In this document: in pieces, positions 1 through 64,000 of the stretch
How the letters are laid out: every line of letters starts with the position of its first letter
Position numbering within the stretch: the stretch's first letter is position 1
Source: a virus
Taxonomy: Duplodnaviria > Caudoviricetes
Length of the DNA stretch: 64,000 bases
Virus record (IMG/VR): IMGVR_UViG_2597490201_000002
Coordinates: 1-64,000 of that record
Direction: 5' to 3' (one strand)
Notes under the pieces: generated by a model
Databases searched by the model: none
What the model saw: only the letters and a program-made list of their open reading frames with translations
What the model was told of the DNA's origin: nothing
Program-made: the position numbers and the translations under genes

Positions 1-1203
1 CTAACCTTGCCCGTTTTCGGCGGAACGAACCGGGAAGGTGTCTAACCCGACAACAGTGCTTTGGCCAGCATTTCGATAGGCCATTTGCACGGCGTCGGTC
101 ATATCCTTGAGCATGCCGCGGCGCTTCGCCCGGCGCTGATAATGCTCGGTCATGGTCTCGCTGCCATGGCCCAGAAGGTGCTTCACCTGCTGCGGCTCAT
201 ATCCGCATTCAGCGAGAACAGTTGCCACGCCATGCCGCGCGCCATGGAACGTGATGCCGGGGGCGACCTTCTTGGCCTCCTCAACTTCGTCGCGCCATTT
301 CCCCCATGAAGTCCTGAACCCATCCGAGGTCCATGCCTTGCCCCGTGTGTTGACGAACATCGTCATCACCAGGTCTTGGATATCCTCGCGAGAGTTCTTC
401 GCGGCCGCCTTCCGGCGCCGCTCCTCCCATAGCGCCTCCCGCCATGCGTTGTAGCGCTTCAGGATTGCCCAGAGATCGTCACAGACGGGCAATTCGAGCG
501 CCCGGCGGGTCTTGCTCGTCGTGAGGCTCAAAAGCCGCTCAGTGATCGCGCCCTTTGACATTTTGATGATGTCGCCCTCGCGCAATCCCAGATAGGCGGC
601 CATTGCTATTGGTGCTGCCAGATGGATAGGCGCGGCAAGAATGGTGACGGCTTCCTCTGGCATCCACGGACGGTTCGCATCGGGTAGGTCCGTAGGTCTT
701 GCGACGGAAGAGATGTCGGAAACCGGATTGCTCTGACAGTGCCCATACTCCACGCCGTAGGCGAAAACTTTGCTGAGCGTGATCAGTAGCTGATTGGCAT
801 GCTTGAAACCGCTTAGCTCGCTCGCAATGTCTCGCAACTCCGTAATCACCTTAGGCTTGAAGCGATCAAGCATGTGGTTTTGCACGTCACCTAGCGAGTC
901 GAATATCCGCTGATAGTCCTTCTGGGTTCTCTCCCTCAGGCCTTTCCAATGGGCCGACTTCTCCTGGTATTCTGCGATCAGGACGCGCAGCGTGCCGGCG
1001 CGCATGGCGTGGGGCTTGTAGAGGGCATCGAGGCGGGCGACTTCGGCGGCCAACTGCGCACCGGTCAGGCTGGGATCAATAGCCACCTGCGGACAGCCCT
1101 TGCGACGGTAGTAGCGCCTGAGCTTACCGTGCCGGTCGGTGTATTGCTTTATGCCCACGATCTTTACCAGCACGGAAGGCGGCTCCGATGATGTCACTGT
1201 CAT
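1..1203 (-). CDS. int: Tyrosine recombinase / phage integrase
   Basis: Catalytic R (GLREGD), K (TSKT), HxxR (HGARH), LGH and Y (TEHY). The true start may be the GTG at 1173. Confidence 0.93.
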   Translation of the reverse strand: MTVTSSEPPSVLVKIVGIKQYTDRHGKLRRYYRRKGCPQVAIDPSLTGAQLAAEVARLDALYKPHAMRAGTLRVLIAEYQEKSAHWKGLRERTQKDYQRIFDSLGDVQNHMLDRFKPKVITELRDIASELSGFKHANQLLITLSKVFAYGVEYGHCQSNPVSDISSVARPTDLPDANRPWMPEEAVTILAAPIHLAAPIAMAAYLGLREGDIIKMSKGAITERLLSLTTSKTRRALELPVCDDLWAILKRYNAWREALWEERRRKAAAKNSREDIQDLVMTMFVNTRGKAWTSDGFRTSWGKWRDEVEEAKKVAPGITFHGARHGVATVLAECGYEPQQVKHLLGHGSETMTEHYQRRAKRRGMLKDMTDAVQMAYRNAGQSTVVGLDTFPVRSAENGQG

Positions 1204-1399
1204 CAGATGCCGGTGATTGGGTCATCGTGTCCAGCCATTCGTCGAGGCGGACGCGATCATAGCGGACGCAGTTGCCATAATTCACAGGCTGGACGTGCGG
1301 TCGCGCGGCGGATTCGAAGCGGGCTGTCGATGTGAAGCCGCAGTAGCTCGCGGCCTCATCTTTGCTCAACATTCGCTTGGGCGGTGCGCTTAATCGCAT
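1124..1399 (-). CDS. Excisionase-like HTH protein
   Basis: LSKDEAASYCG...VRYDRVRLDEWLD is a typical Xis/HTH_17-like pattern, and the gene lies immediately upstream of and overlapping int. Confidence 0.75.
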   Translation of the reverse strand: MRLSAPPKRMLSKDEAASYCGFTSTARFESAARPHVQPVNYGNCVRYDRVRLDEWLDTMTQSPASDDSDIIGAAFRAGKDRGHKAIHRPAR

Positions 1400-1719
1400 T
1401 TATTCGCCTCCCCCAAGCAATCGCCAGAGAGCAGTGCGGATGGCTCAAGAGAGCCAACCAGTATCCGCCTGCGGTAAAGCTGGGCCAGCGCATTTGCAGC
1501 CGTCCCTTCCTGGTCCTCGGCGAGCGACACCGGGTATTTGTCGCCCAGCACCAACAGAAGTTCTTCCGCCTGGTTGCGGCGCGGGAGCAGCGTCACGAAC
1601 TCGGGGACCACGCGCTCATCGAGCAGGACCACCTGAACGTGCTCGTCCTGCAGGATGCTGAGACAACTGTTCTGGTCGATCCGGACGAGCACTGCTGGCA
1701 CCATCGGAGCGGCACTCAT
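1390..1719 (-). CDS. Hypothetical phage protein
   Basis: 109-aa ORF that overlaps both neighbours in the operon. Confidence 0.6.
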   Translation of the reverse strand: MSAAPMVPAVLVRIDQNSCLSILQDEHVQVVLLDERVVPEFVTLLPRRNQAEELLLVLGDKYPVSLAEDQEGTAANALAQLYRRRILVGSLEPSALLSGDCLGEANKCD

Positions 1720-2321
1720 AGCTTGCCACCCAGTTCTTCGTACCGCTGAAGGAAAGCCTCTGCTGCAACATCAGGCGCCCATGGGATGATCTTGAACGAA
1801 TAGGGCTGCGCGCCTCTAGACCATTCCCATTCTTCACCACCCCATCGCATCAGATCGCGCCGCTCAGTTGCGAGCATGCGAAGATCCATCAGCTTGATTG
1901 CGTCTGGGTCTGCGATAGCAACACCGAAGCGTGCTGCATTCGCAGCCTCGCAGCGCTTCTCGACAGTCTTATACTCAGGGCAAAGCGACTTCAGGGGGCC
2001 CGTCATGTCGCCACACACCGGTTCGCCAAGCTCATGCATCAGGAAGTCGTGTGCCAGATCAAGACGGTCATCGTCTTCCGCCTGATAGCTCCCACGAACG
2101 CAGTGTTCGGCCACGCTATAGAAGACGCGTCGCTGAAGGATCGGGCTCCAACATTGGCCTGCAAAGCGACAAGCATAGGCAAGGCCGTAGGCTACATCCT
2201 CAATAGTAATCTCGGACGTCTCGGGAGCCTCGAAATCGTAATAGGTGCCGGATCCGAGCAAGATCGTCGGTCCTTTGATCCTACGAATGGACGTCTGCTT
2301 CATCTCGTCGATCGTTGCCAT
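1716..2321 (-). CDS. HD-domain nucleotidase (YfbR/YfdR-like), copy 1
   Basis: IEDVAYGLA..CRFAGQ, YSVAEHCV, LMHE..E...GDM..PLK and DLRMLATERRDLM motifs. Confidence 0.8.
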   Translation of the reverse strand: MATIDEMKQTSIRRIKGPTILLGSGTYYDFEAPETSEITIEDVAYGLAYACRFAGQCWSPILQRRVFYSVAEHCVRGSYQAEDDDRLDLAHDFLMHELGEPVCGDMTGPLKSLCPEYKTVEKRCEAANAARFGVAIADPDAIKLMDLRMLATERRDLMRWGGEEWEWSRGAQPYSFKIIPWAPDVAAEAFLQRYEELGGKL

Positions 2322-2905
2322 CAGCTTCTCCCAACTTCGGCGAGCGCTTCGTCGCGAGCACGGTTCAGCGCGGCCATCAGTTCATTGCTCCCGCCGCGGT
2401 CAGGGTGCGCTGTCTTCGCCTTGTCGCGGAAATGCGATTCCACCAGGTTGGATGTCGGCTTGTCGTTGGGGCCGAAGCCAAGCTCTTCGCGCCACGTCCG
2501 CGTGGTGCTTGGCGACGGGAGTGCGGCGAACCCCGTGAAGGTTGCCCGCACCAGCGCCAGCGTGCCGTGGCGCAGTTCGGTGCGCCGAGCCTCGATGATG
2601 TGGTGGATGGCCTGCAGGTTGGCCTCCACCTTCGAGTAGCGATCCACGGGAATGCAGACCGACAGGCCATCCCAGGTGAACCAGACCGACACGCCCGGAT
2701 CCTGCGGGTTGTTGATGCCCAGCGTCACGTTGCTGCTGATGACGATGTCGCCCAGCGGCTTTCCGCTGTCGGCAGCAAACCGGCGCAGGCTGTCCTGCAC
2801 GTTCTTGATGGCACCGGCGAGGGTGGTCTTAAACTGGCCGGCCTGGCGGGCGGCCTTGTACCGAGGCATGGTTTCGGGCCAGGCGAGGGGGTATGGGGTC
2901 ATCAC
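2321..2905 (-). CDS. Phage protein with C-terminal J-domain
   Basis: C-terminal WREELG...FRDKAKTAHPDRGGSNELMAALNRARDEAL contains the HPD motif. Confidence 0.8.
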   Translation of the reverse strand: MMTPYPLAWPETMPRYKAARQAGQFKTTLAGAIKNVQDSLRRFAADSGKPLGDIVISSNVTLGINNPQDPGVSVWFTWDGLSVCIPVDRYSKVEANLQAIHHIIEARRTELRHGTLALVRATFTGFAALPSPSTTRTWREELGFGPNDKPTSNLVESHFRDKAKTAHPDRGGSNELMAALNRARDEALAEVGRS

Positions 2906-3261
2906 AGGCTCCGTATCTTCGAACGCTCGAATGCGTCGCTATCGGCATGGTCTTGGGATGCGCGGTATTCGCGGATCAGGTCATCGCGGATGTGGCCTAG
3001 GACGAACCCGGTAAAGGGCCGCAGGAACTCGTCCGGATCGTCGCCGTCGCCATACCCAAGGTCGCCGGCCCACTCATTGGCGAAGTCGGTGGTGATGTCC
3101 TTGGCGTCCTGCTCTTCGGCGAAAACCCGGTAAACCTGAAAGCTCTCACCGTGCTCCTCGAGGATGTCGGCAAGGAAGTCGCGGGCATCGACGACCTCGT
3201 AGGCGAAACGGACTGGCGCCCCCTCGAAGAGGATAACCAGCACTTCAATCGGAAGCGTCAT
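2902..3261 (-). CDS. Hypothetical acidic protein
   Basis: ATGA-coupled to both neighbours; start MTLPIEV at 3261. Confidence 0.6.
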   Translation of the reverse strand: MTLPIEVLVILFEGAPVRFAYEVVDARDFLADILEEHGESFQVYRVFAEEQDAKDITTDFANEWAGDLGYGDGDDPDEFLRPFTGFVLGHIRDDLIREYRASQDHADSDAFERSKIRSL

Positions 3262-3662
3262 GCGGCCCTCCTGCTGATTTGACGTGCGTTGCGAATGATT
3301 TGGGTGCCGGCGCTTGTGTCGCCGGAAACCGCGTAGAGCAGGGCCGCAATCAAGATCGGATCGATCCCGACTGCCTCCCAATATTGGCGCTCGTTCATGC
3401 TGTGCTGCCGGCGGTGCTGGTCCGCTGCCAGCGGCACCGTCCAGCAGTCCGAGGGCTTCAGCCCCGTGCCGGCCGATCGCTTGCCATACCGGTCGTCGGC
3501 ATAGCGGATGTGGGCGACCTGCACTGGCTCGTGGCCGGGCACGACGGACGGCAGTTCATGCAGCCAAGCCATGTGCTGCTTATCGTGCCGCCTGGGTTGC
3601 TTCTGGCGCAGCCCGTCCAGCGAGAAGGCGGTGTCCGGACGGTTGACACGGGAAGCAGTCAT
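3258..3662 (-). CDS. DUF968-like (HNH-related) protein
   Basis: HMAWLHELP, AHIRY, KPSDCWTVPL..DQHRRQH and ERQYW..GIDP motifs. Confidence 0.7.
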   Translation of the reverse strand: MTASRVNRPDTAFSLDGLRQKQPRRHDKQHMAWLHELPSVVPGHEPVQVAHIRYADDRYGKRSAGTGLKPSDCWTVPLAADQHRRQHSMNERQYWEAVGIDPILIAALLYAVSGDTSAGTQIIRNARQISRRAA

Positions 3663-3967
3663 AGCCCCACACTCCGCTCGATCGCCGCTCGCTTAAGGCG
3701 CTTCCATAGGCGCCACTGAGCAGCGTCGGCTCGCCGCGCCGTTTCGTGGACGGTCGTCCATGCCTCAACCATGGCAACAGTCGCCAGTATCGATTCCGCG
3801 CGGCGCAGGCGGCGTCTAGCGCGGTTGCGGGCGGCCTTCATCCATCGCGGGACCAGCTTCCAATGGTCAGCGCAGATCCATTCGATGTACGGACCGAGGA
3901 CGTCACCTTTGCGATCGCCACGGGTCCGCGTGCAGCCTGGCACGCTGCAGTTCAAGCGCTGCTTCAT
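3659..3967 (-). CDS. Hypothetical Cys/His-containing protein
   Basis: CSVPGC...ICADHWKLVP, likely metal-binding. Start moved to MKQRLN. Confidence 0.55.
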   Translation of the reverse strand: MKQRLNCSVPGCTRTRGDRKGDVLGPYIEWICADHWKLVPRWMKAARNRARRRLRRAESILATVAMVEAWTTVHETARRADAAQWRLWKRLKRAAIERSVGL

Positions 3968-4058
3968 CTGAACGTCACCCGGCCGCGAACCGACCATAGG
4001 AAGGTGTTGCTCCGGCCATAGGTCCACCGGAGGAAGAAGGGAACGGGACACCTGGGCA

Positions 4059-5153
4059 TCACGCTACCACCGTGATTTTCTCGGCCGCTCGAGTCACCGC
4101 CGTGTAGAGGTGACGATCGCGGTCATCGCGGAAGACGGTGCTCTCGTCGAAGAGATAGACGTTTTCCCATTGGCTCCCCTGGGCCTTGTGGACCGTCAGC
4201 GCGTAGCCGAAGTAGAACTCGTCGTACCGGCGTCGATCCTTCCAATCGAACTCCTCTTCCCGGCCCTGGAACCACTTTTCGTGAGTGAAGACCAAGGCGT
4301 CACCGGCGCGTGCGCCAGCGTCGTCTGGGCGAAGCAAAAGCTCCATATTGCCGCGACCTTTGGGGAAGGTCTGCTTTACGAGCCATAACTGGCCGTTGAG
4401 GAGGTTCTTCTGGTGATTGTTCCGCAGGCAAACGAGGCGGTCGCCCGGCACAGGCTCGCGGTGCGGCATCCCCTTCAGTTGACGGATGCGATCATTGTAG
4501 ATGATGCGGGTGGCGTTCTTGCCGCATAGCACCTGGTCGGCAGTCAGAACGTCATCGCGGTCGACATTGGCTGCGCGGATCACCTTGCTCTCGCCATAGG
4601 TGCCGAAATCGAGCCCGTTGCCCTCTCGAATGTCCATCGACATGCGGATGATCGGATTGTCGGCGGCCTGACGGTGGATCTCGGTGAGCATGATGTCTGG
4701 CCGGACGTCGGTGAAATAGCCGGCGTCCTTGACTGGCGGTAGCTGGAACGGATCGCCCAGCACCAGAACCTTTTTCCCGAATGAGAGGAGGTCGCGCGCC
4801 AGCTCGGCGCCGACCATCGACACCTCGTCGATGACCACGAGATCCGCGTCGACTATTTCACTATCGGGGTTGAGGACGAACTTCGGCTCCCCGCCGATTT
4901 CGTTGACCATTGTGTAGATAAGGCTGTGGATCGTGCTGGCGCCGAAACAGCCACGCTTGCGCATCACCAAGGCGGCCTTGCCTGTGAAGGCGGCGAATAC
5001 GACCGTGTTCACCTCTTCGGCCAGGTGCACCGCGAGCGTTGACTTGCCGGTACCAGCCCAGCCGAACAGCCGGAATACCTGCTGTCCCTGCGGGTCACGT
5101 AGCCAGGTCGACACCTGCTTCAGGGCGCCGTCTTGCTGGGGAGACCACTGCAT
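4059..5153 (-). CDS. RecD/Dda-like SF1 helicase
   Basis: Walker A GWAGTGKS, AFTGKAA, TIHS, VIDEVSMV, GDPFQLPPV, YALTVHKAQGSQW and LYTAVTRA. Confidence 0.9.
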   Translation of the reverse strand: MQWSPQQDGALKQVSTWLRDPQGQQVFRLFGWAGTGKSTLAVHLAEEVNTVVFAAFTGKAALVMRKRGCFGASTIHSLIYTMVNEIGGEPKFVLNPDSEIVDADLVVIDEVSMVGAELARDLLSFGKKVLVLGDPFQLPPVKDAGYFTDVRPDIMLTEIHRQAADNPIIRMSMDIREGNGLDFGTYGESKVIRAANVDRDDVLTADQVLCGKNATRIIYNDRIRQLKGMPHREPVPGDRLVCLRNNHQKNLLNGQLWLVKQTFPKGRGNMELLLRPDDAGARAGDALVFTHEKWFQGREEEFDWKDRRRYDEFYFGYALTVHKAQGSQWENVYLFDESTVFRDDRDRHLYTAVTRAAEKITVVA

Positions 5154-5875
5154 TAGGCAGTCCTCGCCAACTGGTCGATGTTGCCGTGCTCGACGGTGAA
5201 GGTGTAGGCGGCGACCCAAGGGTTTCCGTACCAGGAGCCGTCCTGTGTGGTCGCATCCATTTCACCGTTTACGTAGGCCCAAAGAACGCTGTAGGCGGTC
5301 CTCGCCGATGAGCCGACACACCACTCGTCGTCTTTGACTTTGACGCCAAACTGCTCGTTGCGATCGGTGAAATCGGTCTTGGCGATGCCCTCAGCCAAGG
5401 CATCGGCCTCGCTGATATCCTGCAGCCGCTCGACCCGCACATCGGTGACGGTGAGTGTCATGCGAGAGGCCCAGCGGGGCATGTGCATGGCCTGCCGATG
5501 CTTGCCCAACCAAAGGTCTGTCGGTTCGTCCGCCAGGTAGCGGAGGGCACATTCCTTTTGTCGAAGGACCGGACCGCCGCGTTTCGAGTTCGCCGGCGCC
5601 CAATCGTCGAATACGCGCTGCACCTTCCAAGCTTCACGGACATAGAGCCGGTCGCCAGGCTGGATGCTGCACTTCACCAGCACCTGCAAGTTGAGGGTCT
5701 GGTCATGGAACGCAAAGTGGGGAGCGCCCGGCCCGGAGACGATGCCAAGAAAGCGATACCGACCTGGGTTCTTGTTTATCTCGCCAAGGCCACCGACGCG
5801 CCGCGTCTGCGTCTTGGTGCCGGCGAGCAACGCGCGGACCATGGGGCCAGAGAAGAGGAAGGGTTTGTCAGCCAT
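5153..5875 (-). CDS. ASCH/PUA-like phage protein, copy 1
   Basis: FSGPMVRALLAGTKTQTRR, GDRLYVREAW, HMPRWASRMTL..TDVRVERLQDISE and NPWV motifs. Confidence 0.7.
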   Translation of the reverse strand: MADKPFLFSGPMVRALLAGTKTQTRRVGGLGEINKNPGRYRFLGIVSGPGAPHFAFHDQTLNLQVLVKCSIQPGDRLYVREAWKVQRVFDDWAPANSKRGGPVLRQKECALRYLADEPTDLWLGKHRQAMHMPRWASRMTLTVTDVRVERLQDISEADALAEGIAKTDFTDRNEQFGVKVKDDEWCVGSSARTAYSVLWAYVNGEMDATTQDGSWYGNPWVAAYTFTVEHGNIDQLARTA

Positions 5876-6605
5876 TGGACTTCTCCAGCCACCACTGCGC
5901 CGAGAACTTGACGTCCTCGTCCATGTCGGATTTGTCGATGATCCACGAGAGGTAACCGCGGTCGCTCTGGGCGACCTCTTTGAAGGACTTGCCGCGGTGC
6001 TTGCCGAACGTGATGTTCGTCAGGAAGGCGGGCTCCTTGGAGATCTCCACCAAGCGGCCGAGCGGCCGCAGGCGCAGCAACGCTTGCAGGATGTGCGCGG
6101 TCACGTAGGCGTCGGGCAAGGCCCGGTGCGGCGGGTCTGAGAGCTTGCGGTCGCACGGAAGTTGCAGATGATACCGCAGGCCCTGATTGGTGTGGTTCGG
6201 CGCATCCGGCCAGGCGCGCAGGGCGCACTTGTAGGTGCAAATGTAACTGCGGCCCCGGCCGTTGAAGAAATGCTGTTCGAACTTGGCGTTGTGGGCCGCG
6301 TAGACATCGGCCTCGGTCATGCCGCGAAGCAGGTGCGGGAACACCGTCATGCTCGGCGGCGCGTCGGCGACGTCGGCGTCCATGATGTGGTGGATTGCCA
6401 TAGTGGCCGCCGGGATAAAGCCGGAAGGCTTGAACAGCGAAGTCCAGCAGCTTTCCATAACGATGGGGAAGCCCTCGGCGAGGAGGTCGACGTCGATGGT
6501 GCCGGCTTCGATGATCTCGGAGCTTTCATCTTCGGGGTAGCCAGTCGTCTCGAAGTCGAGGACTCGAGCGATGGCGGGGGAGTGGCTGAGGTCGAGTTCG
6601 GTCAT
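5868..6605 (-). CDS. DEDDh 3'-5' exonuclease (ExoX-like)
   Basis: LDFETTG, AHNAKFE, CTYK, HRALPDAYVT, and a C-terminal FGKHRGK..YLSWI domain. Confidence 0.85.
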   Translation of the reverse strand: MTELDLSHSPAIARVLDFETTGYPEDESSEIIEAGTIDVDLLAEGFPIVMESCWTSLFKPSGFIPAATMAIHHIMDADVADAPPSMTVFPHLLRGMTEADVYAAHNAKFEQHFFNGRGRSYICTYKCALRAWPDAPNHTNQGLRYHLQLPCDRKLSDPPHRALPDAYVTAHILQALLRLRPLGRLVEISKEPAFLTNITFGKHRGKSFKEVAQSDRGYLSWIIDKSDMDEDVKFSAQWWLEKSNG

Positions 6606-6985
6606 GCCACGAAACCCTGCAACCCTTTGCCCTCAGGGGACGGCTGCTGTCTAAGCGCGGCCAAGGCTGCCTCCCGAACGAAGTCGGTTGAGCTATGGCC
6701 CGGCCTAGCGGCACAGTACTCGTCGATCTGGTGCAACCAGCGACGCAAACGTGCGATCTCCCGGTCGCTCTCAGTAAGGATGTTGGTGTCGAAGTCCGAA
6801 ATCGCTCCCTTCAAAGCAATGTTGATGTCCTGGAGCTGGGAGATACCCATCGGCGCGTAGAATGGGCGATCGTCCGCCGGCATTCCGCAGGTGTAACCGC
6901 GCGCCCAACAGGCGAGGTCGGAAAGACCGTCTTGGATATGGCGAGCGGCCTCGGGGGAAAGGTTGATTTGAACGCCGGCCATCAC
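6602..6985 (-). CDS. Hypothetical protein
   Basis: 127-aa ORF coupled within the operon. Confidence 0.55.
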   Translation of the reverse strand: MMAGVQINLSPEAARHIQDGLSDLACWARGYTCGMPADDRPFYAPMGISQLQDINIALKGAISDFDTNILTESDREIARLRRWLHQIDEYCAARPGHSSTDFVREAALAALRQQPSPEGKGLQGFVA

Positions 6986-8115
6986 CCATTCGTCTCCGCG
7001 TCAGCGAGCACTTCGTCGTACCTGGCAAGCCAGAACCCGGTCTGAGCCTCATTGAGGCCTTCGGGCGCTTCACGCTCGGCGCCGGACAGCGCCGTTGAGG
7101 TCGCATCCCGCAGCACTTCTGGGTCTGCCTGCTCGTCGCTTGGTGGGTTCTTGGTCTTCAAGACGGCACCGGAGGAGGAGCGGATTTCGCTGAAGAGCGC
7201 CGTGATGGCGGTATGGCCATTCACGTGCTGCCCCGCGTCAGCGGGAACGATCAGCTCGCCCGCGCCGCCGCGGGAGTAGCCAGTGGGCAGGATCCCAGAC
7301 TTGATGGCACGAATGGCATACTCGCGGTTAAGCCAGTCCACTGCGCTGGGATCCGTGATCGGTGAGGCCACCGTCTCGGAAACCTCTGGCTTTCGTTCCT
7401 GGGCCTGCGGCGCCAGCTCTGCGGCAACGGTGTCAGCATTGAAGCCCGTCGATGACTGGGATGCCGCAAGGCGTGCGGCCAGGCCGGATCCAGCGGGAGG
7501 CGTGACGTCGCGCATCTGCTGCGCCCCCTCCATCTCGTCGATGTCGTAGATGCCGAGGAGGACGTCCGGGAAATGCCGGCGGCAAAGGGCCCGACCGGAG
7601 TAATAGCAAAACTGCTGGTCCGGATCGTTCTTCCACAGCGGCGAGTTCTTCGGCGTGATGACCGAAAACTTCGGCGACTTGTATTCGACCTCTTCACCTT
7701 CCAGGGTGGTCGCCGATGCGATGCAGAGGCGGTCGTTGCCTTCGCCTTCAAACCGGTACCGGATGCGCCCCTTGATCGGCGCACGGCGGAGGATGACGGC
7801 TTGAATCAACTGGCTTTCATAGGCGAGCTGGTCGTTGACCTCATAGCTCTTGTTGGCCACGGCATAGGGCGACATGCCCCACTCGACGGCTTGGATAACG
7901 ATGCCGAAGCATGCGCCAGGGTTGTTGCGCAGGTGCTTGCGGACCGCCTTGTCCGATCCGGCCATGAGATAGGCGATATCGCGCGCTTCAGCGACGGTGT
8001 GGAAGACGATGCCGCCACCTTCAGATGAAAGGCGCGTCAGGGTGTTGCGTGCCTGCGCTGGCGCCGGCAATGCGGCCTGGTCGGTGGTGGGGTGCTCGGT
8101 AAGGTCGATGGTCAT
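6982..8115 (-). CDS. RecT-like single-strand annealing protein
   Basis: NPGACFGIVIQAVEWGMSPYAVANKSY, NSPLWKNDPDQQ and RALCRRHFPDVLLGIY; adjacent to a RecE-like gene. Confidence 0.85.
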   Translation of the reverse strand: MTIDLTEHPTTDQAALPAPAQARNTLTRLSSEGGGIVFHTVAEARDIAYLMAGSDKAVRKHLRNNPGACFGIVIQAVEWGMSPYAVANKSYEVNDQLAYESQLIQAVILRRAPIKGRIRYRFEGEGNDRLCIASATTLEGEEVEYKSPKFSVITPKNSPLWKNDPDQQFCYYSGRALCRRHFPDVLLGIYDIDEMEGAQQMRDVTPPAGSGLAARLAASQSSTGFNADTVAAELAPQAQERKPEVSETVASPITDPSAVDWLNREYAIRAIKSGILPTGYSRGGAGELIVPADAGQHVNGHTAITALFSEIRSSSGAVLKTKNPPSDEQADPEVLRDATSTALSGAEREAPEGLNEAQTGFWLARYDEVLADAETNG

Positions 8116-9074
8116 GCAAACTGCCTTTCGAGCATGTCGAGACGCTTGTCGAAGTTCTGACGGCCGGTGTCGGGAAGGGAGAGGGGCTGGGCATCCGCCT
8201 GGCTGGCCGTGGGGCCCGGCCAATAGCCGCTCTTCATGCAGTGCTTGAAAATCTGAATGGCGGTGAACACAGCGCGCTCACCCCGAATGATGTCTTCGTC
8301 GAGCAGGGTGCGGATCGACACTGCGTGCGTGTTGCCGGTATCGACGAAGACGAGATGGAAGCCTTCCATGTGACGGCCAAGCACGGCGGCAGAGCCCATC
8401 CCGACAAGGGCGGCCTGCACGAAGTATCCGCGGTCCATCACGGTCCAGCTCAGATCCCGGTCTTCGACGCCGGAGCTGGTGGTCTTGAGGTCGGCAAAGT
8501 CGTTGCTGTCGCCGGGGATTGCGTCGGGGCGGGCCTTCAGCCAGACCCCGTCATATTCCCAGATCAGCGAGCGTTCGATTTCGCCCGAGAGCGCGCCGCC
8601 TTGCGCGACCAGCGGCGTATTGGCCAGGCCGCAATTGGTCATGCCCTTCTGCCAATCGAGAACGCCAGCCATCCCCCTGATTTGCTCGACCTGAGTGGGT
8701 GAGAGGACGGCGCGGCCTTCCTCGGCGCGAGCTTTCAGCCAGTCCTTACAAACGGTGCGGTTGCCGTGCCACTTCTCGCCTCCCAACGTTTCGGGGCGCG
8801 CGACAAAGTGCTTGCCGAAGTCGGCTTCGCCGAGCGCAAGGTGGTGCGCAGCGCGGCCGAGAACATAAGCCTCCTTCTCCGGCTCTTCCGCACGGTTAGG
8901 GTTGAGTTCGGAGTGCTTCCAGAATTCTGCCGGGCTGCGGAGCAGCCGACGGATGCCGGTACTGGAGAGCGATGGGCCTTCGGTACACTGGCGGTGATAC
9001 CAGTCGTTCGACATGTCATAATAGCCTAGCGACGTGATGATCTCGCCGTCTTCGACTTTACGAAGTTCGGTCAT
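8112..9074 (-). CDS. RecE/exonuclease VIII-like PD-(D/E)XK nuclease
   Basis: YH...LSSTGI, LGRAAH, ERSLIW, KARPD, DLKTT and YFVQAA. Confidence 0.85.
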   Translation of the reverse strand: MTELRKVEDGEIITSLGYYDMSNDWYHRQCTEGPSLSSTGIRRLLRSPAEFWKHSELNPNRAEEPEKEAYVLGRAAHHLALGEADFGKHFVARPETLGGEKWHGNRTVCKDWLKARAEEGRAVLSPTQVEQIRGMAGVLDWQKGMTNCGLANTPLVAQGGALSGEIERSLIWEYDGVWLKARPDAIPGDSNDFADLKTTSSGVEDRDLSWTVMDRGYFVQAALVGMGSAAVLGRHMEGFHLVFVDTGNTHAVSIRTLLDEDIIRGERAVFTAIQIFKHCMKSGYWPGPTASQADAQPLSLPDTGRQNFDKRLDMLERQFA

Positions 9075-9081
9075 GGGTGCC

Positions 9082-10278
9082 TCAAAATTTGATGGTGGTG
9101 TGGGGGATGCTGCCGGCGGCGATCGCGGTGATGATCTTCCACGCCTTGTCCTTGCCGATACCGGCCGCCCGCATGACAGCTTCCTCGGCATCGAGCATGA
9201 TTGTGGTGCGGTGCCGCTGATCGGCCGCGCGAGCATCGGCCTCTTCTTCCTCGCGAAGACGTTGGGCTTCCGCCTCGTCCAAGACGCGCTGAGCGGCTTC
9301 GCGCTCACGCCGCTGGGCGTCTGCCTCCGCTTCGGCGGCACGCGCTTCTTCCGCGGCGACCTGTTCTACGCGCTGCCTTTCTTCGACATCATCGAGTGAT
9401 TTCAGGGCGGCCAGCTTAGCGGCCTCGGCTTCCTCGCGGCGATCGCCAAAGGATTCGTCGATGACGACCTTCTCCTGCAGCTCCCGCCGAAGGATGATTA
9501 TGGGGTAGGGGCGGCCGTCTATCAGGCCGAGGCCGCAATTGACGATGTGTTTGATCTGGGCATCGACATAGGCTGCCTTGCGTTCCGCGTCCTCGCGCGC
9601 CTTCCTCTCGGCCGCCTCCGCCGCGTTGCGGCGCTCCGCCTCCTCCCTAAGACGCGCAAGTTCGATGCGCTCTTCGTCGAGATGGATCTGGCGCTGGAGG
9701 GCAGAGTTCAGGATGGCAAGGCTGGTGTCGCGTGCGTCGGAGGCGACGTCGAAGAAATCGCCGAGGTAGTCCAGATGGAGCTCGGTGTTCTGAACCTGCT
9801 TGATGCGGGCCCGCAGGGTCTCGGTCGTGTCCTCGATCGTTACCTTGCCGGCTTGCTTCAGGCCGTCGACGATGGCCTGACACTGGGTCTTCCGCTTGGC
9901 TTGCTCGGCCTCCCAGTCGTCGAGGGGCTTGCGAGCCTTGTCCCGAAGGGCATCAAGCCGGTTGCGCAACTTCCGGCGTTCAGCATTGACCGACTGGACC
10001 TTCTTGTTCGCTTCCTGGATCAGTTCGGCGCCGGCGTCGTCGATTGCGGTCTTGGTCCGGCTGATTTTGTAGGCGAGCGAGGCCACGGCCTTGCGGCCCT
10101 TATCACTTGCCAGGTCAACTGGGGCCGTCGTGATTTCCTGCTCGATGTGAGCAAACAGCTCGTCTGCCTTGGCGGGATCGTTGAACACCAGGGCAGGGGT
10201 AGTCTCTACCAGCACGGCGATGCTGGTGGTGGCGCTCGACATGGCGCTCTCTCCGATGCTTGGGGTGGCGTCCGTCAT
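9082..10278 (-). CDS. Coiled-coil phage protein
   Basis: DLASDKGRKAVASLAYKISRTKTAID...RKPLDDWE is a common lambdoid early protein pattern with E/A/R-rich helices. Confidence 0.7.
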   Translation of the reverse strand: MTDATPSIGESAMSSATTSIAVLVETTPALVFNDPAKADELFAHIEQEITTAPVDLASDKGRKAVASLAYKISRTKTAIDDAGAELIQEANKKVQSVNAERRKLRNRLDALRDKARKPLDDWEAEQAKRKTQCQAIVDGLKQAGKVTIEDTTETLRARIKQVQNTELHLDYLGDFFDVASDARDTSLAILNSALQRQIHLDEERIELARLREEAERRNAAEAAERKAREDAERKAAYVDAQIKHIVNCGLGLIDGRPYPIIILRRELQEKVVIDESFGDRREEAEAAKLAALKSLDDVEERQRVEQVAAEEARAAEAEADAQRREREAAQRVLDEAEAQRLREEEEADARAADQRHRTTIMLDAEEAVMRAAGIGKDKAWKIITAIAAGSIPHTTIKF

Positions 10279-10439
10279 GGCTGAACCACCAAAACGAGGA
10301 CAAAGAGGGCGACGAGGAAAGCCAGCACCGCCCAGTAGTAGGGAGGAGCGTCAGCCGACAGCACCCAAAGGGCGTAGACGAAGAAGGCCGCGAGACCGGC
10401 ACTTGCGCCCCAAGCGATAATCGTCATTGGGCGGTTCAT
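10275..10439 (-). CDS. Small two-TM membrane protein (54 aa)
   Basis: Read manually: MNRPMTIIAWGASAGLAAFFVYALWVLSADAPPYYWAVLAFLVALFVLVLVVQP. ATGA overlaps at both ends. Confidence 0.6.
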   Translation of the reverse strand: MNRPMTIIAWGASAGLAAFFVYALWVLSADAPPYYWAVLAFLVALFVLVLVVQP

Positions 10440-10675
10440 GACTTGCCGCCGATCAAGCGCTCGACGTCCTCGACGACAGCTTCAATGGTGGTGTCGACCG
10501 TCCAGCCGTCATCAGGGATCTGGATTTGAAACTCGACCTCGATCTCCATAAGCACATCGAGAATGTCGAGGCTGTCCATTTGGAGGTCGCCCAGTGTCGT
10601 CGAGCCCGGCTTGGAATCGGCGGAGTGCGCGAGAATTTCGAGGATGCGGTTCTGGTTCGGGGTTAGGGTGCTCAT
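10436..10675 (-). CDS. Acyl carrier protein homolog
   Basis: 79 aa and acidic; LGDLQMDSLDILDVLMEIEVEFQIQIPD matches the ACP phosphopantetheine site (DLGxDSLD..E....EEEF.IEIPD). Confidence 0.85.
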   Translation of the reverse strand: MSTLTPNQNRILEILAHSADSKPGSTTLGDLQMDSLDILDVLMEIEVEFQIQIPDDGWTVDTTIEAVVEDVERLIGGKS

Positions 10676-11166
10676 TTCGGCGCTCCGACGAACATGGCGA
10701 GCGTCGCGGCGACTGGCATTTCCTTCAATGCAGGGCTTGCAGCAGCCGCCACCCGCTCAAGGGCTTTCCCCGTCGTCATCATCGCTATGGAAGCCATCAC
10801 CGACACCTGGGCGGTAAACTTCGCCTGTGTCTGACGCGGCAAGCGGGAGAAGTCCGCCTTCATCTGCCGCTCAAACGACCGGTTCGCCTTGCGCCGGATT
10901 GCCTCAGCGGCATTACCGCCTTCGGCAACGATCTCTTCGTCGTTGAGACGCTTCACGCCTTCGCCGATGAGGGTGCCGAACACCATTCCTTCGTCGCGAA
11001 GAAGCCGGCGCAGGGCTGTTCGCAGGGGGCCTGATGACCCGTCGACGTCACGAGAAATCACGGCACCCAGTTCTTTGTAGGTGAACGTCTGGCCGACAGT
11101 CGCCGATGACATGTGCTGCATCAGCAAGCGCGCATCAGCGGACATCTGGAAGGTTGGGCTGGTCAT
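10672..11166 (-). CDS. Hypothetical protein, possible winged-helix N-terminus; next to RAMP-like gene
   Basis: GQTFTYKELGAVISRDV...LRTALRRLLRDEGMVF...GVK is wHTH-like. RBS AAGGAG is present. Confidence 0.65.
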   Translation of the reverse strand: MTSPTFQMSADARLLMQHMSSATVGQTFTYKELGAVISRDVDGSSGPLRTALRRLLRDEGMVFGTLIGEGVKRLNDEEIVAEGGNAAEAIRRKANRSFERQMKADFSRLPRQTQAKFTAQVSVMASIAMMTTGKALERVAAAASPALKEMPVAATLAMFVGAPK

Positions 11167-11182
11167 GGGGTCTCCTTTTGGT

Positions 11183-11249
11183 GGCTGTTGCTATGCGCAG
11201 CACTGAGGGGTGGTGCGTGGCGGATCGACGAGGTGCGGGGACTAGACCG
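11183..11249 (-). repeat. Pentamer-periodic tract D (downstream of RAMP-like gene)
   Basis: + strand from 11190: gctat gcgca gcact gaggg gtggt gcgtg gcgga tcgac gaggt gcggg gacta gaccg. Preceded by ggctgtt, the same end motif as tract C. Confidence 0.7.
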
Positions 11250-11814
11250 TGGACCACTGGAAGCCGGTGACGTGGAAGCGGCCGAGGAAGCCGCCCTTCT
11301 CCGGGCGGAAGCGGCCAATACCGACGAGGCGTCCAGCCTCAGTGATCGCCTGTTCGAAAATCGCTTCGGGGATGATGTCGTCGAGGATCGCAAAGCGAGC
11401 GACCGCCTCGTATTCCTTGATGATCGGGAAGCGGCGACGGACGCGCTTTCCCGACCCGCGAACGCCGTCGGCATTCGCCCAAATATCAATCTGTTCAAGA
11501 TCGTCTTTATGGATGCCGAGCGAGACGTCGGCCTCGCATATCTGGCCGGCTGTGAAGAACTTGGTGTAAGTGGACTTGCCGCGACCCGGGATGCCGATGT
11601 TGAGGCGCTTCACCGCTTCGTCCACGGACATCTTGAGTGCCATCGCGGGGATGCACACGATGCCACTGCTATCGTAGGTGGCTTTCTCGCGCCAAAGACG
11701 CTTGTCCCAACCGTCCGCGCTTTCTTTCTCGAGCTTCGGAAACTGATCCGGGTCGACCGCCTTCGATTGGCTGTAGGGAGTGGCGGACTTAATGGTGACG
11801 AGACAGATTTTCAC
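11242..11814 (-). CDS. Stand-alone Cas7/RAMP-like protein
   Basis: RAMP hallmarks: N-terminal strand VTIKSATPY, IPAMALKMSV (cf. IPGSSLKG), and a C-terminal glycine-rich loop AGRLVGIGRFRPEKGGFLGRFHV. RBS AGGAGG at 11819-11824. Confidence 0.75.
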   Translation of the reverse strand: MKICLVTIKSATPYSQSKAVDPDQFPKLEKESADGWDKRLWREKATYDSSGIVCIPAMALKMSVDEAVKRLNIGIPGRGKSTYTKFFTAGQICEADVSLGIHKDDLEQIDIWANADGVRGSGKRVRRRFPIIKEYEAVARFAILDDIIPEAIFEQAITEAGRLVGIGRFRPEKGGFLGRFHVTGFQWSTV

Positions 11815-11829
11815 GATGACCTCCTATTT

Positions 11830-12195
11830 GGCTGTTGCGATGCGGAGCGGAGCGTAGAGCTGCGTTACGAAGCGTGGCGCTGCGCCATGATGTGATGCGG
11901 CTCGGCGATCGGGGCTTGCCCGGCGCCTGACGCGGTCAAGCGTCTGGAACGAGACAAGCTGTGGCTGGTGAGTGGCAGAGATGAGCGTAGCGAGGCGTTG
12001 CGTAGCGTCGCGCCGAGCAGCGGCGTGTTGCGCCGTTTTCGAACAACCGTCCGGAGACCAGCACCACGCGGGTGCTGGCGACCTGAAGGTTGGGGCTGGT
12101 GAGTGGTGATGCGGCGAGATGCGCCGCGTAGAGCGGCAGAGCTGCGCGGAGAGACGCGTCGTAGAGGTTCCCCTCCCCAAGCCGGTCCACGCGGA
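11830..12195 (-). ncRNA. Array of three ~130-nt units, each a hairpin plus ~14 pentamers (constant triplet + variable NN); candidate guide RNAs
   Basis: 5-nt register tracts at 11837-11911, 11970-12039 and 12101-12170. Shared ggctg motif at 11830/11963/12094 and shared acgcgg motif at 11930/12066/12189. Strand is inferred from the operon. Confidence 0.7.
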
Positions 12196-12236
12196 ATCAG
12201 CCAAGCAAGGGAACGAGTGATGGTTGACAGCAGCGC

Positions 12237-12635
12237 TCACGCCACCTCTCCCACAAAACGGGTCCAGAGGGCGTCGAGCCAGCCGTGCATGACAGCAATC
12301 ATCGCCTCGTAGGGGCGAAGCTCTGTCCACGCCGAGCGATCAGCGACGACCCCGGGGGCGGACGAGCGGGCGGCATTCCAAGCAGTGTCGAGCCGCCGCT
12401 GGTGGACGATGATGGCGGCGGTGAGCACCGCCATCGAATGTGTTGGTGGGAAGTAGGGGGCGGGAGACGCGACAGCGGAAAAGAGCTTTGCCAAGATCGC
12501 ATCTTCATCGACTGCGCCTACGCCATCACATGGCGGCGCTGCCAGCGGAAAGTCGGTAGGGGCGCGGCCGTGCCACTCCTCAAATGCCTTGAGGAAAGAC
12601 GCTTGGGCCGCCGAGGATGGTGGTAGGGGCTGCAT
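12237..12635 (-). CDS. Hypothetical protein, first gene of leftward operon 1
   Basis: 132-aa ORF with a GGAG RBS, just downstream of the operator cluster. Confidence 0.6.
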   Translation of the reverse strand: MQPLPPSSAAQASFLKAFEEWHGRAPTDFPLAAPPCDGVGAVDEDAILAKLFSAVASPAPYFPPTHSMAVLTAAIIVHQRRLDTAWNAARSSAPGVVADRSAWTELRPYEAMIAVMHGWLDALWTRFVGEVA

Positions 12636-12666
12636 CGGTTGCTCCGGTTCGGGACAACCAATGCAT

Positions 12667-12724
12667 AACCAATCAATTTGTGATCAGCAACAAAAAAGAT
12701 GGTTATGCGACAAATCTTTTGGTT
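12667..12724. promoter_or_regulatory. OL-like operator cluster of repressor 1 (ACAAA-N5-TGGTT x3)
   Basis: 12667-12681 (reverse), 12690-12704 and 12710-12724. The same motif occurs between CI1 and Cro1. Confidence 0.7.
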
Positions 12725-12881
12725 TTTTGCCATTGACAGAGGCATGGCAAATCCCCCTATAACCCCCTTGGGAGTTCTGGGTGAAATCGAGTCACACTGA
12801 GGATCTGGAGATAGTTTAGGGGCCGTAAGGCCCCCTATGTACATACCTAGTAGATATACCGCGCGAGGCTTACGCCGCGCT

Positions 12882-13478
12882 TTATTCCTCGAAAAACTCT
12901 AGCTGAAAACAAAACTGGGGTGGAGTGATGCCGCCCCATTCCGGCGTCGTATAGGCCCTGGCGAACCAGCCTTGGGCAAGAACGAGGTCGTCGGAGGTGC
13001 CGTGAGGAATGTTGTCTCCTCGTACCAGGGCATTCTGCAGGTCTGCGGCAGCTTGTGCAAACAAGGGCTCGGCTTCGACATCTGGGATGTTCAGCTTGTT
13101 CTCAACAGCGTTCAGCAGGGTCGCAATGACCTGCTCAAATCTACTCACCAGGTACTTATCGTCACTTTCCGGGACCAGGTTGGCGCAGATATCCAGAAGT
13201 GCAAAGGAGCCGTCTGGCCTGCAGTCGAGATAGCCAGTGTGGTTCTTGATCGCTATTTGAGGTTGCTCCATCCGGTCTTCCAGGACCGCCTCGCCGACTG
13301 TCGCGTGGCGCAGTTCATCAAAGTGAAACGGCTTGTCGAATAAGGCCGGGACCGTCGAGCGCGTGGATCGGAGATCTTCGAACTCATCGACCAATGCTTG
13401 GCAAGACAAGCCGGCATCACTTGCAACGGCCGGGGTTGCGAAAATAACCAAGCATACCAGCCAATGTGCTCGCATCAT
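12882..13478 (-). CDS. Exported protein in immunity region (possible superinfection exclusion)
   Basis: Signal peptide MMRAHWLVCLVIFATPAVA; co-transcribed downstream of CI. Confidence 0.6.
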   Translation of the reverse strand: MMRAHWLVCLVIFATPAVASDAGLSCQALVDEFEDLRSTRSTVPALFDKPFHFDELRHATVGEAVLEDRMEQPQIAIKNHTGYLDCRPDGSFALLDICANLVPESDDKYLVSRFEQVIATLLNAVENKLNIPDVEAEPLFAQAAADLQNALVRGDNIPHGTSDDLVLAQGWFARAYTTPEWGGITPPQFCFQLEFFEE

Positions 13479-13726
13479 TCGATCTCCGGTATCTCGCCTT
13501 CAGAAAATAGCGTGACCGGCTCCCCGAATTCACCGTTGATCAGGTCAGCCTCGCGGGACCAAGCGATCACGCCTTCATATTTTCCGCTCGCCCAAAGTAG
13601 CCTTGCCTGTTGCTTCGCTCCAGATTCGGACTGAGCTTCCCGGGCTTCAAATGCGGGCCGAAGTTCGCCCTCTTCGTCACGAGCAAACGCTACATAAACG
13701 ATGAGTTTCGTTGGCAAAGGGCTCAA
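13475..13726 (-). CDS. Small conserved protein, homolog of 36717..36974
   Basis: GVIAWSREADLINGEFGEPVTLFSEGEIPE. TTG start overlaps the CI stop. Confidence 0.65.
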   Translation of the reverse strand: MSPLPTKLIVYVAFARDEEGELRPAFEAREAQSESGAKQQARLLWASGKYEGVIAWSREADLINGEFGEPVTLFSEGEIPEIE

Positions 13727-14514
13727 TTGATTCTTCCAAATCTCCAGAGCACCGCTCCAATAATTTGGACCTCGTCCAAATTCCACTCGCGGGGAGCGTG
13801 TTTGGGGTTGTCCGAAATAATCCGAACGGTCTGGATTTCGTCGTTAGGCTTGCTCGTAAGCTCGAGGCGCTTGATGACAATCCCGCCAAAGGCGTCTGTG
13901 AGAGCATAGATCCCGTCCGGCGAGGGAAGGCGATGCTTCGTGTTCACCACAACGAACTCCCCATCCAGAACGGTGGGCGACATGCTGTCGCCCGAAGACG
14001 GAAGTATCGCTAAGTCCTCAGGGCTAACGCCTGCGGCCCGGAGTAGTGCAAGGGGAAAGCGCCAAAAGTCGCTTACCGCTTCGGCTGAGAAGGTCATTCC
14101 ATTGCGGCCGGGCACTCCTTCGTGGACCAGCGTTAGGCCGCCCCCGCCCATTCCAGCAATGACATCGATCTGAGGGACAGTGCCTTCGGGTATGCCTTGG
14201 CGGCCCGTTTCAGAGCCGACTGTCATTCCCTCGGGCAGGGCTGCATCGACTGCATCCGGGTCGAAGCTCTCAAAGACTCTAGGTCGCGGGGCCCGGGGCA
14301 TCTCCTGTTCGTCGTAAAGATAGAGAACATCGACCTGCAAGGATCTAGCCAGAACGTCCGTGTAGGTGGGGTTCTTCGTTACACCCATCTCAACCGCGGC
14401 AATTGCCTGCTGTGTCTTTCCTACACGTTTGGCCAGCTCTTGCTGAGATAGCCCCATTGCTTCTCTGGCCTGGATTACACGTTTCGGATTTATCGATCTC
14501 TGAGACTTTTTCAT
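13723..14514 (-). CDS. CI-like repressor 1 (XRE HTH + S24 peptidase)
   Basis: AREAMGLSQQELAKRVGKTQQAIAAVE HTH; AG cleavage site (IAGMG), GDSMSP and IKRL catalytic residues. Confidence 0.9.
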   Translation of the reverse strand: MKKSQRSINPKRVIQAREAMGLSQQELAKRVGKTQQAIAAVEMGVTKNPTYTDVLARSLQVDVLYLYDEQEMPRAPRPRVFESFDPDAVDAALPEGMTVGSETGRQGIPEGTVPQIDVIAGMGGGGLTLVHEGVPGRNGMTFSAEAVSDFWRFPLALLRAAGVSPEDLAILPSSGDSMSPTVLDGEFVVVNTKHRLPSPDGIYALTDAFGGIVIKRLELTSKPNDEIQTVRIISDNPKHAPREWNLDEVQIIGAVLWRFGRIN

Positions 14515-14550
14515 GCGGCAAACCTAGGCTGTCGCTCACAAATCGTCCCC

Positions 14551-14586
14551 ACAAAGAAAATGGTTGAAACCAACCAATTCATTTGT
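14551..14586. promoter_or_regulatory. OR-like operators of repressor 1
   Basis: acaaagaaaatggtt at 14551-14565 and aaccaattcatttgt at 14572-14586, between divergent CI and Cro. Confidence 0.7.
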
Positions 14587-14599
14587 TATTGATTTGTGC

Positions 14600-14833
14600 A
14601 TGGAACCAAAAACAGCACTCGAAAAAGCGATTGAAGCCGCTGGAAGCCAGCGAGCACTCGCCGCGATCCTGAAGGTCTCTCAGCAGGTGGTCTCGTACCG
14701 GGTGCAGTCCGGCAAAGGTCTATCCGCTGAAGACGCGCTCAAGGTGGAAGCATCGACCGGCATGTCCAGGCATGAATTGCGGCCGGACATCTTTGGTCCA
14801 CCACCAGAGCCGGCGCTTCAGGCGACCGGCTAA
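14600..14833 (+). CDS. Cro-like (YdaS family) regulator 1
   Basis: ALEKAIEAAGSQRALAAILKVSQQVVS...SRHELRPDIFG; divergent from CI. Confidence 0.85.
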   Translation: MEPKTALEKAIEAAGSQRALAAILKVSQQVVSYRVQSGKGLSAEDALKVEASTGMSRHELRPDIFGPPPEPALQATG

Positions 14834-14899
14834 CTACCACGCTTTCCATCATCTCCGAGCCCTCCGAGCAGCACCCCGTGGTGCGCTGACGGCTCCTCT

Positions 14900-15244
14900 T
14901 TGCCTGAAGGATGTTCTGAAGTGTCAGAAAAGATCAAAGCCAGCTCAGAACTGCCCCGCGCCGAACTCCGCGGTCGTATCCAGAAAATCGCTGCCCGCGT
15001 TGCCCCCGGCCTCAAGCTGTCCCGTCAGCTCGCCATCCTTGCCAACCTCATCTCCACCCAGTCGGGCAAGGAAGTCGGGGCAGGGACCGTCAAGGACTGG
15101 TGGTACGCGCTCGACGATGACGACCGTGCCGTCGACAGCCGCCACATGGACTGGGCGCGTCAGCGCGACCGCCAGGTTGCCGCGAACGACAACGGCTACC
15201 GCCTTCCATGCCCTCTGAATTTTCCCGCGGCTGCGGCCGCATGA
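14900..15244 (+). CDS. Hypothetical DNA-binding protein (CII position)
   Basis: Follows Cro and precedes a terminator. The start may be the GTG at 14921. Confidence 0.5.
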   Translation: MPEGCSEVSEKIKASSELPRAELRGRIQKIAARVAPGLKLSRQLAILANLISTQSGKEVGAGTVKDWWYALDDDDRAVDSRHMDWARQRDRQVAANDNGYRLPCPLNFPAAAAA

Positions 15245-15247
15245 CGA

Positions 15248-15280
15248 CCCCGTCGGCAATGGCGCCGGCGGGGATTTTTA
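15248..15280 (+). terminator. Intrinsic terminator (tR1-like)
   Basis: ccccgtcggc/gccggcgggg stem followed by attttta. Confidence 0.6.
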
Positions 15281-15292
15281 TTGGAGTGACCA

Positions 15293-15562
15293 ATGCCCCT
15301 TAAATCGCTTTCCCAGCGTGGGTTGATCCGCATTCCCCGCAATGCCCTTCAGCGGCAATTTCTTGAAGGCGGCACCAAGCCGAGCCGAAAGACCCTCGAG
15401 TCTTTTAACGAGCACCAGGAAGATCGTCAGCTCCACCCGACAAAGGGCTTTCGGGGCCTCAGCGTTCGTCGTGGCCGCGCCCAGTATTTGATGGCGCACA
15501 TCTTCGACGGTGGCACCGCCGACACGGCCACAATGCGCCGTTTCCTGCAGCACGGCTACTGA
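15293..15562 (+). CDS. Hypothetical basic protein
   Basis: GGAG RBS; 89 aa. Confidence 0.55.
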   Translation: MPLKSLSQRGLIRIPRNALQRQFLEGGTKPSRKTLESFNEHQEDRQLHPTKGFRGLSVRRGRAQYLMAHIFDGGTADTATMRRFLQHGY

Positions 15563-15573
15563 GGAGCAGCGCG

Positions 15574-15912
15574 ATGTCAGAACAGCGCCCAAATACCTAT
15601 GACGACGACGATCTCGCCGCCAAGCTCGAAGAGATCGAAGCACTGGTAGCGCAGAAGGCCTCCATTATGGCCACGGCAATGGCCGAGTGCGGCAAGATCT
15701 CCGAGAAGATCAAGACCGCCAAGAAGGAAGCGAAGGACGACCTCAGCATTCCGCTGAAGGTGCTGAACCCGCTCCTCAAGCGCCGCAAGCTCGAGCGTGA
15801 GATCGAAAAGATCGACGAGGGCATCGACGAGGACTTCGCGGATATTTGGGCCGACGCCTCCGGCCAGTTCTGCATGTTCGCCCCCGTCGAATCCGAAGCC
15901 GAGGCGGCGTAG
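15574..15912 (+). CDS. Divergent GapR/DUF2312-like protein
   Basis: LAAKLEEIEAL...IKTAKKEAKDDLSIPLKVLNPLLKRRK resembles the GapR helical pattern. Confidence 0.45.
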   Translation: MSEQRPNTYDDDDLAAKLEEIEALVAQKASIMATAMAECGKISEKIKTAKKEAKDDLSIPLKVLNPLLKRRKLEREIEKIDEGIDEDFADIWADASGQFCMFAPVESEAEAA

Positions 15913-15914
15913 CC

Positions 15915-16427
15915 ATGACTACGATCGGCATGGACCCCGGCGTCACTGGCGCCATCGCTTTTCTCACCGATGACGGCGACCTGCTCTCGGTCGTGGACAT
16001 GCCGGTCTTCGCCGTCAAGAAGATGGTGAAGGGTAAGGAGCGGACCCGCAACCACATCAACGTGCACTCCCTCGGCGACATTCTGCGCCCGTATGCCGGT
16101 GCGCAGGCTGTCATCGAAGATGTCCATTCGCGCCCTGACGACGGCGGTGTGCAGGCTTTCTCCTTTGGCTTTGGCACTGGAACGCTTCACGGCGCTGTTG
16201 GCGCGCTGGGGATGCAACTCGATACGGTGGCCCCCGCCAGGTGGAAGAAGCACCACAGGTTGACCGCTGACAAGGATGAAGCCCGCAGGCTGGCCACCCG
16301 CCTTTGGCCGCAGCACTCGTCGCTTTTCGCCCGAAAAATGGACGCCGGCCGCGCCGAGGCGGCGCTGATCGGTCGTTTCCGGATCGACGTTCAGCGCCAG
16401 GTCCGCAACGCCGACGTGGTGTTCTGA
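15915..16427 (+). CDS. RuvC-like Holliday junction resolvase
   Basis: IGMDPGVTGAIA, VIEDV, AFSFG, PARWKK, KDEAR and GRAEAALI. Confidence 0.85.
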   Translation: MTTIGMDPGVTGAIAFLTDDGDLLSVVDMPVFAVKKMVKGKERTRNHINVHSLGDILRPYAGAQAVIEDVHSRPDDGGVQAFSFGFGTGTLHGAVGALGMQLDTVAPARWKKHHRLTADKDEARRLATRLWPQHSSLFARKMDAGRAEAALIGRFRIDVQRQVRNADVVF

Positions 16428-16627
16428 TGAAGGTCGCAGTTCCCCCGCAATACCGCCACGACCTTTTCAATTTCGTCTGGTCGCTCGCGCAAATGGATCG
16501 CCTTGCGGACCTAATCCGCGCCGGCAACAGCCCTGTCGAAATCGCCCGCGTGTTCGCGGTCACTCCCCAAGAAATCCGCGACGTTGTCGCCCGCAACGCG
16601 GCCTATCTGCCGCAGATGAAAGCATAG
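16427..16627 (+). CDS. Small HTH-like protein
   Basis: LIRAGNSPVEIARVFAVTPQEIRDVV; TGATG coupling. Confidence 0.5.
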   Translation: MKVAVPPQYRHDLFNFVWSLAQMDRLADLIRAGNSPVEIARVFAVTPQEIRDVVARNAAYLPQMKA

Positions 16628-16629
16628 TC

Positions 16630-17148
16630 ATGGCTGGAGATCTCAATCGCGGCACTCTTATTGGCCGCCTGGGCAAAGACCCAGAAATCCGCAACACCGG
16701 CGCCGGCAAACCCGTCGCCAGCTTCTCGATCGCAACGTCTGACAAATGGAAGGACCGCGACGGGAATGAGAAGGAGACCACCGAGTGGCACAACATCGTT
16801 GTGTTCCGAGAGTCGACGGCACGCTTCTGCGAGCACTACCTGAATAAGGGTGACCAGGTCTACGTCGAGGGCGCGATCAAGACGCGCTCGTGGGAAAAGG
16901 ACGGCGTAAAGCGCTACTCGACTGAGATCGTCGTCTCCGACTTCAATGGCGAGGTGCGCAAGCTCGGCAGTGCTGGCGAAGGCAAAGGCAGCCGCGACGA
17001 AAGCCAGTATGGCTCCACGCGTGACCGCGACCACGGCGGCAGCTTGACCGGAGGATACTCCGGTGGCGGACGGCCGTCCGGCAACCGCCCAGCGTTCGAC
17101 ACAGGTGGGCTGGACGATGACATTCCGTTCGCTCCGGAATGGCGGTGA
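16630..17148 (+). CDS. ssb: Single-stranded DNA-binding protein
   Basis: LNRGTLIGRLGKDPEIR, TEWHNIV, KGDQVYVEG and a DDDIPF tail. Confidence 0.95.
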   Translation: MAGDLNRGTLIGRLGKDPEIRNTGAGKPVASFSIATSDKWKDRDGNEKETTEWHNIVVFRESTARFCEHYLNKGDQVYVEGAIKTRSWEKDGVKRYSTEIVVSDFNGEVRKLGSAGEGKGSRDESQYGSTRDRDHGGSLTGGYSGGGRPSGNRPAFDTGGLDDDIPFAPEWR

Positions 17149-17338
17149 GGGCCGCCATGAACCTCTACAGCCTTGTGCTCCACTGCGAGATAGCCACGGT
17201 ACCTGTGAAGGTCTTGCCGAGGACGCTGCATGATCCGCAGATCCTAAAGTCGGATCCTGTCGCTTTCATTTTCGCCTCTCCGCCCTGCGTCGCATATGCT
17301 CGCCCCAAGGGCGGCGAAGCACCATCGGCAGGTGCAAA

Positions 17339-19612
17339 ATGAACGCCATCCTCCACAATTCCTTCCTGTCTTTCGCCGAGGCGCATGGCTTCGACGTCAA
17401 CCAAGAGCTGATCATCGACTGCTTCGCAGGTGGCGGCGGAGCGAGCGAGGGTATGGAGATGGCTATGCGCGACATGCGCGCGGCTGGGCTTCTTCCTGAC
17501 GACCACCGTTGCGCTGTCGACATAGCCATCAACCATGATCCCAAGGCCATTGCGATGCACGCCGCCAATCACCCGCGGACTATGCATCTCACGGCCGATA
17601 TCTGGACCGCTGATCCGCTGACTGTGACGGGCGGCATTGCCGTCGGCGCTCTCTGGGCTTCTCCCGACTGCCGCGGCTTCTCCAAGGCCAAGGGCGGCGC
17701 TCCTGTCAGCAAGTCGGTGCGTTCGCTCGCTTGGGTGGTGGCGCACTGGGCCGACCAAGTGCGGCCGCGCGAAATCTACATGGAGAACGTCGAGGAGTTC
17801 CAGGATTGGTGCGATCTCGACATGACGAGCCGGCCCGACAAGAACCTCAAGGGCAAAGAGTTCAAGCGCTGGGTGAAGCGCTTCAAGAAGATGGGCTACA
17901 CGGTCGAATGGCGAGTGCTGCGCGCGAACTTCTTCGGCGCCCCCACGATCCGGAAACGCCTCTACATCATGATGCGCTGCGACGGCGAGCAGATCATCTG
18001 GCCGGCCGAAACCCATGCGGACCGCAAGTCGGAACAGGTGGCCAGCGGTGAGATGCAGGCTTGGCCGGTGGCTGCCGATATTCTCGATTTCAATAGGCCT
18101 TGCCCGTCCATCCTGATGACGAAGGAAGAGGCCAAGGCCTACACCAAGGCGACGGGAACCCGCATCATCCGTCCCCTGGCGCGCAACAGTGAGGCGCGCA
18201 TCGCCATGGGCACTCTGCGCTATGTGCTGGAGCGGGAAGAGCCGTTCATCGTTACCCTCAATCATGGCGGAGACTGGTTCCGCGGGCAGGGCGGGCTAGA
18301 CCGGCCGTTCAATACCGTCGCCGCTGCGCGTGACGCCCACGGGCTCGTCGTTCCCCACCTCAGCGCCTACCACAGCCCCGGTGCTGGCGGCCTCGACCGC
18401 TCGTCGGATGTGAACGAGCCGATCCGCACGATCGATACGGCCCCGCGCCATGCTTTGATCGGTGCGACGGTCGCGCCGCATCTGATGACGATGCGGAACT
18501 CGGGCAAGCCGTTTGCTGGGGCCGACGAACCAACCCACACCGTGACCGCCGGCGGTGCGGGTCTGAGTGTTGTGGAAGCGGAACTCGCTCCATTCCTTTC
18601 TCATGGCCAGCACGGAGGTCGGAGCCGGTCGGCTGAGGATCCTGCGCACACAATCGAAGCGTCGACCAAGGACACCAACCAGGTTGTGGCCGTTTACCTG
18701 AACAAGCACACGTCAGGCGGTGTAGGGACTGCGGCCGACGAAGCGGTTCCAACAGTCACGGCCAATAGCTTCATCAAGCGCCCGGGCGGCGCGTCGCCGC
18801 TTGGCGCGACGGCCGTCTACCTGGCCCAGCATAACGGAGGCCCGAGGGCGCCTATCGGTCGTGAGGTTACCGATCCGCTGTCAACTGCAGCGACGACGGG
18901 ATCTCAACAGGCGGTAATCGCCGCGCACCTAGGTCGCCAGTTCGGAAACTCGGTCGGCAGCGACATGGAAGAGCCGGTCGGCGCGATCATGCCTGGTGGC
19001 GGGGGAAAGACGCAGGTTGTTTCCGCGCATATGATTTCGATGAAGGGCAGCGATCGTCGCGCCTCGTCTGTTGAAGAGCCGGCACCGGCTACCACTGCGC
19101 AAGGTCAGCATACCGGCGTCGTTATGCCTTTCATGACGGCGTATTTCGGTTCCGACGAGGTTGGTGGTGCCCCAGACGCGCCTGTTCGAACCGTCACCGT
19201 CAAGCCGCGCTTCGGTCATGTCGAAGCCGAGGTGGAGGTCGCGCCGCTTACTGACGCTCATCTCGATAGTGCGCGCAAGGTCGCGGCTTTCCTGCGCAAA
19301 TACGGCTGCTGGGATGATCGCGAGTTCGTAACCGTCGGCCCGTGGATCGTAATCGACATCGGCATGCGCATGCTGACGCCCCGCGAACTCGCTCGGGCGC
19401 AGGGTTTCCGTGAAAGCTACATCCTGGCCGCCCCCTTCAATGGCGGCTTCCTCACCGAAACCGACCAGCGGCACAAGATCGGCAACTCGGTCTGCCCCGA
19501 CATGGCCTATGTGCTCTTCCGGAACAATTACCGCCCAAGGCCCCGCCTTGTCGTCAACAACGATCAAGGGTGGCTGTTCTCGGCGCCCTCGACCCAGAGG
19601 GCCGCAGCATGA
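17339..19612 (+). CDS. C5 cytosine DNA methyltransferase (large, repetitive central region)
   Basis: DCFAGGGG, SPDC, MENV, RKRL, RMLTPRELARAQGF and IGNSVCP. Confidence 0.9.
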   Translation: MNAILHNSFLSFAEAHGFDVNQELIIDCFAGGGGASEGMEMAMRDMRAAGLLPDDHRCAVDIAINHDPKAIAMHAANHPRTMHLTADIWTADPLTVTGGIAVGALWASPDCRGFSKAKGGAPVSKSVRSLAWVVAHWADQVRPREIYMENVEEFQDWCDLDMTSRPDKNLKGKEFKRWVKRFKKMGYTVEWRVLRANFFGAPTIRKRLYIMMRCDGEQIIWPAETHADRKSEQVASGEMQAWPVAADILDFNRPCPSILMTKEEAKAYTKATGTRIIRPLARNSEARIAMGTLRYVLEREEPFIVTLNHGGDWFRGQGGLDRPFNTVAAARDAHGLVVPHLSAYHSPGAGGLDRSSDVNEPIRTIDTAPRHALIGATVAPHLMTMRNSGKPFAGADEPTHTVTAGGAGLSVVEAELAPFLSHGQHGGRSRSAEDPAHTIEASTKDTNQVVAVYLNKHTSGGVGTAADEAVPTVTANSFIKRPGGASPLGATAVYLAQHNGGPRAPIGREVTDPLSTAATTGSQQAVIAAHLGRQFGNSVGSDMEEPVGAIMPGGGGKTQVVSAHMISMKGSDRRASSVEEPAPATTAQGQHTGVVMPFMTAYFGSDEVGGAPDAPVRTVTVKPRFGHVEAEVEVAPLTDAHLDSARKVAAFLRKYGCWDDREFVTVGPWIVIDIGMRMLTPRELARAQGFRESYILAAPFNGGFLTETDQRHKIGNSVCPDMAYVLFRNNYRPRPRLVVNNDQGWLFSAPSTQRAAA

Positions 19613-20703
19613 CCCTGTTCCCCCAGCATACGCAGCGTGACATCCGCAACCTGGCGACGGCCTCCTTGTCGATGATCGCCTATTTTTACCAGTGCGAGGT
19701 CTCTGACGTCCTCGGCACCTTGATTACGCAGCCGACCTCCCATGCACCGGCTGCGGCGGCGCCCGTTCCTCCAGCGGACGCCACGGCGGAGGACGACGCC
19801 CTCTCGTCCTCCGCCGATCAATCCCAAGCGAAAGCTGCTGATGACGCAACCTCAGGGTCTGCGATGTCCGAACCGTCGGCACCGGCCGGCGGACCTCAGG
19901 AAGCCGAGGCAGTGAGTAGGGTTGGCGGTGACCGGGCACCGTCTGCAACGTCTGAGGGTATGGACGTGACGGCGGGAGAGACCGCACCCAATTCGCCAGA
20001 AACGGCACCGAGTGGCGAGGAACGGGAAACCGGCTCCGCGGCGGGTGAAAGCCCCGTCATCCGAGCTGCCGGGGATACCGGAGCGCAACCCGCGGGAGGA
20101 GAAAATGTAGCCCCGAAGAAAAGTAGGCGTACGAAAAACTTGGACGCCGCCTTGGCCGGCGGCACCCGAACTGGCGGGACGACCAGTAGCGCCGTGGGAT
20201 CCGGCGCGCTCACCGACTTCGACAAGGCCGTGCTGGCGCTGCACACGGCCGATCCGCAGCTTACACGACGGGAGATTGCCGCTCGGCTTGGAAAGTCTGT
20301 CCACTACACCTCGGCTTCCGTGCGCAAGCAGAAGCTGCCCGTTATGACGGGTCGAGCGGGCGACGTCGTCCCAGAGCCACCGATCGATATATCGAAACTG
20401 CAGCGGGCCCAGCCCAAGAAGCCAGGGCCGATCGATGGCTTCACGCTGAAATACCGCGTCCAGAAGATCCACGAGCAGCACCCGAACCTTACTGCGTCGC
20501 TCATCGCGAAGCAGCTCGGGGCGAAGGTCTCTAGCGTGTCGACCTACCTGGTGCAGTTTCGCACCGCGCCCGGCGTTGAGGTGACAGACGAGAGCATGGC
20601 GCAGGCGGCCCGGGTGCTGCCGAATGGAGTGGCAGGCGAGGTCGAAGCCCGCATGAGGTCCGACGCGCAAGCCCGCAAAGCTCGGCTCGGGAAGACCTCT
20701 TAA
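19609..20703 (+). CDS. Hypothetical protein, disordered N-terminus and two HTH-like segments
   Basis: PQLTRREIAARLGKS and PNLTASLIAKQLGAKVSSVSTY. Confidence 0.55.
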   Translation: MTLFPQHTQRDIRNLATASLSMIAYFYQCEVSDVLGTLITQPTSHAPAAAAPVPPADATAEDDALSSSADQSQAKAADDATSGSAMSEPSAPAGGPQEAEAVSRVGGDRAPSATSEGMDVTAGETAPNSPETAPSGEERETGSAAGESPVIRAAGDTGAQPAGGENVAPKKSRRTKNLDAALAGGTRTGGTTSSAVGSGALTDFDKAVLALHTADPQLTRREIAARLGKSVHYTSASVRKQKLPVMTGRAGDVVPEPPIDISKLQRAQPKKPGPIDGFTLKYRVQKIHEQHPNLTASLIAKQLGAKVSSVSTYLVQFRTAPGVEVTDESMAQAARVLPNGVAGEVEARMRSDAQARKARLGKTS

Positions 20704-21371
20704 TGGCCCAGAATACCTCTTCCGCCGTGATGCAGCAGCGTCTGGATCACGGCGACAAGCTCAACTACTTCCCAACGCCGCTTTGGGCCACGCGCGCTCT
20801 TATCCGCTGGATCATTGAGAATATCGGCCCGGTCGAGGGCTTGACGTGTCTGGAGCCCGCGTGCGGTCAAGGGCATATGGCGCGGGCACTGGCGGAGTTC
20901 TTTCAGTCGGTGTCGGCGTCGGATTTGGTCGATCGCGGATACGGCACCCAAGCAGACTTCCTCTTCCCAGACGACACTAGCGAGTTCGACTGGATCATCA
21001 CCAACCCGCCGTTCTCGCTCGCCGAGGAATTCATCTTGCGCGCGCTGCTGCGCGCCAGAGTGGGCGTGGCGATGCTCGTCCGCACGGCGTTCATCGAAGG
21101 GGAAGGGCGCTACCTGAAGCTCTTCCGTCCGGCACCGCCTCGAGCATTTCTACAGTTCGTAGAACGCGTTCCGATGTTCAAAGGGGTGGTCCGCAACCCT
21201 GCAGAACTCTACTGGGACGAAGAAGCACAGAAGTGGCGGCGTCCGTCGTCTGCGACGGCCTATTCGTGGGTGGTCTGGGTCAAAGACCATGACGGACGGC
21301 CCGAACTGGCCTGGATCCCGCCCAGCCGGCGCAAGCTTGAGCGGCCCGGCGACTATGAGGTGACGCCATGA
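20703..21371 (+). CDS. Amino (N6A/N4C) DNA methyltransferase
   Basis: YFPTP.WAT, LEPACGQGHM and IITNPPF. Confidence 0.85.
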   Translation: MAQNTSSAVMQQRLDHGDKLNYFPTPLWATRALIRWIIENIGPVEGLTCLEPACGQGHMARALAEFFQSVSASDLVDRGYGTQADFLFPDDTSEFDWIITNPPFSLAEEFILRALLRARVGVAMLVRTAFIEGEGRYLKLFRPAPPRAFLQFVERVPMFKGVVRNPAELYWDEEAQKWRRPSSATAYSWVVWVKDHDGRPELAWIPPSRRKLERPGDYEVTP

Positions 21372-21667
21372 GCCTCGGCGTGTCCCAACTCTTCGACCTC
21401 GAGCACAAGATCCGTGCCGAGGCCGAGCGCATCCGCTTCCGCTGGCCCGCCGAGATGCTTGCAGACCCAAAGGTAGCGGGCGAAGTCAAAGTCCACGTCC
21501 GGAACAAGCGGGCCTTCGCCGACGACCTCGATCAGGTCGGCAACCTGCTGTGCGGCATGCAGGCAGATTGGCCGCTGGTTGGGCCGCTGCTGCGCAAGGG
21601 CTACCTGGCTATGCAGCCGCCCGCACCCATGGACGACAGCCCCACCGAAGAGGATAGCGCGGCATGA
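21368..21667 (+). CDS. Hypothetical protein
   Basis: ATGA coupling at both ends. Confidence 0.55.
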   Translation: MSLGVSQLFDLEHKIRAEAERIRFRWPAEMLADPKVAGEVKVHVRNKRAFADDLDQVGNLLCGMQADWPLVGPLLRKGYLAMQPPAPMDDSPTEEDSAA

Positions 21668-22542
21668 CCGTTCCTCGTCCTACGCTTCGTTGGCACGGGG
21701 GGAAATGGCTGCTCGCGCCCTGGATCATCGGTCATTTCCCTGCGCACAGGGTATATGTCGAGCCCTATGGTGGGGCCGCGTCAGTCCTCATGCGCAAGCA
21801 GCGCTCATATGCCGAGATCTACAATGACCTCGACGATGACGCCGTGAACCTATTTCGCGTGCTGCAGGACGACACCCTTGCCGGCGCGCTCAAGCGTAAG
21901 CTCGAGCTCACTCCTTTTGCGCGAGCGGAATTTGAGATTGGCTGGGACGAGACGACCGATCCCGTCGAGCAGGCTCGGCGCCTGATCATCAGAAGCTTCA
22001 TGGGTTTCGGCTCTAACGCTCACTCCGACAAAGGGCGCGGGCACAAAACCACGGGCTTTAGGTCGAGTTCCAACCGATCGGGAACGACACCAGCGCACGA
22101 TTGGCGCAACTATCCCGAAGCCCTTGCTGCCATGACCGACCGTTTGCGCGGGGTTATCGTGGAACGGCGCCCGGCACTACAGGTGATGGAGACGCATGAT
22201 GGGCTCGATGCGCTGCATTACGTGGACCCACCATATCTGCCCGAGACGCGGAACAGAGCTAACCCTTACGACCCAAAGCGCCAGTATCGGCACGAGCTAT
22301 CGGTCACCGATCACGAAGACCTGCTGAGCTTTCTTGCCACGTTGAAGGGCATGGTCGTGCTGTCGGGGTACCCTTCGCCTCTCTACGACGATGCGCTGCA
22401 GGACTGGCGCCGGGTTGAGCGCGAAGCTCTGGCCGACGGCGCCCGCCCACGGACTGAAGTTCTCTGGATCAATCCAAGATGCGCTGCCGAACTGGACCGC
22501 CAGTCCGCGCAACTGTCGCTGCTGGAAGACGCCTATGACTGA
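21664..22542 (+). CDS. Dam-family (D12) adenine methyltransferase
   Basis: LRWHGGKW, YVEPYGGAASV, YNDLD and YVDPPY. Confidence 0.9.
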   Translation: MTVPRPTLRWHGGKWLLAPWIIGHFPAHRVYVEPYGGAASVLMRKQRSYAEIYNDLDDDAVNLFRVLQDDTLAGALKRKLELTPFARAEFEIGWDETTDPVEQARRLIIRSFMGFGSNAHSDKGRGHKTTGFRSSSNRSGTTPAHDWRNYPEALAAMTDRLRGVIVERRPALQVMETHDGLDALHYVDPPYLPETRNRANPYDPKRQYRHELSVTDHEDLLSFLATLKGMVVLSGYPSPLYDDALQDWRRVEREALADGARPRTEVLWINPRCAAELDRQSAQLSLLEDAYD

Positions 22543-24928
22543 CCGCTTCTCCGACGCATTCCTGCAGCGCATTAAGGACAAGGTGCCGATCACCGAACTG
22601 ATCGGTCAGTACGTAGCCTGGGATCCGACCAAGTCGATGCCGGGCAGGGGCGATATGTGGGCTTGCTGCCCGTTCCACAGTGAGGCCGATCCGTCCTTCC
22701 ACGCCCTTGAAAAGGAGGGGTTCTTCAAGTGCTTCGTCTGCGGCGACGGGTATAGCGGCGACCACTTCCAATTCCTCCGGCTTCACATGGGCATGGAGTT
22801 TGTCGACGCCGTGAAGCTCGTGGCAGAGATGGCCGGCGAAAGCCTGCCAGACGATCCGGGGTCGCCTTCGTCGCGGCCTGCGCGCGCCCCTGCGCCACGA
22901 CCGGAACCACGGCAAGAGCAGCAACCCGAGGCGCCACAGCCAAAACGCGAGCGCCAGGGCAAGTGGACGCTGTTCAAGACCTACGACTATGAGGATGGCG
23001 ACGGCACGCTGATTTACCAAAACTGCCGCATCCAGTTCAAAATGCCGGACGGCTCGTGGGAGCTAGATCCGAAGACCGGCAAGCCAGACAAGGATTTCCG
23101 CCAGCGCCGACCATCAGGTCTGCCTGATGGCTCGTGGGTTTGGGGCCTGAAGGCCGGCAAGTTCATGCGCATTCGCAAGGGCGATGATTTCCTTAAATAC
23201 GACACGGATCTCCACGCCCGATACCCTCAGGCAGAGCTGCTGACGCTCGACGAGGATGTGCCTCACGGGCTCTACCGGCGGCGCCAGGTCGAACTGGCGA
23301 TTGAGGCTGGCAAGACGATCTTCATCCTCGAAGGCGAGAAAGCGGTCGATTGCGGCGTAGAGCTTGGTATCGACCCGACCAGCAACAGCGGCGGCGGCGA
23401 GAACTTCGATCAGTCGCTGGTCGCGGTTTTCCGCGGCGCTGACGTCGTCATCATCCCCGACAACGACGCACAGATGACCGACAAGAAGACTGGGGAACCG
23501 CTGTTCCATTCCGACGGTCGACCGCGCATCAAGGGCAAGGACCATGCCGAGAAGGTTGCCGCGATGCTCCGCCGTGTGGCGCGCTCGGTGAAGGTCTTGG
23601 AGCTGCCGAATATCCCGCTCAAGGGCGACCTGGTGGAATGGGTGCAGCAGGGCGGGACATTGGTCAAGCTGTTGGAGCTGGCTGCCGCATTGCCGGTCTG
23701 GCGGCCGCGCCGGCCGGTCTCACAGTTCGGGGCCGTTGGCGTCCATGACCTGCACCGCAAAGATCTGCAGCACGAGTTCCTTATCGATGATTTCCTCGAC
23801 CGTCAGGGCGTTGTTATGGTTCCCGGCTCGTCAGGATCCGGCAAGACGTTTCTCATTCTGGAGATGTGCGGCAACATCGCAATGGGCTGGGATTTCTGGG
23901 GCATGAAGACGCTTCCGGGTCTCGTGCTGTACCAAGCTGGCGAGGGCAAGCAGGGCGTTGCTAAGCGCATCGATGGCTGGTTGCTGGACCGCGGAATTGA
24001 GGACCGCAGCAATATCCCATTCGAGGTTCTGACGCGACGCATCAACCTCTTCGTCGACGACAAGGATACCGACGAGCTCATAGCGGAGGGCCGCCGCTGG
24101 GCCGAATACTACGACTTGCCCATCCGGATGGTCGTCATCGACACCTTCAACAAGGCAATCACTGGCGCCAATGAAAATGCGGGGCAGGACATGACGAAGG
24201 TGCTGGCCCGACTTGAGAGGATTTCGGTTGAGCTGGACTGCGCGGTTGTGGTGCCAATTCACAAGAGCGCCGAAGGCAAGATGCGCGGCCACACCTCCTT
24301 AACGGGAGACGTGGCGAACGTCCTCAACGTCACCGAGCTCGAAATCCGGGACCAGAACCAGCGCATTATCCGAACAGCCCAGCTCGACAAGAACAAGGAT
24401 GGCGAGAAGGGGCCTCCACACCGGTTCGTCCTTCGCCAGGTCCCGGTTGGCGAAAAGCCTGATGGCAAGCCGATCACTACATGCGTCGTCGATCGCCCGA
24501 ATGGTGACGAAAACGGACTCGTCGCCGAGGGCAAGCTGTCCGCAAACCAGACGATTTTCTTGCGGGTCTTGCGCGACGCGATCGACATTGAGGGCATAGA
24601 TGCCCCCATGAGCGTGGTGGGCGTGCCGCGCGGTAAGCGCGTAATAGGCGCGAAGGCCTTCTTCGACAGGCTCTGGCGTAAGTGGCCATTCACAACACCG
24701 GATAACGAGCCCGAGAACCGGAAGAAAGAGTTCGACCGTGCGGTCGGCGTAGCCGGTAAGGCCCTCGTGCTGCACGGCTACGTCGAGCGCGATAACGACG
24801 CAAAGCTCATTTGGTGGACCGGTAAGTCCGACCGCACCGAGCGAAAGGCAAAGGCCGTCCCCGCTCCGGGGGCCGGCATCGATCCCGCGGTTAAGCGCGA
24901 GATCTCTCAGATGGATGCCCCATTTTGA
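22535..24928 (+). CDS. Primase-helicase (CHC2 Zn finger + Toprim + RepA/AAA_25 helicase)
   Basis: CCPFHSE..PSF...FKCFVC, ILEGEKAVD, IIPDND, Walker A GSSGSGKT and VVIDT. Confidence 0.88.
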   Translation: MTDRFSDAFLQRIKDKVPITELIGQYVAWDPTKSMPGRGDMWACCPFHSEADPSFHALEKEGFFKCFVCGDGYSGDHFQFLRLHMGMEFVDAVKLVAEMAGESLPDDPGSPSSRPARAPAPRPEPRQEQQPEAPQPKRERQGKWTLFKTYDYEDGDGTLIYQNCRIQFKMPDGSWELDPKTGKPDKDFRQRRPSGLPDGSWVWGLKAGKFMRIRKGDDFLKYDTDLHARYPQAELLTLDEDVPHGLYRRRQVELAIEAGKTIFILEGEKAVDCGVELGIDPTSNSGGGENFDQSLVAVFRGADVVIIPDNDAQMTDKKTGEPLFHSDGRPRIKGKDHAEKVAAMLRRVARSVKVLELPNIPLKGDLVEWVQQGGTLVKLLELAAALPVWRPRRPVSQFGAVGVHDLHRKDLQHEFLIDDFLDRQGVVMVPGSSGSGKTFLILEMCGNIAMGWDFWGMKTLPGLVLYQAGEGKQGVAKRIDGWLLDRGIEDRSNIPFEVLTRRINLFVDDKDTDELIAEGRRWAEYYDLPIRMVVIDTFNKAITGANENAGQDMTKVLARLERISVELDCAVVVPIHKSAEGKMRGHTSLTGDVANVLNVTELEIRDQNQRIIRTAQLDKNKDGEKGPPHRFVLRQVPVGEKPDGKPITTCVVDRPNGDENGLVAEGKLSANQTIFLRVLRDAIDIEGIDAPMSVVGVPRGKRVIGAKAFFDRLWRKWPFTTPDNEPENRKKEFDRAVGVAGKALVLHGYVERDNDAKLIWWTGKSDRTERKAKAVPAPGAGIDPAVKREISQMDAPF

Positions 24929-25332
24929 AGAACCGAGGAGATAAGCGGCCGATGCTGAGCATTCGTCGTACCAGCCGCAATCGTGGCGGCAATGCCTACA
25001 CTGAGACCCGGACGAACGCCTGGGCGGGGATGCTCGGCTTTCTCACCGGCCGAGGGTACTCGTCGGTGGCCATAGCCGAAGTGCTGGGCGAGGGGACCAC
25101 TTCGGAGACCGTGCGCAGCATGTGGACGAAGTGGGGCTTCCGCGGCCGTGGTTTGAAGAGCAGGGAAGTCAGCCTTCAGGTGCCGTTTAGGGAACGGGAA
25201 AGGGCCCATATCGCGGCCCGCGCCGCGCAGCACGACTTGTCCCCCGAAGAATACTGCAGGCGCATCATGTTGTGCGCGTCGATGCCCCGGGATCGGTATG
25301 ACGAAATTGTGCCGGCCGACCAATTCGAATAA
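24925..25332 (+). CDS. Hypothetical DNA-binding protein
   Basis: GYSSVAIAEVLG is HTH-like and the C-terminus is ribbon-helix-helix-like. Start uncertain. Confidence 0.5.
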   Translation: MKNRGDKRPMLSIRRTSRNRGGNAYTETRTNAWAGMLGFLTGRGYSSVAIAEVLGEGTTSETVRSMWTKWGFRGRGLKSREVSLQVPFRERERAHIAARAAQHDLSPEEYCRRIMLCASMPRDRYDEIVPADQFE

Positions 25333-25388
25333 TTCATCCTTCGCGCTAAATATGTTCTCCAAGGTCCTTTGAGGAAATACGAATCGCC

Positions 25389-25925
25389 ATGAAATCTGCG
25401 GCTCTGCTGATCCGACGAGAGGACGTGACTGACCTTCCTGACCGTGCCGGCGGGAAAGAGCCTCTTTGGACACCTAAGCTCGTCAAGGCTGCGCTGGTCG
25501 AAGCCTATGAGGTCTATCGCTACAGCATGGGCCGCGTTGGCCATAAGGCCAGCAAGGCGGCCTGGCCAAGCTATTATCGGGAATGGGGCGACTGGATCGA
25601 GCAGGCGGAGACCAGCGGCAGCGATGCCGTACGCCGCCGGCGGCGCCCCAGCGGTATCGACATCCAGCGTGCGGACACGGTTCTGCTTGGCTGGACGGAT
25701 CATGCGGGCGTCCAGCATCCGGCCTGGTTGAATGGAGATGTCACCGAATACGAGCGAGCCCGCAAAAGCCTGGTGGCGTGGGTGATGGCCAAGCATCATG
25801 GTGTGCCGGAAGTGGCGCTCTGCCAGCGGTGCAACTGGCCGCTCGCCACATTCAAGCGTCACAAAGACTTTGCGGCTGGTCGCATTGCGACTACCCTAAA
25901 TCAGGCCGGGTTGGCGGTTTGGTAG
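25389..25925 (+). CDS. Putative late transcription regulator (Q position)
   Basis: WTPKLVKAALVEA...C-terminal HTH-like region; located after the replication genes. Confidence 0.5.
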   Translation: MKSAALLIRREDVTDLPDRAGGKEPLWTPKLVKAALVEAYEVYRYSMGRVGHKASKAAWPSYYREWGDWIEQAETSGSDAVRRRRRPSGIDIQRADTVLLGWTDHAGVQHPAWLNGDVTEYERARKSLVAWVMAKHHGVPEVALCQRCNWPLATFKRHKDFAAGRIATTLNQAGLAVW

Positions 25926-25930
25926 GGGCA

Positions 25931-26299
25931 ATGGCGGGTTTGACGAGGGGCCAGCAGCGCGTGCTGGCATTCATCCAAGAGACTATCTTCGAGACGGGTG
26001 TCGCGCCGAGCTACGAAGAGATCGGTGCTGGTCTAGGTTATGCGAGCAAGAGCGTTGTTCATCGCATAGTCCAGCAGCTCGTCGAGCGCGGAGCGATTTC
26101 CATTCTTCCCAATCGAACGCGCTCCATTCAACTCCTGGGCCACCATCGTCATAAACGCTGGGTGGAGGTGCCTGCTGAGCCTCCAGCCGGCGAGCTTGAC
26201 GAGGCACGTGCGGCGGCAGAAACCGCTCGTGCTCAAGGTGAAGACCCGTACTGGGTGTTCTGGCAGGCTATGCTTGATCGATACCAGCGGGAGTCTTAG
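25931..26299 (+). CDS. LexA-type DNA-binding domain protein (no peptidase)
   Basis: LTRGQQRVLAFIQ...GVAPSYEEIGAGLGYASKSVVHRIVQQLVERGAI...RSIQL. Confidence 0.8.
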   Translation: MAGLTRGQQRVLAFIQETIFETGVAPSYEEIGAGLGYASKSVVHRIVQQLVERGAISILPNRTRSIQLLGHHRHKRWVEVPAEPPAGELDEARAAAETARAQGEDPYWVFWQAMLDRYQRES

Positions 26300-27066
26300 T
26301 GGGCCGCAACGTCGCTGACGTCGACCCCAGGGAAGCTTGGACCGAACATCTCCCGGCCTGCGGGCCCAATCTGGGAATTTAGGTCGATTGCCGCCTTCAG
26401 CATTGCCTCAGCGCGAGGCTTAATCTGCTGGATAAGGCTTTCCATCTCCACAGTATGCGGCCGAATTTTAGCCTCTGTTTCGGGAGTGGCCGGCGTGTAG
26501 AGCAAGGTGCCGTCGGCCGATGTCGCTGAAAGCATGTCTTTCAGGTTGGCCCGCAACTTGTTGTATAGGTCAACGCTGTCGTTGAGCACTTCGTGTTGCA
26601 TTGTCAGTTCGACATACTTCGACACCAGGTCATATTTCCTGGCATCGATGAATGGGAGTAGCTCGTCAATCTCTAACGGCTGCAACCGGGACCCGCCAAC
26701 GACGCCAGCAATTCTTGCCCAAAGTGGCGCGCCCGTAAGCCGGTGCTGATTGGCCTTATCGAGCTGATTGTGGATCGCATCGACTGTCGACTTCACGTCA
26801 TTGAGCATAATTGAAGCACGCATCATCAGTTTGATCGCATTTGCCCGAGCGATAGCGGTTCGATCCGCCTCCGCTTGCTTTGCGGCGTCCTTAGCGGCAT
26901 TGTTTTGCAGCTTGGCCGAGATCGCGCCGCCGACTACCGCGCCGATAACTGCACCGGCCAGACCAGAGCCGATCGCTACCCAGTCCGATATTGCAAAGCC
27001 CAGCCACAGTTCAGGCGACGAACTCTCGTAGAAGATGGGCAGCCAGGGGCCAAGCTCAGTCGTCAT
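26296..27066 (-). CDS. Membrane-anchored hypothetical protein (moron-like)
   Basis: N-terminal TM segment AIGSGLAGAVIGAVVGGAIS; sequence looks lower in GC. Confidence 0.65.
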   Translation of the reverse strand: MTTELGPWLPIFYESSSPELWLGFAISDWVAIGSGLAGAVIGAVVGGAISAKLQNNAAKDAAKQAEADRTAIARANAIKLMMRASIMLNDVKSTVDAIHNQLDKANQHRLTGAPLWARIAGVVGGSRLQPLEIDELLPFIDARKYDLVSKYVELTMQHEVLNDSVDLYNKLRANLKDMLSATSADGTLLYTPATPETEAKIRPHTVEMESLIQQIKPRAEAMLKAAIDLNSQIGPAGREMFGPSFPGVDVSDVAAH

Positions 27067-28460
27067 AGGATACCTGCCATAAGTGATAGGGCGCCCGCTG
27101 CTGCAATCAAGGCGAGACCGGTCATCAGGGTTCTTAGGTGGTGCGAACCGCGGGCAGCTTGAAGCGTCGTCAACGGCGCCAACACATCGTCCATCGACAT
27201 GGGCGCGCGCTCGCGTACTTCCGTCTCGGGGAGGGGGCTGAGGCCACGCGCCGCACGCTGGCGGTTCTGGAATTCCCAGATGTAGCGCGCTCCTTCGGTC
27301 ACCGACGGGTACTTGGCGCGGAAAGGCGAATTGGCTATGGCTTCATCGCGCTCAAGGTCGGATAGCGGCCCAAGCTGGCCACTCGGCTTGGCGACCTTGA
27401 TGCGCTCAACCGGCATCGGCACGCCGTCGTCCACAAGCGTGGACACCAGTGCTTCGCCGACGCCCATGGACAGCACGGCCTCTTCCACATTGATTGCCTT
27501 GTTCGGGCGGAACGCACGGGCCGCCGCCTTTACAAAACGCTGCTCCTTCGGCGTGTAGGCGCGCAGCGCGTGCTGGACGCGGTTACCGAGCTGGGCAAGG
27601 ACATTGTCCGGCACGTCGGCCGGCGACTGGGTGACGAAGTAGACGCCAACGCCGCGCGATCGCACCAGGCGAACAATGCGCTCGATGGACTCGAGCAGGT
27701 GCTTGGGCGCGTCCTTAAAGAGTAGATGGGCTTCGTCGAAGAAGAAGACGAGCTTGGGCTTATCGAGGTCACCGGCCTCCGGCAGCCGCCGGAACAATTC
27801 CGTCAGCAGCCAGAAGATGAGCGAGCCGTAGAGCTTCGGGGCTTCCATGAGGTCGTCGGCGTGTAGGAGGTTGACCACCCCCTTGCCATCGACCTCTCGA
27901 ATGAAGTCGGAAATCTTAAACGGCGGCTCGCCGAAGAGCCGCGCGCCGCCCTGTTGCTCAAGCGTGAGGATATTGCGCTGGATGGTGGCGATGGAGGACG
28001 CGGTGATGTTCCCGTAGACCTGGCACACGGTTTCGCGGTCGTCCTGCATGTCCTGCAATTGCCAGCGCAGATCGTCCAGCGACAGGAGGAAATCGGATTG
28101 ATCCTCGGCGCGCTTCAGCGCGATTGCCAGCGTTCCCGCCTGGGTATCGTTGAGGCTGAGCATTCGGGCGAGGAGAACCGGGCCCATCTCCTGCACGCTG
28201 GCGCGGATCGGGTGGCCTTTGCGGCCGAACACGTCCCAGAAGGTGACCGGGGCGGCCGTGGCGATGCCCGAGAGGTCGCCTTTAACGTCCGCTGCGAACA
28301 CCGGCACGCCGGCCGCCGAGAACTCCTCGGCCATGCGCTGCAGCGTCACCGTCTTGCCGGTGCCGGTGGCGCCAGTGATCAGGCCATGGCGGTTGGCGAA
28401 GCGGAGGGGAAGGGCGATAGACGTGGCGGCATCGGTCTTGCCGATCGAGATCGCAGTCAT
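27063..28460 (-). CDS. HerA/FtsK-family ATPase (DUF853/YjgR-like)
   Basis: ANRHGLITGATGTGKTVTLQ, ADVKGDLSG, FFDEAHLLF and GVGVYFVTQSP; C-terminal TM segment. Confidence 0.9.
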   Translation of the reverse strand: MTAISIGKTDAATSIALPLRFANRHGLITGATGTGKTVTLQRMAEEFSAAGVPVFAADVKGDLSGIATAAPVTFWDVFGRKGHPIRASVQEMGPVLLARMLSLNDTQAGTLAIALKRAEDQSDFLLSLDDLRWQLQDMQDDRETVCQVYGNITASSIATIQRNILTLEQQGGARLFGEPPFKISDFIREVDGKGVVNLLHADDLMEAPKLYGSLIFWLLTELFRRLPEAGDLDKPKLVFFFDEAHLLFKDAPKHLLESIERIVRLVRSRGVGVYFVTQSPADVPDNVLAQLGNRVQHALRAYTPKEQRFVKAAARAFRPNKAINVEEAVLSMGVGEALVSTLVDDGVPMPVERIKVAKPSGQLGPLSDLERDEAIANSPFRAKYPSVTEGARYIWEFQNRQRAARGLSPLPETEVRERAPMSMDDVLAPLTTLQAARGSHHLRTLMTGLALIAAAGALSLMAGIL

Positions 28461-28684
28461 AGCACACCTTCGTTGTCGAAAGGGTCGCAGCTCAAACGGT
28501 CGGCAAGGTCGCGAACCTGTGCTGAAGTCAGTGCGGGGTGTGCTCCGTTACTGGTTGCAAGGGCAGCCACCGGCCCGCTCAGACTAGATGCCTCAGCCAG
28601 AAGGGCTAGCCCTGCCAGCACGGCGCCCGCCTCGGCGTCAGTGAGGTGTCGGAACGGGTGATCCTCGCCATCGGTTTCAGCCAT
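28457..28684 (-). CDS. Hypothetical protein
   Basis: Coupled small ORF. Confidence 0.5.
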   Translation of the reverse strand: MAETDGEDHPFRHLTDAEAGAVLAGLALLAEASSLSGPVAALATSNGAHPALTSAQVRDLADRLSCDPFDNEGVL

Positions 28685-28934
28685 TGCTTTCCTCCTTCGC
28701 AAACTTCTGCGCCACCGCGCTTGCCATCGGCAGTGCGCCCGGCAGGGTGAAGAGCGCCAGGGTGACCGGCACCCAATTGGGGATGTCCTTTTCGTCTGCC
28801 AGCCAGCGCTCGGCCGTCTTAACGCCCGTGCCTGTTAGGCGGCAGAACTCGCGCAGCGTCAGCTTGTTCTGATTGAGCGCGGCCGAGAATTGCTCGGGGG
28901 TCATCCGGTTCGGTGCGCGTGGGTAGTCTGTCAA
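28677..28934 (-). CDS. Small XRE-like HTH protein
   Basis: MTPEQFSAALNQNKLTLREFCRLTGTGVKTAERW; AAGGAGG RBS before a TTG start. Confidence 0.7.
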   Translation of the reverse strand: MTDYPRAPNRMTPEQFSAALNQNKLTLREFCRLTGTGVKTAERWLADEKDIPNWVPVTLALFTLPGALPMASAVAQKFAKEESNG

Positions 28935-29002
28935 AGTGGCCCCTCCTTCGTGGTTGGCATAAGCGCCTGGGCTTGGTGGTCCGCGTATATTGCCACCGGG
29001 CA

Positions 29003-29287
29003 TTAGGAGCCGTAAATCGGCAAATCGGGTATCTGTTCGGCGTCGTGGTCGAACAGGATGTATTCGGCGCCGAGCGTGCGCGCTCGGTCGCACACCAGCA
29101 AAAGGTCGGGCGGGAAGTCCGAAGGGGCATAGTCGACCGGCACACGGCACCACCAGCCGTGATTGTGCTGGGCGACGTGCCAGTACGCGCCCCCGGCATC
29201 GAAGTTCAGTGCCGCCTGGTCGGAGAGCCATCTGTGAGTGGCGTTGCCGACATGAGTGCTGGAAAGATCGAGGAATTGGCGGATCAT
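29003..29287 (-). CDS. Conserved phage protein
   Basis: FLDLSSTHV...GWW...PPDL...AR..GAEYILFDHDA. Confidence 0.65.
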   Translation of the reverse strand: MIRQFLDLSSTHVGNATHRWLSDQAALNFDAGGAYWHVAQHNHGWWCRVPVDYAPSDFPPDLLLVCDRARTLGAEYILFDHDAEQIPDLPIYGS

Positions 29288-29721
29288 TGTGCGCCCTCCT
29301 GTAGGGCGGCGGTGGCCGTGTTTGCGCGGATCAGGGTTTCGGTCGATTGCTTTGCCGTCAGCCGGTTCCCAGCTATCTGCGCGTCCAGCTCTTCTCTCAG
29401 CCGTGCATTATCGGCGGAGAGAGAGGTGAGGAGGGCGGCAATACGGACGCCCTCGAACGACGAAAGGTGAATCTCACCATCGAACTCTTCGCCGTTGCGG
29501 CGGGCGAGCAATTTCACCATCTCCCCCACTTCCCCTTCCAGGGAGGGTTGAGCGGCAGAGATCAGTTCGCGGAACTTTACGCGCCACCAGAAAGCTCGCG
29601 CGGCCGGGGCATCGTCAGGCGCATCGCCAAACCAATGCCCGTTGGCGTCGGGGCCTTCCCCCATTAGCCATTTCAACGCGCTTTCTGGCACCAGCACCAT
29701 ATTGGCTACAGGCTTATCCAT
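29284..29721 (-). CDS. Hypothetical protein
   Basis: Coupled ORF in leftward operon 2. Confidence 0.55.
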   Translation of the reverse strand: MDKPVANMVLVPESALKWLMGEGPDANGHWFGDAPDDAPAARAFWWRVKFRELISAAQPSLEGEVGEMVKLLARRNGEEFDGEIHLSSFEGVRIAALLTSLSADNARLREELDAQIAGNRLTAKQSTETLIRANTATAALQEGAQ

Positions 29722-29971
29722 GGGTGGGCTCCCGTTCGGCTAAGGCAGCCCGCAAAGCGTCCGTGCTTAACCCTTCCATGAGGTTCCAGATTATGGCGAT
29801 GCGCTCGGCTGCCTGATGCATCTCCTCATGAGAGAGCTTGTAGGAATAGGCTACAGTTGCCAGTCCCTCGCCGGAAGCGAAGCGCACCGACCGGTGGCCG
29901 TCCCACACTGCTTTCTGGATGTGCATAGGGTTGTTGTGCCCGAAGAGTGGTTCGGTGTTTTCCGTGGCCAT
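29714..29971 (-). CDS. Hypothetical protein
   Basis: Coupled ORF. Confidence 0.5.
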   Translation of the reverse strand: MATENTEPLFGHNNPMHIQKAVWDGHRSVRFASGEGLATVAYSYKLSHEEMHQAAERIAIIWNLMEGLSTDALRAALAEREPTHG

Positions 29972-30603
29972 TACACGCCCTCCTGTGAGAGGGCGGCGAT
30001 GAGGATTTCCCGCATGGCCGCGCTGTTTGTCAGAGTGTTGAGGTCTTTGCCTCTTTTTCGCGCAAGCGCTCGCTCCACCATCTCCTCCGTCACCTTCCCC
30101 TCACAGACTGAAGGGGAGGGGAAAAGGGGATCAAGGGCGGACAGTTTGCCGTAGTATGGGCTGGCGGGGTGTTCAACATCTGGACGCTTGAGGCCAAGAC
30201 ACCAATCTCCGGTCGGCCCCCATTTCCAGCGCCACGCCACCGGTTCTTGTTCCTGCTCGATGGTGGAGAGAATGCGGTCGTCGTGATAATCTTGGGCAAG
30301 AGACTGCGCGGACTTCTCAGTGTCCCCATAAATTTGAAGCGCTGTGCCATTGAGGCGAACCGACCATTTAGGGGCCGGAGCCTCATAGTGATGGAGGGAA
30401 AACAAGCCCAAAATGCTTGAGGCTTCACCTTGTTCCCACTCCAGCCCCTTCACCTTCACCACACCCCGAGGGATAGCGCGGAGGGATTGGAGTTCGGTGA
30501 GGACGGCGGAAATGTCGCTGGATGGCAGGCTGACATAGAGGCCGTCTGCCGGCGTTCCTACCATATGCTGAAGTTCGCCCAGCCGTTCATCCGATATCGT
30601 CAT
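29971..30603 (-). CDS. Hypothetical (Ea/Eaa-like mosaic) protein
   Basis: VKVKGLEW, AQSLAQDYHDDRILSTIE, EPVAWR and VTEEMVERA modules typical of lambdoid accessory genes. Confidence 0.55.
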   Translation of the reverse strand: MTISDERLGELQHMVGTPADGLYVSLPSSDISAVLTELQSLRAIPRGVVKVKGLEWEQGEASSILGLFSLHHYEAPAPKWSVRLNGTALQIYGDTEKSAQSLAQDYHDDRILSTIEQEQEPVAWRWKWGPTGDWCLGLKRPDVEHPASPYYGKLSALDPLFPSPSVCEGKVTEEMVERALARKRGKDLNTLTNSAAMREILIAALSQEGV

Positions 30604-30971
30604 TTGGAGGACTCCTGAAGGGAGAGGAGAAGGGCGAGGCAGAGGGCGAGGGGCCAAGTGTCATGGTCTGCTGTCGCGGCCGGACCAGAAATGGCGACAA
30701 TCTGAGCGCGCACCGATCCATCGTCTGGGTTGTCAAAGACCCGCTTCATGCACCCCGGAAGCTTCTTCTCGATCAAGGCAGTGATGGCGTCGATGGCGGC
30801 GGTAAAGTGAGGCGGAGCAGTCGTGCCCTCGATGTCGCGGAGAGCATATTCGATGTCCACGGTGCCCCATTCTCCTGCCTGGGCGACGAGTGCAAGGATC
30901 AGCAGGTCAATGGTTCGATCCGGTCCCTCTGCCTTCCTCACTCTCTCGAAAAGGTCTGATAGGTCTGTCAT
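30600..30971 (-). CDS. Conserved phage protein
   Basis: AEGPDRTIDL...PHFTAAIDAITALIE..LPG...TWPLALCLALL. Confidence 0.6.
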   Translation of the reverse strand: MTDLSDLFERVRKAEGPDRTIDLLILALVAQAGEWGTVDIEYALRDIEGTTAPPHFTAAIDAITALIEKKLPGCMKRVFDNPDDGSVRAQIVAISGPAATADHDTWPLALCLALLLSLQESSK

Positions 30972-31369
30972 TGCTGGGGAGCCTCCACGATTTGGCCGGT
31001 GGCGCGGTCAACCCAAACGCCTCGAGCTCGGGAATACTTGATGCGGGCGCCGGGCAGTGTGCCGGGCTGGGAAATGCCGAGATGGCGCGTTGCGACCCGC
31101 TTGCCCTTGGCCTGCATCGGCACGTCATAGGTCGCGGTCTTATGGCCATGGCATTTGGTGCAGCAGGCAACGGCATTTTCGAGGACATCGCTGCCTTCGT
31201 CCGTCGCTGGAATTGGATAGTGGTCTATCTCGACGCGCTTGCCCGCCAGAGCGGCATTGCAGCGCTGACCGGGCGGAAGGCCATAGACCTCGCCAACGGC
31301 CTCGCAGTGTCCACCGGAGCGCTCGTGCGCCTGCCGTTTGACCTTGGCGGAGAAGTTATGCCGGGGCAT
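30968..31369 (-). CDS. HNH endonuclease
   Basis: RHNFSAKVKRQA..RSGGHCE...EIDH...LENAVACCTKCHGHKT. Confidence 0.8.
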   Translation of the reverse strand: MPRHNFSAKVKRQAHERSGGHCEAVGEVYGLPPGQRCNAALAGKRVEIDHYPIPATDEGSDVLENAVACCTKCHGHKTATYDVPMQAKGKRVATRHLGISQPGTLPGARIKYSRARGVWVDRATGQIVEAPQQ

Positions 31370-32063
31370 CGATGTTCCCCTGGTGGACGGTGAAGGTGTA
31401 AGCGGCAACCCATGGGTTGGCTTCCCATGCTCCTTCGCCGTTGATGTGGTCCCAAAGGTCTGCATACCAATCGCGGGCGTTGTCCCAGCCGCGATATCCG
31501 ATGCCGCTGGGGTCCGCTTCCTCGGCAGGGAAGAAACCGCCCACGTCATCTGGCTCGCCCTTTGCGCAGCCTTCGGCCCACGCATCTTGCTCGCTGACGC
31601 TCTGCAGCCGCTCGACCCGCACATCGGTGACGGTGAGCGTCAGGCGCGAGGCCCATCTGGGCATATGTATCGAAGGGCGCCACAATGGCCGGCCGGATCG
31701 GTCAAAGCCTTCGCGGAAGAGCGCGGCCGAATAATCGTCGGTCGGATGCTCCATTTGGGCGATCGTTCCAACACCGATGCTGCCGCGGTAGGCGGTGCGG
31801 GGAAGGATTGCATGTGCCTCGCGGACCCAAAGCCGATCACCGACGGCGCATTTCAGCTTCTGCGCAGTGATCACTCGACCATGATGGATGCGGGGCAGGG
31901 CATCGCCTTCGACATGGATCACGCCGACCTCGCAGAGCGTCCCCTTGTCATCGATGGGGAATTGCTCCGGCTGAGGCTTCAGGATGCGCCGCGTCTGCGT
32001 TTTCGTCCCTGCCAGCAGCGCGCGGACCATCGGGCCTGAGAACAGCATCGGACGGTCAGCCAT
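31356..32063 (-). CDS. ASCH/PUA-like phage protein, copy 2
   Basis: Same motifs as 5153..5875. Confidence 0.7.
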   Translation of the reverse strand: MADRPMLFSGPMVRALLAGTKTQTRRILKPQPEQFPIDDKGTLCEVGVIHVEGDALPRIHHGRVITAQKLKCAVGDRLWVREAHAILPRTAYRGSIGVGTIAQMEHPTDDYSAALFREGFDRSGRPLWRPSIHMPRWASRLTLTVTDVRVERLQSVSEQDAWAEGCAKGEPDDVGGFFPAEEADPSGIGYRGWDNARDWYADLWDHINGEGAWEANPWVAAYTFTVHQGNIDAPA

Positions 32064-32274
32064 TTGCTTCCTCCTGCCCTTGAGACGTGAGGGTAAAGCG
32101 AGGGCCGTCGTCGGTGTCCTCGATCGTGAGGAAGCCGTCCTTCGCCATACGCTTGAGCGACTTGTGGCCGTCCCTTGGAATGCGGGCGGTGGTATCGGAG
32201 CCTGGGCAGAATGATCCGCCGGCTTCAGAGACGAAGCGCAATAGCTGGCGCTCTTGGTCGGCCAGTTTACGCAT
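32056..32274 (-). CDS. Small winged-helix-like protein
   Basis: SLKRMAKDGFLTIE....RFTLTSQGQE. Confidence 0.55.
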   Translation of the reverse strand: MRKLADQERQLLRFVSEAGGSFCPGSDTTARIPRDGHKSLKRMAKDGFLTIEDTDDGPRFTLTSQGQEEANG

Positions 32275-32872
32275 TGGCGGTCAACTCCCAGTAGCGCGTC
32301 AGAAATCGCTCTGCCGCCTCGTCTGGACCCCAAGGGATGATCTTGAAATCGTAGGGCTCCGCGCCCTTGACCCAATCCCATTCCTCGCCGCCCCAGCGCA
32401 TCAAGTCGCGGCGCTCGGTGGCCAGCATGCGAAGGTCAATGAGCTTCAGTTCCGTCGGATCGGTGAACACGATACCGAAGCGGGCGGCGTTTGCGGCCTC
32501 GCAGCGCTTCTCGATGGTCTTATATTCCGGGCACAGCGACTTGAGCGGCCCAGTCATGTCTCCGCAAACCGGCTCCCCGGTCTCGTGCATCAGGAACTGC
32601 AGCGCCAGGTCCGGTCGGCCACTTGCTTCGGCCGCCCAGCTTCCCCGGACACAATGCTCGGCGACGACATACATCACACGTCGGTTGAGATGCGGGCTAA
32701 ATGTCTGCCCCGCAAAGCGCGCGGTATAGGCCAAGCCATAGGCAATGTCCTCAATGGTGATCTGCGAGCTTTCTGGATCCTCGAAGTCGTAATAGGTGCC
32801 CGACCCGAGAAGGATCGTCGGCCCCTTGATGCGGCGGATAGATGCCGCCTTCATCTGCTCGATGTCGGTCAT
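32267..32872 (-). CDS. HD-domain nucleotidase, copy 2
   Basis: Same length (201 aa) as, and largely identical to, 1716..2321. Confidence 0.8.
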   Translation of the reverse strand: MTDIEQMKAASIRRIKGPTILLGSGTYYDFEDPESSQITIEDIAYGLAYTARFAGQTFSPHLNRRVMYVVAEHCVRGSWAAEASGRPDLALQFLMHETGEPVCGDMTGPLKSLCPEYKTIEKRCEAANAARFGIVFTDPTELKLIDLRMLATERRDLMRWGGEEWDWVKGAEPYDFKIIPWGPDEAAERFLTRYWELTANA

Positions 32873-33008
32873 GCTGCTTCCTTCCGATCAGCCCCAGCAG
32901 AAGGCGTGGGAGGTTGAATAGGGACAAGACGCTGAGTGAACATGTCGAAGGCTTTTCCGACAGGGAGATCGAACAGAGGGCGACCAGAGCCAATGGGGTA
33001 GGTGGCTT

Positions 33009-33911
33009 TCATGGCTTCACCTGCGGAAAGCCATTGTGTTCGACACCATCGAGGCGGCGGCCGGCGGCCTTCTTCCCCACCCGGTTCATCGTGTTGGGTT
33101 CCGAAGCCTGAACTGGAGACATTGTTCCAGTCCAGTCACCGTCCTCTGTTAGCCGGCGCTCTTCTGACGACCAAGCGGAGGGCACCTGTGAGGATGGCGC
33201 CCATTCGCCCCATTGCTTGAACAGGAACGGCACGCCGGCGGCTGCGCACTGGTCGCGGAGGCTGCGGAACCAGTCGGGATGCGATGGGCGTGCCTGCGGG
33301 CCGCTTTCGCCGCCAGCAATCACCCAATCAATTCCCATGCCCCAGTTCATCAGCCCTTCAAGCGTGTTCGGCTTTGTCATCTCGACAGGGCCAAGCATCG
33401 GCTCAATCGAAAGGAACCGAACGGCACTATCGTGCTGGGTAAGGTGCTTAATGTTGTAGTCAGCTCGCTGCTGGTCCTCGACTGTCGTGCCAAGCCAGAC
33501 CGAAGACTTTATGTCGTCCCAAAAGCTGGGAAGCATCTTGCCGATGTTCTGCGGACGCTTAGTGAGCAGCAGCCAGTCGAGCGCCGGCGTTCCGCGGATA
33601 AGCGCCCAAAGGTCATCACGCCACTCGGTAGGCACCTGATTATCGAACACATCGGCGAGGCTGGAGCAGAACACGCGCTGGCGCCGACCGTGCTCGGCAA
33701 AGAACGCCTCAGCCTGCTTTTGCCAGCGGCGCGGCTGCTGCCAATTGCTTTCGCTGGTCCGCGAACGATCGCCGCCCCACTTCACACGATGGTGGCGCGT
33801 ATCCATCAGCGCCTCGGCATAGCAATGGTCGCAAGCCGGGCTAATCTTGGTGCAGCCGATCCACGGGTTGAACGTGGAATCCGTCCATTCGATAGCGCTG
33901 GTTTCAGCCAT
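33009..33911 (-). CDS. DUF5131 (phage Gp37/Gp68-like) protein
   Basis: IEWTDSTFNPWIGCTKISPACDHCYA, LLLTKRP, DWVIAGGESG and PFLFKQWGEW. Confidence 0.85.
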   Translation of the reverse strand: MAETSAIEWTDSTFNPWIGCTKISPACDHCYAEALMDTRHHRVKWGGDRSRTSESNWQQPRRWQKQAEAFFAEHGRRQRVFCSSLADVFDNQVPTEWRDDLWALIRGTPALDWLLLTKRPQNIGKMLPSFWDDIKSSVWLGTTVEDQQRADYNIKHLTQHDSAVRFLSIEPMLGPVEMTKPNTLEGLMNWGMGIDWVIAGGESGPQARPSHPDWFRSLRDQCAAAGVPFLFKQWGEWAPSSQVPSAWSSEERRLTEDGDWTGTMSPVQASEPNTMNRVGKKAAGRRLDGVEHNGFPQVKP

Positions 33912-34089
33912 TTGCCTTCACCTCCGGAACAAACCGATAGTGGGTAACGAAGCCCAAGAAGCCGTCTTGCCTGGTTTCAAGGGTGAAGCCAGGAGGAGGT
34001 TGGGGCGGATCGACGTACATGCCGCAAAAGATCCATCCGGGGCGGTTCACAAGGAAATCGACGAGCCTTAGGACGGGATGGGTGCTCAT
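33904..34089 (-). CDS. Hypothetical protein
   Basis: Coupled small ORF. Confidence 0.45.
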   Translation of the reverse strand: MSTHPVLRLVDFLVNRPGWIFCGMYVDPPQPPPGFTLETRQDGFLGFVTHYRFVPEVKANG

Positions 34090-34286
34090 TCGTCCGCCCC
34101 ATACTGTTCGTCATCGGCGGGGTCGTAATCCCAGCAGGAGCAGCCACGGAAGGCATCGCACCCGCAATCGAGAACATCAGGATCATCGACGACGTCATAG
34201 ACAGGCTGGGGATGCTCGCGCTCGTATTGGAGCGCGCAGCGCTCACAGCCGCACATGTCGGAGTGCTGGATATATCGCTTGCCCAT
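34086..34286 (-). CDS. Small Cys-rich protein
   Basis: HSDMCGCERC...DCGC...GCSC. Confidence 0.5.
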   Translation of the reverse strand: MGKRYIQHSDMCGCERCALQYEREHPQPVYDVVDDPDVLDCGCDAFRGCSCWDYDPADDEQYGADE

Positions 34287-34429
34287 CAGAAGGCCTCCCA
34301 GATGGGATAGCCATGGCGAAGCCAGAAAGCACAAGCCAACAGGCCATAGAAGAACGCCAGCATCGCCAAGCCTGTAATCACGGCCAGAGCGTCATGGGCG
34401 AGGGACTGGGGCTTGGCTGCGGCGTTCAT
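34286..34429 (-). CDS. Small membrane protein
   Basis: Read manually: MNAAAKPQSLAHDALAVITGLAMLAFFYGLLACAFWLRHGYPIWEAF. Overlap coupling with neighbours. Confidence 0.45.
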   Translation of the reverse strand: MNAAAKPQSLAHDALAVITGLAMLAFFYGLLACAFWLRHGYPIWEAF

Positions 34430-34698
34430 GCTGCACCAGCCTGAGCTGCCTTCGCCTCTTTGAAGGCGGCAGACGTGAGCGCGTCGTATGCATCGATCGC
34501 TTTTTGTGCGACGGACTGCATCAGTCGGGCATCAAGGGGCCCATCAAGGATTTCGCCCAAGGCCTCCCGGAAGAGCTCTTCAGCCTCGCAGCTGTCGCCC
34601 ACCGAGATCGTCTGCACCTTTCCGAATGGCGTCACCACATCGAACGGATTGCCATCGATCTTTGATGGGTGGCCTTCGAAAACTACGGTCGTAGCCAT
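34426..34698 (-). CDS. Hypothetical protein
   Basis: Start MATTVV with a GGAGGG RBS. Confidence 0.5.
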   Translation of the reverse strand: MATTVVFEGHPSKIDGNPFDVVTPFGKVQTISVGDSCEAEELFREALGEILDGPLDARLMQSVAQKAIDAYDALTSAAFKEAKAAQAGAA

Positions 34699-34699
34699 C

Positions 34700-34984
34700 T
34701 CATCCCTCCAGATTGTCATGGTTGAGGTCGGTATCGCCTTCGACGGCTTTACGGGCTTCGCGATCATCGTTGCGATCAAGAGCGGCATTGCCCTCACGGA
34801 TAGCCGCGAAGAACTCTTCTGCTTTGCCGGATTCGAGGGCCGCGCAAGCAGCATCCATCTTGGCGTTGAACCTGGCCTGCTGCTCAGCAGTCAAAGGAGG
34901 AGCAACCCGCTTCTTCCTGCTTCCATAGAGCGTGTAGCCGGGGCGATTGCCGCTGCGGGTGCGAAGTCCAGGAGTGCCGGCCAT
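34700..34984 (-). CDS. Hypothetical protein
   Basis: Coupled ORF. Confidence 0.5.
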   Translation of the reverse strand: MAGTPGLRTRSGNRPGYTLYGSRKKRVAPPLTAEQQARFNAKMDAACAALESGKAEEFFAAIREGNAALDRNDDREARKAVEGDTDLNHDNLEG

Positions 34985-35670
34985 CAGTAGTCACCCACGC
35001 TGGTGACCACATCGTCCTCATCGAGGATGATCTTGGTTCCGCATGCGAAATACGCCCGAAGCTTCTGACCAAGCCCGTAGGTGCGGCCGATATGCTTGGT
35101 GCTCTTGAGATCGCGGTTATCGATGGTGCCGCCACTGATCGTGCCGTCCTTGCTGATCAGGATGCGGTGTTGGCACTGGTATTCGGCCCGCGCGCCTTCG
35201 TGATGAGTTTCTTCATCAAGCGAAAGCCAGGTCGAACCATATTCGTTTTGCTCGACAATAACCGTGATGACCGACCCGTAGCTTCCGTCATCGCGATGAG
35301 GCTTCAGCATCTCCTCGGCAATTTCTGAGAGCTTGATCTCCTTTGGCGCGAGCTTCAGAAGCTCTGTGACGTCCTCGGCAAGTCGTCCTGCCACAAGCTC
35401 GCTGACATTGGCCTCAATCTGCGCCTTGACCATGTGAGCCACGACGGTGCCGTACGAGGGAAGATCGAGCCGCTCCACTCGCAGGGCCTCTTCAACCGCC
35501 TTCTCGATCAGCTTGGCAGTTTCGGAATAGCCGCGTAGCGCCCGGTCGACGGCTTCGACCACGAGTTTGGAAACTCGCGTCTCAACTTCCTTCTCAACGA
35601 AGGACGCATCGAGCTGCTTGGCAACGGTGGCGCTGATGATGTCGCCCAAATTCAAGTCGTTCGTGGTCAT
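34984..35670 (-). CDS. Conserved phage protein
   Basis: 228-aa ORF with protein-like composition. Confidence 0.65.
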   Translation of the reverse strand: MTTNDLNLGDIISATVAKQLDASFVEKEVETRVSKLVVEAVDRALRGYSETAKLIEKAVEEALRVERLDLPSYGTVVAHMVKAQIEANVSELVAGRLAEDVTELLKLAPKEIKLSEIAEEMLKPHRDDGSYGSVITVIVEQNEYGSTWLSLDEETHHEGARAEYQCQHRILISKDGTISGGTIDNRDLKSTKHIGRTYGLGQKLRAYFACGTKIILDEDDVVTSVGDY

Positions 35671-35730
35671 TGAAATAAATCGGCGGGTGCATTGTCCTCA
35701 TCCCGCCGTCCCTAAGGTTGGGGAAGGGGG

Positions 35731-36000
35731 TTAGGCGGGGATGCGATAGCGCTCGCGGCTGGCTGCCATGGTGACATAGCCCTGCGCGCTCGTGCCGCGC
35801 TCCCAATGCTCATGCGCCTCGTCGATCGAGTAACCATCACCCTTGCCGTCAGGGTCGTTTCCATCCAGGGAGTGGCCGAACAGGCGCTCGCACTCGTCGG
35901 CGAACTTCAGCCACGACCGCTCGGAGCGATCAGGGGCACCGCTCTCGCTCGCGACATTCTCGGCACTGAACGGGTGGTCAGCCAAATCCTGCATTTCCAT
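35731..36000 (-). CDS. Hypothetical protein, first gene of leftward operon 2
   Basis: ATG downstream of the operator pair. Confidence 0.55.
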   Translation of the reverse strand: MEMQDLADHPFSAENVASESGAPDRSERSWLKFADECERLFGHSLDGNDPDGKGDGYSIDEAHEHWERGTSAQGYVTMAASRERYRIPA

Positions 36001-36047
36001 CTCCCTAGAGGCGCTCGCCTCGGTGATCTGATGGGTAGAAGTATGAT

Positions 36048-36093
36048 GCGGCACTTGTGCCGCGTCAACAGGAAAATGCGGCACGTGTGCCGT
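36048..36093. promoter_or_regulatory. OL-like operators of repressor 2 (GCGGCA-N4-TGCCGC x2)
   Basis: 36048-36063 gcggcacttgtgccgc and 36078-36093 gcggcacgtgtgccgt. Confidence 0.8.
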
Positions 36094-36158
36094 ATCTGAA
36101 AATTCTCTTAAAATTCCGACTCGACTCGCCGCCTGCTCTGCGCAATCAATACAAACCA

Positions 36159-36173
36159 GAACATAACAGGAAC
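36159..36173 (+). promoter_or_regulatory. Alphaproteobacterial LexA box
   Basis: GAAC-ataacag-GAAC, 6 nt upstream of the ATG at 36180. Confidence 0.75.
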
Positions 36174-36179
36174 AAAACG

Positions 36180-36416
36180 ATGTTTGAAGGAACGCGTCCG
36201 GCCCGCATTTTCGTCCTCCATTGCCTCTGCGCCAACTGTCAGCGGCCCACGACAAGGCGCGTCCAGATCCCGCGGATGGAAGGGGCGCCGACGACAGTGG
36301 ACGAATTCATTGAGGGGCTAGAGCACAACCCGGTGCCCTTTGCCTGCGGGCATTGCGAGAGCCTGATCGGTGAGCTGGTGGGGGTGACTATAGAGAACGA
36401 CCATGTCGCAGCATGA
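36180..36416 (+). CDS. Small zinc-ribbon protein (SOS-boxed operon gene 1)
   Basis: CANC...CGHC. Confidence 0.65.
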   Translation: MFEGTRPARIFVLHCLCANCQRPTTRRVQIPRMEGAPTTVDEFIEGLEHNPVPFACGHCESLIGELVGVTIENDHVAA

Positions 36417-36717
36417 TGTGAGCGAGTTCATCGTCGTAGCGCCGGCGATGCTGGGGAAAGCCGTCGAATGGGCGGAGCCGCGGCTGCTCGAATTCTTAGG
36501 CGATCAGTTCCCGAGCTATCGCTTCCGCATCGAGCCTTTCGGGCCATTCGCAGACGACGAAGAATTCACAGTGATCCCGATCATGAACCGGCCGCCTGTG
36601 CCTGGCGAAGATCGTGATCCTGACGAGTTGCACATGTGCCAGCTCCACCCCGAAGCCATTCCGCAGATTCAGCAGGCTCTGCGTTCATTCGATCCAGACA
36701 AGACCAGGAGCCACTGA
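36403..36717 (+). CDS. Hypothetical protein (SOS-boxed operon gene 2)
   Basis: Overlapping operon ORF of 104 aa. Confidence 0.6.
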   Translation: MSQHDVSEFIVVAPAMLGKAVEWAEPRLLEFLGDQFPSYRFRIEPFGPFADDEEFTVIPIMNRPPVPGEDRDPDELHMCQLHPEAIPQIQQALRSFDPDKTRSH

Positions 36718-36974
36718 TGCAGACCGCGCGTATAGACCACAACAGCCGAGTTACCCACTACGTGGTGCAGGCCTATCGGAAGATGGGGAAGAAGATCGTC
36801 GCCGACGAACCGAAGATCGCGACCGACGAGCGGCACTGCTTGCGGATGGCAGAGGCCGCCGCGCCGCGCCGCCATGGCGTTATCGCCTTCTCACGAACCG
36901 GCGATGCCGATACGGGCGACTTCGACGATCCGGTGATCCTTGCCACCCACGGCGAAGTGCCTGAAATGTCCTGA
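36717..36974 (+). CDS. Small conserved protein (SOS-boxed operon gene 3), homolog of 13475..13726
   Basis: GVIAFSRTGDADTGDFDDPVILATHGEVPE. Confidence 0.7.
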   Translation: MQTARIDHNSRVTHYVVQAYRKMGKKIVADEPKIATDERHCLRMAEAAAPRRHGVIAFSRTGDADTGDFDDPVILATHGEVPEMS

Positions 36975-37040
36975 CGCTTCTACAGGCCCTGTATGGCTCC
37001 GGCACGCGATGCTTCAGCCATATCGAAGGGGCGGAAAAGC

Positions 37041-37067
37041 AAAGGCCCCGCCGAGGCGAGGCCTTTT
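37041..37067. terminator. Bidirectional intrinsic terminator
   Basis: aaaggccccgcc-ga-ggcgaggcctttt between convergent transcription units. Confidence 0.75.
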
Positions 37068-37156
37068 ACAGCACCATACGAGAGTTTGCTTTCACTCCGG
37101 TGTATGGTGGCCCCTGGTGGGGTCTTAATGCCGATCCTTTCGGAGAGCGGCTGACG
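37041..37156 (-). ncRNA. Structured RNA downstream of PemK toxin (pemK-motif-like; candidate RNA antitoxin)
   Basis: TTGACG-17-TATGTT promoter at the gene end; three stem-loops (tcc-gaaa-gga, cccc/gggg, accatac/gtatggt) followed by a terminator. Confidence 0.6.
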
Positions 37157-37172
37157 CGTGAAACATAATGTT

Positions 37173-37598
37173 TCATGGGGTTTTCGTCAAGGAAGAAAGC
37201 CCAAGGCTATTGAGCAGACAATGATGCGCGGTCAGCAGAAGTTCCTTGCCGACGGGTGCTTTTAGGTACTGCCGATTACCGGAACGGTCTTTCCCTAGCC
37301 GGATCAAGTCTATGCGGTGAAAGCCGACGGTATTCACCATATCGCCTTTGATCCACATGGTTGGGGAATCGTACGGCTCGGGCAGTGCAAACGGGAGCGC
37401 GATCTCTGCATGATATGGCATGACCACGTTCGGGGCGGTGGTGCTGAGGGCAACTACCGTGCAAAGACCTGGCCTCGTCGCAATCTGCGGACAGATAACC
37501 AACGCTGGACGGCGTTTTATCATTTCCGGGGTGCGGAAGCCCTGATCGAAGTCAACAATAACGACGGCACCTTGGCCCGGATGATACTGAATCGCCAT
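37173..37598 (-). CDS. PemK/MazF-family toxin (YifN-like)
   Basis: GAVVIVDF..GF..PEMIKRRPALVI...TVVALSTT...WIKGDMVNTVGFHRI. Confidence 0.85.
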   Translation of the reverse strand: MAIQYHPGQGAVVIVDFDQGFRTPEMIKRRPALVICPQIATRPGLCTVVALSTTAPNVVMPYHAEIALPFALPEPYDSPTMWIKGDMVNTVGFHRIDLIRLGKDRSGNRQYLKAPVGKELLLTAHHCLLNSLGLSSLTKTP

Positions 37599-37700
37599 TG
37601 CCGATATTTACGCTAGGCCGGTTAATTTAACCAAGCGGATTTCAGGTCCAAAGTCGTCAACTCAGCGCTGCGATCTTCGCCAGTTCATCAGCCGTCCCGA

Positions 37701-38054
37701 CTACCAGCCGCACGTTTCTCGAACTGGCGCAAGCGCTGTCTCCAATCCGGCAAGGTTGAACGTAACTTCGATGGCCGGTTCGCTCACCGTCAGCGTCTGA
37801 GCGAATAGGGAATTCGCCCCGATGAACTGTTTGATCGATCGAATAGCCTGCCCGCTCGGGATCATTAGAGACGTTCTGTCGTTGGAAGCAATCATCTGAA
37901 CCGCGAACGCTGGGTTGCTGTCAGCCCTGAAAGTCACTTTACCCAAGCCGCCAATGTCCGAGGTGTAGAGAGACGTGCTCTTGTGCGTTTGCCACGCGGT
38001 GGCTGGTGCCGCTGAGGCCATCACTACGATCAGACCGGTTGCCAGTGCCCTCAT
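37701..38054 (-). CDS. Exported protein in immunity region 2
   Basis: Signal peptide; C-terminal VTFNLAGLETALAPVRETCGW. Confidence 0.6.
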   Translation of the reverse strand: MRALATGLIVVMASAAPATAWQTHKSTSLYTSDIGGLGKVTFRADSNPAFAVQMIASNDRTSLMIPSGQAIRSIKQFIGANSLFAQTLTVSEPAIEVTFNLAGLETALAPVRETCGW

Positions 38055-38062
38055 GCTTCCCC

Positions 38063-38803
38063 CTACAGCGGTAAGTCGTTTCTCACCGATCTTACCAAAG
38101 CAATAATCTCGACGCTCACGCCATCGTCGGCCTGGGTGTCGCGCTTCACTACGATAGGCATGAGGCTTTTGTCCGACGAGCGCGGGTGAAACTCGATCCT
38201 GTCCTCATAGAGTTCGATCTGCTTCACTGACCATTCGCGGGTGTGGCCTCCATCGCGGGTGCGCTCGACGACAACGACCAAGCCATCCTTGATCCTCACC
38301 TGGTGAGCGACATCCTCATAGGCAACGCCGATGATGCGGTCGCCGGGGAGGATGGGGCGGGGATGAAGCTCATTCATAGAGATTCCATCAACGTCCCACG
38401 CCATACGGCGGGCGTTCGGGAATTTCTCGTCAGGCGGCTCCCAGACGCGTTCTGGTGCCGACTGGTCGAATTCGTTGGCTTCCCTGAATACGCCGGCTGC
38501 GACCTTGCCGTTGACCTTGATTGGCAGCAGCGGACGATGATGCGCCGGCACGATCTCAGAAGGCTCGGTTGGTTGCTGGGCCACTTCATCCGCGTCTGAC
38601 GTCAGCCACTCCACAGGTTGCTGAAGATAGTCGGCAAGTCCCTGCAGGTTTGCTCCTCGAGGGAATGCTGATCGCCCCTGCTTTATGGCTCGCAAGAGGT
38701 CAGGGTTCTTTCCTCCAGTGGCAGCCAGAGATGCGGCGCGATCACTAGTTCCGGGGTGCAGTTCGTCAATGCGGGCGCGGATGCGCTCATAGGCTGTCGT
38801 CAT
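38063..38803 (-). CDS. CI-like repressor 2 (HTH + S24 peptidase)
   Basis: SDRAASLAATGGKNPDLLRAIKQGRS HTH; VAAG cleavage site, GISMN and SVKQ catalytic residues. Confidence 0.88.
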   Translation of the reverse strand: MTTAYERIRARIDELHPGTSDRAASLAATGGKNPDLLRAIKQGRSAFPRGANLQGLADYLQQPVEWLTSDADEVAQQPTEPSEIVPAHHRPLLPIKVNGKVAAGVFREANEFDQSAPERVWEPPDEKFPNARRMAWDVDGISMNELHPRPILPGDRIIGVAYEDVAHQVRIKDGLVVVVERTRDGGHTREWSVKQIELYEDRIEFHPRSSDKSLMPIVVKRDTQADDGVSVEIIALVRSVRNDLPL

Positions 38804-38805
38804 GT

Positions 38806-38895
38806 GCGGCATTCTTGCCGCTCCCCTCTATGAAAACTAGCGGCACGTGTGCCGCATTTTGTGCTTGACGATGCGGCACAACTGCCGCATACAAT
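38806..38895. promoter_or_regulatory. OR-like region 2: three GCGGCA-N4-TGCCGC operators and PR
   Basis: Operators at 38806-38821, 38840-38855 and 38873-38888; TTGACG at 38865-38870. Confidence 0.85.
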
Positions 38896-38901
38896 TCGGG
38901 C

Positions 38902-39243
38902 ATGGACCTGAGAACTCAACTCGTCACCGTCGCAGATGCATACGGCCTTCTCACGGGTCGCGGACGCAAGCGTGTCTCCACCATGGCCCTCAAGCAGGGC
39001 AATCGGCTGGACGAATTCGCAAGTGGCCTGCGCAGCCCAACTGTCGAGGTGCTTGAGCGGGCGATGAGGTGGTTTTCAGAAAACTGGCCCGATGGCGAGC
39101 CGTGGCCAGATGGGGTCGGGCGCCCAATCAACCCCGCCCTTTTTGACGAGCAGTTCGATCCAAAATTGAGGGAGCCGCAGCATGACCCTTCCATCCGATA
39201 TCCCCGAAGACATCGCCGATCGTGCTGCCATCCTCATGGATGA
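38902..39243 (+). CDS. Cro-like regulator 2
   Basis: LVTVADAYG...VSTMALKQGNRLD...ERAMRWFSENWPDG..WPDGV.RP; divergent from CI2. Confidence 0.75.
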   Translation: MDLRTQLVTVADAYGLLTGRGRKRVSTMALKQGNRLDEFASGLRSPTVEVLERAMRWFSENWPDGEPWPDGVGRPINPALFDEQFDPKLREPQHDPSIRYPRRHRRSCCHPHG

Positions 39244-39565
39244 GCTTCGGCACATCGAAGACGATCTCGAATACACGGCTAGGATCATCATGGCGGTGGA
39301 AGCGTCTGGCCCCGTTGGTCTGAGCAAGAAGCAGGCGAACGCGCTGGCCTTTATCGAAGGCTTTATCGACGATCGCGGCTATTCGCCGACCTTCGAGGAA
39401 ATCTCTCACGGCCTCGGCCTGAGTAGCCGCAGCGGCGCACATCGTGTCGTGCAGCAGCTCATTGAGCGCGGCGCTGTCCGTCGCATGGCAGGGCGCGCGC
39501 AGACCATCGTCATCGTGAAAAACGGCGATGTAAGCACTGCTCACAAAAATTCTGAGGTGGCGTAA
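39182..39565 (+). CDS. LexA-type DNA-binding domain protein (no peptidase)
   Basis: LSKKQANALAFI...GYSPTFEEISHGLGLSSRSGAHRVVQQLIERG. Confidence 0.8.
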   Translation: MTLPSDIPEDIADRAAILMDELRHIEDDLEYTARIIMAVEASGPVGLSKKQANALAFIEGFIDDRGYSPTFEEISHGLGLSSRSGAHRVVQQLIERGAVRRMAGRAQTIVIVKNGDVSTAHKNSEVA

Positions 39566-40675
39566 ATGGCCGTCGAGGACAGCGTAGCGCAGGATCAAAT
39601 CCGCGCCTTCGTCGAACGCATTGAGCGTCTCGAGGAAGAGAAGAAGGCAATCGCCGAAGATATAAAATCGATCTACAGCGAAGCCCGCGGAAACGGGTTC
39701 GACGTCAAGATCCTCCGCCGTGTCGTTGGCATCCGCAAACAGGACGCTAACGAGCGCATGGAGCAGGAGGCTATCCTTGAGCTCTACATGTCCGCCCTGG
39801 GCATGGTCCCTGCGCCGGATGAGGAAGTTTACGACGGTGAGCGCGAGCGCCTGAATTCGATCGCTGCTCAGCTGCGCGCCGCGCCGACCAAGCCAAAGGC
39901 TGATCCTCTGGCCGCTCTGCGCGCTGATCCGGCCCTCGCCATCGTCGAGGCCGCGGCCATCACACCGAAACCCCAGCCGACCAAAGCGGCTGGCAGCGAC
40001 CTGACCTCCCTTGCCCCACATGAGGGTCAGGTCGCACCAATTCAGCCGGAAACGGCGAACGAGGCAGGCGACGAAGTTGGTCACGTCGCCCTGGACGCTG
40101 CTGACCACAGCTTGGATGGAACCGGCAATGCTGCCACCCAGCACAACCCAGGAGGCGAAAATGTAGATGCTCCTGACGTACCCGCGACCCATGAACATGA
40201 CCGCGCAGCTGAGGCTGACGCGCCTGGTAAGCCGGCGGAGGTTTCGGCCTCTGTCGCTCCGGCATCCAAATACTCCGAGCCCGGCGTCGTAGTGTGGGAA
40301 CACACTCCGCCCGAGCCAGTGCGCCGCCATCGATACAGCGAAGCTTTCGGGGTTCTCGGCCAAGACCTGGTTGTGATCGATGACGACATCGCTGGCGCGA
40401 AGTCGGACCCGATCGTCCGCATCGGGAATGAAATCCTCGACGGCTGGGCCAGGTACAACGTCGCCCGCGGCATGATCGGCGGAAGCGGCATGTCTACGGA
40501 ATATCCGGTCATGCAGTACGCGGGCACCGATCCGCTGCTCGACTGCATCCGCATGAACATCGCCGGCCGCGTGCTGTCCCCGAAGGACAAGCAGACGGTT
40601 GCTCAGCGTCTTATCGCCATCGAGCCCAAGCGTAAGGCTGAAATCCTCAAAGCGATGGCGGAGCTGGCGATATGA
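39566..40675 (+). CDS. GapR (DUF2312) domain fused to ParB-like C-terminal region
   Basis: [48 protein letters not shown] is GapR; [16 protein letters not shown] is ParB-like. Confidence 0.8.
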
Positions 40676-41085
40676 GGTCGCGCCACACCAATAGCTTTGT
40701 TCGCAACTGCTCTGCTGGGTTCGCACTCGTCTTTGCATTTGCCTTCGTGCTCGGCGTTGTTGGGGGCCTGACCTGATGTCAGCTTTTCCCGCCATCAATT
40801 ATGAACCAGCCAGGCAGCCCCCAGATGGGGCGCACTCTGGGTTTCAGTTTCGGGCTGTCCCTCCGGCCCGAAGGCGAGTGTCGCCGCTTGCGATCCTCCT
40901 CCCCGTAAACCGGGGCACTCGCCAAATCATTCGAGGCCTTAGCCGCGCCAACGGCTGCCGGCCTCATACCTTCGCGCATCAGCTGCCAGTGAAGCTCTTC
41001 GCTGCTGCGCTCATCCATCGTCGTTCACGCCTTTCGTCGTCCATCTCTCTCGTTGGCTTTGACGCTAACGAGAACGGATTGACCT

Positions 41086-41496
41086 TTGCGCAAACATTCT
41101 TTGCTTCCGGAGCAAACCCCGATGACTGACTACACCGTCGTCGATGAGGCCGCCCATTGGGCTGACTGGCTGGTTCGCCGCGAACATCGCGGTCCCGGCG
41201 ATACGGTCGAAGCCGCAAGGCAGCGCGCCGCCCGGAAATACAAGCTGCCCGAGCGTCTGCTTTGGGCGCTCCGCTATCGCAAGCCCAAGCGGATCTGGGC
41301 TGACCTTTACGTGAAACTTCAAGAGGCGGTCGAAAGCGAAATCGCCCGTCAGGAGAGGGCACTTGAGCACGACATCGCAATCACCCGAGCCCGGCAGCTT
41401 ACGCCGTCTGGCAGTGCTGCTGTTGCACAGGCTGAGGCTTTTCTGGCTTCGCCGCATCAGCCGGAAGCACGAGCGGCTTCCGACCGAGCCGCGTGA
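41086..41496 (+). CDS. Conserved phage regulatory protein
   Basis: LVRREHRGPGDTVEAARQRAARKY...LWALRYRKPK. The start may be at 41122. Confidence 0.6.
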   Translation: MRKHSLLPEQTPMTDYTVVDEAAHWADWLVRREHRGPGDTVEAARQRAARKYKLPERLLWALRYRKPKRIWADLYVKLQEAVESEIARQERALEHDIAITRARQLTPSGSAAVAQAEAFLASPHQPEARAASDRAA

Positions 41497-41517
41497 GAAA
41501 CCCAAGGGGCCGCTCGA

Positions 41518-41724
41518 ATGAAGACCGCGCTCAAGCCCCAACTGACCCAGTGCGAAGGCAAGAAAGCCTACGCGACCTATCACGAGGCAACAGCGCACCG
41601 CCTGAAGATGCACGGCCTCCAAGCATACCGCTGCCCGCACTGCGGACAGTTCCATCTCGGAAACAAGCCGAAGGGATTGGGGCGTCCTAAGCCTCCTCCG
41701 CCGGCGATCGAACTGGAGTTCTGA
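41518..41724 (+). CDS. Small Zn-finger protein
   Basis: CEGKKAY...AYRCPHCGQFHL. Confidence 0.6.
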   Translation: MKTALKPQLTQCEGKKAYATYHEATAHRLKMHGLQAYRCPHCGQFHLGNKPKGLGRPKPPPPAIELEF

Positions 41725-41727
41725 TCG

Positions 41728-41922
41728 ATGTACCTCGACTTCGACATGTCGGTTTGGTCATGGCCGCAGTGGACGTTCATGTCCATCTACGTGATCAGCG
41801 TCGTGATGGCGGCTTTCCTGCACGGTCATCGACGGACTGGCGAACATAGCTTCCCCGTTTCGATCACGATGTCGGCTCTGGGCATATTCGTCCTGACCGC
41901 CGGCGGCTTCTTCGGAGGCTGA
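41728..41922 (+). CDS. Small two-TM membrane protein
   Basis: WPQW...HGHRRTG...GGFF. Confidence 0.6.
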   Translation: MYLDFDMSVWSWPQWTFMSIYVISVVMAAFLHGHRRTGEHSFPVSITMSALGIFVLTAGGFFGG

Positions 41923-41923
41923 C

Positions 41924-42166
41924 ATGAACCGTTCTATGCCCAAGTCCCGTCAGCAGTTTCGCAAGGAACTGGCTATCGAAGAAGCCTTGAAATCAGGACT
42001 TCGCGCTCACGGCGTCACCCGTCATTCCCAGCGTGAAAAGCTCATGCGGAAGGCGGCATCGTCGAGGCCTGCCAATCTGCCCCAGATAGCCCGAGCGGAG
42101 TTGGCCAAATGGCGCCGCAACCGTGAAATCCAAAAGGCTCTCGATACTATCGCGGGGCAGGCATGA
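41924..42166 (+). CDS. Hypothetical basic protein
   Basis: GGAGG RBS; coupled to the methyltransferase. Confidence 0.5.
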   Translation: MNRSMPKSRQQFRKELAIEEALKSGLRAHGVTRHSQREKLMRKAASSRPANLPQIARAELAKWRRNREIQKALDTIAGQA

Positions 42167-43494
42167 CCATCCGGTACGGCAGCGTGTGCAGCGGGATCGA
42201 AGCGGCAACGATGGCCTGGCATGTGCTCGGCTGGGAACCGGCCTTCTTCTCCGAGATCGAGAAGTTTCCGTGTGCCGCGCTGGCTCACCACTATCCGCAC
42301 GTCCCCAATCACGGCGACATGACCAAGTTCCAGGAGTGGTCCGACCATGCAATTGACCTTCTTGTCGGAGGAACCCCCTGCCAGTCGTTCTCGGTCGCAG
42401 GCCTCCGAGCCGGATTGGCTGACCCCCGCGGCAACCTCATGCTCACCTATCTTGCCATTGCTGCACGATATCAGCCCCGCTGGCTGGTCTGGGAGAATGT
42501 CCCCGGTGTTTTGTCCAGCAACGGAGGACGGGATTTCGCTGCCCTCCTCAGGGGGCTGGGGGAACTCGGGTATGGGTTCGCCTACCGAGTGCTGGACGCT
42601 CAGTTCTGTCGAGCACATGGCTACGATTTCGCCGTCCCCCAGCGTCGACGCCGTGTGTTCGTTATCGGATATCTTGGAGACTGGCGACGTGCCGCAGCGG
42701 TACTATTTGACGGCCAAAGCATGCGGGGGGATCCTTCGCCGCGCCGAGAAGCGGGGCAAGCAGCTTCCGCCACAACTTCAGAGGGCGTTGGAAACAGTCG
42801 CCTTATCGGGGGCATAGACTACGAGGGCAACGGCCACGGCCCAGATGACGCTACCGGTCCGCTCTTAAAAGGTAGTTCGACAGGTGGCGGGCACCCACTA
42901 CCCGCGGCTGCATTTGCCGAACCCATCGTCCTCATGGAGCGCGGCCGCGGCGATGGTCCAAACTTGGAAACTCGCCAGGATGGGACGGCTAATGCGATCC
43001 TGACGCCTAACGGCGGACGTGGTGGCTTGGGAGTTGGCGCGGTTGCCTATGGCATTCAGGCCGGCGCTCTACGCGATAACCCGTCAAGCGGCCCTGATGG
43101 CGTAGGCGTTCAGTCCGACATTGCCTACACGGTCGAAGCGCGGGCCGAAGTGCAAGCTGTTGCCTTTGCGGAAAACAGCCGTGGAGAGCTTCGCTTGCAG
43201 GGCGGCGACGGCGCTGTCGCGCCACAACTGACCACAGGCGGCGGGAAGCCGGGCCAAGGCCAGCCATGCGTTGCAGAGGCTTGGCGCGTGCGCCGCCTAA
43301 CGCCCCGCGAGTGCGAACGCCTCCAAGGCTTCCCCGACGATTTCACTGCCATCCCTTATCGCGGCAAGCCGGCTGCGGATGGTCCTCGATACAAAGCCCT
43401 CGGCAATTCCATGGCCGTCAATGTCATGCGTGTGCTCGGCACTCGTATCGCGATGGTGGACGCCCTGGCTCAATCTCAAGAGGCAGCAGCATGA
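42163..43494 (+). CDS. C5 cytosine DNA methyltransferase
   Basis: SVCSGIEA, GGTPCQSFS, WENVPG, QRRRRVF, RRLTPRECERLQGFP and LGNSM. Confidence 0.92.
   Translation: MTIRYGSVCSGIEAATMAWHVLGWEPAFFSEIEKFPCAALAHHYPHVPNHGDMTKFQEWSDHAIDLLVGGTPCQSFSVAGLRAGLADPRGNLMLTYLAIAARYQPRWLVWENVPGVLSSNGGRDFAALLRGLGELGYGFAYRVLDAQFCRAHGYDFAVPQRRRRVFVIGYLGDWRRAAAVLFDGQSMRGDPSPRREAGQAASATTSEGVGNSRLIGGIDYEGNGHGPDDATGPLLKGSSTGGGHPLPAAAFAEPIVLMERGRGDGPNLETRQDGTANAILTPNGGRGGLGVGAVAYGIQAGALRDNPSSGPDGVGVQSDIAYTVEARAEVQAVAFAENSRGELRLQGGDGAVAPQLTTGGGKPGQGQPCVAEAWRVRRLTPRECERLQGFPDDFTAIPYRGKPAADGPRYKALGNSMAVNVMRVLGTRIAMVDALAQSQEAAA
42347..42817 (+). CDS. Nested alternative-frame ORF (M.EcoHK31I beta-subunit-like)
   Basis: +1 frame inside the methyltransferase; AGGAG RBS upstream; C-terminal SLSDILETGDVPQRYYLTAKACGGILRRAEKRGKQLP. 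Confidence 0.5.
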   Translation: MQLTFLSEEPPASRSRSQASEPDWLTPAATSCSPILPLLHDISPAGWSGRMSPVFCPATEDGISLPSSGGWGNSGMGSPTECWTLSSVEHMATISPSPSVDAVCSLSDILETGDVPQRYYLTAKACGGILRRAEKRGKQLPPQLQRALETVALSGA

Positions 43495-43534
43495 CCCATC
43501 CATTCCTATCCACTGGGAAGAAGAGGGCAGGGGA

Positions 43535-44107
43535 ATGACTGCCTGGCCTTTCGGCGCAATGCCGATGTTCTCTTTCGATGTCGTGATGGCCGATCCGCCG
43601 TGGTCCTTCGACAACTGGTCGGAGGGCGGAAACGCCAAAAACGCCAAGGCACAGTATGACTGCATGCCGACGCCTGACATCAAGCGTTTGCCCGTTGGGC
43701 ATCTGGCGGCAGGCGACTGCTGGCTGTGGCTCTGGGCCACCTATCCCATGCTCCCCGACGCGATCGAGGTGATGGACGCTTGGGGGTTCAGGTATGTGAC
43801 CGCTGGCCCTTGGGTTAAACGCGGCACTTCCGGCAAGCTCGCGATGGGCACCGGCTATGTGCTGCGCTCGTGCTCCGAGATCTTCCTCATCGGGAAGAAC
43901 GGCGAGCCAAAGACCCATGCCCGAGATGTTCGCAACGTCCTCGAGGCGCCGCGCCGCGAACACTCCCGCAAGCCAGACGAAGCCTATGCCATGGCTGAAA
44001 AGCTATTCGGCCCAGGCAGGCGTGCTGATCTCTTCTCGCGCGAAACTCGCCCCGGCTGGACGTCGTGGGGCAATGAATCGACCAAGTTCGATGAGGTAGC
44101 AGCATGA
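43535..44107 (+). CDS. MT-A70 family adenine methyltransferase
   Basis: ADPPW, LWLWAT, WGFRY, WVK, REHSRKPDE, LFSRE and WGNE. Confidence 0.9.
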   Translation: MTAWPFGAMPMFSFDVVMADPPWSFDNWSEGGNAKNAKAQYDCMPTPDIKRLPVGHLAAGDCWLWLWATYPMLPDAIEVMDAWGFRYVTAGPWVKRGTSGKLAMGTGYVLRSCSEIFLIGKNGEPKTHARDVRNVLEAPRREHSRKPDEAYAMAEKLFGPGRRADLFSRETRPGWTSWGNESTKFDEVAA

Positions 44108-44153
44108 CCTCCGTCCTCCAATCCCAGCACGAGCACTATGCCGAGGTGCGGCC

Positions 44154-44828
44154 ATGAATATGCGCTGGCTCCCTGAAGAACTGTTCCTGCCGATGCACAG
44201 GGCTGTTGACCTTCAAACCTATCCGTCTTGGCGAAGCATTCTCGCTCTTGTGGCGATGAAGCACGGCGTAATGCAGCGCGATATCCTCGGGTCTTGCCGT
44301 TTTCGCCATATCGTCGCGGCGCGTCATGAGGCTGTCCTGCTGATCTTCCGTCACACCAAGCTTTCGCGCGCTGCAATCGGCCGTCGGTTCGGTCGCGACC
44401 ATACGACTGTGCTTCATGTCCTTCGGAAGTTTGATGTCGAGGACAGACTGCTGGAAATGCCGCCTAGGCCGCAGAAAGCTGTGTCTGGCAGGCCTAACTA
44501 TCGACATAGCCTCAGAGGCCCAGACGGGCGCTTCTTGGTCAAGGGGAGCGAGCCTCCGAAGTCAGAGCGCGCCAAGAGAGCTGAAGCGATTCGTGAAGCG
44601 ATCAGGGAAGGCTATGCCGCGGGTGAAACGGCAATGTCGATTGCAGCCCGTTGCGGGTCGACGCCAGGTAGCGTCCGCGTCATTGCGCATCATATGGAAC
44701 TCACCAGCAAAACCAAACCTCACCTGCGCCATCTGACGCCGCAACAGCGCGAAGATCATCGCGTTCTGGTTGAGGTTGGCCGATATAGCAGCGCTGCTGC
44801 TCTCGAGATCGTTGGATCGCGCTCATGA
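44154..44828 (+). CDS. Protein with DnaA C-terminal HTH domain
   Basis: DILGSCR.RHIVAARH...LSRAAIGRRFGRDHTTVLH. Confidence 0.8.
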   Translation: MNMRWLPEELFLPMHRAVDLQTYPSWRSILALVAMKHGVMQRDILGSCRFRHIVAARHEAVLLIFRHTKLSRAAIGRRFGRDHTTVLHVLRKFDVEDRLLEMPPRPQKAVSGRPNYRHSLRGPDGRFLVKGSEPPKSERAKRAEAIREAIREGYAAGETAMSIAARCGSTPGSVRVIAHHMELTSKTKPHLRHLTPQQREDHRVLVEVGRYSSAAALEIVGSRS

Positions 44829-45685
44829 GCCATGAGGCGACCAACTGGGCCGTGAAGCTGAAAGGGCTGAGGCCGATCGCAAAGATCGTGCTTTGGCACC
44901 TGAGCGACTGCCATAACCCCATTCAGGGGTGTTTTCCGACGCAAGACTATTTGGCCGAAATGGCAGAGGTGAGCAGAGCCTCGGTCAATCGCATCCTGTC
45001 TGAGCTTGAGCAGGCCGGCATCATCCGGCGTGAGCTACGCATTGATCCTGAGACGAAGCGCCGACTGGCGACCCGCTATCGACTTGCGTTCGAAAAGGGG
45101 TTCGAACCACTAGATGTTGCGGTCCATGTCGCAGGATTGGACATGGATGAAAACGCCGATCCATGTCTCAAAAATGATGAGATCCATGTCTCAAATTCGG
45201 CAGTTTCCATGTCTCACAGCTCTGAGACACTAACCAGTAATAGAACCAGTAATGGAACCGGTAATTCCCCCCAACCCCCCGAAAACGGGGGGCATGGCTT
45301 CGCCGATATTTTGAATGTCTGGCCGAAGGAACATCGTGGTCGACGTGACAACGCCGAGGGCGCATGGAGCAAGCTTTCCAAAACCGACCGCACAGCAGCG
45401 ACGACACTAGCCGAAGCGGTTCTCATCGGCCTCGTTCGCCGCAAACGCCGGGTACCAGCATTGGTGGTCTATCTGCGCAAGCAGCTTTGGGCGGAATACA
45501 TCGATGCTCCAGAGATCGATACCGACGGCTATTTCGTCATCCGCCCTGGAACGCCTGAATGGAACGAGTGGCTTGGATGGGCACGCCGGACTGCCGGGGA
45601 GAAGGGCGTTGAGCGGGTCGTAAGGCAGGGCAAGCTGCTCACTCGCAGCCGCTGGCCAGAACCAGCAGAGAAGGGCGCCGCATGA
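44825..45685 (+). CDS. Phage replication initiator (N-terminal HTH)
   Basis: AKIVLWHLSDCHN...CFPTQDYLAEMAEVSRASVNRILSELEQAGII; contains internal iterons. Confidence 0.85.
   Translation: MSHEATNWAVKLKGLRPIAKIVLWHLSDCHNPIQGCFPTQDYLAEMAEVSRASVNRILSELEQAGIIRRELRIDPETKRRLATRYRLAFEKGFEPLDVAVHVAGLDMDENADPCLKNDEIHVSNSAVSMSHSSETLTSNRTSNGTGNSPQPPENGGHGFADILNVWPKEHRGRRDNAEGAWSKLSKTDRTAATTLAEAVLIGLVRRKRRVPALVVYLRKQLWAEYIDAPEIDTDGYFVIRPGTPEWNEWLGWARRTAGEKGVERVVRQGKLLTRSRWPEPAEKGAA
45123..45265. repeat. Iteron cluster / likely replication origin of element 2
   Basis: TCCATGTCTCA at 45160, 45183 and 45206 (23-bp spacing), a variant at 45123, inverted partial copies, then AT-richer aaccagtaat repeats. Confidence 0.7.
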
Positions 45686-45957
45686 GCCCCCAAGAATGGC
45701 TTGATGCCAACGGTGGCCCGCGCCGCTTCCGACAAGGCGACACGGCCGATCCATTCAGTCTTCAACCCTGGCTCCAAAAGCGAGGATACGAGCTCCTCCT
45801 CGGTAAGAACCAGTTCAAGCTGAAGCCCATCACCAGCAAGCGGGTCAAAGGCGTCGTTCTCTCCCGTCCCGACTTTCTGGCCTTCGTCGACCAACTGCGG
45901 ATCGCAGAAGGCCTTGAACCCATCATCCCATCCAACAAGAGGCAGCAGAATGGCTAA
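45682..45957 (+). CDS. Hypothetical protein
   Basis: Coupled ORF. Confidence 0.55.
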   Translation: MSPQEWLDANGGPRRFRQGDTADPFSLQPWLQKRGYELLLGKNQFKLKPITSKRVKGVVLSRPDFLAFVDQLRIAEGLEPIIPSNKRQQNG

Positions 45958-46534
45958 GGGCCGTCCCCGTAAATCGAATGTCCGTCGTACCAAGTCCGGA
46001 GCGATTAGCCGCGCCGCCAGTGCCTACCATGAAAACGCCGAGGCTATAGCGCTGCGCATGCGCGTCTTCGGCCTTACCGAGATTGAAGCCCGCGATCAGA
46101 AGGCATCGACGTATGTCGGACGCCTCTGCCTGGCCGGTATTCGCAAATCAACCGACGGCATCAGCGAGGCCCAATACGATGCGGCTGTGGCCTATCTGGA
46201 AGCCCAGCAGAACTTCAAGCGGGCTGTGAAATCGCCGGATGCGCTTTCGACCGGCAGCGGCGGCGCCAGCGGCCCGGATGGGGCAGGGTACGATACTTGG
46301 TGCCAACGAGCAGTTGCGAAGTGGGAAGGAATAGAAGCGGCGATCCAAACCGAGCAAGGCTTCCATGAGAACCGCGGCGCCAACATGTGGGCCGCGCTGG
46401 ACTATCTGCTATGCAGGGATCAGGGGATGCCGCATATGATCGGCGATCTGCGCTTGGCGCTAAACGCTGTGGGGCATCATCTGGGGATGATCGCAAGACC
46501 AGTGAAGAAGCATCCTAATGCCAATGCAGCTTAG
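45950..46534 (+). CDS. Putative late transcription regulator (Q position)
   Basis: GRPRK..VRRTKSG...YVGRLCL..ISEAQYDAA...LRLALNAVGHH; last early gene. Confidence 0.55.
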   Translation: MAKGRPRKSNVRRTKSGAISRAASAYHENAEAIALRMRVFGLTEIEARDQKASTYVGRLCLAGIRKSTDGISEAQYDAAVAYLEAQQNFKRAVKSPDALSTGSGGASGPDGAGYDTWCQRAVAKWEGIEAAIQTEQGFHENRGANMWAALDYLLCRDQGMPHMIGDLRLALNAVGHHLGMIARPVKKHPNANAA

Positions 46535-46618
46535 CCAGGTTTCATAGGAAATTATGAACACGCTTCCCATATTGTGCGTTGTGAGTAGTATCCGATCAAA
46601 AGTGAACCGCTGAGCGAT

Positions 46619-46885
46619 ATGGCCGTCTTCTTGGTGCTTGGGGAAAGCCGCCCCGATTTAGAATCCGCTGTGAGCACGAGATTTGCAAATGGGCAGTCGC
46701 TCAAGGTTGCTCCAGGCCAATGGCTTGTGGCCGGCAACTTCACACCACAAGGCGCGAGTGATTACTTGGGCGCAAGCGGTGGTGCTTATGGGCGCGTTAT
46801 GATTAGTCTCGTGACCAGCTATTACGGTTGGCATGAGCGCAATATTTGGGACTGGATTGTTTTGAAGAGCAGTTCGAATGGCTGA
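46619..46885 (+). CDS. Small moron protein
   Basis: 88 aa; sequence looks lower in GC; own AT-rich upstream region. Confidence 0.6.
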   Translation: MAVFLVLGESRPDLESAVSTRFANGQSLKVAPGQWLVAGNFTPQGASDYLGASGGAYGRVMISLVTSYYGWHERNIWDWIVLKSSSNG

Positions 46886-47285
46886 ATCTCGCAGCCGCTC
46901 CGGCGGTGGTCAGGAAGCAAATCCCAGCCGTGAGGGACGGCCTTCTGCTGGTGCTTACGACCAGATGCAGATTGTTGCTCAGGTCATCGACCTACGAATG
47001 GATGTTCGAGGGCTAGAAACCAAAACAGAACGGGCCATTAGCGATATCGGCGCCCTAACTTCCGAGGTGAAGACTGGATTAAGTGCGGCGAACAAGTCGA
47101 CCCACGCGGTGGAAGTTGACATGGCCAAGTTGGTTGAGCGTGTCAATCACCTGCCCAGTAAAGGCTTTATTGTCGGTGCGCTGCTGCTGTCACTGACGGT
47201 GATTGGTGCCCTCGTTATCTTCCAAGGGAACATCGCGAGGCTGGTTGGTGCGGCACCGGCTGTGAGCTCAGTCACTACACGTTGA
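46878..47285 (+). CDS. Coiled-coil protein with C-terminal TM helix (moron)
   Basis: VDMAKLVERVNHLPSKGFIVGALLLSLTVIGALVIF. Confidence 0.65.
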   Translation: MAESRSRSGGGQEANPSREGRPSAGAYDQMQIVAQVIDLRMDVRGLETKTERAISDIGALTSEVKTGLSAANKSTHAVEVDMAKLVERVNHLPSKGFIVGALLLSLTVIGALVIFQGNIARLVGAAPAVSSVTTR

Positions 47286-47294
47286 CGTGGGCTA

Positions 47295-47324
47295 TTGACG
47301 GGCCTGCACAAATCACCCTAAATG
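47295..47324 (+). promoter_or_regulatory. Late promoter candidate (pR'-like)
   Basis: TTGACG...TAAATG followed ~40 nt later by a terminator. Confidence 0.5.
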
Positions 47325-47361
47325 CACGTAATGCGATTTTCAGACTACCGTCTGAAGAATG

Positions 47362-47389
47362 AGCCGCCCGGAAACGAGGCGGCTTTTTT
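47362..47389 (+). terminator. Intrinsic terminator (tR'-like)
   Basis: agccgcc/ggcggct stem followed by a T run. Confidence 0.75.
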
Positions 47390-47426
47390 GTTGCTCGCAG
47401 ATACCCCTCCATCGAAAGGCCTGCCC

Positions 47427-47735
47427 ATGATCCGCAAGTTCATTGCGATCGCGGCGCTCTGTCTGGTCGGCTCCATGGCTTCTATGGTTCCTGCCACTGC
47501 GGCGCCGTTTGATGACGTCTGTGTCCTCGATCTCTCCCAGCCCGCCACTGTTGACTATGCCATCGGCATTCCCGACGGCGAAGATTGCCCGGTCGTCGTT
47601 GCCGATGTTCGCCTCGATCCGACCAGTCTTGGCGGCGACCAGGGCGAAGCCGCTCCGGCCCTGTGCAGCATTGCTTCTTTCGCTCCGATCTCGCTGGCCT
47701 ATCGCCATGAAGATCCGGGCCGCTGCTCGGTCTAA
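47427..47735 (+). CDS. Small exported Cys-containing protein
   Basis: Signal peptide MIRKFIAIAALCLVGSMASMVPATA. Confidence 0.55.
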   Translation: MIRKFIAIAALCLVGSMASMVPATAAPFDDVCVLDLSQPATVDYAIGIPDGEDCPVVVADVRLDPTSLGGDQGEAAPALCSIASFAPISLAYRHEDPGRCSV

Positions 47736-47842
47736 CCATTTAGAAGAGTCCCCTCGGTCGGGCGCTGCGGCGCTCGGCCTGTTTCTCCAGATAGCCATGG
47801 CCATCTCGACAAGCAGGCGCCCCAATACAGACATCGGAGAGC

Positions 47843-47998
47843 ATGATGGATCAGGTGAAGCGCATCGCTCGCGGCGCCCTCGGAGTGGTCGTCTTGGTCG
47901 GGATGCTCGTCGTGTTGTGCTTCGGCATGGCGGAGATGCAGCGGGAATATCCAGATGGCCTGCCGTTGCTGGTGATCCGCTCTACGCCAGCGAACTGA
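47843..47998 (+). CDS. Small single-TM protein
   Basis: Read manually: MMDQVKRIARGALGVVVLVGMLVVLCFGMAEMQREYPDGLPLLVIRSTPAN. GGAG RBS. Confidence 0.5.
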   Translation: MMDQVKRIARGALGVVVLVGMLVVLCFGMAEMQREYPDGLPLLVIRSTPAN

Positions 47999-48376
47999 AT
48001 GACCAAGCTTACCATCCTCAAGCCCCGGCAAAGCAAGTGGGATGCTCGCAGCCCAGAGGCCGAGCAGTACCGAAAGCTCTACAAGACGGCGAGATGGCGA
48101 CGAGTGCGTGCACTTCAGCTTTCGGAACAGCCGCTCTGCGAGAACTGTCAACGACATGGCAGGGTGACAGCGGCCACGGTCTGCGACCACGTAGACCCGA
48201 AGACGAAGCTCAACCCCGCGACGTTCTTCACTGGACCATTTCAAAGCCTATGCGACGATCCACGCTGGCGCTGCCATTCGAGCGTGAAGCAGAGCATCGA
48301 GAAGTCAGGATTCGTCAAAGGCGTGGCGGCCGACGGTCGCCCCCTCGACGCATCACACCCCTGGAACCGGGCCTGA
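47999..48376 (+). CDS. Terminase-associated HNH endonuclease (HK97 gp74-like)
   Basis: YKTARWRRVR..QL..QPLCENC...ATVCDHV...QSLC...CHSSVKQ; directly upstream of terS. Confidence 0.85.
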   Translation: MTKLTILKPRQSKWDARSPEAEQYRKLYKTARWRRVRALQLSEQPLCENCQRHGRVTAATVCDHVDPKTKLNPATFFTGPFQSLCDDPRWRCHSSVKQSIEKSGFVKGVAADGRPLDASHPWNRA

Positions 48377-48504
48377 CCGGACACCGGGGGGGTGGATGGA
48401 AAGTCTGGAGGCCTTCGGCCACGGACCGGTGGACACCCTTCGTACGCACTGCGAGCAGTTTGAAACATAAAAGTTGGGGCCACCCCCGTAGGGGGTGATG
48501 TGTC

Positions 48505-48945
48505 ATGAACGTTGTGAGCATCGACGGCACCGGCGAAATCGCACCGGAACCAGATTGGGAATCGCTCTTCTCGGATGTGCTGGAAGTGGCCGGGGCTCGC
48601 GAGCACTGGCGCATCATCACCACTGAGCTTCGCGAGCGCCAGTTGATGGCCGCCGGCAACGCCCATGCGCTTCAGCGCCTGGTCATCGCATACGTGCTCT
48701 ACGACCGCGCGGTTCGCGAGGTTGCCGAGCATGGTGCTGTCACGAAGCCAAGGCGCGGGAACAGCAAAGCGATCGCGCGGACGTCGCCGCATTTCACTGT
48801 GATGCGCGAGGCCGCGTCCGACGCCGCGGTGCTCGAACAGGAATTCGGTCTTTCGCCACGTAGGCGCGCGGCAGCGACCAAGGTGCAGCATGGCAAGAAA
48901 GCGCCAAGGGCAGCCGACAAGTACCGGACGCCGAAGCAAGCCTGA
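48505..48945 (+). CDS. terS: Terminase small subunit (P27 family)
   Basis: AREHWRII...EQEFGLSPRRRA. Confidence 0.85.
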   Translation: MNVVSIDGTGEIAPEPDWESLFSDVLEVAGAREHWRIITTELRERQLMAAGNAHALQRLVIAYVLYDRAVREVAEHGAVTKPRRGNSKAIARTSPHFTVMREAASDAAVLEQEFGLSPRRRAAATKVQHGKKAPRAADKYRTPKQA

Positions 48946-50743
48946 TCCTACCACTGCCTATGCTGAGGCAGTCGCGAAAGGTCGGCGGCCTGATGGCAGC
49001 TTGCCGGGCGAGTTTGAGATCGCTGCATGCAAGCGGCATCTCGACGACCTGAAACATGGGCCTGATCGCGGGCTTCGATGGGAGCCAGATCGAGCGCAGC
49101 ACGCGATCGATTTCTTCCCGGCGATGTTGACGATCAGCGAGGGCGCCAAGGTCGGTCAGCCCTTTGAGCTTTTGCCTTGGCATGTGTTTGTCGCCGGTTC
49201 TCTTTTCGGCTGGCGCAAGTCTTCTGGGAGAATGCGTTTCCGATCGGCCTGGCTAGAAACCGGGAAGGGACAGGCAAAGTCGCCATTTATGGCGGCCATG
49301 GGCCTGTATATGACCGGGTTCTATGGCATCCCTCGTGCCAAGGCGTTCGCAATTGGCCAGGACAAGAACACGGCAAACGTCCTGTTCAAGGACGCCGTCG
49401 CTATGTGCCGTGGCCCGATTCCTCCGGCACCTGGTGATGAAGTCGACGAAAGCGACACGTTGGCCAACAATGGCGACGTGGTCATTCGCGGCGAAGGCGA
49501 CAACGCGTGGAAGATCGAATTTCCGGAGACGGGTGCACTGTTTCAGGCCCTGGCAAACGGCGAGGCGGTCTCTGGTCCTAAACCAGTATTGGTCGCTGCC
49601 GACGAAATCCACGAGTTCAAATCGAATTCGTCGATTGAGCTTTGGAAGGCCGCAATCGCCAAGATGCCAGGCGATGCACTGATGCTGCTGGGCACGAATA
49701 CGCCTGCGGTCGACCAGATCGTCGGCTCGAACTATTCGGCTTTCTACCAGAAGGTGGTCACCGGCAAATTCTACGACGATGAGGCCTTTGCGTTCATCGC
49801 GCGGGTCGATGCCAAGGACCACGAAAACATCTTTGAGACGCCGGAGGTCTGGACGAAGTCGCTGCCAGCACTGGGCATCACGTTCCCTCGAGAGAACGTC
49901 GACGGCATGGTCAATACGGCCAAGCAAATGCTCTCGACCGCGCTGTCGACCAAGAGGCTGTATTTCGGCATCCCGGTTGGCGCCAGTGAATTCTGGATCG
50001 CCGAAGATGCCTGGATGGCGGTGCTCGGAGAGGTCGATCCCGACAGGCTGAAGGGCTGCAAGTGCTGGCTATCGCTGGACTTGTCGAAGAAGAACGATTT
50101 GACCGCGCTGACAGGCGCGTGGCTCGATCCCAAGGGCCATCTCTGGGAGAAGACTTGGTACTGGACGGTGCGAGATCGCTTGAAAGAGCGCTCGCTCGCT
50201 GATCAGGCGCCGTATGTAGAATGGGTGGAAGCCAAGCTCATCACAGCCGTGGACGGCGCAGTGATCGACAAGACCTTCATCGCACAACAAGTTGCGGCGA
50301 TTTGCGCCGAGCACGAAGTCGATTTTCTGGCATTCGACCCGGCACACATCGCGGACTTCATCGCAGCCTGCGAGCAGATCGGTTTCCCGGTCTGGAGGTT
50401 CGAAGGGCCTGACAAGCCAGAAGGCGAGGGGCTGAAACTAGTCAGCCATGCTCAAGGCAAGTTGGTTCGGTTCGAGGAAAAACAACTGACGATGCCTCGG
50501 AGCATCGAGCGGTTCGAAGACCGCATCCTGAACAAGACGATCACGATTGAGGACTCCCCGGTAACGACGTCCTGCGCGGCAAACGCGCATGTTGTCAGCG
50601 ACGGTCAGGCGAACAGAGCCTTCGATAAGGACCGGAGCAGGGGGCGCATTGACGGCCTTGTGACCAGCGCTATGGCCGCAGGCGCCGCCGACAATGAGCT
50701 CGGCGAGACGCCGGTCACAGATATTGCCGCCATGCTCGGCTGA
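48890..50743 (+). CDS. terL: Terminase large subunit
   Basis: AACKRHLDDL, LLPWH, GKGQAKS (Walker A), ADEIHE, LDLS..DL and RIDGLV. Confidence 0.93.
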   Translation: MARKRQGQPTSTGRRSKPDPTTAYAEAVAKGRRPDGSLPGEFEIAACKRHLDDLKHGPDRGLRWEPDRAQHAIDFFPAMLTISEGAKVGQPFELLPWHVFVAGSLFGWRKSSGRMRFRSAWLETGKGQAKSPFMAAMGLYMTGFYGIPRAKAFAIGQDKNTANVLFKDAVAMCRGPIPPAPGDEVDESDTLANNGDVVIRGEGDNAWKIEFPETGALFQALANGEAVSGPKPVLVAADEIHEFKSNSSIELWKAAIAKMPGDALMLLGTNTPAVDQIVGSNYSAFYQKVVTGKFYDDEAFAFIARVDAKDHENIFETPEVWTKSLPALGITFPRENVDGMVNTAKQMLSTALSTKRLYFGIPVGASEFWIAEDAWMAVLGEVDPDRLKGCKCWLSLDLSKKNDLTALTGAWLDPKGHLWEKTWYWTVRDRLKERSLADQAPYVEWVEAKLITAVDGAVIDKTFIAQQVAAICAEHEVDFLAFDPAHIADFIAACEQIGFPVWRFEGPDKPEGEGLKLVSHAQGKLVRFEEKQLTMPRSIERFEDRILNKTITIEDSPVTTSCAANAHVVSDGQANRAFDKDRSRGRIDGLVTSAMAAGAADNELGETPVTDIAAMLG

Positions 50744-50758
50744 ACAGGAGCAATCCAC

Positions 50759-52666
50759 ATGACCAAGGTCATTCATAAGGTTCTCGCCAGTAAGGGCGAG
50801 GGCCTCGAATTCGTTCTGTCTGATGCCACGGTCGACCGCTACGGCGATATCGTCGAGCCCGATGGTTGGGATCTCCAGAACTTCAAGGGTAACCCGATTG
50901 CACTCTTCGGCCACGCTTCCAGCTTCCCTATCGGGACGTGGGAGAATGTTCGCGTCGAGGGTAAGAAGCTCGTCGGACGGCTGAAGCTCGCTGCGCGCGG
51001 CACCAGTGCCCGCATCGATGAGTTGATCGGCTTGGTCGAGCAGGGCGTTCTGCGCGCCGTCTCGGTCGGCTTCGCTCCGATCGAATGGGAAGCCATCGAC
51101 CCGAAAGATCCTTGGGGCGGCTCGCGGTTCATCCGCCAGCAGTTGCTCGAATGTTCACTCGTATCCGTCCCGGCAAATCCTTCGGCCTTGGCTTTGGCCA
51201 AGTCGATGGGGCTGTCGAGCGAAACCATGTCCCTGGCCTTTGGCGAGCAAGCCGAAACGAGGCGGCGGGATGTGTCTGCAACCGGCAAGCACGCCGAAAC
51301 CTCCTCCCGGAACCGGTCGCAGACCGTCGTTCCTCCTCCCTCAACCGAAAGGTCAACGACCATGAAAACTCTCGCTCAGCGCATCGATGAAAAGACCGAT
51401 GCTCTCGCCGCCAAACGTAAGGAACTCGACACGCTGCTCGGCGCCGACGATCTCGATCATGACGCGATCGATGCTGCCAATGACAGCATTGAAACGCTGG
51501 AAAAGGATCTTACCGTCCTGAAGCGCTCCGAAGGCACTGCTGCCAAGGCAGTCGTCAAAACCAACGTCAACCGTCAGCCCCTGGGCTTCAAGGCCGAGAA
51601 GCTGAACGGTCTGGACCTGATGGTCCGGCGTGCAGTCGTGCATGGCGTTGCTCTCCACACTGGAGCGCAGGTCGAGAAGGTGCTCGAAGAGCGTTATCCC
51701 GGCCACGACGAAGCCACCCATGCCATCGTCACCCGCGCCGCAGCTCCGATCGCCACGACCACCACTTCCGGCTTTGTTTCGCAGTTGGTCGAAAGCACCT
51801 GGGCCGATTTCCTCGAAGCCCTTCGCGGCCCGTCGGTTTACCCAGCGCTTCGCGATCGCGGTTATGGTGTCTCGTTCGACGCCGCCGGCACTGCCTACCT
51901 GCCGCAGCGCACCGGTTCCGGCGCCAACGGCTCCTTCTTCGCTGAAGGTTCTCCGATCCGCGTCGGCCGTATCACTGTCGCTGCCCCGACGTTCACCGCT
52001 CGCAAGATGGGCGTGATCATCCCGTTCACCCGGGAAGCTGCCAAGCGATCGACGCCGCAGCTTGAGGGCGTTCTACGCCGCGCAATCGTGGAAGACACGG
52101 CCGTCACCCTGGACTCGATCCTGCTCGACGCAACTGCCGGCGACACCGTGCGTCCCGCAGGTCTTCTCTATGGCGTGTCGGCGACTGCTTCCGGTTACGG
52201 CGGCGGCGATCACACCGCCGTAAAGGAAGACTTCAAGGCGCTGCTCACGCCGTTCATCAACGCCAATGCTGCCAGCGGCATTACCGTGATGATGAACCCG
52301 AAGCAGGGTCTGAACATCTCCATGATGGACGGCCCGGAAAACAACCCGGAATGGTTCTCGAACCTGGCCAGCCGCGTAACGATCCTGGAATCGACCAACG
52401 TGCCCGACGGTCGCCTGATCGCCATCCGCAACACCGACTTCGCCACTGCGCTTGGCGATATGCCGGAGTTCGAGATCAGCAACCAGGCCACAATCCATAT
52501 GGAAGACACGTCGCCTGCTGAAATCGTGGCCACTGGCCCGACCGCTGCCGCTCCGGTGCGTTCGCTCTGGCAGACCGATTCCTCGGCTCTGCGCATGATC
52601 ATGGACGTGTCTTGGAAGATGGCTCGCGACGGCATGGTGAGCTGGATCGACGGCACCAGCTACTGA
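50759..52666 (+). CDS. Prohead protease fused to HK97-fold major capsid protein
   Basis: DRYGDIV..GW, LFGH, SVGF and LLECSLVSVPANP (protease), then a coiled coil and the capsid domain. Confidence 0.9.
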   Translation: MTKVIHKVLASKGEGLEFVLSDATVDRYGDIVEPDGWDLQNFKGNPIALFGHASSFPIGTWENVRVEGKKLVGRLKLAARGTSARIDELIGLVEQGVLRAVSVGFAPIEWEAIDPKDPWGGSRFIRQQLLECSLVSVPANPSALALAKSMGLSSETMSLAFGEQAETRRRDVSATGKHAETSSRNRSQTVVPPPSTERSTTMKTLAQRIDEKTDALAAKRKELDTLLGADDLDHDAIDAANDSIETLEKDLTVLKRSEGTAAKAVVKTNVNRQPLGFKAEKLNGLDLMVRRAVVHGVALHTGAQVEKVLEERYPGHDEATHAIVTRAAAPIATTTTSGFVSQLVESTWADFLEALRGPSVYPALRDRGYGVSFDAAGTAYLPQRTGSGANGSFFAEGSPIRVGRITVAAPTFTARKMGVIIPFTREAAKRSTPQLEGVLRRAIVEDTAVTLDSILLDATAGDTVRPAGLLYGVSATASGYGGGDHTAVKEDFKALLTPFINANAASGITVMMNPKQGLNISMMDGPENNPEWFSNLASRVTILESTNVPDGRLIAIRNTDFATALGDMPEFEISNQATIHMEDTSPAEIVATGPTAAAPVRSLWQTDSSALRMIMDVSWKMARDGMVSWIDGTSY

Positions 52667-52687
52667 GCCCGCCGGGCTGACAAATCG

Positions 52688-52719
52688 AGGCGCTGGACCG
52701 TTCGGGCCCGGCGCCTTTT
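52688..52719 (+). terminator. Terminator after capsid gene
   Basis: aggcgctgg/ccggcgcct stem followed by a T run. Confidence 0.55.
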
Positions 52720-52753
52720 CCACATGTGCAGATAAGTCTGCGGGAGAAACACC

Positions 52754-53125
52754 ATGGCACTTCGCCGCTTCGTTGTTCCCGTGACCGTCGATGGCGATGG
52801 TGACGCGGAAGTCTTCAGCCCGGTTCTATCCGGCAAGCTCATTTCCTTCCGGTATGTGAAGGACGACTTCACTGACGGCGTCGACTTCACGGTTACCGCC
52901 GAAGCCAGCGGCGAGACACTTTGGGCCGAGGAAAACGTCAACGCCTCCGCCACGCGCTACCCGCGCGGAGCACTCCATTCAACTGCCGGAGCCGCCTCCC
53001 TTTATGCGGCACTTGGCGAAGCCGTGAACGGAAAGATCACGCTGTCTCAGGACCGCGTGAAATTCGTTGTCGCTGCCGGCGGAGACGAGACCTCCGGCAC
53101 CTTCCACATCACCATCGACGGCTAG
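52754..53125 (+). CDS. Virion protein, paralog A (possible head decoration)
   Basis: Beta-rich; paralog of the next gene. Confidence 0.65.
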   Translation: MALRRFVVPVTVDGDGDAEVFSPVLSGKLISFRYVKDDFTDGVDFTVTAEASGETLWAEENVNASATRYPRGALHSTAGAASLYAALGEAVNGKITLSQDRVKFVVAAGGDETSGTFHITIDG

Positions 53126-53152
53126 GGTCTTCGGACCAGAAAGGACTATCCC

Positions 53153-53536
53153 ATGGCCATTCGTAAGTTTGAGGTGACTGCTGTCACCGGCACCGCGACC
53201 GCAACGGCATACAGCCCCTATCTCTCGGGCTATATCGAGAGCATCGAATACGTGAAGGACGGCTCCATCCCCTATGCCGATGGCGTCGACTTTACCATCA
53301 CGTCCGAAGCAACCGGGGAATCCATTCTGGCGCTGACGGATCAGAATGCTTCCGTCGTGAAGCGTCCGCGCGCCGCCACCCACTCTGTTGCCGGCGTGGC
53401 CGCCGTCTATGCTTCGGGCGGCACTGCCGTGAACGATCGCATCGCGCTCAGCCGCGATCGCGTGAAGGTCGCCATTGCCCAGGGTGGCAACGGCAAGTCC
53501 GGCAAGTTCATCATCACTGTCGACGACGGCCGCTGA
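53153..53536 (+). CDS. Virion protein, paralog B
   Basis: Shares YVKD, DGVDFT, NAS, HS.AG, AVN and DRVK motifs with paralog A. Confidence 0.65.
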   Translation: MAIRKFEVTAVTGTATATAYSPYLSGYIESIEYVKDGSIPYADGVDFTITSEATGESILALTDQNASVVKRPRAATHSVAGVAAVYASGGTAVNDRIALSRDRVKVAIAQGGNGKSGKFIITVDDGR

Positions 53537-53593
53537 TCATAGCGGGGCGGCTTCTGGCCGCCTCACCCTTCCCCTCAATTCGGAGGCGAGCAC

Positions 53594-53953
53594 ATGCGCG
53601 CAACCTGGTTTGTCCTCGAAGACGGCAATGCCGCCGATCCCGCAGAATGTGCCGATCAGGATGGCGTTCTGACCCATTCGTCCGGTGTGAAGGTCGCGAT
53701 GCGCTCTCCGGGCGTGCCGCGGTCTCGCGGCGTTGACCTCGATGAGAGCGGCAAGCAGCTCTTTGGCGGCAAAGGCGACCATGACGGCAATGGCGCTGCT
53801 GGTGGCGCAAAGCCGACCGACGAGCCGAAGCCTTCAACGCCTGCCGCGACGGAAACGTCTGCAGTGGTCACGGAAGATATGCAGCCTGCCCAGCGGCCAG
53901 CTCCTGCTCGAAATCCTGGTTACCAGACCCGTCAGGGCAAGGGTCGCCGGTAA
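53594..53953 (+). CDS. Hypothetical head-region protein
   Basis: GGAGG RBS; ends GYQTR. Confidence 0.55.
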   Translation: MRATWFVLEDGNAADPAECADQDGVLTHSSGVKVAMRSPGVPRSRGVDLDESGKQLFGGKGDHDGNGAAGGAKPTDEPKPSTPAATETSAVVTEDMQPAQRPAPARNPGYQTRQGKGRR

Positions 53954-55440
53954 TGGCCAACTGGATCAGCCGGATTTTCGGCGGCAAGCAGAAAGCAGCC
54001 GAGGGCGAATACCGTCCTGGCCCGTATCAGGCCGATAACGGCTGGCTTTCCGCGTCCGCTGGCCGGCTGATGAACTGGTGGCAGGCTGGGCATTCTCCCG
54101 GCCCATACGGCGAATCCGGCGCCATGGTTGAGGCTTGTGTCTCGGCTTATTCGCAGACGGTCGCCATGTGCCCCGGTGGCCATTGGAAGATGTTGCCGGA
54201 TGGCGGCCGAGAGCTCGTTACCACGTCCGCACTTGCACGCATCCTGAAGCGCCCGAACGATTACGAATCGATGTCGGACTTCCTGATGAACCTGACAGAT
54301 CGTCTCTACCGGGATGGCGAGGCTTTTGCCTATGCGCCCCGGAACGATCGTCAGGAAGTCGCTGAAATTCATCGGATGCGTTTCGGCCGGCCATATGTCG
54401 GCGACGATGGATCTATCTATTATGGCTTGTCCGGCAATGAGGTTGTCGACGCGCGGTTTGATCTTTCCTATCCGGTCCCGGCCCGCGACGTTCTGCATGT
54501 CAGGCTTCGGACGCCTAAGCACCCACTGAAGGGCGTAAGTCCCATTCTGGCTGTTGCCGTCGATCAGGCATTGGCCGGCGCGGCAATGAGCCAACAGGTT
54601 GCGTTTTATCTCAACCAGGCGCGTCCCTCGATCATGCTCGAGACCGACGCGAAGCTCACGAAAGAGCAGACCATTGAGCTGCGCGAGCTATGGGACTTGC
54701 AGACCAAGGGCGAGAAGGCTGGCGGCACGCCGATCTTGACCAACGGCCTCAAGGCCAAGGCGATCGGGCAGAGCGCCAACGATTCCAAGCTGGCCGATAT
54801 GCTCAAGCTCAGCGATCAGAACATCGCCCTGGCTTTTCGGATGCCGCTTCAGATCCTCGGCATCGGCGGGACACCATTTGCATCGACCGAGTCTTTGATG
54901 TCGGCATGGAAGTCGACCGGCCTTGGTTTCGCGCTCAACCATATCGAGGAAGCCTTCGGCCTGCTTTTCAAGCTCAAGGGCATGCCCGACGAGTATCTGG
55001 AATTTGATACCGATGCGCTGCTGCGCTCCTCATTCAAGGAAATGATCGACGCGCTCACGACTGGCGCCGGCAAGGTTATGACCCGCAACGAGGCGCGCGC
55101 GAAGATTGGACTGGGCAAGAAGGAAGGTGGCGACGACCTCTATGTCCAGATGCAGGATATCCCGCTGGCCATGGCTGCGGAGCTGCAGCAGCAGACACTG
55201 AATGCTGAGCCTGCACCGACTGTTGAAGAGCAAGCCAGGTTGTTTGGCGAAGCAACGCGCACGGCCGTCGAGCCGATCGTGGAGCGTGTTGAGGCTGTCG
55301 AGGTTGCACAGCGCGAGGCCATCGCAGCCATTCCCGACCGCGTTCTTGAGGCTTTGCCGGCGCCCCTTGAGCGCGATGATACCGAAGACGCCATTGCGGC
55401 GATCAAACGAGGCTGGGAGACCGCCATTGAAGCCGCTTGA
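53953..55440 (+). CDS. HK97-type portal protein
   Basis: VEACVSAYSQTVA, ILKRPN, DVLHVR, GVSPI, IALAFRMP and MTRNEARAKIGL...GGDDL. Confidence 0.92.
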   Translation: MANWISRIFGGKQKAAEGEYRPGPYQADNGWLSASAGRLMNWWQAGHSPGPYGESGAMVEACVSAYSQTVAMCPGGHWKMLPDGGRELVTTSALARILKRPNDYESMSDFLMNLTDRLYRDGEAFAYAPRNDRQEVAEIHRMRFGRPYVGDDGSIYYGLSGNEVVDARFDLSYPVPARDVLHVRLRTPKHPLKGVSPILAVAVDQALAGAAMSQQVAFYLNQARPSIMLETDAKLTKEQTIELRELWDLQTKGEKAGGTPILTNGLKAKAIGQSANDSKLADMLKLSDQNIALAFRMPLQILGIGGTPFASTESLMSAWKSTGLGFALNHIEEAFGLLFKLKGMPDEYLEFDTDALLRSSFKEMIDALTTGAGKVMTRNEARAKIGLGKKEGGDDLYVQMQDIPLAMAAELQQQTLNAEPAPTVEEQARLFGEATRTAVEPIVERVEAVEVAQREAIAAIPDRVLEALPAPLERDDTEDAIAAIKRGWETAIEAA

Positions 55441-56731
55441 TCACGAAAAGCTCGCCGCGGCATTAGTCGACGGTGCGCGTCAGTACATCGACAAGGCAAT
55501 GGCGCCGCTCATGGAGCGCTTGGCAGATGCCGAGCAGCGAGCAGAAGCGGCTGAGGCGACGATCGCCAACATGGTCGCCAAGGCTGTGGCCGATATCCCT
55601 CTGCCGCAGAACGGCGCCGATGGTGCTCCGGGTCGTGATGGCGTCGACGGCATCGCTGGCGAACGGGGCGCCGACGGTATGCCTGGTGCCCAGGGCCGCG
55701 GCATTGCCAAGCTGATCATCAAGTCGGATGGGCACCTCGTCGCAACATTCACGGACGGCACGACAGATGATGTCGGCGTGGTTGTCGGTCGTGATGGCGC
55801 CGACGGCAAGGATGGTGCGCCTGGCGAAAAGGGGGCGGACGGCAAAGATGGCCGAGATGGCGCTGATGGTGCGCAAGGTGAACGGGGCGCCGATGGCGCG
55901 CCCGGCCGAGATGGTGAGGTCGGCCAGTCGGGGCGTGATGGCGTCGATGGTAAGAGCGTCGACGCGGACGAACTGGCTGAAATGGTGAAGTCTGAGGTCG
56001 AAAAGGCGTCGATCGCCGATCTTGTGCAGCGGGCAATCGACGCGATTCCTCGTCCTCGCGATGGCAAGGATGGCGAGCGTGGCGAAAAGGGTGAACCTGG
56101 CGCTGATGGGGCCAACGGTCGTGATGGCGCCGATGGCGCGCCAGGTGAACGAGGCGCCGACGGACTTCCGGGCCGGGATGGCATTGATGGAGCTCCTGGC
56201 CGCGATGGCGCGAATGGCAAGGATGGGCGTGACGGTAAGCTGCCCATCGTCAAGGCTTGGATCGATACGGTTCACCGCGAAGGCGATGTCGTCACGCATG
56301 AGGGCGTGACCTATCAGGCCAATCGAGACACCGGCAAAGCGCCGCCCCATGCGGACTGGATTTGCCTTGCGGCACGAGGCGAAGACGGCAAGCCCGCCGA
56401 GCAGATTGAGGTCCGCGGCACCTTCAGTCCTGACGCGGAATATGGCCGCCTCAACATTGTCGCGCTCAACGGCAGCGCATTCATCTCCCGCAAGGCAGAT
56501 CCGGGCCCGTGCCCTGGCGACGGCTGGCAGGTCATTGCGATGCGCGGCAAGGAAGGCAAGCCGGGGCAGAGCATCAAGGGCGATCCCGGCCCGTCCGTGA
56601 AGGGCGATCCCGGCCCGGCGATCCGCTCGATGTCCGTGGATGACCAGGGTTTGCTGGCACTAGTAAATGCTGACGGCTCCAAGATTGAATGCGACCTCTA
56701 CCCGGTTCTGGTGAAGGTGCAGGGCTCATGA
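55427..56731 (+). CDS. Collagen-like (Gly-X-Y) repeat virion protein
   Basis: Multiple GADGAPGRDG/GERG blocks; TTG start after GGGAG. Confidence 0.8.
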   Translation: MKPLDHEKLAAALVDGARQYIDKAMAPLMERLADAEQRAEAAEATIANMVAKAVADIPLPQNGADGAPGRDGVDGIAGERGADGMPGAQGRGIAKLIIKSDGHLVATFTDGTTDDVGVVVGRDGADGKDGAPGEKGADGKDGRDGADGAQGERGADGAPGRDGEVGQSGRDGVDGKSVDADELAEMVKSEVEKASIADLVQRAIDAIPRPRDGKDGERGEKGEPGADGANGRDGADGAPGERGADGLPGRDGIDGAPGRDGANGKDGRDGKLPIVKAWIDTVHREGDVVTHEGVTYQANRDTGKAPPHADWICLAARGEDGKPAEQIEVRGTFSPDAEYGRLNIVALNGSAFISRKADPGPCPGDGWQVIAMRGKEGKPGQSIKGDPGPSVKGDPGPAIRSMSVDDQGLLALVNADGSKIECDLYPVLVKVQGS

Positions 56732-57327
56732 AAATGAATAGGCCTGTCCTCATCCAAGCGCCGGAAAGCTTTCCCGTTACCCTCGAAGAGGCCAAGGCGC
56801 ACCTCAGGGTTGACTGGGATGACGAGGACGGGATTATCAGTGCCTTCATCGCGGCTGCTGTGTCCTATCTGGACGGCTGGAGTGGCATCCTCGGTCGGTG
56901 CTTGGTCGAGCAGACCTGGCGCATGGATTTCAGCAAGTTCTGCCGCGAGTTGCCGCTGCCCTTGGCGCCGGTGACCTCGATCGCGAGCATCACTTGGCGG
57001 AATGCCGACGGGCAGACCGCGACCATTGATGATGACGAATATCTGCTCGAGGTGGACAGCGCCGGCAACTCGTTTGCGCGCTTCCGCAATGCCTATGTAT
57101 TTCCCTCCAGTCTTTATGAGCGGGACGCAATCTCCGTCACTTTTGTCGCGGGCTATCCCGCCGACGAGGACGATAACAGCACAGTCCCTGGCGCTCTTAA
57201 GGTCGCCATCCTCCTGCTCGTGGCCGAATGGTTCAACAACCGTGAGGCGTCGGTACCTGGTTCGGTCGCCGAACTGCCGTTTGCCGTGAATGCGCTCATC
57301 TCGCCCTTCCGGCGGATGGTCCTTTAG
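56728..57327 (+). CDS. Head-tail connector (gp6-like)
   Basis: PVTLEEAKAHLRVD, LVEQTW and VPGALKVAILLLVAEWFNNRE. Confidence 0.88.
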   Translation: MKMNRPVLIQAPESFPVTLEEAKAHLRVDWDDEDGIISAFIAAAVSYLDGWSGILGRCLVEQTWRMDFSKFCRELPLPLAPVTSIASITWRNADGQTATIDDDEYLLEVDSAGNSFARFRNAYVFPSSLYERDAISVTFVAGYPADEDDNSTVPGALKVAILLLVAEWFNNREASVPGSVAELPFAVNALISPFRRMVL

Positions 57328-57356
57328 CCAAACCTCGAAAACCAAGGGAGGCCAGC

Positions 57357-57767
57357 ATGGCCGACATTTCCATTTCCGCTGCCAATGTGAAACTGGTCTC
57401 TGGACCGACTAAGAGCCTTATTGCCGCTGCCGTTCTGACGGCTGGGCAGGCTTGCTATCAGGCTTCTGTCACGAAGAAGGCAGGGCTCGCCGATAACGAC
57501 AGCGCTACGGCTGAGATCCGCTCCATCGGCGGCCTGGCGCTCAACGGTGCCGCTGCCGATCAGCCGGTGGTGCTGGCGCTCAACGGCGCTGTCGTCAACG
57601 TCGGCGCCGTGCTGACCGCCGGCACAGATTATTACCTTTCCGGGACGCCCGGCGCGATCTGCCCGCGCGCCGATGTCACGACCGGCGATGATCCAATCCG
57701 TATCGGTATCGCGCTCACCACGTCGAACCTGCAGCTGGATTTCGCTGACCCCAACGTCACGCTGTAG
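57357..57767 (+). CDS. Virion structural protein (decoration-like)
   Basis: MADISISAANV...GLALNGA...YYLSGTPGAICP. Confidence 0.6.
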   Translation: MADISISAANVKLVSGPTKSLIAAAVLTAGQACYQASVTKKAGLADNDSATAEIRSIGGLALNGAAADQPVVLALNGAVVNVGAVLTAGTDYYLSGTPGAICPRADVTTGDDPIRIGIALTTSNLQLDFADPNVTL

Positions 57768-57769
57768 CG

Positions 57770-57940
57770 ATGCCTTGGGTCCGCTTCACTGCTGACTTCG
57801 ACTTTAAGCCGACGCGCCAAACCACGATCGCATACCGCGATGGCGACGAGAAGCTCGTGACGACTGTCTGCGCAAATGCCGCCGTGGGCGCATCCAAGGC
57901 AGTCAGAATCACCAAGCGAAAGGCCAAGACATATGGCTGA
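57770..57940 (+). CDS. Small conserved phage protein
   Basis: Read manually: MPWVRFTADFDFKPTRQTTIAYRDG... Confidence 0.55.
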   Translation: MPWVRFTADFDFKPTRQTTIAYRDGDEKLVTTVCANAAVGASKAVRITKRKAKTYG

Positions 57941-58304
57941 GAGTTTCCGTCGAGCTGGCGGCTTGCGCGAGCGCCTGCATTTCCAGCAGCGCGGTGATGG
58001 TGACGACGGCATGGGCGGCCCCGGTATGCCGGGTGCCGGCGAGTTCGAAACCGTCTTCACGGCTGCGGCCGGGATGAAGCCGCGCACCGGTGGGGAAGGC
58101 GTCGATGCGGCCCGCCTCGGTGGCACTCAGCCGTTCGTCGTCACGGTGCGCAACACAACCAACACGCGAGAGATCACCGTGGCGTGGCAACTCGTCGACG
58201 CTCGCAATGAAGCCCGCATCTTTGCCGTGGTTTCGCCGCCGGCTGACCCCGACGGCAAAAATCAGTGGCTGGAATTCCTGGCCACCGAAGGAGCGCCATC
58301 CTGA
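57933..58304 (+). CDS. Head closure / head-tail adaptor
   Basis: AGGLRERLHFQ...DGMGG; position in the morphogenesis module. Confidence 0.8.
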   Translation: MAESFRRAGGLRERLHFQQRGDGDDGMGGPGMPGAGEFETVFTAAAGMKPRTGGEGVDAARLGGTQPFVVTVRNTTNTREITVAWQLVDARNEARIFAVVSPPADPDGKNQWLEFLATEGAPS

Positions 58305-58305
58305 G

Positions 58306-58761
58306 ATGGCCAAGGTGCAAGGCCTCGATAGCCTCCGGAAGAAGCTTCAACGTTTCCCCTCGGTGGTCGAGCAGGAAATTCGTGCGGCCATGGAGGTCGG
58401 CGCGAACGAGATCGTAACGCTCGCAAAATCGCTGACCCAAAGTGATCGGGTAAGGGAATCCATAGGCTGGGCTTGGGGCGATGCGCCAGGCGGCACGATG
58501 GCGATCGGTGCCGTGACTGGCCCTGAGGGAAACCTGAGGATCACGATTTACGCCGGCGGCGATGACGCGTTTATGGCGCGCTGGGAAGAGTTTGGTACCG
58601 CTCCGCATATCAATGGCGGTCGCTTCGCGGGAACGCAGCACCCAGGCACGGCCGCAAGGCCCTTCTTTTTTGTCTCTTATCGCGCCAATCGGCGGCGAGC
58701 TCGCGGCAGGATTACGCGGTCCGTCAATAAGGCCGCTAAGCGGATCGCAACCGGGGGCTGA
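58306..58761 (+). CDS. HK97 gp10-like neck/tail protein
   Basis: VQGLDSLRKKL...EFGT...ARPFF. Confidence 0.8.
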   Translation: MAKVQGLDSLRKKLQRFPSVVEQEIRAAMEVGANEIVTLAKSLTQSDRVRESIGWAWGDAPGGTMAIGAVTGPEGNLRITIYAGGDDAFMARWEEFGTAPHINGGRFAGTQHPGTAARPFFFVSYRANRRRARGRITRSVNKAAKRIATGG

Positions 58762-58763
58762 GT

Positions 58764-59204
58764 GTGGAACCAATCTATGAACTCCGGCTGGCGGCGCTGA
58801 ATAAGCTTCGTCAGGTGCCGGCACTTACAGCAATCGTCGGGACCAAGATTTATGATCGCGTTCCCGAGAGGCAGGTCGGCGGGCAACTGGTGGCCGACGT
58901 CACCAGCCCGTACATCAGCCTTGGGCTCGCAACAGCGATCAGCGACGATGCGGACTGCATCGAAGGCTTGGAAGTCACATTCCAGATCGATGGTTGGTCT
59001 TGGGGCTCCGGCCTTGCGTATAGCTCAGTCCAAGCAAGCCAGATTGCAGGGGAAGTTCGCAAGGCGCTGCACGGCGTCGAGCTTAATCTGTCGGTCAACG
59101 CGCTCGTGTCCATCCGTCACGAGCTTACCCGCATCCTTCGCGACAGCGACGGTATCACCAACCATGCCGTGATCCAGTTCACGGCCCTGGTCGAAGTCAA
59201 ATAA
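58764..59204 (+). CDS. Tail terminator (DUF3168-like)
   Basis: LTAIVGTKIYDRVP, PYISLG, IDGWS and DGITNHAV. Confidence 0.8.
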   Translation: MEPIYELRLAALNKLRQVPALTAIVGTKIYDRVPERQVGGQLVADVTSPYISLGLATAISDDADCIEGLEVTFQIDGWSWGSGLAYSSVQASQIAGEVRKALHGVELNLSVNALVSIRHELTRILRDSDGITNHAVIQFTALVEVK

Positions 59205-59226
59205 CCCCTCAACATCGGAGAATGCC

Positions 59227-59673
59227 ATGGCCCCGCCCAGCAGGATCAAAGGCGGCAAGGTTCGTGTGATGCTCGGCAATAGCGCCGATCCCATCGTCTA
59301 CGCGGCCCTTTGCGGTTTCACTTCCAAGTCGCTGACCCTCACCAAGGGTCTCGAAGAAATCAACCTTGGCGATTGCGACGAGCCTGATGCCGTCAACTGG
59401 CTTGGCCGCGATGCGGTCTCGCTCAGCATGGCGGTCTCCGGCGAGGGCGTGCTTGCCGCTGAAAGCGTCGAGCAATGGCTTGATGCTTGGGAAAGCGTTG
59501 ACAGCGTTCCCGTCAAGGTCGAGCTGGAATTTCCCAGCACCACCTACACCTATACCGGCTACATGCAGGTCGAAACGCTGGAAATCGGCGCTCCTGACGG
59601 CCGCACCGTGACGAACAACGTCTCGATGCAGTCGGACGGCAAGATGACCCGCACATCGGCGCCGACTGCCTGA
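59227..59673 (+). CDS. Major tail tube protein
   Basis: CGFTSKSLT, SMAVSGEGV and SMQSDG. Confidence 0.85.
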   Translation: MAPPSRIKGGKVRVMLGNSADPIVYAALCGFTSKSLTLTKGLEEINLGDCDEPDAVNWLGRDAVSLSMAVSGEGVLAAESVEQWLDAWESVDSVPVKVELEFPSTTYTYTGYMQVETLEIGAPDGRTVTNNVSMQSDGKMTRTSAPTA

Positions 59674-60065
59674 TGGGTGTCTCGCAGACGATCGGCCCGT
59701 TGGATTGGGCCGATGGGGCATACACGTTTCGCCTGGCCAATGGCGAACTGATCATGCTTCAGGATGCCACGGATTGCGGTCCATTTTTCCTGCTCGACAA
59801 GCTCGGCGGCAAGCATTGGAAAGTTCAAGAAATATCGCACATCATCAGGCTCGGTCTGATCGGTGGCGGCATTGAGCCGGCTAAGGCCCTGAGCCTTGTG
59901 CGCGACTATGTCGAGAGCCGTCCCCCAATGGAAAGCGTGCCGCTGGCATTTGCTGTCCTCGCTGCCGGCGTGCAGGGGGCGCCGGACGATCCAAAAAAAA
60001 CGGTGGGGGAGGCGACGGGCAGCGGCTCGACGGTCTCCCCAACGGACGATTCCGCTGGGGCCTGA
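59673..60065 (+). CDS. Tail assembly chaperone (GTA gp10-like)
   Basis: WADG.YTFRL..GEL..LQ..TDCGP...IRLGLIGGG; slippery A8 run at 59993-60000. Confidence 0.8.
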   Translation: MGVSQTIGPLDWADGAYTFRLANGELIMLQDATDCGPFFLLDKLGGKHWKVQEISHIIRLGLIGGGIEPAKALSLVRDYVESRPPMESVPLAFAVLAAGVQGAPDDPKKTVGEATGSGSTVSPTDDSAGA

Positions 60066-60331
60066 TCCTCGGTTTGGGAGCGGCCATGGGGTGGACCGCC
60101 GAAGCGGTTAAGCGCGCCTCCCTGTGGGAATTTTTCTCCGCATGGGATGGCTATGTTCAGGCCAATACTCCTGCCCAAAAGGGCAAGCTGACGCCTGAGG
60201 AAAAGGCGGAGCTTATCGCCGATATCGAGGCCTACGGTTTCTCGCGAGGCGGCGTCCTGTCGACCCAAACCTATCTGCTGGCCGGTCTGCACCTGGTGCC
60301 GGCTGGCATTGTGACGTTCGAGGTTCACTAG
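59999..60331 (+). CDS. -1 frameshift extension of tail chaperone (G-T analogue)
   Basis: The -1 frame is open from the A8 run to 60331 (LPNGRFRWG...MGWTAEAVKRASLWEF). Confidence 0.65.
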   Translation, partial: NGGGGDGQRLDGLPNGRFRWGLILGLGAAMGWTAEAVKRASLWEFFSAWDGYVQANTPAQKGKLTPEEKAELIADIEAYGFSRGGVLSTQTYLLAGLHLVPAGIVTFEVH

Positions 60332-60332
60332 C

Positions 60333-62576
60333 ATGGCGACTGAAATAGAGCGCTTGGTCGTGAGCCTCGAGGCTTCGATCACCAAGTTCGATCGCACGAT
60401 GCAGAAGGCCTTGGGCATCACCAACAACACGATGCGCAAGATCGAGCAGCGGCAGGCAACTGCGATTCAGAAGCTCAATGCCGGCTGGTCGGGACTGCAA
60501 CGAGGTGTCGCTTCAGCGTTCGCTACGGCGGCTGCCCTGCGCGGCGCACAGCAGCTTGTTGATGCGAGCACGCGCATCGAAAACTCGCTGAAGGTCGTTG
60601 GCCTCGCTGGCGAAGAACTCGATCGCGTCTATCAGTCGCTGTTCCAGTCGGCGCAGCGAAACATGGCGCCAGTGGAGACGCTGACAACGCTATTCAGCCG
60701 CCTCGGTCTCGCCCAGAAGGAACTCGGCGTCACGACCGACGAGCTGTTGAGCTTCACGGATAATGTGGCTCTTGCGCTCCGCGTGCAGGGCACGACTTCC
60801 GATGAAGCCCGAGGCGCGCTGATCCAGCTTAGTCAGGCCATGGGTTCCGGCATTGTCCGGGCTGAAGAATTCAACTCTGTCGTGGAAGGTGCGCCGTCCA
60901 TCCTTCGCGCCGCTGCCGCCGGCCTGAAGGAAGCCAACGGCTCTGTCGCCGCGCTGCGCAAGTTGGTCATCGATGGCAAAGTCAGCAGCGAGGCATTCTT
61001 CCGCGCCTTCCAAGCTGGTTCCGTCATTCTGCAGGAGCAGGTGGCCGGGGCTGAAGTTACGATCTCCCAAGGCTTCGTTCGCCTGCAGAACGTGCTGATC
61101 GACACGGCAGGAAAGCTTGATGAGGCTACTGGGGCGTCGGTGCGCATTGGTGCGGGCCTGACGGACCTTGCCAACATTATAGATGCCCTCGGAAACACTG
61201 CCGTTGATAACAAGGACAGCGTTAGCAGTTTCATTGATCAGGTTGGCATCTCGGCACAGAACCTGCCGATTTTTGCGGACATCAGGCGCGGTGTTGAGGC
61301 GCTTCGTGCGCTGACGCGCGAGGGCTCGGAAGCCCGCGCCATCATAGACGAGTTGACCGCGAGCTTCGACAAGTTCGGTCCGACCGTTTCCGATACAGAT
61401 ATCGCCTTGGGGGAGGCGGAGCAGACCTTGGCGAGTTTCGCTGACAACACCGTCGGCAAAATGGGTGAGATCGATGCGGCAGCGCAAGATCTCTTCCAGC
61501 AGGTGTTGGAGGGGAAGGGGTCTGCCCGGCTCGCCGCCGAAGCCATTGAGGCCCTCGGTGATGCCAATCCGGACTTCGCTCCCTTGCTGTCGAAGATCGG
61601 CGCGACGATCCAGCAAATCTACGCCCTGCGAGCGGCGGCTATTTCCGCTACCCGGATGGACGAAATTGGCGCGGCGCCAAAATTCTCCGAGCTTCAATCT
61701 TTTGGTGCCAGCCCTACTGTCCAGCCGGTGAGCCTGAGCGACTATAAGGCGCCAGCCGGTGTAGGTGGCGGCGGCGGATCGAAGCGCGATCAGTATGCTG
61801 CGGCAGTCGCAGCTCAGCAGGAACGCATTGACGCCCTGACCCGCGAGACCGCTCTGCAGGCCCAACTCAACCCGCTTGTGAACGACTATGGCTTCGCGGT
61901 CGAAAAGTTGCGGGCTCAGATCGAGCTTGAGAACGCGGCAAAAGAGCAAGGCTTGGCTCTCGATGAGCCGCGGCGCCAGCAGATCGAAGAGCTTTCATCC
62001 GGATATGCTCGAGCAACTGCCGAAGCTGCCCGTCTTGCCGAAGCTCAGGATAAGGCCCGCCAGTCGGCAGAAGACCTTGCCAATGCCGGACGAGAGGCCC
62101 TCGACACCATCATCGACGGCTTCCTCGAAGGAAAAGACGCCGGGGAAATCTTCGGGAACGTGCTGAAAGATCTCGGGCGCAATCTGCTGAATATGGGTTT
62201 GAATGGCCTCTTCAGTGGCTTTGGCGGCGGTGGAAATCCGCTGGCGGCACTCTTCGGTGGTTTCCGCGCAGGCGGCGGCCCTGTTCAGGCTGGCAAAGCC
62301 TATGTTGTGGGTGAGAAGCGCCCGGAACTCTTCGTTCCCGGCCAGAGCGGCACGATCGTGCCCCGCATTCCCGATGTCGCGGGCATCTCCGCTCCGCCCA
62401 CGACCGCAACGAGCAGCATCACGTTGATGGCAGGTGCCATCCAAATCGACGGTAGCGGCCTAAACCAAGCCCAAATGACAACGGCCATCTCTGATGCGCT
62501 AGAGCGCTATGACCGGAAGACCTTGCCGCGCCGCGTCAACGAGCTGAAGAACAACACGATGGTGGTCAACGGATGA
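60333..62576 (+). CDS. Tape measure protein
   Basis: IERLVVSLEA, ALIQLSQAMGSG.VRAEEFNSV and RAGGGPV...YVVGEKRPELFVP. Confidence 0.92.
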   Translation: MATEIERLVVSLEASITKFDRTMQKALGITNNTMRKIEQRQATAIQKLNAGWSGLQRGVASAFATAAALRGAQQLVDASTRIENSLKVVGLAGEELDRVYQSLFQSAQRNMAPVETLTTLFSRLGLAQKELGVTTDELLSFTDNVALALRVQGTTSDEARGALIQLSQAMGSGIVRAEEFNSVVEGAPSILRAAAAGLKEANGSVAALRKLVIDGKVSSEAFFRAFQAGSVILQEQVAGAEVTISQGFVRLQNVLIDTAGKLDEATGASVRIGAGLTDLANIIDALGNTAVDNKDSVSSFIDQVGISAQNLPIFADIRRGVEALRALTREGSEARAIIDELTASFDKFGPTVSDTDIALGEAEQTLASFADNTVGKMGEIDAAAQDLFQQVLEGKGSARLAAEAIEALGDANPDFAPLLSKIGATIQQIYALRAAAISATRMDEIGAAPKFSELQSFGASPTVQPVSLSDYKAPAGVGGGGGSKRDQYAAAVAAQQERIDALTRETALQAQLNPLVNDYGFAVEKLRAQIELENAAKEQGLALDEPRRQQIEELSSGYARATAEAARLAEAQDKARQSAEDLANAGREALDTIIDGFLEGKDAGEIFGNVLKDLGRNLLNMGLNGLFSGFGGGGNPLAALFGGFRAGGGPVQAGKAYVVGEKRPELFVPGQSGTIVPRIPDVAGISAPPTTATSSITLMAGAIQIDGSGLNQAQMTTAISDALERYDRKTLPRRVNELKNNTMVVNG

Positions 62577-63232
62577 CGGCAATCACCTTCCCGATTCCTC
62601 AGGCAGACCTTGGCGACCTTCTGCCGGTTCAGTCCGTCACATGGGAGCTTGTCCGACAGCAGGAATTTAGCGGCTTGGGATCGGGGGAGGGGCTGGCAGC
62701 AGACCTTGCCCCGGCTCTTTGGGAGGGCGACGTTTCCCTTCGACCTTTGCTTCACACGAAGGCGCGCGGGCTGGTCGCAAAGTTTGACGCTCTTGATGGA
62801 GCAATCCAAACATTCTTCCTGGCTAACCCGCTTGGCTGGTGGCCGGCGACTGATCCTGGCGGCGTCATCTATGGGGCGTCCAATCCTGAAATCGGCTTCA
62901 TCGCCACGAACAGGAAGGAACTGTCGTTCACCGACTTGCCGCCCAACTATGTCCTCTCCGCCGGTGACATGTTCATGGTGGAATATGGAACGCCGGCACG
63001 TCGCGCGCTGCATCGCCTGGTTGGGGACATCACTGCCAACGGTTCGGGTACCACTGGCCTGGTGGAAGTGAGGCCGCACCTTCGGTCGGGCATCGTTGAG
63101 GGCCTCGCCGCCAGCTTCAAAAGACCAGCGGCCAAGGTGAAGCTCATCCCCAACACACTGACCCAGCAGTTTCACTCAGCGAACCGGACCCGCATCAGCT
63201 TCCGTGTCCGTCAAACCCTGGCAGCAGGATAG
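62573..63232 (+). CDS. Distal tail / minor tail protein
   Basis: Position after the TMP; typical composition (VEVRPHLR). Confidence 0.65.
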   Translation: MTAITFPIPQADLGDLLPVQSVTWELVRQQEFSGLGSGEGLAADLAPALWEGDVSLRPLLHTKARGLVAKFDALDGAIQTFFLANPLGWWPATDPGGVIYGASNPEIGFIATNRKELSFTDLPPNYVLSAGDMFMVEYGTPARRALHRLVGDITANGSGTTGLVEVRPHLRSGIVEGLAASFKRPAAKVKLIPNTLTQQFHSANRTRISFRVRQTLAAG

Positions 63233-63238
63233 CACTTC

Positions 63239-63871
63239 ATGGTCAGAGTTTTGGACGCCGCGACACAGGGCGCTGTGCGAAATCGCTCGGCTATAGTTCC
63301 GCGCGACTTCGTGCTTTTCACCCTGACAGCGGGCGAGACTGTCACCCGCTACGGTTTCACCAACGTCGGCGAAGACGTCGCGGTCAACGTTGTCACCAAC
63401 GGCGCGGGAACGGTCGAAAACTACACTTTCTATGGCGACAACGCGCCGATCCAGGCCATCGACGCTATCCCGCTGAAGGTCGGTCTTGAGGTCGATACCA
63501 TTCAGGTTCGGCTGAATCCGATCCATCCAATTGTGAAGCTTTTAGCGCGCGCCGATGAGACTGCGCTTCGGGTTGCTCGGGTGCAGATCTTCCGCGGCTA
63601 TCTCGATCCAGATTCCATGCTGCTGGTTGCCAACCCTCGGAGCCGCTTCGTCGGCCAGGTCAACACTGCGCCGGAGACGGTCGCGGGTCCGGGAGGCGAA
63701 AGCATTCGTACGATCAACGTGCGCTCGCACACCCAAGAGATGACCCGAACGAACTCGGCGAAGAAGAGCGACGAAACCTACCGGCTCCGCTCCGGCGATC
63801 GGTTCGGCCAATACGCCGGAACCGCCGGGAATTGGGAGCTTTGGTGGGGTGAAGTGAAGGGCACGACTTAA
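63239..63871 (+). CDS. Minor tail protein
   Basis: SDETYRLRSGDRF..Y...LWWG C-terminus typical of siphovirus tail-tip genes. Confidence 0.65.
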   Translation: MVRVLDAATQGAVRNRSAIVPRDFVLFTLTAGETVTRYGFTNVGEDVAVNVVTNGAGTVENYTFYGDNAPIQAIDAIPLKVGLEVDTIQVRLNPIHPIVKLLARADETALRVARVQIFRGYLDPDSMLLVANPRSRFVGQVNTAPETVAGPGGESIRTINVRSHTQEMTRTNSAKKSDETYRLRSGDRFGQYAGTAGNWELWWGEVKGTT

Positions 63872-63874
63872 GCC

Positions 63875-64000
63875 ATGGGCTTCATTTTTCAGATCATCAT
63901 TGGGCTGGTTCTCAGCCTCGCATCGACGCTTATCCAGTCGATGTTCCAGCAGGACCAGAAGCAGAAAGTCCCTGGCGTCCGTGGGTCGATCCAGACCGGC
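63875..64000 (+). CDS. Tail tip / host-specificity protein, 5' part (truncated)
   Basis: MGFIFQIIIGLVLSLASTLIQ... runs off the window. Confidence 0.5.
   Translation, partial: MGFIFQIIIGLVLSLASTLIQSMFQQDQKQKVPGVRGSIQTG

Follow-up and report, generated by a model that had tools for sequence, protein, structure and literature searches.

A prophage locus pairing a Vipr homolog with C-NN-C-G pentamer tracts: a probable VIPR system of a non-canonical repeat class

CRISPR subunits of the Cas7 family form polymers along the guide RNA, each subunit covering a fixed step. In systems of the VIPR kind (Viral Interference Programmable Repeat), as set out in the available text of the discovery preprint (10.64898/2026.04.26.720920), a filament of the Vipr protein assembles on a vrRNA, variable dinucleotides (NN) are used with a 1-nt skip, and rival elements are silenced. 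The same text gives one code for all seven VIPR types, mentions the related consensus repeats NNNGG, YNNNG and NNNNG, and describes SUSP1-clade vrRNAs that act in trans and possess a pseudoknot tail. VIPR systems as described combine a minimal RAMP protein (one RRM core, a G-loop and a thumb) with gene-strand arrays of about 9-16 tandem pentamers, an invariable 3' tail and a small vap accessory gene for which DNA interaction is predicted. They are located mostly in viruses or proviruses, their vrRNAs co-purify with Vipr, and their double-stranded DNA targets belong to competing mobile elements. For SUSP1 Vipr, contacts of H17 and D177 with the first constant base (G1) are reported, together with an aromatic residue (W178) and an arginine (R179) that hold the second and third bases (10.64898/2026.04.26.720927, available text). 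Using language-model entropy periodicity, a further preprint describes, in the text available, 21 clusters with non-canonical triplets, CAC/NN and GAC/NN among them (10.64898/2026.10.21.760802). The discovery of VIPR is only months old (2026 preprints), and bench tests have so far been confined to GGY-type systems.

Here we analyse a locus within 64,000 nucleotides of Caudoviricetes DNA (positions 1 to 64,000 of IMG/VR record IMGVR_UViG_2597490201_000002; hereafter the window), whose features are collected in Table 1. The locus is very probably a prophage-borne VIPR system belonging to a non-canonical repeat class. This identification follows from Vipr homology, a predicted Cas7/RAMP fold, conserved tracts on the sense strand, a conserved winged-helix-like neighbour and a position in the early-left operon of a prophage. 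The locus is thus a real member of the VIPR kind and not the first of its kind.

Table 1 Features of the locus (window coordinates)
Feature	Coordinates	Strand	Description
Candidate vap-like accessory gene	10672..11166	(-)	164 aa; conserved neighbour; putative N-terminal winged-helix-like domain and helical hairpin
T4, vrRNA-like	11183..11240 with terminal GCC (units 11240-11186)	(-)	11 units, last CAACA, then GCC
vipr homolog	11242..11814	(-)	190 aa; predicted RAMP/Cas7 fold, G-loop GIGRFRPEKGGFLGRF; basis: ORF, PDB 36pp profile match, predicted structure
T3, vrRNA-like	11830..11907 with terminal GCC (units 11907-11833)	(-)	15 units, last CAACA, then GCC
Weaker imperfect hairpin after T2	11914..11959	(-)	-25.3 kcal/mol, z -1.2; 21/200 shuffles fold as well, so not significant alone
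T2, vrRNA-like	11963..12035 with terminal GCC (units 12035-11966)	(-)	14 units, last CACCA, then GCC
Imperfect hairpin directly after T1	12044..12092	(-)	-28.5 kcal/mol, z -2.9; 1/200 shuffles folds as well
T1, vrRNA-like	12094..12161 with terminal GCC (units 12161-12097)	(-)	13 units C-NN-C-G, last CACCA, then GCC

The 190-residue protein and its genomic setting

An initial reading of the letters and their open reading frames (the sequence-only reading) had proposed a Cas7/RAMP-like protein on the basis of motifs in a 190-residue ORF. The ORF is present and contains both IPAMALK and GRLVGIGRFRPEKGGFLGRF. When a profile of 73 family members (A1) was compared with PDB chain sequences, it matched 36pp_D, 'SUSP1 Vipr protein', at E 1.7e-11 (query residues 11-183 against residues 28-190 of the 202 in the chain), the next-best matches having E >= 0.66. 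In the SUSP1 genome the same profile matched a single place (E 1.5e-13), and an hhalign comparison with SUSP1 Vipr returned a probability of 97.7% (E 1.5e-12, 169 columns, 17% identity). Additionally, SUSP1 Vipr was assigned to phrog_4652 (E 1.4e-96), the sole PHROG touched by the window protein (E 4.1e-6). The relationship is visible with a profile only; direct tblastn of the 190-residue protein against 50,697 phage records gave no match at E <= 0.01, and neither Pfam nor NCBIfam contained a family for it. By these profile alignments, the protein is homologous to the solved SUSP1 Vipr protein.

The AlphaFold2 model of the protein (pLDDT 97.2, pTM 0.90) was compared with the PDB using Foldseek, yielding 141 matches at E <= 1e-3. 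The best 50 of these 141 were chains from type VII, III-A Csm (e.g. 5yjd_B Csm3), III-B Cmr and III-E gRAMP systems, with TM scores of ~0.5-0.6. The search against Cas7, Csm3 and Cmr4 structures that the sequence-only reading had suggested thus produced Cas7-type matches (best E 5.5e-8), and the protein is predicted to have a Cas7/RAMP fold, as that reading had supposed.

The absence of other cas genes and of a CRISPR array had also been claimed. Both parts stood, since a PHROGs scan of 47 window ORFs revealed no cas gene, and neither a CRISPR-like array nor an Rfam family was found in the window; what had been overlooked was the conserved 164-aa accessory gene. By tblastn, 60 of the 134 dereplicated related loci have this gene beside vipr and in the same orientation, while four other neighbouring ORFs each recur in 0-1 of the 134; a 398-aa ORF (9082-10278) neighbouring the exonuclease and RecT genes is found at just one. 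The model of the 164-aa protein has a pLDDT of 91.9 (Foldseek best E 0.013; VIA Z 6.9-7.3) and Pfam DNA_binding_1 was detected in 6 of 29 members of the family (best E 3e-4). The winged-helix assignment is only moderately supported.

At 2-3 kb downstream of the locus are the genes for the phage exonuclease and RecT. PHROGs matches further show that the window encodes an integrase, a Dda-like helicase, RecT, exonuclease VIII, CI-like and Cro-like repressors, RuvC, SSB, terminase, portal, capsid and tape measure proteins. The position of the locus is that of the early-left operon of a prophage. A consensus scan of positions 10400-13000 identified no sigma-70-like promoter and no intrinsic terminator.

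Pentamer tracts on the gene strand

Four tracts of period 5, reading in gene sense as C[G/T/A]C followed by NN, had been described from the sequence. This observation is confirmed: four tracts are found on the (-) strand with the same reading. In the published Y-NN-G-G register, the units of T1-T4 are C-NN-C-[G>T>A], a constant C-G/T/A-C followed by NN. Counted in phase, C-x-C occurs in 17-20 of 20 positions in T1-T4, the window averaging 6.2 (sd 2.0), and no further cluster with a count of this type of at least 16 was found in the window, for any base or either strand; maxima in 30 first-order Markov simulations of the window were 14-17. A motif-blind period-5 score of at least 24 of 30 was reached within the window by T1-T4 only (mean 14.4, sd 1.7). 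Across the 5.05-Mb genome, scores of at least 26 were confined to this locus, and those of at least 24 formed 10 clusters, namely T1-T4 and six isolated short ones. As T1 (25) and T4 (24) fall singly within the genome's tail, significance derives from the clustering of four tracts within 1 kb. The period-5 scan of the 5.05-Mb genome revealed no clear orphan vrRNAs elsewhere, and an Rfam search found no hammerhead ribozyme between the tracts. As a positive control, the motif-blind detector recovered the four SUSP1 tracts, one upstream and three downstream as published, which read T-NN-G-G on the gene strand.

Relatives of the 190-residue protein number roughly 2,000. Stretches of IMG/VR viral contigs that encode relatives number 129, and many of the loci that combine gene and tracts are on viral contigs. 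A contig scan with the single protein gave 2 loci only; the pattern scans used a closer alignment together with single proteins. The proposal that homologs should be examined for flanking period-5 signal was borne out, since 156 of the 163 related loci carry at least one tract no further than 700 nt from the gene, a count that takes in the genome's own locus and duplicate records. Dereplication left 135 loci, in which the gene strand carries 512 C..C tracts and the opposite strand 6. The median tract length is 13 units; of the 512 gene-strand tracts, none is inside the gene and 432 are no more than 700 nt away from it. The pooled logo has C at position 1 (0.83) and position 4 (0.82) and G, T or A at position 5 (0.64, 0.19 and 0.14), whilst the NN positions are near uniform. 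Multi-tract arrays in relatives reach 8-9 tracts. At E <= 1e-10, all of 400 further genomes from this order lacked the gene, as expected of a sporadic mobile gene.

These comparative data bear on whether the tracts are chance low-complexity sequence, part of the coding sequence of overlapping ORFs, or DNA repeats unrelated to the gene. Two ORFs, 11936-12190(-) of 84 aa and 11824-12330(-) of 168 aa, do overlap the tracts, and such a reading could also appeal to the single scores of T1 and T4. However, a 5-nt period is incompatible with a maintained reading frame, neither ORF has a match in Pfam or NCBIfam, the tracts accompany homologs with the strand bias given above, and the constant triplet shifts with the protein clade. 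We regard this explanation as having a negligible chance of being correct; on the sequence comparisons it is already contradicted.

CA(C/A)CA followed by GCC closes nearly every tract in the 16 closest loci. Across related loci, a significant hairpin follows 38% of 136 'terminal' tracts against 1-4% of other tracts; the hairpin after T1 is possibly a structured tail or a terminator. T3, whose first two or three of 15 units are degenerate, runs up to the ribosome-binding site of vipr and the GTG at which vipr starts. T4 begins 2 nt past the vipr stop codon, and its far end adjoins the next gene at its ribosome-binding site and start.

This arrangement raises the question of whether the tracts are mainly cis regulatory leaders, in which Vipr would bind arrays in the 5' UTR of its own and the accessory mRNA and control translation or stability with no guide acting in trans. 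A gap of 3-10 nt separates the ends of T3 and T4 from the ribosome-binding sites of vipr and the next gene, the arrangement is alike in relatives, and a ribosome-binding-site-like motif with a start codon lies within 40 nt of 192 of 497 tract ends, by a crude motif. Nevertheless, T1, T2 and the multi-tract arrays of relatives adjoin no start codon, and hypervariable NN beside a conserved triplet would be expected of a programmable guide, whereas autoregulation has no need of it. The SUSP1 vrRNAs, moreover, work in trans according to the discovery preprint in its available text (10.64898/2026.04.26.720920). A purely cis role is therefore judged highly improbable.

Under the preferred reading of a VIPR system, the mode of action may be drawn by homology to the SUSP1 and P. 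fulva systems. Transcription of the early-left operon would include the tracts, from which vrRNAs of ~70-90 nt would be released. One Vipr protomer would occupy each pentamer, covering the constant triplet and leaving NN exposed, such that ~11-13 displayed dinucleotides could pair with double-stranded DNA in which every third target base is skipped. The bound filament would block transcription of a competing phage, prophage or satellite, a block that the accessory protein may enhance.

Constant triplet, pocket residues and targets

The residues that contact the constant bases in SUSP1 Vipr were mapped onto the window protein through an alignment of ~18% identity, on which all the following correspondences rest. 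H17 corresponds to S17, where 64 of the 73 family members have Ser, and D177 to R168 (Arg in 50 of 73). W178 corresponds to F169, the position being F, W or Y in 71 of 73 members, and R179 to R170 (Arg in 72 of 73). K33, a backbone contact in SUSP1, resides within an insertion that has no counterpart in the alignment of the window protein's family. In this alignment, the switch of the first base from G to C appears to coincide with the replacement of both G1-contacting residues, with the aromatic residue and the arginine kept.

The triplets beside relatives include CAC/NN and GAC/NN. All 8 loci with a G-loop Gln have A as the middle base; they represent 3 independent origins, too few pairs for the sign test (p 0.25). 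Loci with Arg as the G-loop residue have a middle G in 99 cases, a middle T in 8 and mixed bases in 10, and one Arg clade (L248-L252) has A-A-T. A simple code in which Arg reads G and Gln reads A thus survives only in part, with Arg being permissive.

One speculative extension is that the CGC-class Viprs and their relatives form mutually orthogonal protein-RNA pairs. A few pocket residues would set the triplet (at the G-loop position aligned to SUSP1 D177, Arg with a G-rich and Gln with an A middle base; Ser or Gly at the H17 position with first-base C or G), providing co-resident phages with private guide channels that rivals could not hijack. vrRNA ends abutting ribosome-binding sites would, in addition, couple guide processing to expression of the system. 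We put this forward tentatively and consider it somewhat doubtful. In the available text of the VIPR preprints, neither the orthogonal pairs nor the coupling of processing to expression is stated.

Targets were sought in several sequence collections. In the own genome, skip rules 0-3, with the T2 guide offset by one unit, gave nothing convincing; with a 1-nt skip the best matches were 19/26 and, for T4, 18/22, no better than the expectation from codon periodicity. T1 had 0 matches with up to 3 mismatches in 121 related genomes, the pattern including two conserved terminal units and being maybe too strict, and T2 and T3 had 0 matches in 81 genomes of the genus. Exact 8-unit seeds from T1-T4 matched IMG/VR 8, 30, 20 and 11 times, respectively. 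The best extensions of these seeds (22/26 in contigs of 67% GC; 24/28 in contigs of 39-40% GC) were at chance level, and none placed the skipped base at the codon wobble position. Scans of the own genome, of the 121 (T1) and 81 (T2 and T3) related genomes and of the IMG/VR seeds gave no target that reached 80% and also had the codon phase expected. When all 512 guides were compared with all loci and the own genome, seeds numbered 64 at skip 1 against 9 and 11 at skips 0 and 2; this excess was traced to the low-complexity GC-repeat guides of two loci (L122 and L056).

Could the locus encode a Vipr-like ribonucleoprotein whose rule or substrate differs from that of SUSP1, with another gap, an RNA target or destruction of the target? 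The replacement of both G1-contacting residues, the changed constant triplet, a short linear CA(C/A)CA-GCC tail where the SUSP1 clade is described as having a pseudoknot, and the searches above, in which 1-nt-skip targets were not found (own genome, related genomes, IMG/VR seeds), are all consistent with such a departure. On the other hand, the unit length, unit number, strand, register and third-base pyrimidine equal those of SUSP1, and the available text of the discovery preprint gives one code for all seven types (10.64898/2026.04.26.720920). Furthermore, the accessory gene looks DNA-binding and not nucleolytic, and the SUSP1 structure seats the skipped target base in a helical bundle/thumb pocket, although K33 has no counterpart here. 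We therefore consider a differing rule or substrate unlikely.

Relation to described systems

The sequence-only reading had also suggested a relation to VIPR. The profile match to SUSP1 Vipr, the predicted Cas7-type fold, the conserved gene-strand tracts and the detector control back this relation, and VIPR itself is in print (10.64898/2026.04.26.720920, available text). The locus lacks the canonical GGY triplet (YNNGG), its logo being C-NN-C-G. As the preprints, in their available text, admit related consensus repeats and non-canonical triplets, the lack of GGY is compatible with VIPR and places the locus in a non-canonical class. The proposed substitution of CGC for GGY was hence upheld, while its description as a new variant was weakened, triplets such as CAC and GAC being in print already.

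Together with its ~2,000 relatives, the locus represents a large, mostly alphaproteobacterial and environmental phage clade that uses C-G-C, with sister clades using C-A-C, G-A-C, A-A-T and other triplets. This natural series of triplet and pocket variants offers material for working out how Vipr reads the constant bases, and the same series is needed to build orthogonal programmable repressors free of cross-talk. For annotation, two hypothetical genes and 0.4 kb of apparently non-coding DNA in a prophage immunity region gain a predicted function.

Compared with class 1 CRISPR Cas7 proteins (Csm3, Cmr4, type VII Cas7 and gRAMP), the predicted fold shares the RRM core, glycine-rich loop and thumb, matching at Foldseek E 5.5e-8 to 1e-4 with 10-18% sequence identity among the best 50 of 141 matches. 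The locus differs in lacking cas genes and a CRISPR array in the window, in a step of 5 nt instead of 6 nt, and in a guide that would consist of interleaved dinucleotides instead of a contiguous spacer.

The non-canonical VIPR arrays (10.64898/2026.10.21.760802), as described in the available text, are likewise of period 5 with a fixed triplet other than GGY beside a Vipr-like fold, and the CAC/NN and GAC/NN named there are those that also flank relatives here. CGC/NN is not named in that text, to which the comparison was confined, and the available text of the other VIPR preprints does not name CGC either.

The closest characterised relative is the type II VIPR system of Escherichia phage SUSP1 (Vipr, vap1 and four vrRNAs; PDB 36pp). 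Both loci encode a homologous RAMP protein of ~190-200 aa with a G-loop, flanked by four sense-strand pentamer arrays of 11-16 units with three fixed and two variable positions. In both, the third constant base is a pyrimidine, a small accessory gene has predicted DNA binding, and the system is carried by a phage or prophage. They differ in protein sequence (~18% identity), in the constant triplet (C-G-C here, G-G-U in SUSP1) and in the apparent replacement of H17 and D177 by Ser and Arg. The putative tail here is the short CA(C/A)CA-GCC, with a hairpin after T1, whereas the SUSP1 clade has a pseudoknot. Three arrays lie upstream here and one between vipr and the accessory gene, and the locus is carried by a temperate prophage in a genome of 61% GC.

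VIPR membership and family of the 190-aa protein

Several lines of evidence give good support to the locus being a genuine VIPR locus whose repeats are of a non-canonical (CGC) class. VIPR is described in four preprints (10.64898/2026.04.26.720920, 10.64898/2026.04.26.720927, 10.64898/2026.10.15.759431 and 10.64898/2026.10.21.760802). By the account in the first, Vipr genes are flanked by vrRNAs, each made of 9-16 YNNGG repeats and a 3' tail, double-stranded DNA is recognised through a code that skips 1 nt, and rival phages and satellites are silenced transcriptionally. The same account distinguishes seven types with accessory (vap) genes, those of some types being predicted DNA binders, and lists the alternative repeats NNNGG, YNNNG and NNNNG.

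The 190-aa ORF and the two motifs on which the sequence-only reading had drawn, IPAMALK and a glycine loop (G-loop), were confirmed in the sequence. No Pfam or NCBIfam family covers the protein, and tblastn against phage records returned no match. Relatives in a 90%-clustered collection amounted to 2,027 proteins (E <= 1e-3), and the family comprises 929 clusters at 50% identity. A profile built from 73 members (A1) matched one solved structure, 36pp_D, 'SUSP1 Vipr protein', over nearly its full length (E 1.7e-11; next E >= 0.66), and one single place in the genome of Escherichia phage SUSP1 (E 1.5e-13). Comparison of the family with SUSP1 Vipr by hhalign gave a probability of 97.7% over 169 columns at 17% identity. 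SUSP1 Vipr is phrog_4652, and the window protein touches no other PHROG. The AlphaFold2 model of the 190-aa protein was very confident (pLDDT 97.2), and 141 Foldseek matches passed E <= 1e-3 (lowest 5.5e-8), the best 50 of these being Cas7-type chains from effector complexes of types VII, III-A, III-B and III-E. Predicted structure and profile both bear out the proposed RAMP/Cas7-type identity.

Pentamer tracts in the window and beside relatives

Four tracts of strict 5-nt period, designated T1-T4, lie beside the gene as had been claimed when read on the gene strand.

Coordinates of the pentamer tracts and of genes discussed in the text
Feature	Position	Strand	Units or product
T1	12161-12097	gene strand (-)	13 units
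T2	12035-11966	gene strand (-)	14 units
T3	11907-11833	gene strand (-)	15 units
T4	11240-11186	gene strand (-)	11 units
vipr gene	11242-11814	(-)	190 aa
Accessory gene	10672-11166	as vipr	164 aa
Acyl-carrier-protein-like ORF	10436-10675	(-)	79 aa
CI-like repressor	13723-14514
CI-like repressor	38063-38812

The reported near-constant C[G/T/A]C triplet with variable NN was also upheld, both C positions being almost invariant and the last position following G>T>A; set in the published vrRNA register (Y-NN-G-G), the units are C-NN-C-G. Each tract ends in CACCA or CAACA, then GCC. A few bases separate the end of T3 from the ribosome-binding site of vipr, and the end of T4 from that of the next gene; T4 begins 2 nt past the vipr stop codon.

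Counting C-x-C in phase gave 17-20 of 20 in T1-T4 against 6.2 +/- 2.0 window-wide, with no further cluster at >=16 at any base on either strand of the window; maxima in Markov simulations (n=30) were 14-17. A motif-blind period-5 score picked out the same four places in a window scan. Across the whole 5.05-Mb genome, scores >=26 were confined to this locus and six additional clusters, short and isolated, reached >=24 elsewhere; the strength of the observation therefore lies in four tracts inside 1 kb, not in single tracts. The sole score of 25 outside the locus (genome contig C17:123927-123994) has G and C three apart, unlike the C..C tracts.

Tandem Repeats Finder and Rfam reported no CRISPR array in the window, as the sequence-only reading had held, and Rfam found no known RNA family there. 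A hairpin follows T1 (z -2.9) and a weaker one T2. The sequence directly after T1 (12100-12082, ACCAGCCCCAACCTTCAGG) is similar to the first codons of the accessory gene (11163-11146, ACCAGCCCAACCTTCCAG), a likeness that could be the remnant of a duplicated 'tract end plus gene start' module.

Loci encoding relatives (163, at 41-99% identity) were gathered from genome, metagenome and viral contig collections, a set that takes in the genome's own locus and records held in two collections. Period-5 tracts were present <=700 nt from the gene in 156; in six of the seven tract-less loci the flank on one side is <=68 bases long, against 359 in L139. Among 135 dereplicated loci, 512 C..C tracts (median 13 units) lie on the gene strand versus 6 on the opposite strand, with 432 <=700 nt from the gene and 0 inside it. 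The pooled tract logo reads C 0.83 / N / N / C 0.82 / G 0.64, and the CA(C/A)CA-GCC ending occurs at almost every tract of the 16 closest loci. Family-wide, a significant hairpin follows 38% of 136 tracts without a following gene start or further tract, the figures for the other two tract classes being 1% of 192 and 4% of 169. Six loci (L008, L039-L041, L048 and L062) carry 6-9 consecutive tracts with spacers of only ~15-20 nt, each tract ending CACCA-GCC: dense candidate vrRNA arrays without hairpins or ribozymes between tracts.

Accessory gene and prophage setting

Of 134 loci, 60 have the 164-aa ORF beside vipr in the same orientation; four further neighbouring ORFs recur there in 0-1 of 134. 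Its alignment retained 28 of the 60 matches, leaving out 26 that cover <130 residues, three with internal stops, L042 and L061 (duplicates of L043 at equal identity and coverage) and L037. The model (pLDDT 91.9) combines a winged-helix-like N-terminal domain with a helical hairpin. Its best Foldseek match was a transcriptional regulator (E 0.013), and VIA gave Z 6.9-7.3, under the tool's distinctive level. Pfam MGMT-type DNA_binding_1 was found in 6 of 29 family members, and the protein matched Ada at E 0.017. On these matches a winged-helix fold is only moderately supported. Compared by description, the gene agrees with published vap genes, predicted DNA binders in some types.

The locus is situated within the leftward early operon of a prophage, with a CI-like/Cro-like repressor pair on one side and RecT/exonuclease genes on the other; the vipr gene was not found in 400 other same-order genomes searched. 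The acyl-carrier-protein-like ORF, which comes immediately downstream of the accessory gene within the operon, matches Pfam PP-binding (E 3.7e-5, above the family's cut-off) and phrog_5934 (E 6.3e-12), and it accompanies vipr in 0 of 134 relatives. The window (1-64000) carries an integrase at its left end, three DNA methyltransferase genes, two CI-like repressors, one full head and tail gene set from 48.5 kb onward and no tRNA gene; the whole may represent a single large mosaic prophage or a pair of neighbouring elements.

Constant triplet, targets and comparison with SUSP1

By homology to SUSP1 VIPR, one Vipr protomer would occupy each pentamer, burying the constant triplet and displaying NN, which would read double-stranded DNA with a 1-nt skip and lead to transcriptional silencing. 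Searches for NN targets gave nothing convincing for the T1-T4 guides in the own genome or among IMG/VR 8-unit seeds, for T1 in 121 related genomes, or for T2 and T3 in 81 genomes of the genus. Elsewhere in the family, a guide-seed match links L093:2399-2478 to L024:325-372; because such seeds are no commoner than chance, it counts only as a lead to VIPR-against-VIPR targeting.

Covariation was followed in 129 loci, after dropping rows with <15 units and proteins <150 aa. Gln at the D177-equivalent accompanies middle base A (C-A-C) in 8 of 8 loci; with Arg there, the middle base is G in 99, T in 8 and mixed in 10. In a FastTree tree Gln has three origins, each accompanied by the change of base, though three Gln/base pairs are too few for the covariation to reach significance. 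Gln loci (L029, L032, L073, L108, L235-L238 and L240) have the G-loop GxGQ[YFN]R and C-NN-C-A repeats. Arg is permissive, one Arg clade having A-A-T and others G-G-C or G-T-T, and Phe in the G-loop accompanies G-A-C at two loci, so that no simple one-residue code applies. Constant triplets are thus diverse in the family, which agrees with the fourth preprint, whose text gives 99 period-5 clusters, 21 of them non-canonical, 'e.g. GAC/NN or CAC/NN ... WGT/NN or TGH/NN'. 'CGC' is absent from that text. In other clades of the family, at L241-L252, L148, L158 and L162, the constant triplets are G-A-C (Phe G-loop), A-A-T, G-G-C, G-T-T, G-T-C and C-T-T. Three loci have Gly at the H17-equivalent, and in all three the first constant base is G.

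The suggestion of a related or new VIPR variant using CGC holds for VIPR membership and for CGC in the sequence; its claim to novelty is weakened, the kind being known and non-canonical triplets already published. Run on the SUSP1 locus as a positive control, the motif-blind detector returned four tracts in the published arrangement (one upstream, three downstream), with T-NN-G-G on the gene strand. By this comparison the window tracts agree with published vrRNAs in the length and number of their units, in strand and in register, the difference being C rather than G at the first constant base. In the SUSP1 cryo-EM structure, as described in the second preprint, H17 and D177 contact G1, R138 and W178 contact G2, and Y3 sits in a pocket with R179, E71 and M72. 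Alignment with SUSP1 Vipr (18% identity) places Ser at the H17 position and Arg at that of D177. Both SUSP1 residues in contact with the first G are thus replaced in the window system, where that base is C. The aromatic residue (W178 to Phe) and R179 are kept, as are the constant bases at positions two and three (G, pyrimidine). From the aligned sequences, this pattern would fit a switch in specificity at a single base.

What the first reader, a model, noticed from the sequence alone, without database searches (positions are those of the whole stretch)
11830..12195. Modular ~130-nt unit architecture of the array, with readable variable code
Seen on the + strand. Unit C (from 11837): gcgat gcgga gcgga gcgta gagct gcgtt acgaa gcgtg gcgct gcgcc atgat gtgat gcggc tcggc gatcg. 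Unit B (from 11970): gagtg gcaga gatga gcgta gcgag gcgtt gcgta gcgtc gcgcc gagca gcggc gtgtt gcgcc gtttt. Unit A (from 12101): gagtg gtgat gcggc gagat gcgcc gcgta gagcg gcaga gctgc gcgga gagac gcgtc gtaga ggttc. All 14 pentamers of A and of B start with G. Each unit is bounded by ggctg (11830, 11963, 12094; ggctggtgagtgg is identical in A and B). On the other side each has ccgg plus a stem-loop containing acgcgg (11930, 12066, 12189; perfect ccagcacc/ggtgctgg stem at 12058-12078), and the stem sequences differ while pairing is kept. Inference: these are handle/processing signals around three different guides. B and C share ga-ga-ta and tt at equivalent positions, so they may be related guides.
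Basis: partly seen in the sequence, partly recalled or inferred. Interest (0 to 1): 0.85.

Follow-up and report, generated by a model that had tools for sequence, protein, structure and literature searches.

The report
Prophage VIPR guide-RNA array, CGC type

Summary
Three units spaced 131 and 133 nt apart carry a strong 5-nt periodicity; two of them are the top period-5 windows of the 5.05-Mb genome.

The gene just downstream (11242-11814, minus strand, 190 aa) is a minimal Cas7-like RAMP. It aligns to the Vipr protein of phage SUSP1 (hhalign 95%). A conserved 164-aa partner gene follows.

Period-5 tracts flank homologues of this gene in 57 of 59 fetched loci. Three positions are fixed and two are free (0.06 and 0.02 bit).

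This is a VIPR locus (bioRxiv 2026) with four vrRNA tracts of 13, 14, 13 and 10 pentamers.

The RNA strand is the minus, gene-sense strand. It reads CGC-NN, and each tract ends in CAGCC. Hairpins follow tracts A and B.

Its strand is reversed, so its 5' and 3' handles are swapped, and its third stem-loop does not fold.

I found no target and no RNA data. The CGC scaffold is not named in the text of the four VIPR papers, although non-GGY scaffolds are.

This scan has noted CGC-type VIPR loci before on other DNA (105 notes).

Verdict: a variant of a known kind, of moderate interest.

The parts
12099..12163 (-). vrRNA tract A: 13 pentamers of the form CGC-NN (variants CTC, CAC, AGC, TGC, TAC)
   Evidence: Register call; period-5 autocorrelation; strict genome scan.
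12094..12098 (-).
   Evidence: CAGCC lies at the 3' end of 26 of 113 tracts, all in the close clade, and within 25 nt upstream of 0 of 113.
12044..12092 (-). Hairpin following tract A (candidate 3' tail or processing and stability element)
   Evidence: -28.5 kcal/mol, z -3.22, 1 of 200 shuffles as good. Inverted repeat I1.
11968..12037 (-). vrRNA tract B: 14 pentamers
   Evidence: (top period-5 window of the genome).
11963..11967 (-). CAGCC, 3' end of tract B
11914..11959 (-). Hairpin following tract B
   Evidence: -24.0 kcal/mol, z -2.45, 5 of 200 shuffles as good.
11835..11899 (-). vrRNA tract C: 13 pentamers, directly upstream of the vipr ribosome-binding site
   Evidence: second-best period-5 window of the genome.
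11830..11834 (-). CAGCC, 3' end of tract C, followed by aaataggagg and the GTG start of vipr
11242..11814 (-). vipr: 190-aa minimal Cas7-like RAMP protein
   Evidence: AF2 pLDDT 95.2. Foldseek top hits are type VII Cas7 and Csm3, E 2.9e-8. VIA Z 12.3 to Cmr4/Csm3. hhalign to the SUSP1 195-aa protein gives probability 95.1%, E 3.4e-8. phrog_4652 only; no Pfam hit.
11188..11237 (-). vrRNA tract D: 10 pentamers between vipr and the partner gene (weaker)
   Evidence: (family D1). It falls below the 0.50 threshold and below the strict test.
11183..11187 (-). CAGCC, 3' end of tract D, followed by the RBS of the 164-aa gene
10672..11166 (-). Candidate vap (vipr-accessory protein): 164 aa, with an N-terminal winged-helix-like domain and a helical tail
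   Evidence: tblastn finds homologues beside vipr in 20 loci. AF2 pLDDT 86.6. Fold matches to wHTH regulators are only weak (E 0.012 and worse; Z at most 7.4). hhalign to the SUSP1 neighbour gene gives probability 46%, E 2e-4.
12164..12236 (-).
   Evidence: z +2.0 for 12174-12236.

Best explanation
The region is the guide-RNA array of a prophage VIPR (Viral Interference Programmable Repeat) system. It is transcribed on the minus strand together with the early leftward operon.

There are four tracts: A, B and C upstream of vipr, and D between vipr and the partner gene. Each is a run of 10-14 pentamers, C-G-C-N-N.

The mechanism is inferred by homology with the SUSP1 system. One Vipr protomer binds each pentamer. 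The filament sequesters the fixed triplet and presents the two N bases. These pair with a double-stranded DNA target that reads NNxNNx..., skipping one base per unit. The resulting R-loop triplex blocks transcription of a rival phage or other mobile element. The 164-aa winged-helix-like neighbour would be the accessory Vap protein.

Each tract ends in CAGCC. Tracts A and B are followed by stable hairpins that may define or protect 3' ends. Tracts C and D run straight into the ribosome-binding sites of vipr and vap.

Shown here:
- the periodic tracts;
- NN-restricted variation across relatives;
- the RAMP fold of the neighbouring gene and its homology to SUSP1 Vipr;
- the conserved partner gene;
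- the prophage setting;
- the gene-sense strand of GGY tracts in SUSP1 and in distant relatives.

Inferred, not shown:
- transcription and processing of the tracts;
- Vipr binding to a CGC scaffold;
- the 1-nt skip rule for this clade;
- silencing, and the identity of the targets.
For: (1) Periodicity and uniqueness.

(2) The 190-aa protein is a RAMP. AF2 pLDDT is 95.2. Foldseek gives 138 PDB matches at E <= 0.001, led by Cas7, Csm3 and Cmr4. VIA gives Z 12.3. A profile of 52 family members aligns to the 195-aa phiSUSP1 protein at probability 95.1%, E 3.4e-8, over 68 columns that include the G-loop. That SUSP1 protein carries R138, C173, D177, W178 and R179 as named in the cryo-EM paper.

(3) 57 of 59 fetched loci that encode a homologue have period-5 tracts directly upstream of the gene, directly downstream of it, or about 550-770 nt downstream. 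The 59 include 8 duplicates. The two loci without tracts are short partial matches.

(4) Over 1808 pentamers, p1 is C in 89%, p2 is G in 72% and p3 is C in 94%. p4 and p5 carry 0.06 and 0.02 bit, and all 16 dinucleotides are used.

(5) Strand.
- In phiSUSP1 the GGY-NN tracts lie on the gene-sense strand, one upstream of the 195-aa gene and three downstream of its neighbour. This matches the paper's description.
- Distant family members L053 and L061 carry GGC-NN on the sense strand.
- L050 has an 11-of-12 sigma-70-like promoter just upstream of a GAA-NN tract on the sense strand.
- L020 has sense-strand tRNA-like minihelices between AAC-NN tracts.
- The sense reading x-R-Y-NN fits GGY and the published variants YNNNG, GAC/NN and CAC/NN.
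- Tracts C and D abut ribosome-binding sites.

(6) The partner gene is conserved in 20 loci.

(7) Prophage context: CI-like repressor, exonuclease VIII-like gene and phrog_1376.
Against: - No target was found for any of the four guides.
- Across 113 related guides, the 1-nt skip rule scored no better than 0-, 2- or 3-nt skips or shuffled guides. The database was small, about 0.49 M positions.
- No RNA run was listed, so expression, strand and processing are untested.
- The canonical GGY is not present. In SUSP1, changing GGY abolishes silencing (figure-legend passage).
- The G-loop motif GxGRFRP is the same in relatives that use GGC, GAC, AAC, GAA, CAC or CGC, so I cannot say how CGC is read.
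- There is no invariable structured 3' tail. Only CAGCC is shared, and only in the close clade (26 of 113 tracts). The L021 spacers do not fold.
- The plus strand of the whole gap folds better than shuffles (z -2.76), whereas the minus strand does not (z -0.71).
- The consensus scan found no promoter or terminator in 11000-13000.
- The winged-helix assignment of the 164-aa protein is weak.
Confidence: 0.82

Rival explanations
1. The guides would then be plus-strand RNAs antisense to vipr, reading GCG-NN, each starting at GGCUG and ending in a hairpin that contains ACGCGG.
For: The plus strand of 11815-12236 folds with z -2.76, against -0.71 for the minus strand. On the plus strand every unit begins with ggctg. 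In L014 a weak hairpin with a T-run lies on the antisense strand after the tract.
Against: - GGY tracts are gene-sense in phiSUSP1 and in family members L053 and L061.
- There is a sense-strand promoter in L050 and sense-strand tRNA-like elements in L020.
- G-C-G does not fit x-R-Y, the pattern shared by GGY, YNNNG, GAC, CAC, WGT and TGH.
- An antisense RNA for units C and D would need a promoter inside the coding starts of vipr and vap. The scan found none.
- The third plus-strand '3' hairpin' does not fold.
- G-rich strands fold better through G-U pairs in any case.
Confidence: 0.06
2. The tracts are mainly cis-acting binding sites rather than trans-acting guides. Vipr would polymerise on the leaders of its own operon mRNA to control translation of vipr and vap, or the tracts would act as decoys that soak up a rival phage's Vipr.
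For: Tracts C and D end 6-10 nt before the Shine-Dalgarno sequences of vipr and the 164-aa gene. No target was found. Decoy and redirecting vrRNAs are published for satellites (abstract of 10.64898/2026.10.15.759431).
Against: The NN positions are fully variable and differ between tracts and between relatives. That is what a targeting code predicts and is unnecessary for a pure operator. Tracts A and B are separated from any RBS by hairpins. This reading does not exclude guide function and could hold in addition to it.
Confidence: 0.08
3. The locus is a decayed or inactive VIPR remnant. The tracts are drifting copies with no present function.
For: Many pentamers depart from CGC (CTC, CAC, TGC, AGC, ATC, TAC). 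Tract D is short and weak. No target was found.
Against: The vipr and 164-aa frames are intact, and the family's invariant residues are defined by an alignment in which this protein is the first row. p3 is C in 94% of the 50 window pentamers. The discovery paper itself notes frequent internal degeneracy of vrRNAs. The architecture matches relatives.
Confidence: 0.04

Closest known systems
Type II VIPR of Escherichia phage SUSP1 (and the Pseudomonas fulva prophage): Vipr + vap1 + vrRNAs. Sources: bioRxiv 10.64898/2026.04.26.720920 (Results and parts of Methods read), 10.64898/2026.04.26.720927 (Results part 1 read) and 10.64898/2026.10.15.759431 (outline, abstract and one Methods section read).
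   Same: - A small stand-alone RAMP protein, homologous by profile.
- An adjacent small gene with a weak profile match to SUSP1's neighbour gene.
- Tracts of 10-14 pentamers, each with three fixed and two free letters.
- Tracts on the gene-sense strand, upstream and downstream of the genes.
- A phage or prophage setting and no CRISPR array.
   Different: - The fixed triplet is CGC, not GGY.
- There is no long invariable pseudoknotted tail. The tail is only CAGCC plus hairpins that differ between units and are absent after C and D.
- Three guides lie upstream of vipr and one between vipr and vap. SUSP1 has one upstream and three downstream.
- The two proteins share only 26% identity over the 68 aligned columns.
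- Nothing is tested experimentally in this clade.
Non-canonical VIPR arrays. Sources: 'NNNGG, YNNNG, NNNNG' in the discovery paper's Methods, and 21 clusters such as GAC/NN, CAC/NN, WGT/NN and TGH/NN in bioRxiv 10.64898/2026.10.21.760802 (passages and section 4.22 read).
   Same: Period 5, three constrained letters plus NN, and a neighbouring Vipr-like fold. Read from p3, CGC-NN is C-N-N-C-G, which fits YNNNG. CAC and GAC tracts occur in relatives of this very protein (L035, L056; L049, L019).
   Different: The strings CGC and GCG occur 0 times in the held text of the discovery paper and the genomic-language-model preprint, and CGC 0 times in the held text of the cryo-EM and competition papers, where GCG was not searched. 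Figures and supplementary data are not held, so the motif may be shown there. The strand in the second paper was set by embedding consistency, not by experiment.
Class 1 CRISPR-Cas effector backbones (Cas7, Csm3, Cmr4 on crRNA)
   Same: The same RAMP fold. Both are protein filaments on a guide RNA with periodic base flipping (described).
   Different: There is no CRISPR repeat-spacer array and no large or small subunit. The period is 5 with only 2 pairing bases, instead of 6 with 5 pairing bases. The locus is phage-borne.
TRAP-type RNA-binding rings on (G/U)AG-NN repeats. This was my first idea and comes from recall, not from any call.
   Same: RNA triplets spaced by 2 nt, read by one protein subunit each.
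   Different: No TRAP-like gene is present. The neighbouring protein is a RAMP. The repeats carry variable NN and occur as many different tracts. Rejected once the fold result came in.

Membership tests
VIPR system | Vipr protein: a minimal stand-alone RAMP (RRM core, G-loop, thumb) | tested here: met
   AF2 pLDDT 95.2. Foldseek hits Cas7, Csm3 and Cmr4 at E 2.9e-8. VIA Z 12.3, rmsd 3.4, 156 residues aligned. hhalign to the SUSP1 195-aa protein gives 95.1%, E 3.4e-8, covering the thumb end and the G-loop.
VIPR system | vrRNA tract: about 9-16 tandem pentamers with three conserved and two hypervariable positions | tested here: met
   Tracts have 13, 14, 13 and 10 pentamers. Information content is 1.32, 0.76 and 1.60 bit at p1-p3 and 0.06 and 0.02 bit at p4-p5 over 1808 pentamers. 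The caller selected on p1 and p3, so only the p4-p5 values are unbiased.
VIPR system | Canonical fixed motif GGY | tested here: not met
   The motif is CGC (C 89%, G 72%, C 94%). Only G2 and Y3 agree with GGY. It fits the published alternative class YNNNG.
VIPR system | Tract followed by an invariable, structured 3' tail | tested here: inconclusive
   CAGCC ends all 4 window tracts and 26 of 113 family tracts. Hairpins follow A and B and several relatives' tracts (z -2.45 to -6.3), but not the L021 spacers, and none follows C or D. No conserved tail sequence or covariation was shown.
VIPR system | Adjacent vipr-accessory (vap) gene, DNA-binding in types II, VI and VII | tested here: inconclusive
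   The 164-aa neighbour is conserved beside vipr in 20 loci. The model has winged-helix-like topology. Foldseek E is 0.012 and worse, to MarR, GntR and PadR regulators. VIA Z is at most 7.4. hhalign to the SUSP1 neighbour gene gives probability 46%.
VIPR system | Viral or proviral location | tested here: met
   CI-like S24 repressor at 13723-14514, exonuclease VIII-like gene at 8112-9341, phrog_1376 and a phage ACP. Relatives are found in 16 IMG/VR contigs.
VIPR system | vrRNAs encoded on the vipr-sense strand | tested here: met
   Met by comparison only: phiSUSP1 tracts; L053 and L061 GGC tracts; the L050 promoter; the L020 tRNA-like elements. There is no RNA evidence for this window.
VIPR system | Discrete ~100-nt RNAs that co-purify with Vipr | not testable with these tools
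   No RNA run was listed.
VIPR system | NN code matches natural targets by the 1-nt skip rule (80% or more of NN bases) | tested here: inconclusive
   - Own genome: best 20-21 of 28-30, equal to the shuffled null.
- 243 family genomes, guides B and C, up to 3 mismatches: 0 hits.
- 109 genus genomes, guide A core: 5 hits against 0 for the reversed control, but only 19-20 of 28 over the full guide. Four of the five lie in one host ABC-ATPase gene.
- IMG/VR: 0 exact 11-NN cores. The 8-NN seeds extended to at most 24 of 30, in unrelated AT-rich contigs and out of codon register.
CRISPR-Cas | Array of 25-40-nt direct repeats separated by unique spacers | tested here: not met
   The repeat finder and TRF on 10500-13500 show only the pentamer families.

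The most novel reading that the evidence does not exclude
Within one Vipr protein family (30-80% identity to this protein, same G-loop GxGRFRP) the fixed RNA triplet has switched repeatedly: GGC, GAC, AAC, GAA, CAC and CGC. If this is real, the scaffold is not read by the G-loop contacts described for SUSP1. Nature would then already hold a set of mutually orthogonal Vipr-scaffold pairs.

In addition, tracts that end a few bases before the ribosome-binding sites of vipr and vap may serve both as guides and as autoregulatory operators that match protein supply to guide number.
Probability: 0.25. Interest if true: 0.6.

Novelty: new variant of a known kind. Interest (0 to 1): 0.4.

Why it matters
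VIPR was described only in 2026, and all experiments so far use GGY guides from enterobacterial and Pseudomonas phages.

This locus and its roughly 50 relatives show that a large alphaproteobacterial phage clade writes the same architecture with CGC. Close relatives of the same protein use still other triplets. That gives a natural series for working out how the scaffold is recognised, and for building orthogonal programmable silencers.

For annotation, it explains long 'empty' C-rich gaps in prophage early operons. It also shows that the gaps must be read on the gene-sense strand.

It is not a new kind of system, and the scan has met this variant many times.

Tried and rejected
Rfam. Nothing near threshold in 10500-13500, and nothing at E <= 0.01 in six related loci.

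Coding. The 168-aa minus-strand ORF (11824-12330) has no Pfam or PHROG match. Period 5 is incompatible with a reading frame.

Early ideas, all dropped after the fold result: a TRAP-like ring site, a Rho rut site, a standby translation leader, and a DNA-level centromere or iteron.

Promoters and terminators. The scan of 11000-13000 found none. In L014 the same AT-rich stretch can be read as a sense promoter (my reading, not scored by the tool) or as an antisense terminator, so I did not use it as strand evidence.

Residue-scaffold covariation. I aligned SUSP1 D177, W178, R179 and R138 to R168, F169, R170 and F129. The GGC-using relative L053 has the same GxGRFRP as the CGC loci, so this explains nothing.

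Targets. See the membership test for the counts. Further points:
- Cross-search of 113 related guides against 51 loci plus the window: 1-nt skip gave a mean best fraction of 0.662, against 0.654, 0.655 and 0.668 for the other skips and 0.657 for shuffled guides.
- Window guides against relatives' loci: not above 100 shuffles.
- Guides A and D were not searched in the 243 family genomes.
- Guides B and C were searched there with their semi-conserved last two NN included, which lowers sensitivity.
- Guide D was not searched in IMG/VR.

Other searches.
- RNA: no RNA holder was listed; read laying was not used.
- tblastn of Vipr against 50,697 phage records: no match.
- Vipr protein search of 400 other genomes of the class: 0 matches.
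- ARAGORN on L020, L050, L053 and L049: 0 genes.

Not seen. Supplementary files and figures of all four papers. They may show a CGC logo, the VIPR type of this clade, or tRNA-like arrays.
Full report
WHAT IS THERE

The finding lies in a 422-nt gap (11815-12236) between two minus-strand genes of a prophage early operon. The neighbourhood, all on the minus strand, is:
- a CI-like S24 repressor at 13723-14514;
- a 132-aa gene of unknown function at 12237-12635;
- the gap;
- a 190-aa gene at 11242-11814;
- a 75-nt gap;
- a 164-aa gene at 10672-11166;
- an ACP-like gene, a phrog_1376 gene and an exonuclease VIII-like gene.

The repeat finder gives the three units with 133- and 131-nt spacing at 65-79% identity. 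It also finds a shorter related stretch at 11186-11236.

Autocorrelation at lags 5, 10, 15 and 20 is 0.40-0.59, against about 0.25 background. Units B and C are the two strongest period-5 windows of the 5.05-Mb genome, and unit A is seventh. A stricter in-phase test finds only A, B, C and one chance site genome-wide. Rfam has nothing.

TURNING TO THE OTHER STRAND

I fetched homologues of the 190-aa gene from three collections:
- 2 from the species genome collection;
- 16 from IMG/VR;
- 41 from metagenomes.

In the first 18 loci, 16 have such runs between the previous stop codon and the ribosome-binding site of the homologue. L012 and L020 have none upstream.

Over all 59 loci, 8 of which are duplicates, 57 have period-5 tracts directly upstream of the gene, directly downstream of it, or about 550-770 nt downstream, that is after the next gene. 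The two without tracts (L058, L060) are short partial matches.

WHAT THE GENE IS

The 190-aa protein has no Pfam family and no sequence relative in the PDB. About 2000 uncharacterised relatives exist.

A model built on 52 sequences has pLDDT 95.2. It matches Cas7 of type VII, Csm3 and Cmr4 (Foldseek E 2.9e-8, 138 hits at E <= 0.001; VIA Z 12.3). I had suspected a periodic RNA-binding protein.

A look-up of earlier notes of this scan pointed to VIPR systems, and I then read the papers myself. The discovery preprint (10.64898/2026.04.26.720920; Results, type-classification Methods and figure-legend passages) describes:
- a minimal RAMP protein, Vipr;
- an accessory gene, vap;
- vrRNAs of 9-16 YNNGG pentamers followed by a structured 3' tail;
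- recognition of double-stranded DNA by the NN bases with one skipped base per unit;
- transcriptional silencing of rival phages and satellites.

Its Methods mention alternative NNNGG, YNNNG and NNNNG repeats.

The cryo-EM preprint (10.64898/2026.04.26.720927; Results part 1) shows one protomer per pentamer and names the residues that hold G1, G2 and Y3.

A later preprint (10.64898/2026.10.21.760802; passages and section 4.22) reports 21 clusters with non-canonical triplets such as GAC, CAC, WGT and TGH.

DIRECT LINK TO THE REFERENCE SYSTEM

I fetched phiSUSP1. I recalled the accession, and one search confirmed the record. Two minus-strand genes, of 195 and 146 aa, are flanked by long gaps.

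Read on the gene-sense strand, the gaps hold GGT/GGC-NN tracts. One lies upstream of the 195-aa gene and three lie downstream of the 146-aa gene, as the paper describes.

The family profile aligns to the 195-aa protein with probability 95.1% (E 3.4e-8, 68 columns, G-loop included). That protein has R138, C173, D177, W178 and R179 where the cryo-EM paper puts them.

The 164-aa neighbour is conserved beside vipr in 20 loci. It models with a winged-helix-like N-terminal domain (pLDDT 86.6). Its fold matches are weak, and its match to the SUSP1 146-aa protein is only 46% probable. I call it a candidate vap.

STRAND

Four independent lines place the RNA on the gene-sense strand.
1. The SUSP1 tracts are gene-sense.
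2. Distant members of this protein family (L053, L061) carry canonical GGC-NN on the sense strand.
3. L050 has an 11-of-12 promoter match just upstream of a GAA-NN tract on the sense strand. L020 has sense-strand tRNA-like acceptor/T-arm minihelices between AAC-NN tracts.
4. The sense reading C-G-C keeps G2 and Y3 of GGY and matches YNNNG. The antisense reading G-C-G matches none of the published variants.

Against this, the plus strand folds better than shuffles (z -2.76), while the minus strand does not (z -0.71). G-rich strands usually fold better, and tracts are expected to be protein-bound and unstructured. No RNA run was listed, so this window has no direct strand evidence.

ANATOMY ON THE MINUS STRAND

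- Tract A: 12099-12163, 13 pentamers; CAGCC at 12094-12098; hairpin at 12044-12092 (z -3.2).
- Tract B: 11968-12037, 14 pentamers; CAGCC at 11963-11967; hairpin at 11914-11959 (z -2.45).
- Tract C: 11835-11899, 13 pentamers; CAGCC at 11830-11834; then the RBS and GTG start of vipr.
- Tract D: 11188-11237, 10 pentamers; CAGCC at 11183-11187; then the RBS of the 164-aa gene.

CAGCC ends 26 of 113 family tracts, all in the close clade, and never lies just upstream of a tract. Hairpins follow CAGCC in L005, L008 and L026 (z -3.8 to -6.3) but not in L021.

Over 1808 pentamers from 113 tracts in 42 loci:
- p1 is C in 89%, p2 is G in 72%, and p3 is C in 94%;
- p4 and p5 carry 0.06 and 0.02 bit;
- all 16 dinucleotides are used.

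The caller required C at p1 and p3 in at least 60% of a tract's pentamers. The fixed-position figures are therefore inflated by selection. The free-position figures are not.

The number of units differs between close relatives. For example, L021 (82% protein identity) has one tract upstream and five downstream.

TARGETS

I applied the published NN?NN scan.
- The own genome gives 20-21 of 28-30 matches, the same as shuffled guides. The 3-nt skip control recovers the tracts themselves.
- Guides B and C with up to 3 mismatches find nothing in 243 genomes of the family.
- The 11-NN core of guide A finds 5 sites in 109 genomes of the genus, against 0 for the reversed control.
  - Four of these are one conserved stretch of a host ABC-transporter ATPase, in codon register.
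  - Over the full 14-NN guide they reach only 19-20 of 28, below the 80% criterion.
  - I treat them as chance.
- IMG/VR holds no exact 11-NN core of A, B or C.
- The 8-NN seeds give 30, 18 and 8 hits. These extend to at most 24 of 30, lie in unrelated AT-rich contigs and are out of codon register.
- Related guides searched against the fetched loci and the window show no advantage of the 1-nt skip over other skips or shuffles.

The targets remain unknown. These searches were small next to those in the papers.

UNEXPLAINED

Relatives of one protein family with the same G-loop motif use GGC, GAC, AAC, GAA, CAC or CGC. The SUSP1 contacts cannot by themselves explain how the triplet is read.

NOVELTY

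VIPR is known. Non-GGY scaffolds are known in outline. CGC and GCG occur 0 times in the held text of the discovery paper and the language-model preprint, and CGC 0 times in the held text of the cryo-EM and competition papers, where I did not search GCG. A library search for 'vrRNA' listed only these four papers holding that term. Figures and supplements were not visible.

This scan already holds 105 notes on CGC-type VIPR loci in at least 84 genomes, and a note on this same stretch. I reached the same reading from my own tests.

I rate it a new variant of a known kind, of moderate interest.

Noticed in passing
L020:4245-4300, 4445-4500 and about 4590 (same contig as L052): In a low-GC relative, AAC-NN tracts are separated by a repeated element that folds as a 7-bp acceptor-like stem plus a 5-bp T-arm with loop UUCGAUU, preceded by a GGUUAGAGC D-loop-like string. 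It may be a tRNA-like processing signal (RNase P/Z) for a vrRNA array. The word tRNA occurs 0 times in the held text of the discovery and competition papers. ARAGORN and Rfam do not call it, and the fold z is only -1.7 to -1.9.
   Followed up: partly
L053, L061, L049, L019, L051, L020, L050, L035, L056: Relatives of the same Vipr family use different fixed triplets on the sense strand: GGC (L053, L061), GAC (L049, L019, L051), AAC (L020), GAA (L050) and CAC (L035, L056). All keep the G-loop GxGRFRP except L061, which has GLGDFRP.
   Followed up: partly
L050:2287-2316 and 2422-2438: A near-consensus promoter (TTGATA, 18 nt, TATAAT) lies directly before a GAA-NN tract, and a GC hairpin with T-runs on both sides directly follows it. 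This looks like a self-contained vrRNA transcription unit.
   Followed up: partly
window 12640-12880: An AT-rich gap upstream of the 132-aa gene contains ttgaca...tataac on the plus strand, followed by a GC hairpin (aggggccgtaaggcccct) near 12820-12840. It could be the early leftward promoter/operator region or a small plus-strand RNA. The consensus scan called nothing here.
   Followed up: no
G000 C3:32702-32791, C4:120389-120452, C15:53710-53772: Host intergenic palindromic elements whose loops hold (AGCGN) pentamer runs (for example gcgaagcgtagcgtagcgtagc) also score in the period-5 scan. They look like REP-type repeats, not VIPR tracts.
   Followed up: no
L119, L121, L122, L123 (genomes G443, G495, G516, G520): The core of guide A matches 19 of 22 bases, in codon register, to the Q-loop region (DVPASRRGIAMVFQ) of a host ABC-transporter ATPase in four genomes of the genus, but not in the window's own genome. 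I judged this chance: 19 of 28 over the full guide.
   Followed up: partly
window 10436-10675: An acyl-carrier-protein-like gene (PP-binding, phrog_5934) sits in the prophage early operon just downstream of the VIPR cassette.
   Followed up: no
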